The position numbers and the translations under genes are program-made. Below the pieces are notes generated by a model. That model did not search any database and had not been told where the DNA came from. It worked only from the letters and a program-made list of their open reading frames with translations. A stretch of 64,000 nt of DNA from contig NC_057753.1 of NCBI RefSeq assembly GCF_004010195.1, positions 12,294,842 to 12,358,841 of the forward strand, given 5' to 3'. The DNA is from Chiloscyllium plagiosum. Lineage: Eukaryota. Of the stretch, positions 1 through 64,000 are shown in pieces. Numbering within the stretch: the first letter of the stretch is position 1; the number at the start of each line of letters is the position of its first letter.

Positions 1-444
1 GACGAATAAGCATTTCAGGTGGAATCACCTTCTGTTCAAATACATCATCTTTTCCCTGCAAAAGTGTTTGGGCTTATTTTTTACTTTATTGTTACTGCTG
101 TAGCTATCTTAACTGGTGCGTTGAAAAATATTTGCCAGTTCAGTTCACAGGTGTTTCATTCATGACATGGAATCAGAGCACAGAAATGTCCATAAATTGA
201 AGTGAATTGAAGGAAACAGTTTTATCCCTCCTGAACTTATCCTCAAACCAAATGGCATGCATCAGCTGAATGTCTGAGGCGAATGGCTCATGGACCGAGC
301 CCAGCAGATTGAATTCAAATTTGATTTGATAGACACTGGAAAAATTAACGTTTTCACATTCCTTTACAAGTCTCAGTGGAGAACTGATCACCATAGAAGC
401 CAATGAAAGTACACTTAAGCAAATTAAATTGTTCGTTATAGAAC

Positions 445-908
445 ATGTTGTCTTTAATACATTTCTGCATAATTCTCAAACTAAGTATCGCAGTTCTCTG
501 ACTGATTCTGGGTGGGAAAGTTACAGTGATATGTCAATGTTTAACGTAATACCCTTCTATGATTTTAGAGACCATTGGCGAGGAGACTCTGTTCCACAGG
601 CGCCGGGGGAGACCTCAGTAAATGTAGGAGATGATAATCAATTGTTCTGTAATTGCTCTAATGCAATCAATGATGTACTTTACCTGTGCTGGTATATTCA
701 ATATTCAAGTAGATGTTTTGGGACAAAGCAACACATAGTGTGGAATACAGAAGAATTTCAAGAACAAAACCTTTTTCACTGAAGTTCAATGAATCTAATC
801 GAACTGTGCTTCTAACCTGTAAATCAGCACAGCTGACAGACTTGTCACGTATTACTGCACACTACGAGCCACATAACTACAGGATCGTAGAGAACTTGTA
901 CACAAACT
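445..908 (+). pseudogene. TCR alpha/delta V pseudogene (leader 445-484, V exon ~571-869, 23-RSS 870-908)
   Basis: Leader-like MLSLIHFCIILKL ending at a GT. V exon reads GDSVPQAPGETSVNVGDDNQLFC..LYLCWYIQ, then after frameshifts FSLKFNESNRTVLLTCKSAQLTD and YYCTLR. RSS is CACATAA-23 nt-ACACAAACT. Confidence 0.85.
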
Positions 909-1859
909 GCCAGACTATTGCATGACATGTCAGCGCATGTACGGGTTGAGGTGTTGACAGGAGGTTGGTTAGCCGTGAATTCCACGTTCGTGACGATATC
1001 ATGTACTCCTAATTCAGATAAAGTAATTGTTTAGTTCTGCATTAGTATGCATTTATGCTTTTCTATTTTTTCAAAACAACAAAATGTGCAAATGTAGTCA
1101 TCATCGTGAACAACTAAAAATGAGGAGCCAACTGCAATTTACGTAAGGAAATGTTGGAGTGGAAATACAGACAGGCTTGATTTCTCTGCCAAGGGATCAC
1201 TGGCACCAGTAAAAGGGCAATAAGATCAAAATGAATGTTTGTGCAGCAGTCCACCATTTATAGTTGTTTATTGAACAGGTCCGAAAGGCAGAAAAAAACC
1301 TGCAAGCATTGGCTGTGAAAATCAATACAACAATTGGATCTGGAACAGAAGTAAGCCTTAGGCCCATGTATTCTGCTCTTCAATTCCAGTGAGATTATAG
1401 TTTATCTGAAAATCCTCAACTCTACTTTTGTAACTTTTCTGCATAATCCTTAATTACTTAGTGATTACAACTTTGTCTGCCTCAGCCTTTTAAAGTGTGA
1501 ACGACACGGCCTTTACCGCCCTTTGCAGTACTTAATTCTGCCTGAGAGAATACGTTTCTCGTTGTCTCTGATCAAGCTGGCTGTCCCTTTACTCTGAGGT
1601 TGTACCTTGTGATCCTCGACTCTCCCCCTCCAAAAGTGTAAATAACGTTTATGCTTCTACCCTATCAAGCACACGAAGAATTTACTATTTTTCAATCAAA
1701 TCGCATCTCATACCTGTAAACTCCATTGAAATCAGTTCCAATCAATATCTTCTCATAAGACATATCTGTGATCAACTTTGTGAAACCTGTCTTAATGCAT
1801 CAATTGCCCATATGTCTTTGGAAAGATTGCAGCAGCTGTCCCGGAAATGGAAACAGGAA

Positions 1860-2160
1860 ATGTGAAGTCAGGTGTGGTGCTGCAGATAGAAGCATACTGC
1901 CACATTTACTTTCATGGCACGGAGACAACGGGGTACCAACCTGTTCATAATGTCGACAGATTAAATTCCAGACGTTTGTCTTTTCTCGTTTCTCCTTATC
2001 CTAGTACCTGCACGATTCCTGCTGCGATTGCAGTTTGTACGAATGCACCATGTACAAACTGGATATTCCTTAACTGCAGTTAGTCTGTACTGATTCCCAG
2101 GCAGATCTGTTTGGAAAGCGAGAGAAGAGAGGACATCTTCTGAGAGACTCGGACTATGAA
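1860..2160 (-). pseudogene. Highly decayed V-segment relic
   Basis: Minus-strand frames give SEDVLSSLAFQTDLPG / ESVQTNCS*GISSLYMVHSYKLQ, resembling FR1-Cys-CDR1-WYxQ. A decayed leader with a GTAAGT donor lies near 2545-2595. No clear RSS. Confidence 0.35.
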
Positions 2161-2199
2161 GAATCAAATAATGCAACACCCAAACATTGTACATATGAA

Positions 2200-2475
2200 A
2201 CCACATGCTTATGCACACACAGACAAACAATCAGACATATAGGCATGCATGTATAGATATGCACACAAATACACGTGAAAACAAACACACTCACAGAGAC
2301 TACAAATTCAAGCATGCATGCACAATCACAGACATATCGATGCACATGCAGAGAGTCATGCACGGATACACACATCCACAGGCACACACATAGAGACTCA
2401 GTCTCACAGAAACATACAATTACAGGCATGCATGCACACGCACGGATGCATACACGCAGACATGAAGACACAGAG
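2200..2475. repeat. Degenerate (CA)n / CATG-rich low-complexity tract
   Basis: Runs of cacaca/gcatgc; these produce the spurious H/T- and C/V-rich ORFs in the track. Confidence 0.85.
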
Positions 2476-3040
2476 TCTCTGAACTTACTGAGCACAGCTC
2501 CTGTACCTTTGTGTTAGCAATGATAAAAAGAAAATGAGAAAATGCACTTACGCTGAATAAGTTAGATTTTCATTAACATTCCTTCGTCTTCATATCGTGG
2601 GTTTTGGAAGAGAAAACCCAGTTTCATTGTACAAGTTTATGTTCTAAAATGCATTACCATTTTCCCCTGTTAATTGAACATGTTTTCTTTCGTCAATAAG
2701 TTTAGTCTGCAATGACCACAGAGAGATATGAAGGAAAATTGAAAGTGGTCAATGCAAGTGCCGCTACTTAGAACGAACTGGAATCAGGGAATGCATAGTT
2801 TGAGGATAGAAGTGCCAGTTTAGTCTCGAGACAGTGTACTGCGAACTGAGCTTATTCCAAATAATTGGAATTACCCAATTAAATATCACTCAATTTTAAA
2901 TACATTTTCGCAATTACAATTAAGGATCCATTAGAAAAGAGATTTAAGGCAGTTATTTTCAAGAATTAGCTAGAAGTTGATGAACGGGCTGGAAGAGCTG
3001 CTCATAAATTAGTTTCATAGTGTCTGGACTGTCCTCAGTT

Positions 3041-3335
3041 CCGCCCTCAGGCGTCTGTCTGTGTTGAGTTTGTACATTCTCCCCCTGTCTGCGTGGGTTT
3101 CCTCCAGGTGCTCTGGTTTTCTACCACAGTCCTAAGATGGATGTTTGCTGGATTGGCCGTGCTAAATTGCTCAATGTGAACCGGGAAATGTAGGTTTGGT
3201 GGATTAGATACAGGGAATACATGCTGACAGGGACAGGATCGGGAATCTGTCGAGGTGGGATGCTCTTCAGAGGGTCACTGCTGACTCGAAGGGCCGAATG
3301 GCTTGCTCCCCTCATTGTAAGACGTCTATGATTCT
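3041..3335 (+). mobile_element. HE1-like tRNA-derived SINE, 5'-truncated
   Basis: Core 'ttctcccc(g)tgtctgcgtgggtttcctcc(g)ggtgctc(c)ggtttcc' shared with the copy at 18106-18428. Confidence 0.85.
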
Positions 3336-3810
3336 ATGAACAGTGATTAATGGATGCAAGAAGACGAAGAACAAAGTTGACTCCACTGGTACCAAACCAC
3401 AAACCAGACTGAACGTAAGAAAAACTGGTCAGAAAAGTAGCAAGAAGCTCACAATAAACATAGGCAGAAATTTCGGAATTCTGAAGAGAGCGGGTTGAGG
3501 CTTTATCGAAATACAAAGTTCAGATCCATTTTCTCTCCGTGCCCAGACATTGTTTCAACGTTATGCTGCATCACTTTAATGGTTGGAATACAATATAAAA
3601 TAAGTTTGTCAGATTTTCTGATCAGATTGTTACATAATGTTGACAAAGAATTTGATCTTAAAGTTATAGATGAAATCTTTCCAATCTGTCACACTTGCAT
3701 TTTCTGTCATTTGGACTAATTTTAAATCGGCACAAGCTGCTGAAAGTTTAGTAAATCCACACGTCTATTCACTCAGCCCCAATCCATTCACTTCGTCCGA
3801 ATGATAGCAG

Positions 3811-3849
3811 TATTTTTGTACGATTCTCCCTCTGTTTCCTGTCACCGTG
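3811..3849 (-). other. 23-spacer recombination signal sequence of the V at 3850-4156
   Basis: CACGGTG-acaggaaacagagggagaatcgt (23)-ACAAAAATA. Confidence 0.92.
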
Positions 3850-4378
3850 TCTCTCAGCCCGCAGTAATACACAGCGCTGTCAGACAGTTGCAGCTCATCG
3901 ACGGTGAAATTTCCCTCGCTTTTAGAAGTGTCCAGAACTGCAGAAAAGCGATCACCAACGCCTTCTGCTTTGAAATCGTCTCCTGACTTTGGGATGTAAA
4001 TCAAGAATGTGGGAGATTGTCCACCATCCTGACGGTATAGTTGCAGAGAATAGAAAGCAGCAGAGATCGAATACTTGAAGTGAATTGTCGCCGAGTTTCC
4101 TTTCATCTGTGTTTCTGCAACTGGCTCCTGTGAGACCCAATCCATACAATGAACACCTGCAGGAATTTATATCCGAAAATTCTTATGTTGTTACTGTTAA
4201 ATTTCACAATCAATGTTACGGAGCCTGTTTCAAATGGAGCTAGTGCGCAATTAAAGAACAATATGCCATTGTCATCTGAAAATGTGCTTTCGCATAATGT
4301 GCTTTCACACATTTTGGGAAACTTACCAGTAAGGAGAGCTGCAGCAGTGAAGAACGAGTCACTAATAATGATGGACAT
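3850..4378 (-). CDS. TCR alpha/delta V gene segment, open frame but non-canonical (Phe at Cys23, Leu at Trp41); leader exon 4378-4327, V exon 4156-3850
   Basis: Leader MSIIISDSFFTAAALLT + G|GTAAGT (phase 1). Acceptor CTGCAG| then GVHCMDWVSQEPVAETQMKGNSATIHFKYSISAAFYSLQLYRQ...DSAVYYCGLR with no stops. Confidence 0.9.
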
Positions 4379-4478
4379 GCTTTCAGAGCTGGTGGTAGGT
4401 TTGAACATAAGGAGCTAAGATGAGTGTTTCAGCTCAGAGTTTAGATGAGGAGTCACATCGGTCGTGCTGCACGGCTAC

Positions 4479-4486
4479 TGGCGTCA
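4479..4486 (-). promoter_or_regulatory. CRE-like element ~100 nt upstream of the V leader ATG
   Basis: TGACGCCA (one mismatch to TGACGTCA). CRE-like motifs are typical of TCR V promoters. Confidence 0.35.
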
Positions 4487-5024
4487 CAGTTGACACCCAC
4501 TCAAATTTCCGCTGTTTTGTCTCACAATCCATGAGGTCTGGGTAAGGAACGGGTAATGAGCTGAAATTGTTCTCACCACAATGAATGGCACAGAACAACG
4601 TTTATCAGAACTCTCTGCATTGATCATATTATGCAATCATCTATCATAATTATTCTTAAACCAAATCGGGGCCGAGGATCGACCACTGAGTGAAGCAACA
4701 TTACCAAGACATGAATTAAAGTGATTTTTTCTTCGTTTAACAGAGTGAATCTTTTGAGAAGAGGCAATGATTGGTAACATTTAATGTTATGTTGAAGATG
4801 GTGGCACAGGTTACCTGTTACAAATGCTTGTCAGTGATCATGAAGAATACTGATATAAGAAGGGATTTTTCTTTTAACAGAATGTCATAGATTCAGTACC
4901 AGTGAAAACGATCATTAGGTCAAGGTGGTCTTAATATGAGGTTTCAATTATGTTGGTAGTTCACAATTTGAATTTCAGATCTGATACACTGAGCAAAGCT
5001 GACCAATCCTGCTGCTCGTACATA

Positions 5025-5345
5025 CTCACTATGCTGGTGGGGCCCAGTGTACGGCAATTCTGTTGAGCCAGAGATATGAGATCCAGCGACATTTAAGGGG
5101 AACATTTTCTTCTCTTGGTCCAATTAAATTCATCAGAGAATTCTGAATATGTCTTCCCCCATGACTCGGACTATATCTCTTCAGTAAACATCATGAAGAT
5201 TCCCCACGAGAGCCAATTGTGGAAAAAGAGATTCTGATCCGCACATTTTGCAATGTCATTATAGATCCGTTTTCAGGTCCATCCCTCCTTAGTCGTTAAT
5301 TCTGGCGGCTTTTAGGAGACTGAATGTAGGCCATTCGTTCCTTGA
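5025..5345 (-). pseudogene. Highly decayed TCR V relic
   Basis: Minus frames: SVS*KPPELTTKEG...ADQNLF..., LDQEKKMFPLNVAGSHISGS, followed by a CATAGTG heptamer-like motif. No nonamer. Confidence 0.45.
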
Positions 5346-6745
5346 AGAACATGCAGAATGTCTGAAAAATATTTTTTGCGAATCTCAATGGAGAATTACA
5401 CACTGATGGCTTTAGTTCACCGAACAGCATGATCATCATTACGAGTAACACACGGAGAGTACACATGATTCCAGTTTCCCTTGTAAGCAGTTCACCTTTA
5501 CAAATAGTTTGACTCTTCTAGTCTTCAGTTAAGGATGTAAATCGAATCAGAGTCAGTTTCGAATTTGGAGAAGAAAACACATTTCTCTATTCTGATTGTC
5601 TGTTCTCTCTGACCTGGCAACTAATGTGCACCAAAGGTTCACTCGCTGATGAGTAAACACAGCTGATTTTATCCAACCACTTTCTGCTGTTTCCAATTGC
5701 TATCCGTACGCGTCTCCTTCCCTTATTTCTTCTTCTTACTTTTCTGAGTCTTCCTCACTTAAATTTTCTTTCCTTCGATATCAATAGTTCTAACAAGCGA
5801 CAAATGCATTACTCTTATTAATTAAGGTGAACCGATAAGTACCATAAAATCTGCCTCATTTTCAATTCAGGAGGAATGTCCTCCAATTTATTCACGCCAT
5901 CAATTGTTTCTCAGTGGAATCCCATGCTTATTATAAGTTGCCGCACATTTCCAAATAGCAATTTTTATTTTTTAAGCTTTTATGGACTATGTGTGCTACT
6001 GCAAATACAAGCACTTGATGTGCATCCCTAATCCTAAATTCTATTGAACTATGTTGCTATGTTCACCATTTCAGAAGGCAGTTTCGAGTCACACACATGT
6101 GACTGGAGTGACATGCGTGCCATTCCAGATAAGGAGGTATCTTCCTTCCCCATCGGTCAGAATTGGAACATTCTTGTATTTTACAACAATCAGTAATAGT
6201 TATCATGGTCACCATTCTTGGACTGTCTTTTGCATTCTAGAATTGCGATTTGAATTAAATTTCCAACAGCTGCCCTTGTGAGATTTGAACTCTGGACAAG
6301 CTGGTGCTTTGTCCCATTGGCGTCCTTTTTCTCTGATTAAAATACTGATTTCAACCATCACAATTTTACTCAAAAAACGTGACAATTCAAAGCGCTTGAG
6401 GCTGCGTTTTTACTTAGTTCACTTTTAACAGTAGGTTGCTGAAAGAGGTGAACCACATCTAACACCTAAACATTGCATTCATTAAGGGGAATAACGTTTG
6501 TGAATATTTTTAATGTTTGGATCTCATCATTCTTGATAAAGAAGGAAGAGAAACCTTACGGATTATGTGGGAATATGGGGGATCAGATCAATCATGATTT
6601 TACTGAATAACCGAGCAGCATGGAGGGGTTGAAGGGACGAGAGTTTGCTCTCGTGTCTATATGCATTTATGATTCCCTGCACAGGTCCTTACGGATTCAA
6701 TCACTTGCATTTCCTTGACCTTACCTTTTATTATGACAAACATTC

Positions 6746-7082
6746 AGTTTTTGTGTGAGACTTGGAGTCATTGCAAATTCACCGACGATCTCAGTGAACA
6801 GTTATACCGGGCGCTGTCTGTCGCCCTCAACATATTCATAAACAGCTGAAAAGTACGTAGTCCCGGATTGAGATTCCCACTGAAATGTTCAAAACTTCAG
6901 TTATATCCATAACGACTGGCTCTGAACAGATAGTGAGTGACTTGTCATGAATATCGACAATAGCAGTGTAGTCCATACTGTACAGCCGTATTTGATACTG
7001 GGTAACTGTGACCTATCACCGATTTTTCACTCATTACTGCTTTGGCCCTTGTTCTGACTGGGACACAGTATATATTACCCAT
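6746..7082 (-). pseudogene. TCR V pseudogene with decayed RSS
   Basis: TVSQSEQ...QYGLHCYCRYS*QVTHYLFR...FSGNLNPGLRTFQLFMNMLRATDSARYNCSLR with several stops. Nonamer ACAAAAACT at 6754-6746; heptamer mutated. Confidence 0.75.
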
Positions 7083-7112
7083 CTTTAAAAGTACTCAGCT
7101 AACGCCCAGTTA

Positions 7113-7445
7113 ATCATAGAATACCTACAATGTGGAAACTGGCCCAACAAGTCCACAATGACCATTCGACGAGTTACCCACCTAGAACCATTCCCCACAT
7201 TTAGCCCTTACTAACGTAGCTAACCTATACATCAACGAACATTATGGGCAAATTAGCATGGTCAATTCAACTAATATACAAATCTCTGAATTGTGTGAGG
7301 AGACCAGAGCACCGAGAGGGGCCCTACGCAGACGGGGGGGTGAATGTGAAAACGCCAGACAGACAGGCACTCAAGGCTAGGACCGAACACGGGTCCCTGT
7401 TGTTCTGAGGTAACTAAGCTAATCGTTGAGCCACCATGCCACCTG
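7113..7445 (-). mobile_element. HE1-like SINE (diverged)
   Basis: Reverse complement of the SINE head (ggtggcatggtggctca) and body. Confidence 0.75.
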
Positions 7446-8077
7446 CTGTAGTGCTCGCTAACTAGGAGGAAGGGAAGATAGTTAATCACATGGAAGTGGC
7501 AACGGGAAATGTGCACAAGGATATTTAAGATTTAAGTAAAGCAGACCTTTTAACAGGGAGATGACCAGAGTCAGACAGAGATTAATGTTCATGGTACTCA
7601 TCTCGACACTATGAACAGAAACAGAAAGAGCGATTACCTTCTGTCACCTGGAGGTGAAGAGTTTAAATCAGAAGTGGGATATTATTTGATCGACTTGAAC
7701 TCAATTGCTCCACCGACGTTGAATTTTCACACAGTCACTTGAAGAAGAGGCTGCTGATCTGTATTACGTTTTCAGATAGCGCCTACCCGTGGTCGCAATG
7801 AAATGAATGAGATGCCAGAGTCTGCAAACTGGACTGACCAGAGCAGGAAGTGGGATGGTAGGGAATATTGTTTCCATCACATCATTCGTCTCTTCTTACT
7901 TTTAATCTCACGTTTTTTTCTTATGGAAATAATAGAGGCAAGTTCCTGATGGACATGGGTGAGTTGGGCCCGGAGGCCTGAGGTTTGGGGCTAACAAAGT
8001 GCATGGCATGTGAGAAAATCGCTGTCATTGGCGGAGTGAGTTGCTGTGCACTGGTTATGAAATACATTGTTTGAATC

Positions 8078-8362
8078 ATAGGATCCTTACAGTGTGAAAG
8101 CAGACCATGCTGCCCATTGAGTCTACACTGATCCTCTGAAACAGCAGCCCATATGCAATAATGAATCTACATTCCTCATGGGTAACCCACAGAGCCTGCT
8201 CATCCTTGGACTGTGGAAAGAAACTGATATACTCGGAGGAACCCCAAACAGACATGGTGAGAAGGGGAAAACCCCACGAAGGGAGTCGTCAGAGAGTGGA
8301 ATCGAATGGAGGGTTATGGCATCATGAGGCAGCAGTGCTAACCACTGAGCCACCGTGGCGCC
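8078..8362 (-). mobile_element. HE1-like SINE (diverged)
   Basis: 'gaggcagcagtgctaaccactgagccaccgtg' is the reverse complement of the SINE 5' tRNA-like head. Confidence 0.8.
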
Positions 8363-9559
8363 CTAGTCTACGAATTATAAAAAGGAGTCATTTATTTGAC
8401 AAAATAAATGGAGCTACAGAAGAAAATTAATAGATTTTATTAATCCTTTTAAAAATGAAGGCTATATATAGAGTTTCGTAAAGCAATCTGATACAGCTAT
8501 TCAGAAGAAAAGTTAAATCATTCACTTGAATGGAAATATACAGCTCAGTTGTGATTGGTTCCAAGATTAATAGCTTCTGAATTTTAACCGAGCTGAATTT
8601 TAAGATCAGATTGCACATCTTCAAATGTCTTCAGTGAAATTTGCATAATCTTTTCTTACCTCATGTACCTTGCTGTGACCTTTGTACATCAAGTGTGTCT
8701 CATTCTGGTGGCAACTAATTAAAAGTTCTATCCATCCGGCTCGGCCCGAACACGAGAACATTACCTTCATTAAGCATGATTATGCCATCAGAAACATATT
8801 CCAGTTGTATTTCTCTTTTAATTTCAATGAAGCTTTTGATATTTCATGCAAACATTTTTAAAACTTTCTGACGGTCTTCAAATGTAACATTACAATCTTC
8901 AACTGCAACACTCTTTATTTTCCAAACTCTTTGTTAATTGATGTGAACTTGAACAAATATGTTGGCTTTGTGGAAGAGCCTATGTGCTGTGCGACGCCAG
9001 TAGCACTTAAATCAGTTAGTGATTGATTCACTTTGTGCCTCGTGCATGTGCGGGAATATTGAGTGAGCAGGCAATGGATGTAGTTGGGTGCTACGTGGTT
9101 AATTCTCGATTTAGGAGGAGACGTTTTACACTTGTTGCTCTCAGCGTGTTCTGCGATTGCCATAAGAGAGAGACAATTTGAGTTGGAGTTGGAGTGACAT
9201 CTTCACCATTTGTTCTCTATATCAGGCGTCATACCTTCTGTATGGGAACTGACTATCCCTTTTCAAGCTGTTTGGATTCGCTGAGATCCAGCTTCTGGCT
9301 TCCAGTCTCACTGAACTAGTGGCGACACAAGCTAGTGAACTGACTGCGTGCTGGGAGACCTCAGTAAATTGCGACAGCGAGGTTTACAAATATCATGTTT
9401 CAATATCCAGCAGTCATTTGACAATGCAGTTCTTTTGTCAATTGACTTCTTTTGGACACACTGCACAGATGTTGGGATTAAAGTGGCAGTGGTTACATGC
9501 GTGGGAGACTGCATAAAGGTCCTTTATAGTATCTTGACACCGATAACACTCAGAATTCC

Positions 9560-10600
9560 GGGCAGAATTTATATTGATTGAAACCTCCACAGGTGTCGAG
9601 AATGAAGAAGAATTTGTGAAACTTCACTTCATAATGGGGCTTCAGAAACCTCATATATTCACCTGTTTAACTGTCTCGCGGCTACATTTATAGAAGCCAT
9701 TTTGTATCACTGTTTTTTCAGAAACATGGTGATCAAATGCATTCCCAGTGATGTGCAAAATTGTCAGCTGGCGATGCTATCTGTTGGGATGTTTGTGGAA
9801 TCGCAGGCAGACATACTCAATTCAAACTCAAACCATGAACAAATCAACTTAACCTCGAATCAAACAGTCAGCGAACTGCTTGTAGTGAAAGGTCAGAAAA
9901 TGAACTTCAATCTCCATTCCTTCTGAAGTGCAGGCCAACGTTCCGTTTAATTTCCCTGTTACCCACTGTGTCAACATTCCAACTTTATGAGATCGATGCA
10001 ATAGGAGCCACAATAATATCACCTCCTCCATCCCCGGAAATCTCTGCACGTTTCTGTAATCGTTATCAATTTGCATAATATTCACCTTTGCTGTTATTCC
10101 AGATGTAGTATTTCAGCTGCCAAGCTTTTGCCCTTTCACGCTATCTATTTCCGTCCACAGTCTCGTTGTGTCATCCTTACCACCTTTGTTCCAATTATTT
10201 TTCCATCAATTGCCAATTTGTCGACAGTAAATTCTCTTTCCTTATTCAAATCGTTGGTACATGTTCTGAATGGCTGACGCTCCAGCATTGATGTTTGTCG
10301 CACTGTAGCTCAGATTCGCATTCTGTCGGGGCACGCACTGACTTTATTCAAGCGTTTGTGTACGATTAGTTTAGACACCGTCTCTCCATGCTAATATCTG
10401 CCTCCAATACTTTGACTCTTATTTTAGTAAGTATTCTAATTTGTGGTACATTCTCAAACATGATCTGGAAATGCAAATACATTTTCGAGCCAGCGCTTTT
10501 AGCCATTCTGCTTGTTCTCTGCAAGAAGAATTCCACCAAATTTGCCAGGCAGGTTTTTCCACTTCATTTAGCTCTGCTAACACTGTATGATCATCTACTT
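9560..10600 (-). mobile_element. Old CR1-type LINE RT relic
   Basis: Minus-strand fragments such as GKLNGTLACTSEGME resemble the CR1 RT C-terminal KANGMLAFIARGIE. Confidence 0.55.
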
Positions 10601-12229
10601 GTTCCTAAATATTCTGGTGTTAAGTTCTTTTTAATATATTACAGCATTCTTGGAATCACAAAACTGAAGATCACATGGAAAATAAAGTGCATAAGGGCAT
10701 TTGAGGAATTAAACATGAGGACTGGTGAAGTGTTACAAGGATTCGTGGAATGCTTCATCAATCAGAATACTACATCAATCGGGTATAGAACAATAGTGGT
10801 ATAAGCATGCTAGTTAGGTAGTATAATTAGGTTAGGTGCCAACGGCAGCATAATCAGGTTAATCAAAGCACGTGACATGTAAGTCAATGTTAGCGTGATG
10901 TAATTGGGTCAACCTCGGGCTAAAGTCCATTGTGGCTGATGTAATAGTAAATATCTATCCGCAACGTAATAGAGAAATATTAAGGTTGGAGTAGGGAGAC
11001 CATTGTGGCACACGTAATAATAATTAATCATTATGTTATGAATTAAGTTTGAATCAGGAAAAAAATCATAGTGGAAGGAGTAGAGAGATAACATGAACTA
11101 ACACCATTGGTTTGTTGCATAACTGCAGAACGATATCGCTGACTAACACAATTGGATATGCTGATAAACTCGAAGAAAACATGGTAAAATAAGGTAAAAT
11201 AATGGACACCGAGGTTCGGGGGCAATTGAGAATTCGCTCCCTGGTTGTCACGGATTTTGTTTGCAAAGAAAATCATCTTCTTGTAGAACTCTCCACATCC
11301 CCTGGTAATTCTCTACGACAATCATTGACCAATGGCTACATTTGCTTTCTTCCCCCATTTTGAATAAAGATCTTGAAACTGAGTCCAGAAGAATATCATA
11401 AAATAACGTCAGATGCAGTTAGAGCTCACAGAAGCGATGTTCAGAGCTGCAACCATTTCGTAATATGTGAAGATGAGAATTAATACAATGTGCTCTGAGA
11501 AACATTTAATTGTTAATTCAGGGCAAATTGAAAAAAGCCTTTTAAAAGTATTCTACAGGGTTTTGTTCTCCGTGCTTTGTAGCTACAAATAGTCAATGCA
11601 CAGCATTTTAAAATTAAGATGCTAAATAGGTGCAGACATTTGTAAAATCTGTTTCTTCCATGTTCCTCATTTTTAAATAGACTGTTCAATTCACTTTTCC
11701 ATAACCTGACATATTTCGTTTCTTTAAAAAATATTTTTCATTTTTATTTCAGTTCTGCAGTATTTTTTTCCCCAGGAGTGACAGCAAAGAGTTCACATTG
11801 ACCTTATGTATGATGTGATGCTGCCATCAATTTAAGTGGCGCTGTGTTTTATTGCTCACTGATTGAAATCCTGGGAGTTTCAAACTGCAATTGTGAATTT
11901 TGGTCATCAGAGGGGGTACTGTATCACACGAATCATAAGACAGAGAAATCAGGATAGAGACTGTGACGCTCAATAATTGATTAACATCTTGCCAGACAAT
12001 TTATCTCCCACTGAAACTGCCATCTCTTTTTGTAAAAGATTTAAATAGATTTCAGGACGCTGCAGGCAAACATTTAGGAATTGGGAACTGATATCTCACC
12101 GGGCAATAAGTCAGACAGAAAAGCAACACACAGGGAAATATACAAACATGGAAACAAACTTACAGAGACACCAAAACAAATGTGGGCAGCAACAGAGGCA
12201 TTCAAATATAGGCATTTAAACTAGAATTT

Positions 12230-12720
12230 GAAAGTGCATGTTTTGAAGGAAATGTAGTGCTCAGCAATCGTGTGTTGAAGGGACAGCTAAGGCCTGGAAC
12301 ACATTAGAGAGCAAGAAGTACCTGTTGCATTAATTTGCATATATTTCAATGCAAGAGGGCTGACAGGTAAGGCCGATGAATTTAGGGGGTGAATGGGGCT
12401 GTGGGATGTAGGTATGGCAAAGGGAGTGTCATGACTGGAAGCTTAATGTGAAGAAGTACAAGTGTTTCAGGCGGGACGGAGGTGGTGGCAGAAGGAGAGT
12501 GGCAGTTTCATTTTTGATTCAGGTGAATATAACAGAGGTCATCAAAAATGGAATAACTGAAGGATCATTCAGTGAGACTTTGTGGGAGCAACTAAGGAAT
12601 AAGAATGGGATGATAACGTTATTTGGATTATAATATTGGCCATCAAATGTTCAGCAGGGATTGGAGGAACAGATATGAAGGGAGACTGTGGAGACTTGCA
12701 GAAGCAAGAAGGTTTTCACA
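12230..12720 (+). mobile_element. CR1 LINE endonuclease fragment
   Basis: YKCFRRDGGGGRRRVAVSFLI...LWEQLRNKNGMITLFG matches the CR1 APE domain. Confidence 0.75.
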
Positions 12721-12729
12721 GAGCTGAGA

Positions 12730-13545
12730 ACATAGATCACTACAGCACAGTGGAGGCTCTTCGGCACTCGAAGTTGTGCTGAACTTCAATCCAACTCCAA
12801 GATCAGACTAACGTACATAACCTTCATTGTGCTGTCTTCCATGTGCCTATTCAAGAGACGTTTAGATATTCCTAATATATTTAACTCTACTACCACTGCT
12901 GGCAGTGCATTCCACGTACCCACCACTCTCTTTCGAAAAAAAAACAACTCTGATATCTCCCCTAAACCTTCCTCGAATTACTTTAACATTATGCTCCGTC
13001 GTGGTAGACATTTCCACCATGGGCAAACAGTCTCTGTCTATCCACTCTATCTATGCCCCTCAACGTCTTGAATATCTCTATCAAGTCACCTTCCACCCAT
13101 TTTTGCTCCAATCAGAAACGCCCTAATTCCCTCAAACTTTCTTCATAAAACCTCGAGTGCAGAAAGCAACCTTTCAAATCTCTTCTGCACCCTCTCGAAA
13201 GCATCCACATTTTTCCAACATTGAGGCGACCACAACTGAACACCACATTCCACATGTGGTCTGACCAGAGCTCTATAAGACTGCAGCATCACCACGTGGC
13301 TCGTAAACACAATCCCACTTCTAATTGAAGCCAACACACCATACCCCCTCTTAACAACCCTGTAAACTTGATTAGCAACTTTGAGGGATCTATGGACATG
13401 GAAACCGAGAGTCCGAAATTCTACCACAGTACCAGCAATACTACCTTTTACCCTGTATTCTGCATTCAAATTCGACTTGCCAAGGGGAATGACTTCACAC
13501 TCTTCCAGGTTGAACTCCAGTAGCCAATTATCAGCCCAGTTCGGT
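12730..13545 (-). mobile_element. CR1 LINE 3' RT fragment
   Basis: ORF 13143-13664: WADNWLLEFNLEECEVI...YRALVRPHVECGVQLWSP...ERVQKRF, plus 3' UTR. Confidence 0.9.
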
Positions 13546-13810
13546 ACCTTGCGGTAATAGAGGAATTTGGCAAGCTTTGAGAAGATTTCTAGCTCAGGTA
13601 AAGGTTCTGGATATAAGTGTGCTCGCTGAGTTGGAAGGTTGATTGTCAGATGTTTCGTTACCATACTAGGTAATGCTATCAGTGAGCCTCCGGTGAAGTA
13701 CTGCTGTTATGTCCTGCTTTCTATTTATGTGTTTAGGTTTCGTTGGTTTGGTGGTGTCATTTCCTGTAATTATGTCATATGCTGTGTTGATGTAATTTTC
13801 TGTTCAGAGC
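13545..13810 (-). mobile_element. Penelope-derived repeat end with degenerate hammerhead motif
   Basis: Minus strand ctgatag-c-attacc-tagtat-ggtaac-gaaa-catc is a mutated CUGAUGA/stem II/GAAA core. Confidence 0.55.
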
Positions 13811-14727
13811 AACTAATTTTTTTTTACTAGAAATCAATGGACTCTTCATTCTTCAATTTAATCGACAAATCGTACATCTGAATCAACTGGAGAAAAATAA
13901 TCGTATCACGTTTGAATAACGTAATTGTACAGGTAGACCATGGACACATTTTTAAAAAGTCTTTCAGTGAGACAGTTCAGCATGGTGAAGAAAGTAGAAA
14001 CAGTTGTCATGGCACTGAGGGAAGGAACACCTCTATCAGCTATTTACCGACGTGATTTAAAAAAAAGTGCTTCTTGATTTGGTTTCCAATAACATTAGTA
14101 TCGTGCTTAATTGAAAAGATGTAAAGTTATAATTTACTTCTGATTCTGATCTATCTTCGATTAGTTTCAGGTTTGATTTTGAACAATTGCAAACTTTTCC
14201 TTTCCTGCAGGATTCTGGTTCCTTGGGCATGCCGAGTGTGTGTAAAATGTATCTGAAGCAAATTTGGTTCTCTCCACGCACGATGGATTGCAACATTTCT
14301 CTCCAACTTATCAGTTTTTTGACCGACGTAAACCTTGACTAATGTCAATTCAGCCACTTCTTACAGAACAATATTAAACCGGTATAACTGAAGTCATGTC
14401 ACCACATAGTTATCAAGTCTGATATAAAGCATTCTCAGATATTCACACTTCTAATTTGCAAAGTAACAAGCAAATCGTGTTTCACAGATTCGTTTCAAAA
14501 TAATCAAATAAATCACAAACAAATAAAATCAAAAGAGGCATTCCCTTGCCAAAGAGCAGGAGTAGGCAATTGGAGTAAATTCTAAATGCGTGGTTTATCA
14601 GTCCATGAAATATTATGAAGCCTAACCTGACTGTTTTCATTCATGTAATATTGCCTTCATTATCATCACCACCATATATCAACATCACATGTGAATAGTG
14701 CAGTGCCTTCTAAAACTGCTGCAGTAC

Positions 14728-15192
14728 ATAGAGTCATAGAGATGTACAGCATGGAAACAGATCCTTCGGTCCAACCGGTCCATGCCGACCTGATATCCCA
14801 ACCCAATCCAGTCCTACCTGCCAGCACCCGGCCCATATCCCTCCAAACTTTTCCTATTCATATACCCATCCGAATGCCTCTTTAATGTTGCAATTGTACC
14901 AGCCTCCACCACTTCCTCTGGCAGCTCATTGCATACACGTACTCTGTGTGAAAAAAAGGTTGCCACTTAGGTCTCTTTTATATCTTTTCCCTCTCACCCT
15001 AAACCTATGCCTTTTAGTTCTGGACTCCCAGACCCCAAGGAAAAGACTTTACTATTTACCATATCCATGTCCCTCATAATTTTGTAAGCCTCTATAAGAT
15101 CACCACTCAGCCTCCGACGCTCCAGGGAAAACAGCCCCAGCCTGTTCAGCCTCTCCCTATAGCTCAAATCCTCGAACCATGCCAACATCCTT
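14728..15192 (-). mobile_element. CR1 LINE 3' end
   Basis: Same 'catagagtcatagagatgtacagcatgg' terminus as at 45161; encodes FEDLSYRERLNRLGLFSLERRRL. Confidence 0.92.
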
Positions 15193-15984
15193 GGGAGGAA
15201 CGAGCAAATGCCAGCAGAAGACTTCGTAGGATCAGCAATATTGTGTGCTATTCGTGGTTCTAATGCCTTAATTTGTGCTAGGTATTCCAGCCAGTAGTCA
15301 CTGTTTTCATTTAGCTTAGCAGGCATTTGGTATATTCGACTGGCTGATCTGGCCTCTTTCAGAGTGGACCACCTTGCTGGTGGAGTCACTGGAGTCACGT
15401 GCTGAGTCAGTCAGTGGATGAGTGCAACAAATAGGGTCTTTTGTCAATTGTTTCATTGTCACGATTGGCTGAAAATTTGAATTCATATTTATGAATTAAA
15501 TTAAAGTTGCATTCTCTGCCATGGAGAAATTCGAACCTTAGTTCTCGAGCATTATCCTGGATCCATGGATTTCCAATCCAGGAAAAATACCACAAAGAAT
15601 CGTGTAATTAATGCATGCATGCTTTATCCCTGCTCCCTTCGCCACATCACAGACACTCTAATGGACACTTTTTAGGACTCTCTCTTGCTGCAGACACACA
15701 CAAGCACACACACACATGCACAGGCACACGTGCGCACACACGCACACACAAACACATCCTCACAGCCTAATGTTCCTGCACATAAATCTAGATTGATCCA
15801 CTGGCACCAAGCCTGAGTCACTGAGCAACATTCAGCAGCACGAATATTCGCTGATTTTCCGACAATAACCTATAGACTTTGGGTAATGATGGAAAGAAGG
15901 ATTGTAGGTTGACTAATTTGCTGAACCAATCTGGTATTTCTGGGTAATGTTCAACGGCAGGAATCTTACTTGCTTCTGCCATTC

Positions 15985-16593
15985 CATACTGCACGAAGAA
16001 GAAAGCACTTGTTGTTCTGGGAACAGTGACTGTATTGAGTTGCATCAAAGAGAATTTCTGATATTTTGTGCTCATGGATGAGTCCTGGCTGGAGAACACC
16101 CCCTGGAGAACACGCCCTGGCGGAACAACTGAAATTCATGAATCTCCTATTTGGGTATTAATAGAGTTCATTCGTACATTCTTCTCACTGCTGTTCCTTT
16201 TGCCCTCCAATTCTCCTGTTTAATTATTTAAAACTCCAGCATATTTTGATGAGCAAAAAAGCCCGGAAGAGACTGCATCGTCAGAATGGCGAGGAAAATG
16301 CAAGACACCCAGACATGGCGATCCAAAGGAAGTATATAGTTTTACTATTTATTATCTCAGGGAATTTCATCCTGTTATGGACAACTTTCATGCTATACCT
16401 TATTTTGTTGAGTTATGAGGCTATATGGTTACCATACTTCGTACGGGAAATTGGATTTATGCTCCATATTCTGCGTTGCTGTACAAATACTTGCATTGGT
16501 GTTGTAACTCAGGCTAAGTTCAGTGAGCAGTTTAAGAATATGTTGCTTTTTCCATTTAGACACATTGTATTAATCATTCAATTATTTCCATAA
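15985..16593 (+). pseudogene. GPR139/GPR142-like class A GPCR pseudogene (TM4-TM7 part)
   Basis: YCTKKKALVVLGTVTVLSCIKENF*YF...TPW, then ILMSKKARKRL...IVLLFIISGNFILLW...EIGFMLHILRCCTNTCIGVVTQAKFSEQFKNMLLFPF. Contains stops and frameshifts; 5' half missing. Confidence 0.85.
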
Positions 16594-16776
16594 TTGATGC
16601 ACTTCAGCAGCAGTACTGAAACTTATTCCAAATTATTTTTGATGCACGAGTACCTTCGGATTAGTGTTATACATTAGTAGGAAAATTGACTGCTACATTA
16701 TATCAAAATAAACACATATTGTCAGTGGGTTACATATCACTGAAACAGCCGCACAACATATTTAGCTTTGGTAAAG

Positions 16777-16823
16777 ATGATGATAAACATGATGATGATG
16801 ATAATAATAATAATAATAATAAT
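16777..16823. repeat. (GAT)n(AAT)n compound microsatellite
   Basis: gatgatgat...aataataataat. Confidence 0.9.
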
Positions 16824-18105
16824 AGTGGTCTGAGTAGTGTGAGGTGTTACTTGCTGTACACATTTCCGTGAGCTGCAGGGGTGGTGGCGTTGATAATCTC
16901 GGGGCTCATAGCAGTTTTAACATCAGCAAAAACATTTGCTTAGTGGTTCCAGGTGACATGCACAAATCGTGGTAGACATCGATCTCAAAGCGTGCTCCAA
17001 GTGAGTAGCAATTTGATAATAACAAGATCCACGTTTTTTGGAGACTTTCAAAGGAAAATGGGGCCAATTTTTTATCATCTCCTTTGAAAAGCGGCATTGA
17101 AATCAATACGAAAACAATTAATGTTGGAGATCGCAGCGAGTCAGACAGCATCTATGGAGGAACAGCAAGTTGACAGTTCGATTCGAGATGACTCTTCACC
17201 AGAGTAGAAGTGGACTGTGGATGGGGCAGCATCTATGTTATATCTAGGGGATTGGGAGGTATGCGATGTAGAGTGCTTGTGAAAAAAGTTTGTATTTCAG
17301 ATTAAGTGATAATAACATAGGAATAGCCAGAGAATTGTGTATTTAACTGGCAGACTTGAAAGGGCAGACAGTACCACTGAATGGGGGGAGGAGATGCGGA
17401 GGCGCGGGGGTGCAAGAGAACATTGTGACAGAGAATGCAACAAATAAAGCTCAAAATAACGGCGCTGGTTCACATGTTCTATGTGTTGAACTCAATATGA
17501 AGTCCAGAAACACAACCATCTTAATGAAGACTTCTACAATCTCATGGTCACTCTTCCTCAAAGGATCTCTCACCACAATGTTGCTAATTAATCCAATCTC
17601 GCAACGCAATACCTAATATAATATAGCTTACTGTCTAATTGGTTACTTGACATATTGGGAAAGGAAAAAAATCCTTCATGCATTCAGGAAATACTCGTCC
17701 AGCGCATTGCTGCCAGTTTTCTTAGTCTAATCAATAAGTAAATTAAAGCAAATGCAATAGACATACTGCATCCCTCTCCAATTTACTTTATGATACAGTG
17801 CCCAACATCACAACTACTGTTTGGTGGTCTGCACACAACGCAATTTCTCTTTGGTATTCTACATTTCCACCCATACAGCTTTCACATCGTGTAGGCTCCC
17901 GTTCTGTTTTACTCGTGTGACAATCGATTCTACCTCATCTCCCTTTACTGTCTTTCCTGAAAATTGAATAATCCTCGATGTTGAGTTCCCATCCTCAGTC
18001 ATCCTGGAGACAAGTTTCTGTGATCGCAATTATATCACATGCATTCGTAAATGTTTACACGGTTAATTCATCCACGTGATTAAAATGTCACTCGCATTTT
18101 ACCGT

Positions 18106-18428
18106 GGGCGGCACGGTGGCACAGTGGTTAGCACTGCTGCCTCACAGCGCTTGAGACCCGGGTTCAATTCCCGCCTCAGGCGACTGACTGTGTGGAGTTT
18201 GCACGTTCTCCCCGTGTCTGCGTGGGTTTCCTCCGGGTGCTCCGGTTTCCTCCCACAGTCCAAAAGATGTGCAGGGTCAGGTGAATTGGCCATGCTAAAA
18301 TTGCCCGTAGTGTTAGGTAAGGGGTAAATGTAGGGGTATGGGTGGGTTTCGCTTCGGCGGGTCGGTGTGGACTTGTTGGGCCGAAGGGCCTGTTTCCACA
18401 CTGTAATGTAATGTAATCTAATCTAATC
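18106..18428 (+). mobile_element. Full-length HE1-like SINE
   Basis: tRNA-like head with A box (TGGCACAGTGG) and B box (GGTTCAATTCC), conserved core and an (AATCT)n tail. Confidence 0.92.
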
Positions 18429-18559
18429 ATTGAGGAACAGACCTTTCAGGTCATTTTGGTTTGAGATATATTGCGATTTCTGAATCACTGCAAAATGTTG
18501 CTCACTTTTATTATTATCTTTATGTCTCTGCCTTCTACTTTCACTTTTTCCCTCACTGT

Positions 18560-19345
18560 CGTTGTTTCTGCCCAAACTTCACGTCCTTCCGACTTGTGCA
18601 TTGTTTCCCATTCGCCTGCCATGTTGTTTTAAACGCTTCCCAACAGCAATAGAAAACACTTCCCCATGACATTGTTTCTCGTCCATCCCAGGTGCAGACC
18701 GTCTGGTTTATGCTGGCCGTATCTTCCCCTGAACCGGATCCAGTGTGGCACCAATCTGAATCCCTCCCTCTTGCACCAGCCTCCAAGCCATTTATTCATT
18801 TTAGTTATCCTGTTATTCTCACTCTGGCTTGAATGTGACACGAGTAGTAATTCCAGGATCACTACTTTTGAAGTCGTACATTTAACTTTCATACGTAACT
18901 CCCTAAATTCAGCTCATTGGGCAGCATTCCGATTTTTACCTGTGTTGTTGGTGCCTATATATATATCAAGACAGCTGGCAGTTCACTCTCTCCCCAACTC
19001 CACGCCCCCCACCCAACCCCGCGAGCCCTCAGAATGTCCTTCAGCCGCTTGGAAACGTCCTTGACCCCTACATCACGGAGGCAGCATACGATACTGAACT
19101 TTCTTTTATGAAGGCAGAAGCATCTACCTGTTCCGCTAACAATTTCATCCCCTATCCCTCCAGCTCTGACAGTTTTTATCCTCCCTCCTGTGCAAAATGG
19201 CCAGCCATCTTACCATGACCCTGACTGCTGCAAATTTTTCTTGGTGAGCCATCTCTCCCAACAATGTCCAAAACTGATTACCTGTTCTGAAGGGAGATGA
19301 CTGCAGACGACCCCTACACTGCCTTCGTGCTCTTCCTCCGTCTGT
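18560..19345 (-). mobile_element. CR1 LINE ORF1 (SGNH esterase-like) relic
   Basis: RITKMNKWLGGWCKREGFRLVPHW...KPDGLHL motif. Confidence 0.8.
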
Positions 19346-19444
19346 TGTTCTAGCCTAGGTCAGAGCCCCTCAAAATATTTTTAGAAGGTAATCTGGAACG
19401 CAACCTTTCCTTATCTTTAGGCAGATGTGAAGTGATATTCCAGG

Positions 19445-19933
19445 TGTGACGAAGCTGACTGAACCAGACGGCTTGAAGCAAAACAGAATTCATTTAAACG
19501 CTACAGTTGAAACACAAACAATAAGAAATAGAATTTAGTAGATCTTAACTTTTGGAAACTTAAATGACCGACACAGAAAATTAGCGAAGGAGCTATTCCA
19601 TTTCCTACAACATCTCAAAAACACACACCATGGCAAAAGTTAATTTCATGCACAGAGTCTCACAGAAAGAAGAGATTTCAAAAAGAAAATCAGTAAAGCA
19701 TCTTCTGCTGAAGCATGGAACATTATTCACTGCCGCAGCTTCTGCTGTTATACCGAAAACCAGCAGCTTCTGACTGTTACAACTATAGGAAACTTATAAA
19801 ATCTTGAACTGGGAGAACGGAACACTCTCCTGCTTTTGTTACACTAGGATCTTTCCCAATATTTCTGTACCTCTGACCATTTTAAAAAATAATCTATGGA
19901 CAAAATAACTTTTTAAAGGGACAGCTTTGCCAC
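19445..19933. mobile_element. Probable solo LTR
   Basis: Begins TGTGAC and ends GCCACA, about 490 bp, no coding capacity. No clear TSD. Confidence 0.4.
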
Positions 19934-19952
19934 ACTGTTTATCACTCTTCCA

Positions 19953-20203
19953 CAGGCGACTGATTGTGTGGAGTTTGCACATTCTCCCCGTGTCTGCGTG
20001 GGTTTCCTCCGGGTGCTCCGGTTTCCTCCCACAATCCAAAAGATGTGCAGGTCAGGTGAATTGGCCATGCTAAATTGCCCATAGTGTTAGGTAAGGGGTA
20101 AATGTAGGGGTAGGGGTACGGGTGGGTTGCGCTTCGGCGGGGCGGTGTGGACTTGTTGGGCCGAAAGGCCTGTTTCCACACTGTAAGTAATCTAATCTAA
20201 TCT
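19953..20203 (+). mobile_element. HE1-like SINE, 5'-truncated, near-identical to the 18106 copy
   Basis: Same body and (AATCT)n tail. Confidence 0.92.
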
Positions 20204-23200
20204 ATAGTGTGACCAAGTTACTAAACGTGCTATCCATGGCTCTTTCCATTTCGCTGAAGCTTCAAAGTGAGTCCACCCGCATCTACAGAGCTATCAAAGT
20301 GTCAGACAAGGGCTGCATCTGGACACACATCCTGCACATGAAGGAATCAGGGACATGGGAACTGTCCTTGAATTACCAAATTGCATTGGAGGCCCATAAC
20401 TAGGATCTCCTACCATGATTTAACGCTTAAATTAACAACAGGAGCAAAGTTAAGCGAAAGGAAATAAGAAACAATCGCATCATTTCGTACAACAAAAAGT
20501 AAGCGTCGGCATACTGGGAACAAAATGTAATCATGCAGTGAGAAATACATATGAGTTTCGATTCATAAAAGAAAACAGAAGGATCAGCGAGAGAAAAGGC
20601 AGTTGTGATAGTTACTTGTGATGGCGAGTTAATAACTGTTTGTAGAGGTTGTCTGTTGTAATTAACGAGGAAGCTGAGAGCCTGGTTTATGTCTGATCTG
20701 TGCTGAAGTAATCAGTATTCATGCAGTAAGAAACCAGGGTTTCTCGATATTTTCAGCTTGAGCAGTCAGAAGCTGTTTGTACTCCCAGAAGAGCTGGACG
20801 CTTCAGTGAATGATTCTGAGCTGCTAGTTTTTTCTGAAATCTCTCTTGATATTGTTCCCTCTTGTATTGGAGAAGTACATGAAAAAAACCCGTCTTTGAA
20901 TTGACCTCTTTGCCAAGAGGTGTGTTGAGAATACAATGTAATAAATCAGAACTTAATATAACAAAATAGAATAGAATAGCATATTCGTTATTGTAACATG
21001 CAATCCATTGTAATAATTTCGTGAAACTGTTTAAACTGTCTGCGTTCTGAAGGCGACATCTTAAGTACAAGTACCTCGGTAGAAATCCTGCATACAACAG
21101 AGGTATACAAGTAGTTGCATTATTTGCAGAGTTTAAAACTAAGATCGAAAAAAGAACATATTTAAAGGTTTGACATTACAGCAAGATAAGACATTTCAAA
21201 TACACATGACATCGTTGCAGCTCAGCATAGCGCATCCACGTTGATTCCAATCTACCAGCCCTCTATGCTCCACTCCAAGCCTCCAGTCCGCTCCATTCTG
21301 GCACGCAGTTGCTCCAAGGTAAGTTCAAGTGCTGCTTTCCCCACGCCAGTCTCGGTCCAAATCTCGCTTCTTACTCACGTGTCTGAGGCGACTTCCCGTG
21401 CTGCTCTGGGACTCATAGCTCACGTGATTATCGGAGACTTGCATCCCATGCGCTGCTCCAGGGATTCTGGGTCCTTGCAACCTGCATGATAATTTAGAGG
21501 TTGCAAACTAGGCCCTCTGTCAGGCCCCGTTGCTCTGGTACTTGCTACGCATGCCTGCTGCTGCAAAACGATTCGGTTTTGGGGTTCAGGGGAGAACAAG
21601 CATAAAAATGAGAAAAATAACCGAAGGAAAGAAAAAGAATAGGCGGGGTAGAAGAGCTCCAGCAGGAACGTTTTCTCGAATACTGTCTTGCCAGGGAACT
21701 GTTATGCTAGTTACTGTATTCGAACAATTAATTAGCAAATTGTACTTTATGTATTAATCGGTTATGTTTTTCACTCGTTAAGTTATTCTAAATTATGTTT
21801 TCTTTTGTTTGCATTTTAACTTCAATGCATAAATTAATTGTGTTTTGCTTAATGTTGTGTTATTTCATCAGTCACATCACATCTGGAACAATGAGTTCGT
21901 ATCTATTTTTACAATAAGAGAATGTGAGGGCCTTGACACCCTTCGTAAGATATTTTTACGTGCTCTCGTCTCGTCCGTAAGAACTGTAACACCGGGAATG
22001 AAGAGCTGATATTATAAAAATATTCAAATTACGCATGTGTTCAAAGAGACAGGATTAGAAATTCCTTATTTAGTGGGTTGGTGAAGAATAAAGAACGACC
22101 AATCCATCAGTTTAATAACAGCACAGTTAGAGAAAGTAATATTTTTGTTACCGAATCACATCAGACCTCATTGACAGTAGAGTGCATGGAGCTCGTGGAG
22201 GTGATGTCAGGAGAAGAAAAATTACAGGGGGGAGGGGAGAACGAAAGAGAAGAGTTCGACGCCTTGGTGAAACTGGTTTGCTGTAGTTAGAGCGGAGAAC
22301 CTTTATTGTAGAGTTCTGTCATTCTGTCAAGATTTTGTCATTCTCCAGTTGACAGTTGATTAGCCCACCCCAGTCCTGAGCATTGTACATAATGTAAAAC
22401 TCAGAGATTCGTGGAGCACAGGACAGAATCAGGAATTTTTTTTTTGTCGGGAATTTAAGTTGTTGAGGACGTAGAAGTTGCACTTGCTAGTGAGTAACAG
22501 TAAAACCACAACAGAACCTGCACAAACAGAATCTAACTGACAGATGAGTCTTCCGGGCAGATTCTCACGATGGTGTAAAACCTCAAACTAACCAAAGTTA
22601 TTTTATTCAAGGAATAAAATATGACAAAATAAAATTAACTTCTAAATTCAAATTAAGGTGAAGTGGAAAGATCTACTCCCTTGAAAGAGGAATACACCTT
22701 CCATGACAATTAAAGTAATAAATGGAAATGGTTAGTTGTTGATGATGGAAACTCAGCTAAACGGAATCTATCGTTTTCATCTGAGTTTTCTGTGAACAGT
22801 AAGAAAAACAGTTTATGCATTCACATAAAATCTTGCTAGAAAGTACTTGTCTAACTGGGATTTATTTCCCCCAAATAATATAAATACAAATTTAAAATCA
22901 AATATTCATGCATTTTCCATATTGTTATTATCCCTGCTCTCTGAAGCAGTATTACCCCGACTATTTCTGCTTCCCCAGAACTCCACAAATTTGAACAAAT
23001 TCTGTAAGTGTTCATTGAATCTGCTTTCTCTATTCTCTCTCTGTGTAGAAGAGAACAAACCATCTTCCCCAAGTACCAATTTTCCAAGGAAAGCATTCAA
23101 AAGTGCAGAAAGTAATATCTAAAATTAATTTTCTCAAAATCACAATCTTATTCATATAATTATCATCTTTCCGTTATGTACGTTGGATTGCCACACAATG

Positions 23201-23267
23201 AATAAAGTTTCTATGCTGCAGTCCGAGATTTCAAATTTCCCATTTCCCTCAACTGCAAACCACTTCA

Positions 23268-23306
23268 TTTGTTTGTACAGCTGTCTCTGTTCTCTGTATT
23301 GCTGTT
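23268..23306 (-). other. 23-RSS #3, degenerate (dead heptamer)
   Basis: AACAGCA-atacagagaacagagacagctgt (23)-ACAAACAAA; spacer clearly homologous to that of RSS #2. Confidence 0.7.
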
Positions 23307-23328
23307 GCTGTAATCGTCAGTACATTCA

Positions 23329-23367
23329 GGTTTTGGTACAGCTCTCCCTGTGCTCTGTATCACTGTG
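23329..23367 (-). other. 23-RSS #2, 60 nt downstream of RSS #1
   Basis: CACAGTG-atacagagcacagggagagctgt (23)-ACCAAAACC. Confidence 0.88.
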
Positions 23368-23388
23368 TCCTAATCGTTAGCATAGTTA

Positions 23389-23427
23389 TGTTTTTGTACA
23401 GCTCTTTCCGTCATTTGGATCATAGTG
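23389..23427 (-). other. 23-RSS #1 (proximal) of the supporting V
   Basis: CACTATG-atccaaatgacggaaagagctgt (23)-ACAAAAACA. Confidence 0.9.
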
Positions 23428-23737
23428 TATGCTGAGCGCCGACTCAGTGCACAGTAATACACAGCAGAGTCACTTTGTTGTATGGTGGCGATATATAATC
23501 GAGTAATTTTCGCTGCAGAGTCAATATCAGCAGAAATTCTTTCTCCAGCTGCATTTTTGTTATTCTGCTGTCCTGAAGTGTATCTCTGAAGCAGGTATTC
23601 CAGACCCTGTCCTGGGGCATGACGGTACCAGTAAACTGTGTACTGACAGAATCCTGAATATTTACAGCTTAAAGTAATGGTGTCACCTGCAACTGAGGTT
23701 TTGACAGTAGGGCTGTTAGACACCAGGGACGGGGAAT
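23428..23737 (-). CDS. NAR-TCR supporting TCR-delta V segment (no functional own leader; CDR1 cysteine)
   Basis: Acceptor TTCTACAG| in phase 1, then (D)SPSLVSNSPTVKTSVAGDTITLSCKYSGFCQYTVYWYRH...DSAVYYCALSRRSAY with no stops. Extra Cys in CDR1. Phase matches the upstream NAR-TCR J donor. Confidence 0.93.
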
Positions 23738-24227
23738 CTGTAGAATATATTAAAAAAGAGATTTTAGAGTACTGGTTGTGCTGGAAACCTGGAAATCGTG
23801 CAAATAATTCTGTTCTTAAGATATTTTTCTGACTTTAACCCAGCTTTGACATTGTCTTCATCTTAATTAACAAATTAATATCCAAATGTTGCAATTTCTT
23901 GTTGTTGGCAGAGTGCGTTGTTATGACCAGATTCAAACATTAGAATGCATTATAAGAATTCAGAATTTAGACTAAATTTCGAACGGTATTTGGAAATGAA
24001 CTGCAACAGGGAAGGATCGCAGGAGAACGGGCAAAAATTACAGAATGGGAGGAATTGGATTTTTTTGATGTATCTGCATATGCACTACAGATACTGTGGT
24101 GTCTGCTTCAATCGATTTTATTAAAAATCTTCTTCTGCATTTCTGTTAAATGTGCATCTGGGAAAAATAGTTCATGCTCCTCCTCACTCAGATGATCACT
24201 TCGCAGATTTACATAACGGACAATTAC

Positions 24228-24285
24228 CCCCGCCATGTTACATCACTATGGTCAGTAAGATCCAACAGAACGTCATAAAACTCAT
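24228..24285 (-). pseudogene. Disabled leader exon upstream of the supporting V
   Basis: ATG..MSFMTFCWILLTIVM*HGG + G|GTAATT; 58 nt, phase 1, hydrophobic core, in-frame TAA at 24240-24238. Confidence 0.65.
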
Positions 24286-24344
24286 CAGCAGTTATTGACC
24301 TAGATGAACGGTAAGTATCTGTAAGCCACCGTATTCGGGAAGAG

Positions 24345-25225
24345 AATTAAGGAACAGTACTGGCACAGCAGAAGGTCATTCGGTCTGACGTGCTCATACT
24401 GTGTCTTTGAATGAGGAATTCAATGACTACCACTTCCCACTATCTGCCAGCGGCTGACACACTCTTCCTTCTTAGATAATTATGCAATTTCCTCTATAAA
24501 ACCTTGGCCAAGTTTGCCTTTCTTGCAGTCTCAGGAATTACATTATCCATCACAACCATTCAAATTAAATTCCTTTTACTTAAGTCGCCATTGATTCTTT
24601 TATCTATTCTGTTCAATGCGTTTGTTTCAGTTCTCGAGCTTTCCACCAACGGGAGCACTTTGACTTTATCTGCTCTGTCCACACTGTTCATGATTTTGAT
24701 TACCTTCATTAAGTAGGGAGGAAGCGAATGGTTTGGGGACCATACTAAATCTGTTCGACAGGACTTCCATGGTATGGAGGATTTTAGCCGTGAAAAATGT
24801 TTGGGTAGAATGGGTTTGGTGTCACAGGAACGCAGGAGATTGCAGGGCGATCTGACAGACGTCTGTAAGATTGTGAATTGCACGAAGAGAATGGAAAGTA
24901 TGAGGTTTTTTTCCCAGGGTGGAGGGGTGAATTCCTAGGTGAGACAGGTTTAAGGTGCGAGGAGGGAGATCATAGAAGAGGTATGCGAGCCAGGTTTTTC
25001 ACACAAAGAGAGGGGAGTGCCGGGATTGCGTTGCAAGAGGAGACGATGGAAGCAGACACAGTAGCAGATTTCAATAAGCACCTCGACGAATACATTAAAA
25101 GGAAGGGAATGCAAAGATACAGATCATGTGTGCAGACAGTTGTAGTATGGAAGGTAAAAATGTGTCAATGGAAACTCATAGAAGTGAAGGCCCCGATCTT
25201 GTGCTGTATTGTCCTTTGTTCTCGA
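24345..25225. mobile_element. Two CR1-type 3' fragments in opposite orientations
   Basis: Minus: MKVIKIMNSVDRADKVKVLPLVESSRT. Plus: RFFTQREG...TVADFNKHLDEY. Confidence 0.7.
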
Positions 25226-26677
25226 TTTTTTTTCGAACTTCACTTCTTGAAGTAGCCAGAACATCTTCAATCCATCTCCAGCTCCAAAGTCCTTGTACCG
25301 TGAAATAATTCATGTACATGTTTCTGCATGCTCTGTCATGCCTTCACATCCGTCCAAAATGACGTTTCCACTAACTAATACAATGTTCTCGTTGGTTTCA
25401 AAGCATGTTTTACAGATTTAACTGTCTATTTGGTTTTGGACTGAATGCCCCTCTTAATACAGCTTATGAGACTGATGGCATTATTTTGCAATTTATCACG
25501 ACAGTTTCATTATCTTATGCCTGTATGTTAACGTTCTGCGACATTCCATAACCACACTGTAGCTCCAGGATAACTTTGGAACTATTCGTCTTTCCATACA
25601 TCAGGGAACAAATCTCGCTTGATTTTACTTCTCTGATAACTGTTTCTAATCTTTTCATTTCAAAATCTATAACTCTCATTTTGTGACGTTGGCTTGCTGT
25701 TTCCCATCCCGTGAATTGGTCCCAAAGTCGCACAATTGACATGTGGGTTCAGGCATTGCCACTTACACAGTGGTTTTTCCCTCACTGAGAACTAGATTCT
25801 CAGGATATCTGACAATTTCAAGTACCTCACTCCATTGATGAACAGTTCTCCGAGATTCCTGGCAAGGTGTTCTCTGAAATTTACATAACATGGAGACATC
25901 AGATCAAGAATAGTCCATTCAGGGCAATTGACTGCATTTGTTTTTGTGCGCTCCAAATGCCTTCTCCCTCCTGAACTATAACGAATACATTTCTAACTGA
26001 TTCCTGTTTCCTTCCATTCCCTTCCAGTTTTCTTTCTCCAGTTTGCAATGACGCCATCATCATAATGAACCATTCGTTCCAATCACTCCACTTGTCAGCC
26101 AGCTCCACATTCTGAACTGTCTCAGTTCAAATAAATTCCTCTGAATACATCTATCTATTGTCTTGGCGCTTCATGTATTGTAAGGCACTTTCGTATTGAG
26201 TGACATACAATTGGACCAATCTCCACATGCATTTGGTTTCGCTATTAACCGAAGGTCAAAGATTTCTCTGGAACCTTTTCATTCTGCCAACTTTCGAGAG
26301 GAGCCCCAGGCTTTTCAAACTTTCCAAATGACGCGTAATTCTGCTCAACCGTTTATTGAATGGTGTAAAATAAAATCAAGTTGATGATGCAAAAATCTGA
26401 ACAAGAGAGGCCATTCCTCCCTTAAATAGGGCCGGAAAATTGAGCAATATCAGCGTGGCTCATCTGTCTTCACATTATGCCCCCCCGCTGTTTCCAAATA
26501 CTTTGATATCGTTTGCATTAAAACATCTATCACAATGTGGATTATTTATCAGATCCCTTAAGAAATGGATACGTTTTTATTAAGTACAGTCGTTTTCATA
26601 AATTATGGTTAATATAATACAACCTCCTGTAGTCCTATAGGTAACTGTGACCCTGTGCTTGCAGTTGAAGTTCAGCG

Positions 26678-27705
26678 TTATAGATTCAAAGAGATGTGTA
26701 GCATGGAAACAGACCAATCAGATCAATTCGTCCATGACGACCAGGAAGCTTCAATTTATCTAGTCCCATTTCCCAGCATTTATCCCACATCCCACGTCAG
26801 CCTTCCTAATCAAATGCCTATCCTGTTGACTTTCAAATGTTGCAATTGTAACTGTGTCTGTTCCTTGCTCTGGCAGTTCATTCCATAAACGCGCCACACT
26901 CAACATGAGAAAGTTAATGTTTATGTCTGGTTTAAATCTCCCCCCGTCGCATGAAAGCGATGCTCTCTAATTTTGGACTCCCTCACGCTGTGGAAAAGAT
27001 ATTGGCTATTCACTCTATCTATTCTGCTCATCATTTTATAAACTTCTGTCATGTTACACCACAGTCTCTGAATCTCTAGGGAGAAAAACCTCAGTGCATT
27101 CTGTGTCTGCTTATGCCTCAAACCCTCCAAACCTCTGAACATCCGCGCAAATCTCTTCTGAGTCCTTTTTCCGTTTCACAATATCTTTCGTATAGCAGGG
27201 ATAACAGAATTGAACGCATTATACGAATGGCCTAACCAATGTCCTGTTCAGGTGCAACGTGACCCTCCTAACTGCTATATTTAATGCACTGACAAAGAAT
27301 GGGAACCTTTGGAAACTCCTTCTTCACTGTACTGTCTACCTGCAACTCCAATTACGAAGAACCTGCACTACACGTTCTCTTTATTTGTCAACGCTCACCA
27401 GGTCCTTACCACTGAACGTAGACGCTGCCCTGATTTGCCCTAAAAAAAAGGTTGCATCTCATCTTTCATCTAGTCTAAACGCTGTTTGCCATTCCACAAC
27501 CCATGAACCGTCTGACCAAGATCCAGTTGTATTCTGAGGAAAATGTTTTTGTCTACTATATCACCAACTTTGGTGTTACTTGGAATCTTATTAACTAGAC
27601 CTCCGTTATTCTCATTCAAAAAGCAGTTCACCCAGCACCGATCCTTGTGCCACACTGCTGGTCACAGTCCCCCAGTTCTCAGAGCAACACTGCACCACCA
27701 CCCGC
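26678..27705 (-). mobile_element. CR1 LINE 3' fragment
   Basis: FFSLEIQRLWCNMTEVYKMMSRIDRVNSQYLF plus the CR1 3' UTR. Confidence 0.8.
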
Positions 27706-28926
27706 TGACCAAACAATAGATCCGCTTACTGTGAAAGGAAGAAGCAAAACGAAACACAAGGCCTCAGCAACCCACTGATATTAAAGGTTACTTCGCCTCT
27801 GTATTTCGACTGATTCAACATACGGTGGATAGTTATGTCTCCTGTTTACACAACTGTTAAATTAATGAGTTCAGTGGTATAAGAGTGTTGTTCAAGGTTG
27901 GCATGACATCAACCTGGAAAAAAAAATGTCGTTATAAAAGAAGGACTTTGGAGACGTCTACAGTGACAAATCGGGCAACATCTTAAAACCAGACATCTCT
28001 TGGAGGGGTCCTTGAAAGTCAGAAAAGACCATGAATTACCAGATTGAAAGGAGCCAGTTTATCACGATCGGGCATTATCTAGATTTATGTCAAACTGTTA
28101 AATACTGCGTTGATTGTCTGCTTTCTATGAATTGAAAAGTTGAACATAAATGGAAAGTCGCATTCGTTTCTAATTTGGCTGTTTGTCAGAAAATTCGAGA
28201 TCCCAGTCGAAAAAAGCCAGCATCAGTATTTCAAACATTAACATTTACGATGGGTGGGTGCCTGAAATTATTTGTTTCCTTCTAAGGGAGGAAAGGGATG
28301 AAATTAATGCGAATATTAAGGCAACAGAAAGAAACATCGGAAAGGATAAAATTAAGTTCAGCCACTTGTAAAATTCAGCCAATTGTAAAATTCTGCCAGG
28401 ACTAAAACTAGGAAATCTGTAGCCTGCTCTAACATGTTCTCGGCTTTGTGCCTCTCCAGAACTCAGACAAATCATTGCAAAACAAGGCGCTCTTTCCTGA
28501 TTCCTCATTCCCATTGCCAGGATCAGACAGAAATCCTCTGCACATAAGACAGCTCCTTTATTGCAGTAGCATCCAATTCAACATGTGTGCTTGGGACTTA
28601 GCAGTTTGATAACCTGAATCCATTTAGAACAATTGACATTGAGAGTGAGAGACTAGGATTATGTTTGCATTACCTTAGGTCCATTTTATACTAAGAATGT
28701 TACAGATCAGGTCAACCAAACCTATTGTCTCTTGTCTCTGGTTTACTCCCAGCCGTGACTCATACTGCTAATTCTGCTCTCAAATCTAAAATTGCAATGA
28801 AAACTTGCCTTAAAAAAGTGTTATTTTAAATCAAGTTATGTTGATGGAATATAGATCTCAAGAATACAGCTACAGTAAGTAGTTTCCTGCACAATGTTGA
28901 ACACGGTCGGTTTTGAATTCACTTAC

Positions 28927-28979
28927 CAGCTGTGACGGTCACCATTGTCCCAGATCCATCCACTGCTTCATCATAGTAC
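28927..28979 (-). CDS. NAR-TCR J segment
   Basis: YYDEAVDGSGTMVTVTA + G|GTAAGT donor (IgNAR-type xGxGTxVTV). Preceded by an RSS that reads on the + strand CACAATG (28980-28986)-23 nt-GCAAAAAAC (29010-29018). Confidence 0.9.
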
Positions 28980-29328
28980 CACAATGACAAGGTTCTCGGT
29001 CACACCTTTGCAAAAAACTACTTACACACCAATCTCTTTGGTAAAAACCATCACTCGGTTTTACCTCATTATCGAGTTGCTTTGAGTCAGCACACTCAAT
29101 TCCAATTTGGATATAAAACGTCAGTTTAAGTTGTCTTTGAGGAAATTCTAAAATCTTCGAGACAAGGCACAAGAACCTGAACTGGAGATTAGCTCTTCTC
29201 AAAAATTGAGTGCAATGTAAAAGATCCAGAATAGAAGTCAGAAAGTACAGTAAAATCAAACCAGGACGCCAACTTTTTCTAATGCATACGTAGCCACGGG
29301 CCACAGAACATTGATTGTAATTGGACAT

Positions 29329-29400
29329 GATATTTGTTTAGGTCTCATTCACTGTGTAATTCCAAACATTCACACAATGTTTCTAGTCAGCATCAATACT
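29329..29400 (-). other. NAR-TCR D segment (16 nt, 29372-29357) flanked by two 12-RSS
   Basis: AGTATTGAT-12-CATTGTG [TGAATGTTTGGAATTA] CACAGTG-12-ACAAATATC. Confidence 0.85.
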
Positions 29401-29714
29401 CCCGGTATTAGTCAGATGCGAATTTTTTGTTTTTAAAGCGGCTCCAGGTCCCAGCATCAGAATTGGATCCCATCTGTTATTAGTGCCGCCTAAAAGGGAT
29501 CAGTCATTCTCAACACGGATTCATTAACAGCGATCCAACAAAAGACATCACTAACGAACGTTTTCAGCATTTACAAAACTCAAAATGATAACAGCGACAA
29601 CCTAATTTTAGTATAAACTGGACTGTGGAGTTGGTGGTCAGAGACGGAGACGTGGGGAGTTCAAGGCTAACGGGCTTCGGAATTTCATTTACTTCTGTGA
29701 TAATATGCGGAGAG

Positions 29715-29752
29715 TGTTTTGGTATGGTGGGAGGCAGGGTCAAATCATTGTG
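29715..29752 (-). other. 22-spacer RSS of the NAR-TCR V
   Basis: CACAATG-atttgaccctgcctcccaccat (22)-ACCAAAACA. Confidence 0.9.
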
Positions 29753-30215
29753 TGCTATAGCTATACCAAGCTTTACAATAATAGGTGGCAGTGTCTTTAA
29801 CATTCACATCATGAACCTCCAGCGAAAATGTCTTTTCTTCTTTATTCGTCCTCACAACAAACCGTCCTGCTGACAAGATCCGCTCTCGCTTTGTTCCAGT
29901 CTGTGTTTGTTTGAAGAATTCCCCCCGCTGCAAAGCAAATGCGAAGAAGCCACCGTAGAAAACGCAGTTGATGGTAAAAGACTGGCACTCTTCCTTGATG
30001 TCCGCTGGTGGGGACTGTACCACTGACTGACAGAAGGATTCTGGAAATTAAACGGAGAGATATTAGTCCGCACAGTGGAACTCAACCAGAGACAATGCCT
30101 GTATTTTTGTTGTGGATTCGGGAAGCTTTGTACTACTTGTGCACCATGTTGGATTGTTGGATCCGTACTGACCGTGTATATAGGCACACAGTAAAAAGAC
30201 AAGAATAACTCCCAT
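29753..30215 (-). CDS. NAR-TCR V segment (IgNAR-like V); leader exon 30215-30173, V exon 30040-29753
   Basis: Leader MGVILVFLLCAYIH + G|GTCAGT. V exon (E)SFCQSVVQSPPADIKEECQSFTINCVF...FFKQTQTGTKRERILSAGRFVVRTNKEEKTFSLEVHDVNVKDTATYYCKAWYSYS shows the IgNAR-type short FR2/no CDR2, YYCKA and an extra FR1 Cys. Confidence 0.93.
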
Positions 30216-32644
30216 CGTGCTGCTGCCTGGTGTAGCAGATGATTCATGCAGTCTGGAAGTTGACTGCTCCTCTGGGAGATGGCAGCTCAGAGCTGGACTA
30301 AAATGAAGGAGAATGATCACGTTAATTTGCAGATGCAGATGTCCTTGATCCGGATGTGAAATCATTGCCAACATTACGCTGACGTACAGGGGGTGGGGTT
30401 GGAAACTATTGTGTGAGTAGAGGCTGCATCTACGTCCACCCTGAGAGCTGAGCGGGAAAGTTGGTCATCTGGTTTCATTTGTGCTTTTCTTTGAGTTTGA
30501 AATGTTGGTCCAGGACTCGGGGTATATTTCACAATCTGGAAACCCCATTCGCTACATTCCATTACTAACACGGAGTCATTAATGTTCCCCTGAACTGGTT
30601 GGCATGATTTTGGTACAATATATAACCAGGAGGAGAGCGCCTTAGACTCAGTCAATCCGTATCTGTCTGACCTCTGAGTCTTAGGTTCACATGTGAGATA
30701 ACTCAGTCAAATTGTCGACATTGTGAAACACCGTATGGAAACATCTTCAAGTATTCATTTTGTGAAGGGTTTCATACCAATGTACAGTTTGACAGTTTGA
30801 TTAATCAACTCAAGCCTGTCGTGACGTTTAAAAAGTCCAAGATTTATCTGAATTCTCCGCATTCCCATCGACTGACAATTAAGATCCATGCTTTTTTAAA
30901 AGCAGGAATGTATCTAAATTTGCCTTAAAATATTCAAATACCTACTGTAGTGCCTTTTGAGAAAGAGAGTACCAAAACCTCACAGACCTCTACGAGGAAG
31001 TAAATCATCTTTATCTGTGTAGTAAATGATCGAATTCTCATCATTCACCTGGGATTCCGAGTTCAAGATTCGCCAAGAAGATAGAACATTCTTTATATAC
31101 TTGCCTTGTCAAAACCTCCCAAGATCTTATATTTGCGAGTGAAATGGACTCTTTCTCTTCTGGCCTCCAATGAACAAGTCTCATCTGTTCATGCTGACTT
31201 CGCAAGTCAACCATTCGAGACATTGCTTCAGTATAATTTCGGTGTACTGCTTTCAATACTTTCTCACTCTTCTGAACTGAAGAGTTCATTACAGTGCATA
31301 GAACGACAGTTGTGGTCGCACAAACAAATGTGAATCTGAAGAAGAACCTTCTGAATGCTGTATGAGTTTCTGCTTAGAATAGAATGTGAGAAAGTGTTCC
31401 CACTCCTAAAATATTCGCGAGCCAGCAGACACACATTTAGCAGTGCGTGGGCCACAAGCCCCAGAGCACCGTATGAACCAATAGCCCCGAAGCAGCCAAT
31501 GGGCCACGACCCCTGGAACTGCATAAGGTTTGTCGGTTTTGAAGCAGGGGAACAGAGCAGTGCGTGGAAGCAGTCCTACAGCAGCACGCCAGCAACCAGC
31601 CACAGAGCACCGTATATGCAGTGAGTCACAGGCAGACATCGGTACGGAGGAAGCAGTTCATGAATTGCCCTGGAACAGTTGAATGCTGGTATGAAACGAA
31701 CTGTGGCTTAGAGCAGAGCGAGGATTGCTGGTGGATGGTGGACTAAGATCTGGCGCGTTTGGTCCAACCACATACAGAGACACTGTGCTGAGCTGCTGTG
31801 ACATAATGTCTATTTGTATTTTTAAACGTGTTAAACTTGGTGTAATAATGCAATTAATTCTATTTCACTATTGTATTCAAGATTTGCACTGAAAACGTGT
31901 ACCCCTAATATTTCGCCATAGGAAGGCAGCCATTGCAAATGATTTTCACTGTACTCTTGCAATGTGCACGTGACAATAAAATGATATTCTAATCTTGTAA
32001 TATTCCAGAAGAAGCATTGCAAAAAAAGTAATGTGAGGATGAGATAAACTCTTTTTCACACAATGAACCATATATTTATGGATGAAAAGCCGAGGAGAGG
32101 CTGCAGACAGTTTTAATTGAGATACTGAAGAGGGCTTTTGATATTGTATATCAAAAAAGTGCGAAGGTTATGTGCGGAAGTTTCATGAGTTTGACACTAA
32201 GCTGTTGAATAGCCGCCTCTGGTCGAGTAACAAAACGTGAATCTATGGCTCTATGAGTTCCATTGGGCAAAAATGAAAATATTCTATCAATCTTCCTAAT
32301 TATTTCCTGCACGTCAGTCCTAACCTGCCATTCTTCATGGACTGTGACACCCTTCTGCATCTTAGAGCTCTGCAACTCTCGCCATTTAGATAATGTACTT
32401 CTTTTTTATTCTTCCTACCCTATCGGACAATTTCAAATGTTTACGCACATTGCTTTATCTTCCGGATCTTTCTGCAGTTGCAGAACCTATCTGTATTCGT
32501 CTTGTCCTTTGTTTTGATGTTAATCAACTTACTCAGCTTCTTCTTCTTGAGAGTCACTTACGTCACACTTTCTCAATATTCAGGTCCCGGTGACATTTAC
32601 CTCACTGAACTGAATTCCAGTAACCTCGACTGCATTGTTCTGAA

Positions 32645-32940
32645 GGTGTCACGGTGGCTCAGTGGTTAGCATTGCCGCCAGGGACTCGGTTCGATACTAA
32701 CCTCGATTGACTGTCAATGTGGAGTTTGCATATTTTCCCCGCATCTGCGTGGGTTTTCTCTATGCGCTGCAGTTTCCTCCCACAATCCAAACATGTGCAG
32801 GTTTGGTGAATTGGCAATGATAAATTGCCCATTGGTCAGGGGTGATTATGAGATAATCGGGTTGGTGAATCTGTCTGGGTGGGTTACTTTGCTGAGTGTC
32901 GTTGTGGGCCTGTTGCCACACTGTAGTGATTCTCTATGAG
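32645..32940 (+). mobile_element. HE1-like SINE
   Basis: 'acggtggctcagtggttagcattg...gtggagtttgca...ctgcgtgggtttt'. Confidence 0.85.
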
Positions 32941-34474
32941 AAGGCGATAGCTATGCTCCAGGATGTTCAATATTCGCAGGTACTCACAGACAATCTGAGC
33001 ATTGGGTTACGCAAAACAAAAAAACAAAAACTTGCCAATCTGTCGATGCCAATCTGCAGACCACTATATCTGAATACGACTGTTCAGAATAGATCTGCAT
33101 GCTTAATATTCATTGATAGTTAGATTATTGAAAACAGGAGTTAAGCACACTCTTGTGTAAACAATGACCGAGCAATTAGATGTCATTGCAGAAGGCCACT
33201 TTGCAGTCTTCTGTTAATCTTCATATTATCGCTTCTTTAATCTTTGGCACAACACAGCACAAGTTTAAATTTTGATCCGATCTCGACTTTAAAGACCACT
33301 GTTTTAAATTCAACAATGAAACTGATATGCCAGCAGCTTTAAATTCAAAGTCCCAGCAACAAATGTTGCCTTTTTTGTGGAGAATATTTTATCTTTGTAT
33401 TAAAATGTAAACTTTGTTTGTTCTCTGACCTCCAGACGCTTGCATTGTCTCTAATAGCTAGAACACATAATTTGAAAGATAATGGTAAATTGTTACCAAA
33501 TTAATTAGGTTTTAAATAGATGTAACCACAAAGTTACTCACTAAAATCTAGGATTTTAACACATAGTTATAAATAATATGTTGTTGTGTTACTCATATAA
33601 TTTGAATAATCTTCATTCCCTTTAATTCTCAAATTAAACCTTGTCAAATCCCATGAAGGAAAAACATTATATTCATCCAAATCATCAATTTCATTCGAGC
33701 AACAGCTGCAATTATTTGTCTCCTGAAACAAATGTAATTAGTTCAATCATCAAACCAACTAATAACCTCGCTGCAGCCTGGTGTTATGAATAATAGCGAA
33801 CATTTTAGGACATTGCACAACACACTCAGAGCCTCTGTTAAAAATGCACAGAACACCAGCATTTGTGGGAATTGCCATTTATTATCCTATCCAAGGAGCG
33901 AACGGAATTCCAGGTAAAGTATTGTCGAGAGTTTGCAGGTGAGAGTATCATTGTTTGGTTCTAGAAATGCTACAATTTTACCTGAAGCACATCTGTACGT
34001 TCTAGTTTAACATGCTTTTGTTCTTTGCATTCCATGGCATGAATTCTCTTTCACATCATCACTAGTCCAATATAACGATATTAATTCGCCAATTGAGTTT
34101 TTTTTTTGGTATGAATGTTATAATTGCACTCCTTTAAACGGGGAATTTCTTCTTGTTAAGAAGAAAGTACTTTATCAAAGTGTTTTCTCGGCTTCGACTT
34201 AATGCTATCTTCTTGTGACTTTTGCCATTTGAATGTTTGAACGGTGTCACTGATTTTACTAGAATAAGATGAAACATATGTACTTCTACCTTTTTAACGG
34301 ACAGAGACATATTGAATGAATTATGACACTGTTGTCGTAATTTAATGACAATTACAGGCCGTCACTGAAAATGTGTGTGAATTACTGATGTAATATTATC
34401 ATTGCTATTATTATGCAAACATAACTGGAATGTGACATTACCACTGTCCTGTGGTGAATTGGCATAATGCTCCT

Positions 34475-34732
34475 ACAGTTTCGATTACCTACAGTGTGGG
34501 AAGAGGCCCTTCGGCCCAACCCGACCCTCCGAAGAGTAAACCACGCGGACCCCCTTCCCTCTGACTCATGCACCTAACACTATGGGCAATTTAACATGTC
34601 TTTGGGAGGCAAACCATGCAGACACGCGGACAATATGCAAACTCCATGCAAACAATCGCCCAAGAGTGGGATCGAACCGGGCTCCTTGGCTCTGCGAAGC
34701 AGCAGTGCAAACCACTGAGCCACCGTGCCGCA
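34475..34732 (-). mobile_element. HE1-like SINE in the GPCR intron
   Basis: 'gaagcagcagtgcaaaccactgagccaccgtgcc'. Confidence 0.8.
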
Positions 34733-35844
34733 GCTGCATTATTTGCCATTTACTTATACATTCCTTGCTACTTCCTTAGATTTAATGCTTTCAGAATGTA
34801 ATGACATTCCATTAATCTGGCAAACAGAATTTATATTTTAATGGTAGAATGTTTGTTTAAGGCGTAAGAATAATTTCTTACTTCGGATCACATCTTAAAT
34901 AAACGCTTCCAAAATGGAGTTTGTAAAATAGTCAGGAGATTTGACTGGGATCTGAACCTGTAACGATCCTGTTCTGCATTAATGACGCACAAAATGTCTC
35001 TCTTCCTTTCTTTTTATCGTTCTGCATCATTCTCTTTCTTTCTCTATCCCTATTTTTTTATATATATAAACGAACGAATTCAGTGATTGTGCTGCATGTT
35101 TCTAGTTTGCCAGTGTCTGCTGATTTCCTTGTTTGTGGCGAGATTTTAGTCATGATCATAACTGCAATGTCAGACTGGATTCTTTAATTTTTTTCCCTTT
35201 TTTGTTTTCTATCTAGTAGACTCAAGCAATTTGCATTTTGTCTTAATTCCTCCAACTTTTGCCAATCCGTTTACATTTTAATTGATTTCTTTGTCCTGCA
35301 TTCAAGCAAGTGGAAATGACACATTGCACACAGAGGTGATTGCATGCTTTGATATGAGCAATGTTAAACACAAAAAATCATGTGTTTCTAATTTCAAATG
35401 CACATGGTTTAATGAAAGAATACAATTGTACATTGAGTTGCTCATGGATATGTAAGCAGTACAAGTTGAACGCTTTTAGAAACCCTTCATAATTTCCTAA
35501 AGCTCAATATTTTCATTGTGATTCTCTGAGCAATTCCTTATTTTGACCTTCAATCATTCCAACAGTGGATAATTTTGCAATAGTTTGTCATTTGGGGCAG
35601 ATTGTGGTCTTCAGAAAAGTATGATACTTGTTCTTTTTAGTTTCCTGATTTCTTTTGGATTATTTTCCTATTTCTCAGCAAGAATACATTTCCATACTTT
35701 GTTAGTGTGACAATAATAAATCTTATTGCCCTTAATTTCATGACACTGATGAAAACTTTCGATGTATTTTGCTCTCTGATGTGTGCGTCATTATATTATT
35801 TTGAGTTCTTGTTCCATTGTTCTGTTTGTGTTCAAATCAGGAAT

Positions 35845-36175
35845 CATGGCATCCGGGCAGTGCAGATAGAGACAATTCAACCAATTATGTGTGTTCTCAC
35901 TCTCGGAAGATCCACCTATCCAATCCCCAAAAACCCACACTCATCATCATTAACCCACCTAACCTAAACTTTCCTGGACGCTATGGGATAATATAGCATA
36001 GCCAATGAAAATAACCTGCACAACTTTGCACGGTGAAAGGAAGTCGTAGCACCCAGAGGAAACGCACACAGATATGGGGAGAATGTGCAAACTCGACACA
36101 TGCAATCGACCAAGACTGGAATCAAGCATGGGTTCTTGTTGATATGAAGCAGCAGGGCCCACCAATATGCCATGG
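35845..36175 (-). mobile_element. HE1-like SINE (diverged) in the GPCR intron
   Basis: 'agcacccagaggaaacgcacacagatatggggagaatgtgcaaactc'. Confidence 0.75.
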
Positions 36176-39100
36176 TGTCACCCAAAGACATGTACTTCAC
36201 AGGTAGTATATGAAATGGTAATTTCTAGTTCAAGTTCATGTCTCAAAAGCATCGATTTCATTCAAGGTCTTGTAGAACAGTCTCGTTATCTGCTGATATC
36301 AGATGTTCTTTCTCCTCTGCTTTCTACATTTCCGTATATATATTTCTGTAACAGCTAACCTGACAGTGCTTATGATTCTTGCCCAAAGAAAATGCAGTCT
36401 TTCTAGTTGTATCATTTAATTACTTGGCTTCAAATGTAGTGGCTGATCTCTCGGTCTGGTAACTGCTGTAATATTGTATTACATTTCTGGAATTAACTTC
36501 CCATCAAATGTTTTGTTCATCACTCCAATATTCAGTATCCGTGATGTCATCATGTACACAGCTATTGATTTTTCAGCGTGGTTGATGGCTGCGTTCATCT
36601 TTGATAGATTTGTGGCCATTTCTTTTCAGAAGCTGAAAATGAACTACTGCAGAGAACAGGCAGCAGCGCTGCTTACTGGAATCGTGATAGCACTGAGCTG
36701 TATAAAAAGTGCCTTTGTGTTTTTTTTTAAATAAACTTATCTATATAATTCATAATTTACCCTGGTTCTGCGACATAAAATTAATATTGAGTACGTCACT
36801 GGCATGGGCACCTTCTGATTGGAATCGTATCATTTTAAACCTTTGCCTCCCATTCATTCTGGTGTTCCAGCTCAACGCTTTGACTGTTAGACATCTTGCA
36901 GTGGTCAATCCGACCTACAGGAGACTCCGAATTCAGGGAAGAGGAGAACATGAAAGGGATTCACAAATGGAAAAATGCAAAAATGTCCACGCGTTTTCTC
37001 CTCACCATCTCACGCAGCCTCATCCTGTTATATATTTTATTTTTCATAACGCCCATCTATGTACAAATTGCGAACGTATCTTATTTTTCAGGTTTCAATT
37101 AAAGTCAGTTGTATTTTATTCAACAGGAACGTGGATACCTGCTTCAGTTTATGAGTTCCTGCACCAAACTATTTATGTATACTCAGACCCACAGTAAATT
37201 CAGAGCCGAGTAAAAGAATGGTTGGAAGTATCCACTGGGGTTCCTTATGAAATTGTGTAACTTTTGAAAATAATAACACCTAACATAAATCAATGTTAAA
37301 TTGCAACTTTTGTCTTATTAACCATAATTCTCAGACATTCCTTTCCAAGTCACATGCATTCTTATCTCCTTACCAAATAGGTGATTTCGGGAATTCCGAA
37401 GGCATTACCCTTTGTCATCACAGCACAACTCTGATTGGTAACTGTCCTGAATTAGATTCTCGGTTTTTTGCCCATAATGGAACTGATCTATTCATCTCTT
37501 AAATCTTCAAGAATGTTTAGTTGATTTGCAGTAATCGGTAATGAACCTTGCAGTCAAGAGTATTTCTTTTAAATATTATTTCTAGTTCACCCCGAAGGGC
37601 AGTTTACAGACAACCACGTTGCTGTGCGACTGGAGTAATGTGCACTCCGCATCAGGTAAGAATGGCATCCAGTCAAGCAGATGGTACCACTTAATACCAA
37701 ACTTCTTTTTATTGAATTGAAATTCGACCAATTGCCATGGTGATATGCGAAAATTAGTCCGAGAACATACCCTGGTTTGTGGATTCACAGCCCAGTGGCA
37801 ATGCCACCTGGCAATCGCCTCCTTCTTCGTTCATGGGATGCATGTTTGTATATCCAGTGTGTGTGCCCTGCTCGAATGTATTTTCCCAGTTTGGAGTTCT
37901 CCCTGCATTCATAGCTAGGATAGACTCTTCTATCGTTCATGGATGGATGTGCAGACTCTCATGAAAAAAGTGACATATGTGTCTATACCTACCACTACTT
38001 TTCCAATTCCTACCACTTTGCCGAACATATGAATGCTATCAGCCTGTTGGTGAACACTGTTGCGCCCGAACATATTACTCTCTGCTGGAGGAGAGACTTC
38101 ACTTCATAAACTGAGAAAACAAAACTTTTCAGGATTCAGGCAGAAGGAGGGAAACATCAGACAGCACCACAGCCGGGGGAGAGAATGGCCGCATAGCGTT
38201 ATCACTAACTGTCAATCCAAACTGCCAGGTCAAGTTCTGATGACCTCAATTCGAATCTCGCCAGTGGGACTTGAATGGACGAAAGAGTCTAATGATGAAA
38301 GTGAATCGTTAACCAGGGAAAAAATGCATTTTGTTTACTAATGTCCTGCAGGGAGGTAACTGCCAGTCTTACCTGGTCTGACTACATGTGACACCAGACC
38401 AACAGCAATGTGGTTGACTCCTAATTGCTGTCAGGGCAATTAGAGATCCGTAATAAATGTTAGATTTGCCACAGACGCCCTCATCCATTGAATAAAATAA
38501 TTTTAAAAATGGCATTGGTCTCAAATCACACGCTGGGTCAGATTAGTGATTAATTGAATACTTCTGTAAGTGCTCAACATTGCAAATGAAATGTGATATT
38601 TACAGTATACAGTTATATGGCGATGTACTCTCGCTGGGGCCCACATCAATCTAAACCTTTGTGGTTTGCTGACAGTTACACTTTGTCTGTACTACTGTAC
38701 TTATTCTGAACTTTATCTATCGTCATGCGTTTTAAACTCCGAATTTTACACTTAAACGAATAAATATATTGCTTGCCTTCTCTTCCGTTACCTCTGCACC
38801 CATTATGTCTTCATTAAAGGGGTATTCATGCCAGACAAATTTAAAAAAATTCGTGGATGGCATGGAGGTAGGAAAAATAAAACAAAATTAGGAGATATAA
38901 TGTAATTGCAATTTCGGTCGACGTTTGATAAGGTGCCACATTTTAATGAAACAAGAGACTACATCGTTGCAGTGATTTGATAGTGAATAGACGACTGGAT
39001 AACTAACAGAAGACCATATGTTGAGCAAGTACTTTCCTTAGTTTTGTTATTTGCTGATGGCATCACTAAATTATGTCGTCAGTGAGCATGGAAAGGAATC

Positions 39101-40463
39101 CCTAAAAACTAAAACGGCACCCCTCAGAAAAAACAAGCCAAGAGGAGCCCTAAAAACAGTGCTGCTGTGCAATAGCGCAGATTCGTCAGCAGGTTGGAAC
39201 ACTGCATTATTTTAGTTGGAATAGCAAGCATCGGGCAGAGAGGTTTTGACACTTTAATTCATTCAACCTCCAGTCTAAGCATATGTCATTACGTGCAGAG
39301 ATGAATACCCAAGCATAGACATATTGACATACACACACGAATTAGAAACGCGAAGAGGAACTACCACAACAGATCTCAAATCTTCTCTTGGTGTATAAAC
39401 AGTTCAGGACTGATGTATGGGATCATGCCAGATTGTTATATTTTGTCAGTACAGGGAAGTTCGATCGAAGGATCAGTTCCCATGCTGGACAATGATGACG
39501 TTATAAATGCGGAGCACAGCCAAGACCAGAAAAGTGGTATTTTCATGTGGGCGTTGTGGGCAGGGATGTCGTGTAAAATTAATACTACTGCATCTATATT
39601 TACAAATGATGGGATTACCTTCTCAGCCATTGTGACAGACGACGAAATGGTTTCACCAGAAGAGTTCAAAATTTAGATAAGACAGTACTTGGATAGATTA
39701 TTGAAATTTAAATTTGACAAGGCACTGGGATTGAACGAGATACATGGAAGGACATTGAAGGAAATCATGGTATAAATTATCGGGGCACTGGTAGTAGTCT
39801 TTCAGTCTTCTATGGTTTCGAGGCACACCAGCAGTCTCGACACGCTGACTTTATTTCTCCCTCCACAGATGGTGCCACACCTCCTCAGCCACTTCAGAAT
39901 GTTCTGTTTTCATTTCAGAAGAATTGTTTCATTTATCGGTTTGAAAGCGCCCTCTGATAGACACTGACTGGAATTCTCAGTTTTTGACAGGGTTCTCAAT
40001 ATTTCTGCAGATGTGTGGTCTCCCTGGCACAGAGATGTATAAATATGAAAAACCATGGGCTGGAGATATTGAAAGCAACGGGTTTGTTTACTTCCATTAA
40101 ATTTTCAGCGGACCTTCCTGTTAAAACTGGAGACTTCTTTTATCTCCTCGTGTTATATAGTTTCAGTAAATATTTCAGAACTTCGTGGTGATACCTGATT
40201 TACAAGAACATGGTTGTAGTTGATTAGGTTGTCAAATAACGGAAGCCCAGATTTATGATATCTCATTCTGAATCGTTAATTTAAATTGATCTTGTGACAT
40301 TGAATCTTTGCAATTCTGTGCTGTAATACATTTACGACATGTTTCAAAAGACAAGTAATAAATAAAATACCTGCTACGTGCACTAAGTATTTCGTAACAA
40401 ATTCACCAGGCACCAACGCAATTATCTTCATTCAGGATGATAGGGAACACGTGTCTGTTTCCG

Positions 40464-43400
40464 TGTTACGGCTTGGGGTAAATGCTCCTGCTTAATTTAA
40501 AGCCAACAACACAGAAAAGATTTATCCCGTGTAGTAATCTGTAAAATATCGAGTGGCCAAGATCGATTTAAAGTTAAAATTAACGAGTTTATTTTTTAAA
40601 GAATAACAGAGAACAATTAACTAGCCACTATTTAAAATTTCCTTCTCTGACTTGTCGTTTACTTTCTCTTCTATAATATTAGAACAATAAAATTCCCAAC
40701 TATGACTTGCAAAACAGAACTTCTTATCTCAAAACCAGGCAGCTGTAGGTTCTTGTTTTTGGGCCTTCCTGTGTCTTCTTTATTCCTTGTTAGGAATTTC
40801 TCCGTCAAATGTTACTAATAGAAAAGGTACCTTTAAGGCTTTTACTTTTTCACGCAGTCTGTTACATGCTAGGACTTGGCAGTTGTCCTCACAACTGTTC
40901 AATTTTCCTCTGGTCCTATTCCTCAGAGTATTGGATTGTGTCATTGGCCTTTAAGATTGTCAATATACTCAATTCAAATTTGATTTGAAATTGGCTTTTT
41001 TTGCGGAGTATAATTTAATCTGATTGGCCAAATTCGAGTTTGGTTTTGTCTCCAGGCAACGAGCTAATCAAGTCGTTCGACTAAGCGTTACATACATTGA
41101 TGCCTCATTGAGGAGACTTGGTCTTGTATCGATAATTCTGCTGCTTTTAACTATCTTAAAGTACACCCACATCTTCATAACACCTCTTTCCTTAAGAATA
41201 AAATGAACCATCAAAATAAAAAAGACGGCTTCAGGTTTTTTAATTTTAAAATGTATTACTCTCACATTCGATAACATTCATATAATGACACCCTAATTTG
41301 TTCCCTATACCTACACACGTACATAAAACATTAAACAAAGATAAATCTCATCTAAACTCTATCTGTTCAATCCGCGATTAAACGATTATATTCTTCTGAC
41401 ACGACATCTATGATATTTAAATTAAAAGTCTGTAACATAAGACTCCAATGATAAAGTATCATATTATTATTTTCAAACGTTCTAAGAATGTAAACGGATT
41501 GTGGTCAATGTGCACAATCGTCTCCGAGACATTGCTCGTGACATACTCATTAAAATGCTGTAAGGACAGTACCAAATTCAAAAGTTCCTTTTCGATTGTG
41601 GAGTAATTCCTCTGGTGGATGTTGATCTTCTTCGAAAATTAATCAATCCCATCCTCATTTTCCTGTTGGAGGACAGCTCCAACTCCAATGTCACCAGCAT
41701 CAATGGCGACTTTGTTTTGGACAGTGTGGTCGAGCTAAAACTGGTTTGGTGGTTAATATCAATTTGAAAAGGTCGAATGTCTTCTGGCATGGTTCTGTCC
41801 ACGGAAACTTTGTGTTCTTCTTCAGCAAATGGGTTAACAGTGCCATGATACTTCTAAAGTTTGGAACAAACTTCGATAGTATCTGCTGAGTCCAAAGAAT
41901 CGAAGTGCCTCTTTCTTCAAGAGTGGTCGTGGAGATTCCTCGATAGCCCTCTTGTTGCGTTCCGTGGGGTCAGCTTTCCATTACCAATGTTATGCCCCAA
42001 GGACGTCACCTCTGATTTTGCATATTCCGTTTTATTTAGGTTATTCACCAGGTTTGCTTCTGGTAGTTGTTCAAAGAGTTCTGCCAACTGTACCATGTAA
42101 TGGTTCCAGGCCTTACTAAAGTTCACTTCATCGTCCAAATCGACTGCACAGTTTGTAAACCCAGCCACAACATTTCATGGGTCTTTGGAATGTGGCGGGT
42201 GCGTTCTTCATTCGAAAGACATTACTTTAAACTGTTATAGCCCATGTGGGTTTACAAAAGCAGAAATTTCTTCAGCCAACTCTGATAAATGTACCTGCCA
42301 GTAACCAGGCATTAAGTCCAACTTTGTGATGTAACTGGCTTGTCAAAATTTCTCGATACAGTCCTGCAATCTAGGACTTGGATATGAATCCGATTTTGTA
42401 ACAGCACTGAACTTCCGATAACCCATGCAGAATCTTTGAGTCCCATCCGGTTTGGGAACTAAAATGATCAGCAAACTCCACTCGCTCTGGCTTAGTTCGA
42501 AGATGTTCTCGTCGAGCATGGCCTCCACCTCCACTGGACCTGTCTGGCTTTGAGAGATTTAGACGATAGGAGTGTTGTTATATTGGAGTAGCATTCCCTA
42601 TGTCTGCTTTATGTACAATAGCATTAGTCCTCCCCATCTGATTCTTACACATATCCTTATAGTGTAGTAGTGATCTTTCAAATCCGTTCTATGCTCCCGA
42701 GACAGAGAGATAACTAATCTATCCCACTCCCCAAGGACTTCGTCATTTTTAAAAGTGTTTTGAGCCACCTCAAAATCCATGTCATCTGAATTTGACTTCT
42801 CACTCCGCGTGGCAGTAACTAACACCTGTTTCTCCAGTTCATTCTCTCTCATGTAATACAGTTTCAACTTTTCATATGACATACCAGATACCTTTTGTCC
42901 TATCTGGTATCTTTATTAAATAGTTCACCTAACTCAACATTTCTCAATTTGAAAGGGTCGACTAAACCTGGCTTTGAAAGGATATACCACCATTGGTAAC
43001 AGTACTGACACATTATCCCCTTGGGAAAACTTCCGAGTGTCAAAGTTTTAATCTGCCACGTGCTCCACTGTACACTATGCCATCTTTAGTTGCTGTTCAA
43101 CTAACCTACCTAATCGATTTAAACTCTTCCTCACCTCCGATACATAATCTAATTGTGAGATCTCCGACTTTGAGCCTGTCAATTGTTTCCTTAATTAATT
43201 TCAAAGGGCTTCTCACTTCATGACCGAATATACACTCAAAGGGAGTGAACTGAGTAGATTCGTTTGGGGTATCTGCAATGGCAAACAATATGAATGGGAT
43301 ACCTTTATCCCAATCATACGGGTAATCCTCACAGTATGCTCTTTAAATGGTCTTCAACGTCTGATATCACTTTTCTAAAGCTGCCTGGGATTCAGGATGA

Positions 43401-46400
43401 TATGCACTGGATTTAAAGTGCTGTATACCGAAACTATCCATGCCATCATTAAAAAGGTGAGCAGTTAAAATTAGACCCTTGGTCCGACTGAATCTCCTCT
43501 GGGTAGCCCATACTTTGTGAAGAAAACTACCAACTTCTCTACCACATTTTATTGCCTTGAAAATCCGGGATGGAATTGCCTCTAGAAATCTGGTAGACAC
43601 ATCCATTATGCGTAACCAGTACTGGTTCCCACATTTAGTTCTCGGGAGGGGACCTACACAATCAATTATAACCCACGTGAAAAGTTTTTCAAATGTTGAA
43701 ATTGGCAACAAAGGTTCTGGTTTTATTACCTACCATTTGGCATGTACGACACGTACGGGAAACTTTAACCACATCCTTGCGCATTCCAGGCGATTGAAAA
43801 TATTTCTGCACCTTGGCCTGAATCTTTCGTACCCCAGGTGATCTCCAACAGGTCGTTCTTGTGCTACCTGTAACATTTCCTGTCTGTATGCTACCGGCAA
43901 CAAAATCTGGTGCACCTCGGCCCAGTTGTCATCTGCACTAACCTGCCGTGGACTCCATTTCCGTCTGATGATTCCATCTTTCAAAAAAATAACCCTCTAT
44001 AATATTCTCTGCCTCCTTTTCAGGGTATGCATTTACATATGTATCTTTTATCGTCTTGTCTTGCTGTTGCAATCTCTTTGCCTTTCAGGACTAAACACTT
44101 CTGTCTGACCTTCTGCCTGTTCAGGTTTTTCCTGTAACATTACCTCCAACAAGGTATCCACTAAATGAACTTCAACTCCTTCGTCTTTTTCTTTATCTTT
44201 CACTTCGTGCTGTGAGTTTTGATAGGGATCTCTGTTTACCACACAATCTGGGAAAATACCAGGATATTTCGGTTTTCAACTCCTTAGTCTCTTGGTCTTC
44301 TTGGGCTTCTCCACGACAAGGGGTAACACTCCCACCTTAGATCTTGCCAAGTCATTCCCAAGAACAAACCTAATTCCTGAAACGGACATCCTTTCAATCA
44401 CTCCCACTGTAACTTCCCCAGTCTCCAACCTGAGCTTACACAATGGAATGCGAAATTTCTGTCCATCTATCACACAAATGATCACATTCTCGGCTAACAA
44501 ATTAGATAGAGTGCGTATGCGCTCATCCCTTATGATCAGCGACTGGTTAAATCCTGTATCTATCAAAATTAATCTTCTTCTCCTTCTTCCCCTGTTCTTT
44601 CTGAGTAAACTTTACCCGCAGAAGCGACTTCTTTGTCGATATAAGTTATTAACTCCACACCCAACCCCTGTCTAGGTTGTGCACTCTCCTGCAGCTGCTC
44701 GGCTCTTCCTGGGGTATCCTTTATTACCTTCACCAATGACACTGGCTTAGGTTCTTTTCCCACATCTTTTCCCACAGCGCCAATTATTAATGCCCTGCGT
44801 TGTTTCTTTACATATCCCGCATTAGTACAGTGGAAACATCTGAGGCCTTTCGCCTCCTTTCCATACTCTTTGGCATTTTTTTTTATCCTGTGGTAAAATC
44901 TTACCAGTCTCTTCTCTTGGTTTAGTAGTCTAGGATATCCGCTTCTCCCAACTTCTATCCCTCACAGGACGAAATTCTGGCTGGAAGCTTGACTTATGCA
45001 TCAGCATGTACTCGTCTAATAATTGTGCTGCCATTCCCACTTCCTATCTTTCTGTTCCTCCAGGTGAATTCTTACCATCTCAGGAAGTGAGTTTTTAAAC
45101 TCCTCCTGCAGGATAATCTCTCAAATGCCCTATCTGTTTTCAAAGCACACAGCCATGGATCATAGAGTCATAGAGATGTACAGCATGGAAAAAGACCCTT
45201 CGGTCCAACCCATGCCGACCAGATATCCCAACCCAAACTAGTCCCACTAGCCTGCATCTGGCTCATATCCCTCCAAACCCTTCCTATTTATAAACCCATC
45301 CAAATGGCTCTTAAATGTTTCTAATTGTACCAGACTCCACCACATCCTCTGACAGCACATTCCATACACGTACCACCCTCTGCGTGAAAAGGTTGCCCCT
45401 TAGGTCTCTTTTACATCTTTCCCCTCTCACCATAAACCTATACCCTCTAGTTCTGCACTCCCAGACCCCAGGGAATAGACTTTGCCTATTTATCCTATCC
45501 ATGCCCCTCATAATTTGGTAAACCTCTAGAAGGCCACGACTCAGCCTCCGACGCTCCAGGGAAAACAGCCCCAGGCCTGTTCAGCTTCTCCCTATAGCTC
45601 AAATCCTCCAACCCTGGCAACATCCTTGTAAACCTTTTCTGAACCCTTTCAAGTTTCATAACAACTTTCCGACAGGAAGGAGACCAGAATTGCTTGCAAT
45701 ATTCCAACAGTGGCCTAACCAATGTCATGTACAGCTGCAACATGACCTCCCAATTCCTGTACTCAATACTCTGACCAATAAAGGAAAGCATACCAAACGC
45801 CTTCTTCACTATCCTATCTACCTGCGACTCCACTTTCAAGGAGCTATGCACTTCCACTCCAAGGTCTCTTTGTTCCGCAACACTCCCTAGGAACTTACCA
45901 TTAAGTGCATAAGTCCTGCTAAGATTTGCTTTCCAAAAATGCAGCACCTCGCATTTATCTGAATTAAACTCCATCTGCCACGTCTCAGCCCATTGGCCCA
46001 CCTGGTTCAGATCCTGTTGTAATCTGAGGTAACCATTTTCGCTGTCCACTACATCTCCAATTTTGGTGTCATCTGCAAACTTACCAACTGTACCTCTCAT
46101 GCTCGCATCCAAATCATTTATGTAAATTACAAAAAGTAGAGGACACAGCACGATCCTTGTGGCATTCCACTGGTCACAGGCTTCCAGTCTGCAAAACAAC
46201 CCTCCACCACCACCCTCTGTCTTCTACCTTTGAGCCAGTTCTGTATCCAAATGGCTAGTTCTCCCTGTATTCCATGAGATCTAACCTTGCTAATCAGTCT
46301 CCCATGGGGAACCTTGTCGAACGCCTTACTGAAGTCCATATAGCTCAGATCTACTGATCTGCCCTCATAAATCCTCGTTGTTAATTCTTCAAAAAACTCA

Positions 46401-49400
46401 AACAAGTTTGTGAGACATGATTTCCCACGCACATGACCATGTTAACTAACCCTAATCAGTCCTTGCTTTTCCAAGTACATGTACATCCTGTCCCTTAGGA
46501 TTCCCCCCAACAACTTGCCCACCACTGTGGTCAAGTTCACCTGTCTATAGTTCCCTGGCTTGTCTTTACCGCCCTTCTGTAACAGTGACACCACGATTGC
46601 CAACCTCCAGTCTTCTGGCACCTCACCTGTGACTATCGATGATACAAATATCTCAGCAAGAGGCCCAGCAATCACTTCTCTAGCTTCCCTCCGAGTTCTC
46701 GGGTACTACTGATCAGGTCCTGGGGATTTATCCACCTTTATCCTTTTTAAGACTTCCAGCACTTCCTCCTCTGTAATCTAGACATTTTGAAAACTGTCAC
46801 CATCCATTTCCCTACAGTCTATATCTTTCATATCCTTTACCACTGTAAGCACGGATGCAAAATATTCACTTAGTATCTCCCCCAATGTTCTGTGCCTCCA
46901 CACAAAGGTCGCCTTGCTGATCTTTGAGGAGCCCTATTCTCTCCCTAGTTCCCTTTTGTCCTTAATATATTTGTAAAAACCCTTTGGATGCTCCTTAATT
47001 CTGTTTTCCATAACTATCTCATGTCCCCTTTTTGCCCTCCTGGTTTCCCTCTTAAGTATACTGCAACTTCCTTTATAGTCTTCCAAGGATTCACTCGATC
47101 TATGCTGTCTATAGTTGACATATGCTTCCTTCGTTTTCTTAACCAAACCCTCAGTTTCTTTAGTCATCCATCATTCCCTTTACCTACCAGTCTTTCTTTT
47201 CATCCTAACAGGAGCATACTTTCTCTGGATTCTTGTTATCTCATTTCTGAAGGTTTCCCATTTTCCAGCCGTCCCTTTACCTGCGAAAATCTGCCTCCAA
47301 TCTGCTTTCGAATGTTCTTGCCTAATACTGTCAAAATTGGCCTTTCTCTACATTAGAACTTCAACTTTTAGATCTGGTCTATCCTTTTCCAACACGATTT
47401 TAAAACGAATATAATTATGGTCGCTGGCCCCTAAGTGCTCCCGCACTGACACCTCAGTCACCTGCCCTGCCTTATTTCCCAAGAGTAGGTCAAGGTTTGC
47501 ACCTTCTCTCGTAGGTACATACACATATGAATCAGAAAATTGTCTTGAACGCTCTTAAGAAATTCCTCTCCGTCTAAACATTTAACACTATGGAAGTCCC
47601 AGTCGATGTTTGGAAAGTTAAATTCCCTGACCATAACCACCCTATTAATCTTACAGATAGCTGAGATCTCCTTACAAGTTTGCTTCTCAATTTCTCTCTG
47701 ACTATTAGGGCTTATATAAAAAAATCCCAGTAAGGTTTTCATCCATTTCTTATTTCTCTTATGTCCGGGGATATCCTCCCTCAGCACAGCTGTAATGCTA
47801 TCCCTTATCAAAAATGCCATTCCCCGCCCACTCTTGTCTCCCTTTCTATCCTTCCTGTCGCATTTGTATCCTGGAACATTAAGTTGCTAGTCCTGCTCAT
47901 CCCTGAGCCATATTTCTGCGATTGCTATGATATCCCAGTCCCATGTTCCTAACCATGCCCTGAGTTCATCTGCCTTCCCTGTTACGCTCCTTGCATTGAA
48001 ATAAATGCAGTTTAATTTATTCGCCCTACCTTGTCCCTGCCTGCCCTGACTGTTTGACTCATTTCTGTTCTCAACTATACCTGTCTCAGATTGATCTCTT
48101 TCCTCACAACTCCCTGCCGCCCCTCCACCCCCCCTCCCTCAACACCTTACTAGTTTAAAACCTCCCGAACAGTTCTGGCAAATTTCCCTGCCAGTACATT
48201 AGTTCCCTTCCAATTTAAGTGCAATCCGTCCTTCTTGTACAGGTCACTTCTACCCCAATGATCCAAAAATGTGAATCCTTCTCCCATGCATCAGCTCCTC
48301 GGCCATGCATTCATTTACTGTATCCTCCTTTTCCTGCCAAATGGCTATGTTAACTCTTTCGAACTCAAATAACTCTGAACTGGTTCCTTCTTTGTGTTTC
48401 TGAACCACTGTCTATATGCTTCTGGCACCAATTCATAAGCACTTAAAACAGGCTGTTTAACCTCTTCATAATCATTTGACACCTTATCTGACAATGCAGC
48501 ATATGCCCTCACTAGTTCTGCCTGCCAATTTACTCTGAAATAGCATTACCCATAAATCATCAGACGACACCATCTGCCCAGCCAATTTTTTCAAAGGAAA
48601 TAAGGAAAGCTTCAACATCTTCCTCATAAAAATGTGGCAGTTTTAACACACGTATATTTGTCACTAACTTCTGTTTTAATGTTAAATTGATTTTGCTAAC
48701 TAATTCGCAACTTCTCAAGTACAAATACTCTCTGTCCTCTCTCTCTTTCTCTCGCCCTTTCTTCACTGTCTCTTATTATTTTTGTCTCCCTTTCCTCTAT
48801 CTGCGTTTTTGCACGGCCAAGAACCGTCTCTCTCTTTTTCCTCTTATTCTTTCTTCTGTCTCTTTATCTTCTTTTCTCCGTCTCTCTTTCCTCTCAATCT
48901 TTATGTTTATCTTCTAACTCCAGTTTCCACAAATTGTAATGTAAGTTTTTTCTACCTTTACTGTATTTGTCTGCTTCTCTGACACACCGAGGTGTTTGAA
49001 TAATTCCCTTACAATTTCTTACAATTTCAGGTTTACTTTTGTCCTTGGTGAAATCAAAATCTAATTTTTTCACTAATTCTAAAAGTATGGCATTTTTCAT
49101 TCATTCTAAGCTTTCTTGGCAAATCTGAAAATCATTTTCAAATCCCGTAACTTCTTTAGCAACTTTAAAAACCATTTCTCTCACTTTTAATTTAATCAAT
49201 CACAAGTCACCGAAATTAAACAAATTGTCTCCCCTGCGTTTTATTAAAATATCTCTGCCAGTAAGCCTCAACTGCTTAAATCTGTTGGGAGTTTTCATAC
49301 TCCCAAATCTATTCAAATCTGTCTAAGTAAGTTCACATCACGGACCGGAGTCGCCAATCTGTTACGTCATGGAGTAAACTCTCCTGCTTAATTTAAAGCC

Positions 49401-50071
49401 AGCAACGCAGAAAAGATTTATCCCATGCGGTAATCCATAAGAATTCGAGTGGCCAAGCAGTATTTAAAGTTAAAATTAACAACTTTATTTCATAAAGTAT
49501 AACAGACAACAATTAACTAACCACTATTTACAATTTCTTCCTTTAATCTACGTTTTACCTTCCCTTTTACAATATTAGCCCAACAAATCTCCCAACTAAG
49601 ATTTACAAAATAGCACTTCTTATCTCATGCCAGTCAGCTGTAGGTTCCTGTTTTCGGATCTTCCTGTGTCTTCTTTTTCCCTTGTTAGAAATTTCTGCGT
49701 TCCAGGTTACTGATCGGAGAGGCACGTTTAAGACTTTTTTCATGCAATCCATTACATTCTAGGACTTGGAAGTTTTCCTCTCAACTGTTCCATTTCCCAC
49801 CGGTCTTATACCCCAGAGCATCGCACTGTGTCAATGGTTTTAAGACTGTCAATATTTTCAATTCAAACTTGATGGGAAATTATATTTTTTTCGGGATATA
49901 ATTTAAACTGATCGGCCGAATTCTAATTTGTTTTTGTTTCCAGGCAACGAGCTAATCAAATTTATCGACGAAGTGTTGCATCCATTGTTGCATTATTGAG
50001 AACATGTGATGTTGTGTTCAGTCGTTCTGCTACTTTTAACGATCTTGAAGTACACCCTAGTCTTCATACCA
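40464..50071 (-). mobile_element. Decayed Gmr1-like Ty3/Gypsy LTR retrotransposon (LTRs 49360-50071 and 40464-41182)
   Basis: Two ~715-bp TG...CA direct repeats. PBS-like TGGCGACTCCGGTCC next to the 5' LTR and a purine tract GGAAAGAGG next to the 3' LTR. Gag (LPHFYEEDVEAFLISFEK), protease (IDTGFNQS), integrase (IDCVGPLPRTKCGNQY, SSAYHPESQ), RT (LVPKPDGTQRFC, YPSPRLQDC). Confidence 0.92.
45161..48338 (-). mobile_element. CR1 LINE nested in the gag of the LTR element
   Basis: End of ORF1, APE (FNFPNIDW), RT (YMDFSKAFDKVPH, LFVIYINDL, KFADDTK) and 3' UTR. Gag sequence resumes on both sides. Confidence 0.93.
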
Positions 50072-51095
50072 TTTAGAATTGAACAGAAAATATTCGAATT
50101 TCATTCGACATTAAGTATAATGCAGATCAGCATCAGACTTTGCTCACTGAGAATATAGGGCATTACCCCGAGGCACGATCGGCTGCCCTGTCAGCGCTGA
50201 TGGCAGCTACGTGATAATTAATGAGAGCTATTGACATTAACTTCCTCCGTTTATTACTTTGTCATTCTCAACATCCCTTTTTCTTTTCCTGTTTGTCTCG
50301 AGCTCTGTCACGCTGTTGAAACAAGCTCCACTTCAAAAAGACATCCCTTTTTGCAGTAAAATACGTTACAACAAAGACTGGATAAATAATGGTTGAAATG
50401 AACACAGAGTTTGACAGCTTGAACAAACATAAACCAGAGTCTACCAGCAGAACATGAAGAAACCATGCGGAGTTTTTATTTATCATCCATTTCAAAGTTA
50501 ATCCATAAATGTTGTTTCAGTTTGTATAACACCAATGGAGCAATGATGATGAAGGACCATAGCGACAGCACCCTGTAATTAAAATTATGAAGCACTGAAT
50601 GAATGTCTGAAGAAGACACATAGTTAAAGATGCATCAACGAAAGGGTTCATGAATTCTGAGACAGCGAATCAGAGAAAATTATAATAATATCAGATCTAA
50701 CGTTCTTAAATGGCGATAATTATTTCATTTGAAAATTTGAGCAAGGTTAAATCTTTGTGACGTATTCCATCCACTGCTGCACAATTAGAGAGAAGGGGAT
50801 GGAGGGAGGAGTGGGAGAGAGAGAGAGAGAGTCAGAGATCGTGCCATTCCTTTATCTCCTGATTTCAACAAGCAGCCAATCCATGAGTGCGATATTAAAT
50901 GATGTCTGTTGATCATATCCCATTAAAAAATCCGGTTGTTGAGAATGTTGCTCACCATTGTCGCTATATATGAGGAGAATGTCAAACTCTTCCCTTTGCT
51001 CCTCCAGCGACATCGCTGAGATCTTGGTATCGTCAGCAGCCCCTGGGTTGGAAACAACAGACTAATTGACTTGCGTCTTTTGCATCTTCATGGCC

Positions 51096-51530
51096 ATGAG
51101 CAGAATATCCTGCAATCACTAATTCCCATTTGGAGCTCTAATGTACTTCATATTGTGTGAGTTTTATTTTTCAATAGGACACCTTGTTTTACCATTCCGC
51201 AAATCTTTGTGGTTGAATGTTGTTTCTTTTGTTATAGCACTTTTCTGTGAGAATCAGAGCTCAAAATCCTCGAAAGAGGACGGGTTGAACTTCATTGTAA
51301 GCTCTGCAATGGTACTGAGGATATGATTGCTTGGTACCGACAAACACTGCCAAAGGCTCTGACATTTATTGACTCGATATACGAGGGCAATCAGACCACA
51401 GGCTGCTACACGCTGTCTTTTGACCGTGTGAAGAAGGTCAATATCATCTCGATCGGTGAGACTGAGGTCAACCGTTTCAACATCAAGGCTATAAGTGTCG
51501 GTCAGCGCGTAAGAATGACACTGCAGGTAA
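51096..51530 (+). pseudogene. V-domain pseudogene of a divergent family (leader 51096-51156, V exon from 51238)
   Basis: Leader MSRISCNH*FPFGALMYFIL + GTGAGT. Exon SLFCENQ / ELKILERGRVELHCKLCNGTEDMIAWYRQTLPKALTFIDSIY...ISIGETEVN / YKC. Frameshifted; no recognisable RSS. Confidence 0.65.
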
Positions 51531-54434
51531 CTCACCATCTGACTCCCAAAGTCTGCCCAACATCCACAAGACACAATAAAGAGTGTGGTACAATACTATC
51601 CATTTACCAGGAACCGTGATGCTGCAACAGCATCCAAGAAGCTTAAGAGTATTCATGACAAAGAGTTTCGGTTACAGCTGTCAGAGGAGAACAGGTTTTC
51701 ATTGAGATGAAATTGCTTACTGTGAAGTGACGGTAATTCTCTGCGAAGGAAATGGTTACATTACAGTTTAAGAATAAGGATGGTATTGGCAAATTTCAAT
51801 TAGTCCACTTTCGAAGTCGAAAACCAGCAAGTGTCAGAGAACAACTTATCGAGTTCCCTGATCTCATGAATAGTGTTTGCTGACATAAAAAAAAAACACT
51901 GCAAGACAATCTTATCTGATCATGTTCAGCATTTTGTGTTTCATCATCAGTAATAAGTTACATGGTTCTCTCCTAGCTGTTTTTGTTTCTTGGGGTGAGA
52001 ACGCCCTCTGGTGAGCACTAATTGGAATTCTCTGGTTGAGTGTTTATACCGTTTTATGATATAGACGTTTACTGCACCAGTACACAAAAAAAAGTTAAAG
52101 TTGCTCTTCGTCACATTGAAGGTTAGTGTGAAATGTTTTGCCTCTCCAAGCGTCTTTACACCAAAAGGATGTACCACTGTATCATGCTCGTCCATTCTAA
52201 CATATAAATAGTAAAAAAATGACAGTCAGCATCAGCCTTATATTGATCAACATAATGGTCATTACCACGTCCACCAACACTAACATTCGTATTGGAACAA
52301 TCATTTTTTTCTGCGAATGAGCTACTTACTAAGAATGCATACAATGATGAAGAACTGTGTGTGGCAATTCTCCATTTTGATTTCTGACTCTGTATTTCTG
52401 CAATGCAGGAAATTCTCTGTCAGAGCAGAAAGTCAGATCAGGAACTGGCTGCGTGGCTGATCCAATCAATAAAAAGGTTGGCAAAGTGGTAGCATTCTCT
52501 TCAAGAACACAATTGGTTCAGAGATAAGGAGAGGAAGAGAGGCATAGAACAGGAAATAGAAGCTATGGGCGGAGTTACTGTAGACTGAATTTGACGATGT
52601 GTGTGCTGACTCTCATCTGCTCTCGGAGCTCATGGATTGGAAACAATGCTGGCAGTGTCTCCAGTCTGTGACGTGCCCTCTAAACGTGGAAGATATTACT
52701 TATCATGGTTCAATGATGTACATGTTTTGTTGTAGCTACAAGGTGCTTGACCTGGATGGATGGGAGTTTAAATACGTAAAAAAAATTCTGTATATCAATG
52801 CCATTTCTACCGTCCTGTTTTTTGGGATGGTTGACGTTGAAGCTGGGACGACCAGCCTATCCACCATTTTTACTTCACAAACGGATATAATCTTAACATT
52901 ACATTTAATTCAAATAAATTTAAGTAAAATTCATGTTTATTTTTTAACTTTAGATCAGGCAAAATTTCTTTTATCATTTTCATATAGAAAACATAAATAA
53001 TGAAAGAAGCATTAACCAAACAACATGATACAATGTAGATTGCAAGTGCGGGAGTAAATATTCCTGCAAGAGTAATCCAGAGGCTCGGAGTAATGCTCTG
53101 CAGCCGGTTAGTCTGGTGGAAGAAATGTCAGTTGTGTAAATTTCCAAGCCACTCTGTTCAAGAGCAATTATGGAAGTGCAATAATGCTGTCTTTCCCAGT
53201 GACACCGTACACCTCACGAAGGAATAAGAAGCTGTCTCATGTGGAAGGAATACATATTGTCATGACGATCACCCATCAAACAAACATTTTAAATCCAACT
53301 GCCATCATTTTATAGGCGTATTTCAAAATATTTTGAGACTTACTGTTAATGGTAATTTGTCCTCGCAGCTCCCTTTGGCAACGTTCCAAAGATATACAAT
53401 TCTCTGAGAGGAGAATTTTTCCGCATTCTGTCTCAAGGCAGCATTCCATTGTTCTGAGATTGATCCTTTTATCTGGACATTCTCCCATGAGCGCTAACTT
53501 TCTCTCAGCACTTACCATTTCAAGTACCTTAAGAATCCTACAATTTTCAACATAATCACTTTTCATTTTTGGAATCCCTCGATCACACAGACCGACCCAG
53601 GCGATGTTACTTGCAACTTCACCTGCATCGATGATACGTACTCTTTCATCTGGTGCTGTCAGTAACTGGGCAAACAGCCTGAGTTCACAGTTTGGATGTC
53701 GAAAAGTTTTGCTATTGAATTAAACACAGGTTTCATTGAAGCCCGGTCTATTGATGCTCTCTTGCAGTCAGAGAAGTAGAACCAATTGCCCATCTTGGAG
53801 CTGCTGCAATTGGATACGACGATTTGGTATGTGCTTGGAAAGAATGCCTGATACAATTGGTTTCTGGGTGACACCTACTGCATTTTCAGGGGTGCTTATA
53901 AGCGGGTCTCACACAGACACTCCAGTAGATTCCTGTGATAAAATTGTTGCGTGAGTGGTTCATGATCACTGAAGAGCCACAACATTAACTATTACCTATC
54001 AATGTCCCAGATTGCCTCTGCCAAAGACCAACATTGAAGCTAATGGTCGTTTCGGCTTCATTCAGTCATCACAATTTTCTTTTTTGCCATAGTGTTGAGT
54101 ATATTTGGGACTTACGTTGATAGATTAGTGGAGGTTAAAAGACGGAAGTGGTTTGGGATTCGGCCAGAAGCGAGGTGGATCAACTATGTTCTTTTTCACG
54201 AGTGGAGCAAGTTTGATGCGCCCAATGGCCTCCTCCAGCTCTCAATCTGTGTTCATGTGGCCAGCTCTTTGATGTCATGGATCGAGAACAAAGGATCTGA
54301 AGCCGATTGGGTGATGCCTGATGACTGTGTCAAAAAGCATTCAATCGGGATGGAGATCGGAAAAGACACATTTTTTATTTCAGCTCGAACAATTGAGCTT
54401 CGTTTTGTTCCAACCCAACATCCATTCTGCCAGC

Positions 54435-54995
54435 ATGTCTGCGGAACTATTCTGCCAACTATTTGCTCATTTCTAACTGCTGCAATTTCTTAAGTTTTAA
54501 GTACCTGTGTTGTAAAATGTTCACTCCTGGGTAATATGGCTATAGCAATCTTCATTTTAGCTGTGTTTCTGTGTCTAACGACATAACCTTTGATCGTGAC
54601 TCTTGATTAGAATCGTCATTTCTATATAATTTATTTGCTATGTCACTGCAGGTGTTAATTTTGCAGATCCTAACTCACAGAAGTTGGTTACCATGACACA
54701 ACTTGAAGGAGATTCAGTGATTGTTCGTTTCAGTTGTTTGACAGCAGTTAGTATGTATACCTTGCAATTCTACCGTCAGGAACCAGGTAAATCTCCGATA
54801 TTCTTAATCTATATCACTGACTACCAAAACGTCATCAGAGGAAGTTTTGAGTTGTCAGACTTCGATTTTCTGCATCATTGGACACCTCAAACAGTGAGGG
54901 AAGTTTCACTGTCGTTGAGCTGCGGCTATTGGACAGCGGGGTGTATTATTAAGAGACAGAGTGACATGAACCAGAGGGAGCGTTGGACAAAAACA
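54435..54995 (+). pseudogene. TCR V pseudogene, paralogue of the 3850-4378 family
   Basis: Decayed leader ICSFLTAAIS*. Exon from 54652: GVNFADPNSQKLVTMTQLEGDSVIVRFSCL..YTLQFYRQEPGKSPIFLIY / RFSASLDTSNSEGSFTVVELRLLDSGVYY*. RSS CAGAGTG-23-ACAAAAACA (54957-54995). Confidence 0.88.
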
Positions 54996-56013
54996 TTGCT
55001 GTAATGGGACAAAGTGAACGGAATGACAAGTGGAAGATGCATGAGTCGTGCAGCGTGCAGAGAAATCAGGATTTCTTTAACCTCATCTTCAAAAGAACTG
55101 AATTGAGATATTTCCGAATATTTAACAACAGAAAAAAATAAGTGTAGCATTAGAGAGAGTTTCCCCTGTCCCATTTATATCAAATGTACTCTGAACATCA
55201 TTCAAAATGTGGCTAAGGAATTTCTGCCATTTTATACATTAAACTATTTTGACAGATGAGCTTTCTGAAATATATGAATTAATTTCCTCGTCCAGTCATT
55301 CATGATTATTTAACAGAAACAGGAAAGCATCACTGAATCGGTAAGAAACATAAAAAAGAAATAATTTTTATTCACTTACATCCATTCCTGTTGAATTCAG
55401 ATATATAAAAACCTCTCTGATGTTCCCTAACGTTTGTATCTTTTTTTAAGTTGAGGTTTCATATTCATAACGTGTTCTGACCAAGAGTGCTAACGCCTAA
55501 CCTTTCAGATTATTGCTATTAATATCATTGTTCATTATCCTCTCGATATATCCTGAAAATATCCCCGTTTTACTGTGTTACATATGGATGTTTGTTCTTT
55601 AACATGTGTATGTTTAACATTGAGCGGTGTTTAATCAGGTTACTGAAATTATTGGGAATTTCGTCACTTGGCGGTCTGCTGTTCACACTACATCCTGGAA
55701 TCTCACGTCGATAAATTATGAATTTTCCCCCAAAATAGTGGTAAACTGATTTGGGTAGTACCAGACAGATTACAGAGCTTATATTCTCGAAGAGTGTCAG
55801 TAGGGAGTTCCCAAATAAACAGCAACCAATTCGGTCCACTCGAGTTCAAGAGAATAATCTGAATACTATTCGCTATGACCAACTTTAAATGATGTTTACC
55901 TGGATTGTCCTCTGGGTATTTCCCCTCAGTCAAATACACCAAAATATCAGTGTATGACTCGCTGTTATGTTCAACCGTGAACAGGCTGCAGCTGTGACCC
56001 ACAAAACTACAGC

Positions 56014-56492
56014 AGTTATTATACGAGTCATTCACTGTCTTGCCTCGCTGTGAGCCTTATTGCACAGGAGTAGACGGCGGTGTCAGACAGTAGCAGTCCT
56101 GCGATTTTCAATTGGTACAATTTTTCCAACTGTAGGATTGTTTCAGAAAACCGGGCCTAAGCAAAATCCGCTTTCTTTACTGCACCGCCACTCTTAAGCC
56201 AGCAGACTGCGAACTCCGGCTGTCTGTCTGGGGACTGACGGTACCAGAACAAGTAATCAGCATCGTCAGTGTAGGAACAGTTTAAATAGGCACCTTCTCC
56301 CTCTGTCCGTGTGAGAGAAGGCTCCCGCTGAGTAACAGAATCTCCATTGTTCAGGTCTGGAACACAGGTGAGAAATTAACAGTTAAGTATTCGGATGAAC
56401 AAACCACATTTGGAAATTCACGGTGTTTCCTAAAATACGGTATAGAAGTTAGAGGAGAAAGAGCTGATATGATAGATTACACCCATGTCCAT
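56014..56492 (-). pseudogene. TCR alpha/delta V pseudogene (V exon 56356-56053, one nonsense codon; RSS 56052-56014)
   Basis: GDSVTQREPSLTRTEGEGAYLNCSYTDDADYLFWYRQSPDRQPEF...ADFA*ARFS...DTAVYSCAIR. RSS CACAGCG-23-ATAATAACT. Leader decayed. Confidence 0.9.
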
Positions 56493-57477
56493 GTGTATAA
56501 TAGACATATCCATCCTGCCTCTTCTCTCCTCTCATTCTCGTAGGAAAGCTGTTCACACTTTTCTCTGCATCCCTTTCATCTGGTCTCTTCTTAAATACAT
56601 CTTCTTGTGAACTCTAGATATTCATTGTGGAATGACAAGCACATTTTACCTGATATCTGGCTAAACTTCCTATCCAAGTCCAGAATCTAGATCTTTTCAT
56701 CTGTGTACTGACAAGTTACCCATAGACTTTTTGGTAATCGGGAATGGATACCAAGCCTTCACATTGTTTACTGTCAGTTTCTAATCTCTCCATTCTAGCA
56801 CTGTATACATAAATCTGTTCATGCTGTGCTTTCTGTCCCTTCATTACTCATGTAAGAGAAAGGCCAAAAGTGCACACCATAAACCAAGTGTGTTCCATTC
56901 CAGCTCCACTACTTGACTTATGTGAGTACACTGTTTCACAATTTTATTTTTCAGACATTAATCCATCTTTTATAGTTTAAATCCTTACCAAAAATGTAAA
57001 TAATCCAGAGCACAGAGACAAGGGCGAGGTGCATTGCCATTGCTCCAGAATGCGAGAGACCTTTCTGTGCCACAGAAATTTGCAAAGCCTCGGAGAAGAA
57101 AAGCTGGACCCATTGGCTGCGATAGATTTGATATCACTTCCTATGAATCATGCAATAGGATCCGCTGGATTTGATATTCTGATGACTTCGATAAAAACAA
57201 GCCGATGTTTATTTCAGACAAGAGAGACATGAATGGTACACTGTGATTTGTGGAAAAAAACATGTCTAAATATAGGTATATTGTTCTTGACTGACCCAAG
57301 AGAAGGTTGAATCATTCACCGAAAGCAGAAACAAATTGATCTTTGACTTACTCGATAAAGAGCTTGATGTCTAATTGACCTTACAGATGGCTTTTTTCTC
57401 GATCTGACCTGACAGACAATTTCACCTCTAACTAGGCTGACAGACATCCTGTCCATTTAATGACATGAATTAATTAC

Positions 57478-57830
57478 AAAGTCACACAATACCCGGTTAT
57501 AGTCCAACAGGTTTATTAGGTAGCACTAGCTTTTGGAATGCTGCTCCTTCATCAGGTAGGTGTAGAGCAGGGCCAATTCCGGATGAAGGGTCATTTCTCC
57601 TGTCCTGCGGATGCCTGTAATGCTGTGCTTTTCCAGCACCACACTCTGGATTCAAATCTCCAGCATCTGCAGTCCTCACGTTCGCCCATATGGTCATATT
57701 CCACAGCTAACTGATGATTGAACAGCGCTCCGAAAGCTAGTGCTTCCAGATAAACCCGTTGGATTATTTGCTGGTGTTGTGTGATTTTAAACTTTGTTCA
57801 CCCCAGTCAAACACCAGTTACTCCACATCG
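57478..57830. mobile_element. Non-autonomous Penelope-derived repeat with ~80-bp inverted arms carrying hammerhead motifs
   Basis: 57478-57556 and 57710-57788 are imperfect inverted repeats, each containing CTGATGA...(G)AAAGCTAGTG. The interior matches the repeat tail at 62040-62130. Confidence 0.7.
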
Positions 57831-58258
57831 CGAAGTAAGTAGTTTAACTGCCAAAGTTAAGTTGTTGAAATTGGATGGTGATGTTCCCACACAATGTCCT
57901 GAATCCGTCTCAGTTTGCAGAGTGGTGAGTCCTGATAATCTTCTGCGCAGGACATACACCAGGGAAATATTTTCACAATTCACTGCTTATTAGCAGCACC
58001 CAACAGAGATAGGAGGAGGTACCAAAGAACAGGAGAAAGCGCACATATAACAGAAAGAATGATTTATAACTTCACCACATTTCTCCAGCAATTCTTCATT
58101 GTGGAGCTGACTTAAGTTTTAAATCTCACTCATTTATTTAGAGCTTCTGGGAGTAATTGTATCGACATATTATCCGGTTGCAATTAGTTTGTTAAGTTCT
58201 AGTAATCAATGTATAACCCTCCACACTCTTGTCGCTGGTTATCTTGCCCAAGACGATG

Positions 58259-58805
58259 TGCTTTTGTACGAGACTCCTTCTGGTTCCATTCACCGTGTCT
58301 CTTGGTCCACTGTCTCGGTCAGACAGTCGCAGATCACGGATGGTGAAATTCCCCTCACTTTTCCCACTGTCAGTATTAGCCGAAAATCGAAGCTCTACCC
58401 CCTCAGCTCTGATAACATCACCATAGGTGGCGATGTGGATCAAGAACGTTGGGGATTTACCTCGATCCTGACGATATAAATCTAAAGAATACTCAGCAGT
58501 AGCAGCGGCCAAGTAACTTTAAATAAGGTTCAACGCAATTCCTTCACACTTCATTGCTGAGACCAACTCCTGCGAGACTGAGTCTGCACTACCAACACCT
58601 GCAGAAATGTAGGAACACAGATCTTCAATATATTATCATAGCTATGGTATCGGATAACATATAGGACTGCACATTTTATAAATAGAGTAAGTGCGTTTAA
58701 AAGATTTTTGTAATGCCTGAATTTTGAAGAGTGTGCAGCTTTTAAAACGCTTTACCAGTTATGAGCGCTGCTGTTGCAAAGAATCAATATAAAGATATTG
58801 TTCTA
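58259..58805 (-). pseudogene. TCR V pseudogene, paralogue of the 3850-4378 family (V exon 58598-58298)
   Basis: ADSVSQELVS / EGIALNLI*SY..EYSLDLYRQDRGKSPTFLIHI...RFSANTDSGKSEGNFTIRDLRLSD; YYC deleted. RSS CACGGTG-23-ACAAAAGCA (58297-58259). Leader relic FFATAALIT + G|GTAAAG. Confidence 0.9.
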
Positions 58806-61499
58806 ATTGTATACAGTTAATGTGTGTTTGTATAAAGCAAACTGAACTTGAAATTGTTAAACTCGAGAACTGTTCCTGTTGAATAACATCCGGAGTCTCT
58901 GACCATTTTTTGGTTGTTGATATACATGTGGTTAGCCGGAGACATCCAGCAGCTCACTGTTTGTTAAGACTCGAGCTCCTGAGATGAGTGGGTCTGCAGT
59001 CAATGGAGCACAGATGAGATCTAGAATCAAAGCTAATGTTGTCCCTTGGATATTTTCACTCTGGGAGCTGGACAGTATGAAGTAAACTAGCTGGTACTAC
59101 GTTTGTATGTGTCCCGATGATTCCCTCTCAGATAGCTGTGCAGTTACCTTTGAGGTTCTGACAGCTAATATAAAGCGGATTATAGATGAACAGTGCAGTT
59201 ATAGATGAACAGTTTAAACTCAGCAGTACAGTTAACAAGTTGAATGCCTCCTATTATAAAAATAAAATTGGTACTGATTTCATAGATTTGATGAGAAAGG
59301 CATTATAGATGCAGCAGATGTGAAATGATAAACTATGAGAGCTAATCTGTTCTATCGGAACAAAATAAAATGTTGTTATTCACAACAACTTCATCCTTCA
59401 TAATGTAGTTTATAACAAAACACAAGCGTTTTCCTCAATTTCCATTGATTCCGCCTCCTGGGGAAGCATCTGCTGCGATTGGGATAGTACATATGCCCCA
59501 GTAACGGTGGCTACACAGTAGAAGACATCTAAGGCGAATTCATCCCTACAGAAAATATTCAATTGAAATCAAAACCGTGGAAGTTGCCATTTATTTCCCT
59601 GCATTTTCCTGGTCTATGAAAGTAGTGGATCAAGAATATTACTAGACAGAAGAAAACAGAGAATGAAAGTTTCGAGTCAAGTGTTCTGCACTGACGAAAG
59701 GTCACTTGACTAGAAATGTTAACCGTCTTTTTAAAACTGTTGCCGGACCTGCTGAGTTTCTCCATAAATTTCTGCTTTTGCTCAGATCTGCAGCATCCGC
59801 AGTTCTTTGATTTATATCATTGAAGAACTGGTTTAATGGTGATTGAATTGAGTGTTTAATCAAAAGTGTGATTTTGATCACAAGGAAGATGTGTGCCTTT
59901 ACCCAGAGTAATTGATCAATCCAAGTAGTTTCCACGTTCTCACTGGCACAAGGCCTTGAGACAGATGTCTCGTTTATCTCATCCAATAAGAAAAGCCTCT
60001 GCAGTACCTGTTGTATTACTGGTGAAGCACATTCAAGGCAGAGAACTTCACTTCAATTGAAGCTACGGTCAAATCCAATTCCAAGCAGCAAGGGTGAATA
60101 TTTCCTTTTGCTATAGTTCGGTACGTGGTGTTGAAGCACATTTGACATTAACAACTCTTTCTATTTAAAAATGCTGCAATGCGGGAGCAAGTACATACGC
60201 CGTGTCTGCTCGGCCCTCGCAATCAGGTTCTTGTTATCTTCCTATATTTAGGCAGAGTCTATGAAGTAAGTGAACCCTGTCATTGAATTTAGAAATGATG
60301 CCTTGATGTCAATGAATTTACTTTAAGGAGCCTGTTGTTGTAACTGAACTCGGATAGACATTACTTAATTGCAATGGCTGTTTATGATTGACAAAGTTTC
60401 CTTCTACTACGGTAATGATCAGCAAATTATGGACTGTAGTGGTAAAGGATCCCTGTAGTATAGGATCGTCAGACTGCCATCTTGTGGAGCAAAGTGATAA
60501 ATACTTGTTTCTTTGCGTATGGAGATCCAGGCAAGAAATGTTTGGGACTAAGAGAGAAAAAGTAAAGGGAGTCAGAGGACAAAAAGCTGACAGGAGCACA
60601 GGGAATTAAACAGTAGGAAATAAAGCGTTAGAAATTTAGGTATAGATGATCATATTAGCCATCGTGACGTGGAGGGTCTGAGGTGATGGTCCAGTGAGAG
60701 AAACACATACAGTAGTTTGGAACCATGGGGACGAAGAACTAAAGAGAAACAACTAAGTAACTGAGTCAATTGGAGAGCGAGACGCCGAAGATACAAGCCG
60801 CACAATTAGAGAATATTTGATTAATATAAAAAACAGAATTTGAAGAAATGTAAAAATATAATAAAATATCATGTAACATGGAAGATGACAAGAGTAAATT
60901 CCGCGATCCACTTGTAGTTAAATTGTCAAAGCGAAAGTGGGCCTGGATTTGCAACAGGAAACTGCAAATGTTAGCGTTTTATCTAAGATCAGAGGTGTAT
61001 TTGTTTCCACCACACATACATTTGAGAATTCCAGTGATTATTTCTATTTGCAATTTGCTCCAAAGCGGAGAGGGTTATTTATTTTTGTGAATTATAACTG
61101 CTCACATTACTTGACTTCCGTGTTGAAAAGTAGATGACTAGTGACAGGAAACTGGTGATCATATAAAATAGAATCAAACACTCATGGATGGAGGTGCGAA
61201 CAGAATTATTCCGAAAAATTGAGATTCCATGTGAATAGCCACTCTTATTCATAGGGCGTTTCTAGTTTTGGCCACTACTGCTGCTTTTGACTGATTTCCC
61301 AGAGAAACAAGAACTTACCGAGAGTAACCTCTTAAGCATTTTAACTTGGAATCATGTAGCTGTCGCTAACATATAGCTATGCACTACATTTTGGTACTAA
61401 ATATTTGCGGCAGAATGCACTAGATGTGGATTCAGAAAGATTCCGTTGCCTGCATTGGACAAGCGAAATTTGCACGCGAAATCTGGATAATGACATCCA

Positions 61500-62135
61500 C
61501 CTCTGTTATTTATTGTATCCGTTGCTCCTGATGTGGCCTTTTCGACATTCTGGACGCCTTCTCACAGAGCGTTTTAGGGAACATCTCCAGGGCGCCCGCA
61601 ACAATCAACCCCACCGCCCCGTGGCCCAACATTTCTTCTTCCCATCCGAGGACATGCAGGTCCTGGGCCTCCTCCACCGCTGCTCCCTCAGCACCCGACG
61701 CCTGAAGGAAGAACGCCTCATCTTCCGCCTTAGACACTTCAACCACACGGCATTAATGTGGACTTCACCAGTTTCTTCATTTCTCTTCCCCCCACCTTAC
61801 CTCAGTTTCAACCGTCCAACTCAGCACCATCCTCATGACCTGTCCAACCTACCAATCTTCTTTCCCACCTATCCGCTCCAGCCTCCTCTCTGACCGATCA
61901 TCTTCATCCCAACCCCCATCCACCTATTGTACTCTTTGCTACCTTCTTCCGAGCTCCACCCACTCCCATTCATCTCTCCACCCTGGAGGCCCCCGCCTTC
62001 AATCCTGATGAAGGGCTTTTGCCCGAAACATCGATCTTTCTGCTCCTTGGATGCTGCCTGACCTGCTGTGCTTTTCCAGCACCACTCTAGTCTAGACTTT
62101 GGTTTCCAGCATCTGCAGTCCTCACTTTTGCCTAC
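61500..62135 (+). mobile_element. Penelope-like element 3' part (GIY-YIG endonuclease C-terminus + terminal repeat)
   Basis: LTERFREHL..RNNQPHRPVAQHF..MQVLGLL..RRLKEERLIFRL, followed by a pyrimidine-rich tail and a hammerhead motif. Confidence 0.85.
62001..62036 (+). ncRNA. Minimal type I hammerhead ribozyme motif (probably degenerate)
   Basis: atc-CUGAUGA-A-GGGC(UUUU)GCCC-GAAA-CAUC-gat. The stem III palindrome ACGU is altered to ACAU. Confidence 0.7.
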
Positions 62136-63214
62136 GTCTGGATAATGGACTATCATGACACAGTGCCAGCTCCAGTTTTATTGGACATAAATGTCAAAGA
62201 AATGCCAAATGCTACATCTCACAACAGCGAAGTATTCCATGTCAAGCTTTGGAGGGAGCTACAATAAATTTGTAGTTATATATATTCCTTATTAGTTTTA
62301 CACTAATTACTCTCTATTTTACTCTAGAATATTCCAATAATTTCGAGCTTTTTGTTACATATTTATATTTTTCTATGCTTTCACTTTGCTGAGTGGAGTC
62401 TTTGATTTTTCTTAGTGCTTCCTTTTGTTCTGTTGGAACATTATACATTTTTGTGTAATAGATAGACTTTATTTCTCAAGAGAATTAATATTTTTAAGAC
62501 AGTCATAATTTTCCAAACGTAAAGTTGGGAAATGGAGGGGATTCGTTTCACATCTGAAAGATGACACTATTTGGAATCGAAACACTACCTTTCCAGTCCT
62601 CACACGTTCTCATGCAGATTTTCTCAGCTTTTCTATTTTTCCATCTTACAGATAACATATTCCTCCTTTTAATCTTTTCGCAGACAAGATCTGCTCTGCC
62701 TGATTGTACCATTTTTTCCTGGTCTCCACCGATCTACTGGTTATGCTCACACTTTTGTAATATTAAAGTGTATTGGTGGATTTTAATTCGTGTTCAGTTT
62801 CAGGTATATCACATCGATGTGCAGTCTCCATTCTGTCTTAACTTATGTATCTTCAAAGGGTTCTTCCTGGTTAACAAACTATGTCGATTTTGATCAATGT
62901 TTGACCATTTACTCTCAGAGCTGAAAATAAAATATTGCACTGAGAAGACAGCAACACGGGTTATAGAACAAAGAATATTCCAGCGCCAGAGAGGCTCATC
63001 AGCCCTCGATGTTGCGCCGACTGGTGGAACCAATCTGAAGCCTATTTATCTGACACTTCCATTCTCATCCACATATTTATCCAATGACCATTTAACTACC
63101 CTCAGAGCTGGCGAATCTACTACTGTTGTAGTTAGTGTGTTCCACTTCGCCACTACTCTCTAGGTAAAACAACAACCTCTGACATTTGTCCAACATCTCC
63201 TATATAAACATCAT

Positions 63215-64000
63215 GCACAATTAGGTTTATTTCCGCATATTTCCCAATGTGATAGTGATACCTGTTTCAGGACATTTCGATTTTCTTGTGGAAATAACTC
63301 AATAAACCTCTGAACCTTTTTCTTCCTTCTGTGGTGTAATTGTTAACATCTTCTCCTCTTGCTTTCCTTCCCTGTCAAAGTACCCTTTCAGTATATTCGC
63401 ATGACACTGTCTGTGAGATTTCGTCCTGTCTGTAATCCTTATCAAGTAGTTCTCCTCACTCAATTTACTCTCGTTTTGATAAGGTTCACTAAACCTTGGT
63501 TTTAAAGTTTCACTTGTTACTACAAGCAACACTAATATCTTATCCCCAATGCAACATTGTGAATTTGTGATTTCTTATCTGCTTCATGTTTCATTGTATT
63601 CTATGATACTTGTAAATGTTGTCCAGGCAACTCTCCAGCTCTATTTAATCATTCTCTAAAATTTGACACATAGTCAAAATCGGCGATCTCTGAATTCTGA
63701 CTTACTAATTTCTCCTTAATCAATTTTAACCTTCCTTTGACATCATGCCAAAAAATTAATTCAAATGGACTGAATTTTGTCGATTCATTCGGTGCATCTC
63801 TGATCGCAAAAAGTACAAACGGAATTACCTTAACCCAATCACCTGGATATTCCTGACCATAAGCCCTCAACATGGTCCTTAGTGTTTGATGCCATCTCTC
63901 TAGCGCTCCCTGCAATTCCAGATGCTACACAGTAGATTTGAATTGCAGTCTTCCCAAGTTATCCTTTAGCTTCTTGAATATAATGGATGTGAAGTTTGAT
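63215..64000 (-). mobile_element. Second Gmr1-like Gypsy element, integrase region (runs off the window)
   Basis: QGALERWHQTLRTMLRAY..DWVKVIPFVLFAIRDAPNESTKFSPFELIF; LKPRFSEPY..YLIRITDRTKSHRQCHANILK. Confidence 0.88.

What the first reader, a model, noticed from the sequence alone, without database searches (positions are those of the whole stretch)
24228..24285. Vestigial leader exon shows how the supporting V may have become leaderless
Seen: about 490 nt upstream of the supporting V exon is ATG-MSFMTFCWILLTIVM*HGG-G|GTAATT, a hydrophobic phase-1 exon of typical leader size with a single TAA. Supporting V-deltas are described as lacking a leader. Inference: this one retains a leader disabled by one nonsense codon, forcing expression only via the NAR V. 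An allele without the stop could express the V as a conventional one-domain delta chain with a free CDR1 Cys.
Basis: partly seen in the sequence, partly recalled or inferred. Interest (0 to 1): 0.7.

Follow-up and report, generated by a model that had tools for sequence, protein, structure and literature searches.

The report
Fossil leader of shark supporting V
In front of a shark T-cell-receptor gene segment described as having no signal-peptide exon lies what is likely the long-dead remnant of that exon; it recurs at the same place before most sister genes, each copy broken in its own way, so it is likely an old fossil rather than a gene one recent mutation away from working.

Summary
The sequence is as described (minus strand, ATG 24285, TAA 24240-24238, G|GTAATT at 24228|24227), 490 nt before the supporting V-delta of an intact NAR-TCR cassette. 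It is likely a real leader relic. It is the best leader-profile match of 117 ATGs in the 5.2-kb J-V intron. A matching block lies 519-546 nt before the V in most sister copies (10 of 14 supporting-V introns, three subfamilies). It reads hydrophobic in the same frame, with changes skewed to third codon positions (p about 0.04, bounds post hoc). The 'one nonsense codon' story is not supported. 31 of 32 conventional leaders here are 15 codons + 1 nt, and the TAA sits inside GTAACA, a donor-like hexamer right after codon 15, 2 nt out of frame. Whether a stop-free allele exists is unresolved. The scan noted a similar relic earlier in another genome (e1-9589472). This is a modest evolutionary footnote on NAR-TCR origin; the statistics are weak to moderate.

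The parts
24241..24285 (-). Likely relic leader exon, 15 codons (MSFMTFCWILLTIVM)
   Evidence: Best of 117 ATGs in the J-V intron under a profile of 31 real leaders; positional homologs in 10 of 14 supporting-V introns; third-position skew in codons 8-15
24236..24241 (-). GTAACA: likely remnant of the original splice donor; contains the TAA (24240-24238); 44 nt from the ATG, so 2 nt short of phase 1
24222..24227 (-).
   Evidence: 4.8 bits; GT in register in 2 of 10 copies (window, L091 GTTTTC), GTAA in the window copy only
23738..24240 (-). Likely former leader-V intron, now the 3' end of the J-V intron
   Evidence: Alignable across subfamilies: window-family profile hits L094 (E 1e-18), L091 (1.6e-8), L010 and L097 (0.002)
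24347..24379 (-). Second ATG-led hydrophobic stretch ('element A', MTFCCASTVP*), likely upstream non-coding DNA
   Evidence: Homologous in L091/L094 but no codon skew (0.48/0.54/0.44); not aligned in the third subfamily
23428..23737 (-). Supporting V-delta exon, open, with CDR1 Cys (23648-23646)
   Evidence: 100% identical to the second V of two-V gene model P0002
23269..23427 (-). Three tandem 23-spacer RSS-like units, 60-nt period (23427-23389, 23367-23329, degenerate 23307-23269)
28927..28979 (-). NAR-TCR J segment; its donor (28926) splices to the supporting V
   Evidence: joint 23737-28927 in contigs X19 and X20
29753..30040 (-). NAR-type V exon
30173..30215 (-). NAR-TCR leader exon, the working leader of the cassette
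   Evidence: joint 30041-30176 in X19 and X20

Best explanation
The stretch is likely the decayed leader exon of the ordinary V gene that became the supporting V-delta: likely a standard 15-codon exon whose splice donor now lies 2 nt out of frame, so that the TAA is likely the middle of the old GTAA donor rather than a late nonsense mutation. Shown: the V is downstream of a NAR V-D-J with its own leader, and NAR J is joined to the V acceptor in contigs of a related organism. The block recurs before sister Vs, and no copy examined has ATG, open frame and in-phase donor together. Inferred: once the NAR cassette supplied start, leader and splice donor, the V's own leader was redundant, or harmful because a stand-alone chain would carry an unpaired CDR1 Cys. 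It then decayed in place and is now skipped as intron. It likely has no present function.
For: (1) Length: 31 of 32 conventional leaders are 15 codons + 1 nt and 28 of 31 donors begin GTAA; the candidate's hydrophobic run ends at codon 15, on GTAACA. (2) Profile of codons 2-14 (ATG and donor left out): 6.9 bits, best of 117 ATGs in the intron (next -7.5), 2nd of 5150 positions, 4th of 2560 ATGs in the window; the top two are leaders of neighbouring V genes. (3) Against an 11-member leader family, codon-permutation p is 0.009 (window), 0.009 (L099), 0.037 (L004), 0.07 (L089) and 0.25 (L090); the window copy outscores all 20 real leaders of other families. (4) Best local match of the whole intron at the collinear place in L094, L092, L010 and L091 (shuffle p 0.025-0.075); distance to the acceptor 519-546 nt in 7 copies once inserted repeats are removed. 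(5) The same frame is the most hydrophobic of three in 9 of 9 copies, e.g. LFWILLCMVP, SFCILLCIMT, CFSVLPCTVV. (6) Codons 8-15: 18 of 37 changes at third positions (p 0.038; 2 of 411 overlapping control windows as high); between subfamilies 0.33/0.23/0.55 against 0.54 for intron; codons 16-19 show no skew (two copies there are repeat DNA).
Against: The leader family was chosen after the identities were seen, and four families were tried. The V-domain trees do not place supporting Vs with that family (AU p 0.23, neither shown nor rejected). A profile of the block itself hit no real leader in 51 V loci at E <= 30. The codon skew rests on 8 codons with post hoc bounds (p 0.08 for codons 6-15). 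Hydrophobicity is kept beyond a random-change null only at p 0.04-0.06 in three related copies, and not in five others. The candidate scores well below typical real leaders (leave-one-out median 21.7 bits) and below two decayed-gene leaders in the window (30.0 and 18.9 against 12.6). A frame-breaking loss shared by all copies and a coding skew between subfamilies do not sit easily together. No GT survives at the codon-15 site in 8 of 10 copies. The block was not found in L093, L095 or L098.
Confidence: 0.55

Rival explanations
1. No leader: neutral intron DNA shared by duplicated cassettes that happens to read as a hydrophobic ORF in this copy.
For: Such patterns arise at about 0.03 per kb, so about 15% for the whole intron. 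Within the window's subfamily the block is no better conserved (0.70-0.78) than its flanks (0.65-0.84), and 31 of 411 control windows are as conserved overall. The block profile finds no real leader. Other introns give chance hits up to 14.8 bits with the all-leader matrix.
Against: Rank 1 of 117 ATGs; same-frame hydrophobicity in copies about 54% diverged in intron; third-position skew; end point at the locus-typical exon length.
Confidence: 0.2
2. One reading: a 19-codon leader with donor G|GTAATT, killed by a C-to-T or similar change at codon 16; a stop-free allele could give a one-V delta chain.
For: 58 nt, phase 1, in frame, donor 4.8 bits. Codon 16 is CAA in L090, L010 and L096. A GT lies in register in L091 and within 1 nt in L090, L092 and L010.
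Against: No 58-nt exon among 32 leaders read from the nearest ATG. GTAA at this site only in the window copy; mean score of the others -6.9, near background. No coding skew in codons 16-19. The TAA is shared with L089 and L094, so likely old. All 7 stop-free copies lack the ATG at codon 1.
Confidence: 0.17
3. The conserved core is a dead V 3' end with recombination heptamer, or a cis element for germline transcription, and not a leader.
For: In another frame the core resembles Y-Y/F-C followed by ACAGTG. The heptamer-plus-5 score ranks first in the intron for L090, L094 and L096, best of 12 offsets. 6 of 42 weak hits of the block profile fall on V ends or heptamers (E 2.8-25).
Against: No nonamer. 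The positions that would be the heptamer's CAC are among the most changed in the block. No decayed V exon upstream (best E 1, elsewhere). The variable positions would be second codon positions in that frame, which is stopped in 6 of 9 copies.
Confidence: 0.08

Closest known systems
NAR-TCR supporting TCR-delta V of nurse shark and elephant shark (Criscitiello 2006, not held; features read in passages of PMC1845163)
   Same: NAR leader-V-D-J upstream, J spliced to a second V with a CDR1 Cys and no working leader.
   Different: The passages say the supporting V lacks the leader peptide; they do not mention a recognisable relic. Here a likely relic is traced in 10 of 14 copies.
Split leader exon (L-part 1) of conventional shark TCR alpha/delta V genes
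   Same: ATG, 15 hydrophobic codons, GTAA-type hexamer at the end, a few hundred nt before the V (real introns here 81-859 nt).
   Different: Donor 2 nt out of frame; profile score well below most real leaders; no copy intact.
Mammalian TCR-mu supporting V (passages of PMC2275272, PMC3457774)
   Same: Independently evolved two-V chain whose second V came from an ordinary V gene.
   Different: The opossum joined V is drawn with a leader that lost its intron (figure legend, PMC2275272). That it is also expressed on its own as a short isoform is recalled, from no call. The shark V shows only a dead leader.

Membership tests
NAR-TCR cassette | NAR-type V with leader, D(s) and J upstream of a second V | tested here: met
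   two-V gene model P0002 100% identical
NAR-TCR cassette | J spliced in frame to the supporting V | tested here: met
   Joint 23737-28927 in contigs of 2 of 4 runs laid (related organism C, two studies, RNA status guessed)
NAR-TCR cassette | Supporting V with CDR1 Cys and no working leader | tested here: met
   SGFCQY; no intact leader in 10 of 10 copies holding the block
Functional TCR V leader exon | ATG plus open frame up to a phase-1 GT donor | tested here: not met
   Stop before the phase-1 site; the site after codon 15 is phase 2
Functional TCR V leader exon | Hydrophobic core of signal-peptide strength | tested here: met
   Best 8-mer hydropathy 2.71; real leaders 2.11-4.11
Functional TCR V leader exon | SignalP-positive leader plus V with a cleavage site | not testable with these tools
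   No signal-peptide predictor offered
Functional TCR V leader exon | Transcribed from its own promoter and spliced to V | tested here: inconclusive
   No joint listed from 24228 or 24242, but contigs cannot show absence and the raw-read runs barely cover the locus
Relic (pseudo) leader exon | Positional homologs in paralogs with independent lesions | tested here: met
Relic (pseudo) leader exon | Sequence homology to real leaders, or coding signature | tested here: inconclusive
   For: (p 0.009-0.08, partly post hoc). Against:
Recombination signal / V 3' end | CAC heptamer, 12/23 spacer, ACAAAAACC-like nonamer | tested here: not met
   No nonamer; CAC positions variable

The most novel reading that the evidence does not exclude
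Supporting V-deltas kept working leaders while their subfamilies diverged and lost them repeatedly afterwards. Early NAR-TCR cassettes would then have been dual-use, giving both two-V and ordinary one-V delta chains, and some living cartilaginous fish may still carry a supporting V with an intact leader. The between-subfamily pattern (first and second positions 0.33 and 0.23, third 0.55, intron 0.54) is what this predicts.
Probability: 0.22. Interest if true: 0.6.

Novelty: new variant of a known kind. Interest (0 to 1): 0.33.

Why it matters
A relic leader is direct sequence evidence that the supporting V was an ordinary stand-alone V captured behind the NAR cassette, and it marks where its old promoter and leader lay. 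If the coding skew holds in more species, it would date leader loss to after the supporting Vs diversified and make the dual-use stage testable. It has no shown effect on the living receptor.

Tried and rejected
Polymorphism at 24238-24240: unresolved. X1 matches 23640-24700 with no difference but may be the source sample. X6 differs at 2 places in 23771-24483 that the table does not show. Organism B runs X15 and X16 cover the exon and list no indel in it, but 107 substitution rows were not shown. RNA: no RNA holder listed. Raw reads X21 and X22 laid only on repeats or not at all. X19 and X20 have no cover at 24011-24247 and no joint from the candidate, which contigs cannot turn into absence. 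Proteins with leader plus supporting V: the near-length search returned nothing. All 22 longer hits carry a NAR-type V or fragment in front. P0037 and the C. milii models (P0132, P0171-P0178) begin with what looks like translated acceptor-side intron (shared CNLxPAG/TG), so the apparent leader of P0132 is not counted. Decayed V upstream of the block: none. Element A as the true leader: no codon skew. A-B tandem duplication: low alignment scores, not pursued. First tree had two mis-cut rows and was rebuilt. The order of lesions along the tree was not worked out. Papers: Criscitiello 2006 and 2010, Ott 2021 and Deiss 2019 are not held and may bear on novelty.

Full report
Setting. The window lies in a shark TCR alpha/delta locus (G000:C44). 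On the minus strand there is a NAR-TCR cassette: leader 30215-30173, NAR V 30040-29753, D segments, J ending at 28927, a 5189-nt intron, and a supporting V 23737-23428 with a CDR1 Cys. The V is 100% identical to the second V of the two-V model P0002, which its source names Chiloscyllium plagiosum. Contigs of a related organism from two studies, guessed to be RNA, join 28927 to 23737 and the NAR leader to the NAR V (2 of 4 runs laid). Passages of PMC1845163 state that elephant and nurse shark supporting Vs lack the leader and carry the CDR1 Cys.

Observation. A pattern this loose arises at 0.028 per kb in simulated sequence, so it is modestly beyond chance next to a V. The size is not typical. 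Of 51 conventional V loci, 36 gave a leader prediction; after dropping 4 doubtful ones, 31 of 32 are 15 codons + 1 nt, and 28 of 31 donors begin GTAA. The candidate's hydrophobic run is 15 codons long, and the TAA lies within GTAACA (24241-24236), a hexamer identical to the real donor of L034, 44 nt from the ATG instead of 46.

Is it a leader? A profile of codons 2-14 of 31 real leaders ranks it first of 117 ATGs in the intron and fourth of 2560 in the window. The likeness is confined to one 11-member family: codon-permutation p is 0.009 for the window copy, and 0.009, 0.037, 0.07 and 0.25 for its four closest sister copies; three other families give nothing under 0.17. That family was chosen after seeing the identities, and V-domain trees do not group supporting Vs with it (AU p 0.23).

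Sister copies. All supporting-type Vs fetched with enough flank lie behind NAR V or J pieces. Of 14 introns, 10 hold the block, L097 holds its first half, and L093, L095 and L098 gave no match. Four copies align with the window at about 70% over the whole region. In the two other subfamilies the block is the best local match at the collinear place in L094, L092, L010 and L091 (p 0.025-0.075); L096 was placed by multiple alignment only. The downstream intron is homologous. Without inserted repeats the distance to the acceptor is 519-546 nt in 7 copies; L089 has a deletion, L099 ends with its contig, and L092 carries another repeat. The same frame is the most hydrophobic in 9 of 9 copies tested, with L099 left out as a near-twin of L004. 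In codons 8-15, 18 of 37 changes are at third positions (p 0.038; p 0.08 for codons 6-15). Between subfamilies the three positions differ at 0.33, 0.23 and 0.55 against 0.54 in intron. Retention of hydrophobicity beats a random-change null only at p 0.04-0.06 in three related copies, and not in five others. A profile of the block hit no real leader and weakly hit six V ends.

Lesions. The ATG is present in 2 of 10 copies (window, L089). It is ATA in three, ATC in two and ACC in one, and is not recognisable in L091 and L094, which have TGA at codon 8. Codons 1-7 carry indels in four copies. TAA stands at codon 16 in 3 of 10. None of the 7 stop-free copies keeps the ATG at codon 1; L090 has an inner ATG, but its GT is out of phase. 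In L091 and L094 a repeat of about 255-265 nt is inserted at codon 16-17.

Mechanism. Shown: the cassette supplies start, leader and donor from upstream, and no copy has a complete own leader. Inferred: the block is the V's former leader exon, most likely ending after codon 15, dead for a long time and skipped as intron. Loss may have been favoured because a one-V chain would expose the CDR1 Cys; that is inference. One tension remains: a frame break common to all copies would leave no coding skew between subfamilies, so either the skew is partly chance or the leaders died separately.

Literature. Searches. Seen as passages: PMC1845163, PMC12227049, PMC5931798, PMC7615758, PMC2275272, PMC3457774, PMC11372145 and PMC3964593 (its one held supplement had no hit). 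None of these passages mentions a leader relic. The four main shark NAR-TCR and TCR-delta papers were not held, so absence from print is not established. The scan's own unreviewed note e1-9589472 reports a fossil leader with a retrotransposon at its junction in another genome; it led me to map the repeat boundary and is not independent support.

Verdict. Likely a real relic, ordinary in kind, mildly informative on NAR-TCR origin; the one-codon story is not supported. Interest 0.33.

Noticed in passing
window 23427-23269 (-); also L003, L007, L009, L012: Three tandem 23-spacer RSS-like units at a 60-nt period behind the supporting V in all five copies printed; use of the second would add about 20 codons to the junction or offer a spare signal.
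   Followed up: partly
window 5466-5421 (-) and about 40452 (-): Leader exons, the first intact, in front of badly decayed V pseudogenes (V remnants at 5338-5064 and 40211-40014); they served as positive controls.
   Followed up: partly
L091 (G000:C44 about 13003300-13003560) and L094: Interspersed repeat of about 255-265 nt inserted at codon 16-17 of the relic, shared by both copies.
   Followed up: yes
L091, 852 nt before the V acceptor: Open 15-codon hydrophobic stretch MAFLCSVMGLFVILF without a donor, homologous to window 24379.
   Followed up: partly
L089 (G000:C44:12494000-12503900): This copy has lost about 400 nt including the V acceptor, and its V is frameshifted; several other cassettes (L090, L092-L096) are broken in the NAR V or the supporting V.
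   Followed up: no
P0132 (C. milii, UniRef A0A4W3HYK7): Gene model of a supporting-type V without the CDR1 Cys and with a hydrophobic N-terminus; likely translated intron, genomic DNA not seen.
   Followed up: partly
window 24392-24385 (-): CRE-like CACGTCAG about 100 nt before the relic ATG; real leaders L033 and L042 have TGACGTCA upstream, but the motif is not kept in sister copies.
   Followed up: partly
L061, L065, L069, L072, L048, L077, L080 (G000:C44 14.2-14.4 Mb): IgH-like V segments among the TCR Vs; the label TAILV for such segments is from a passage of PMC12227049.
   Followed up: no
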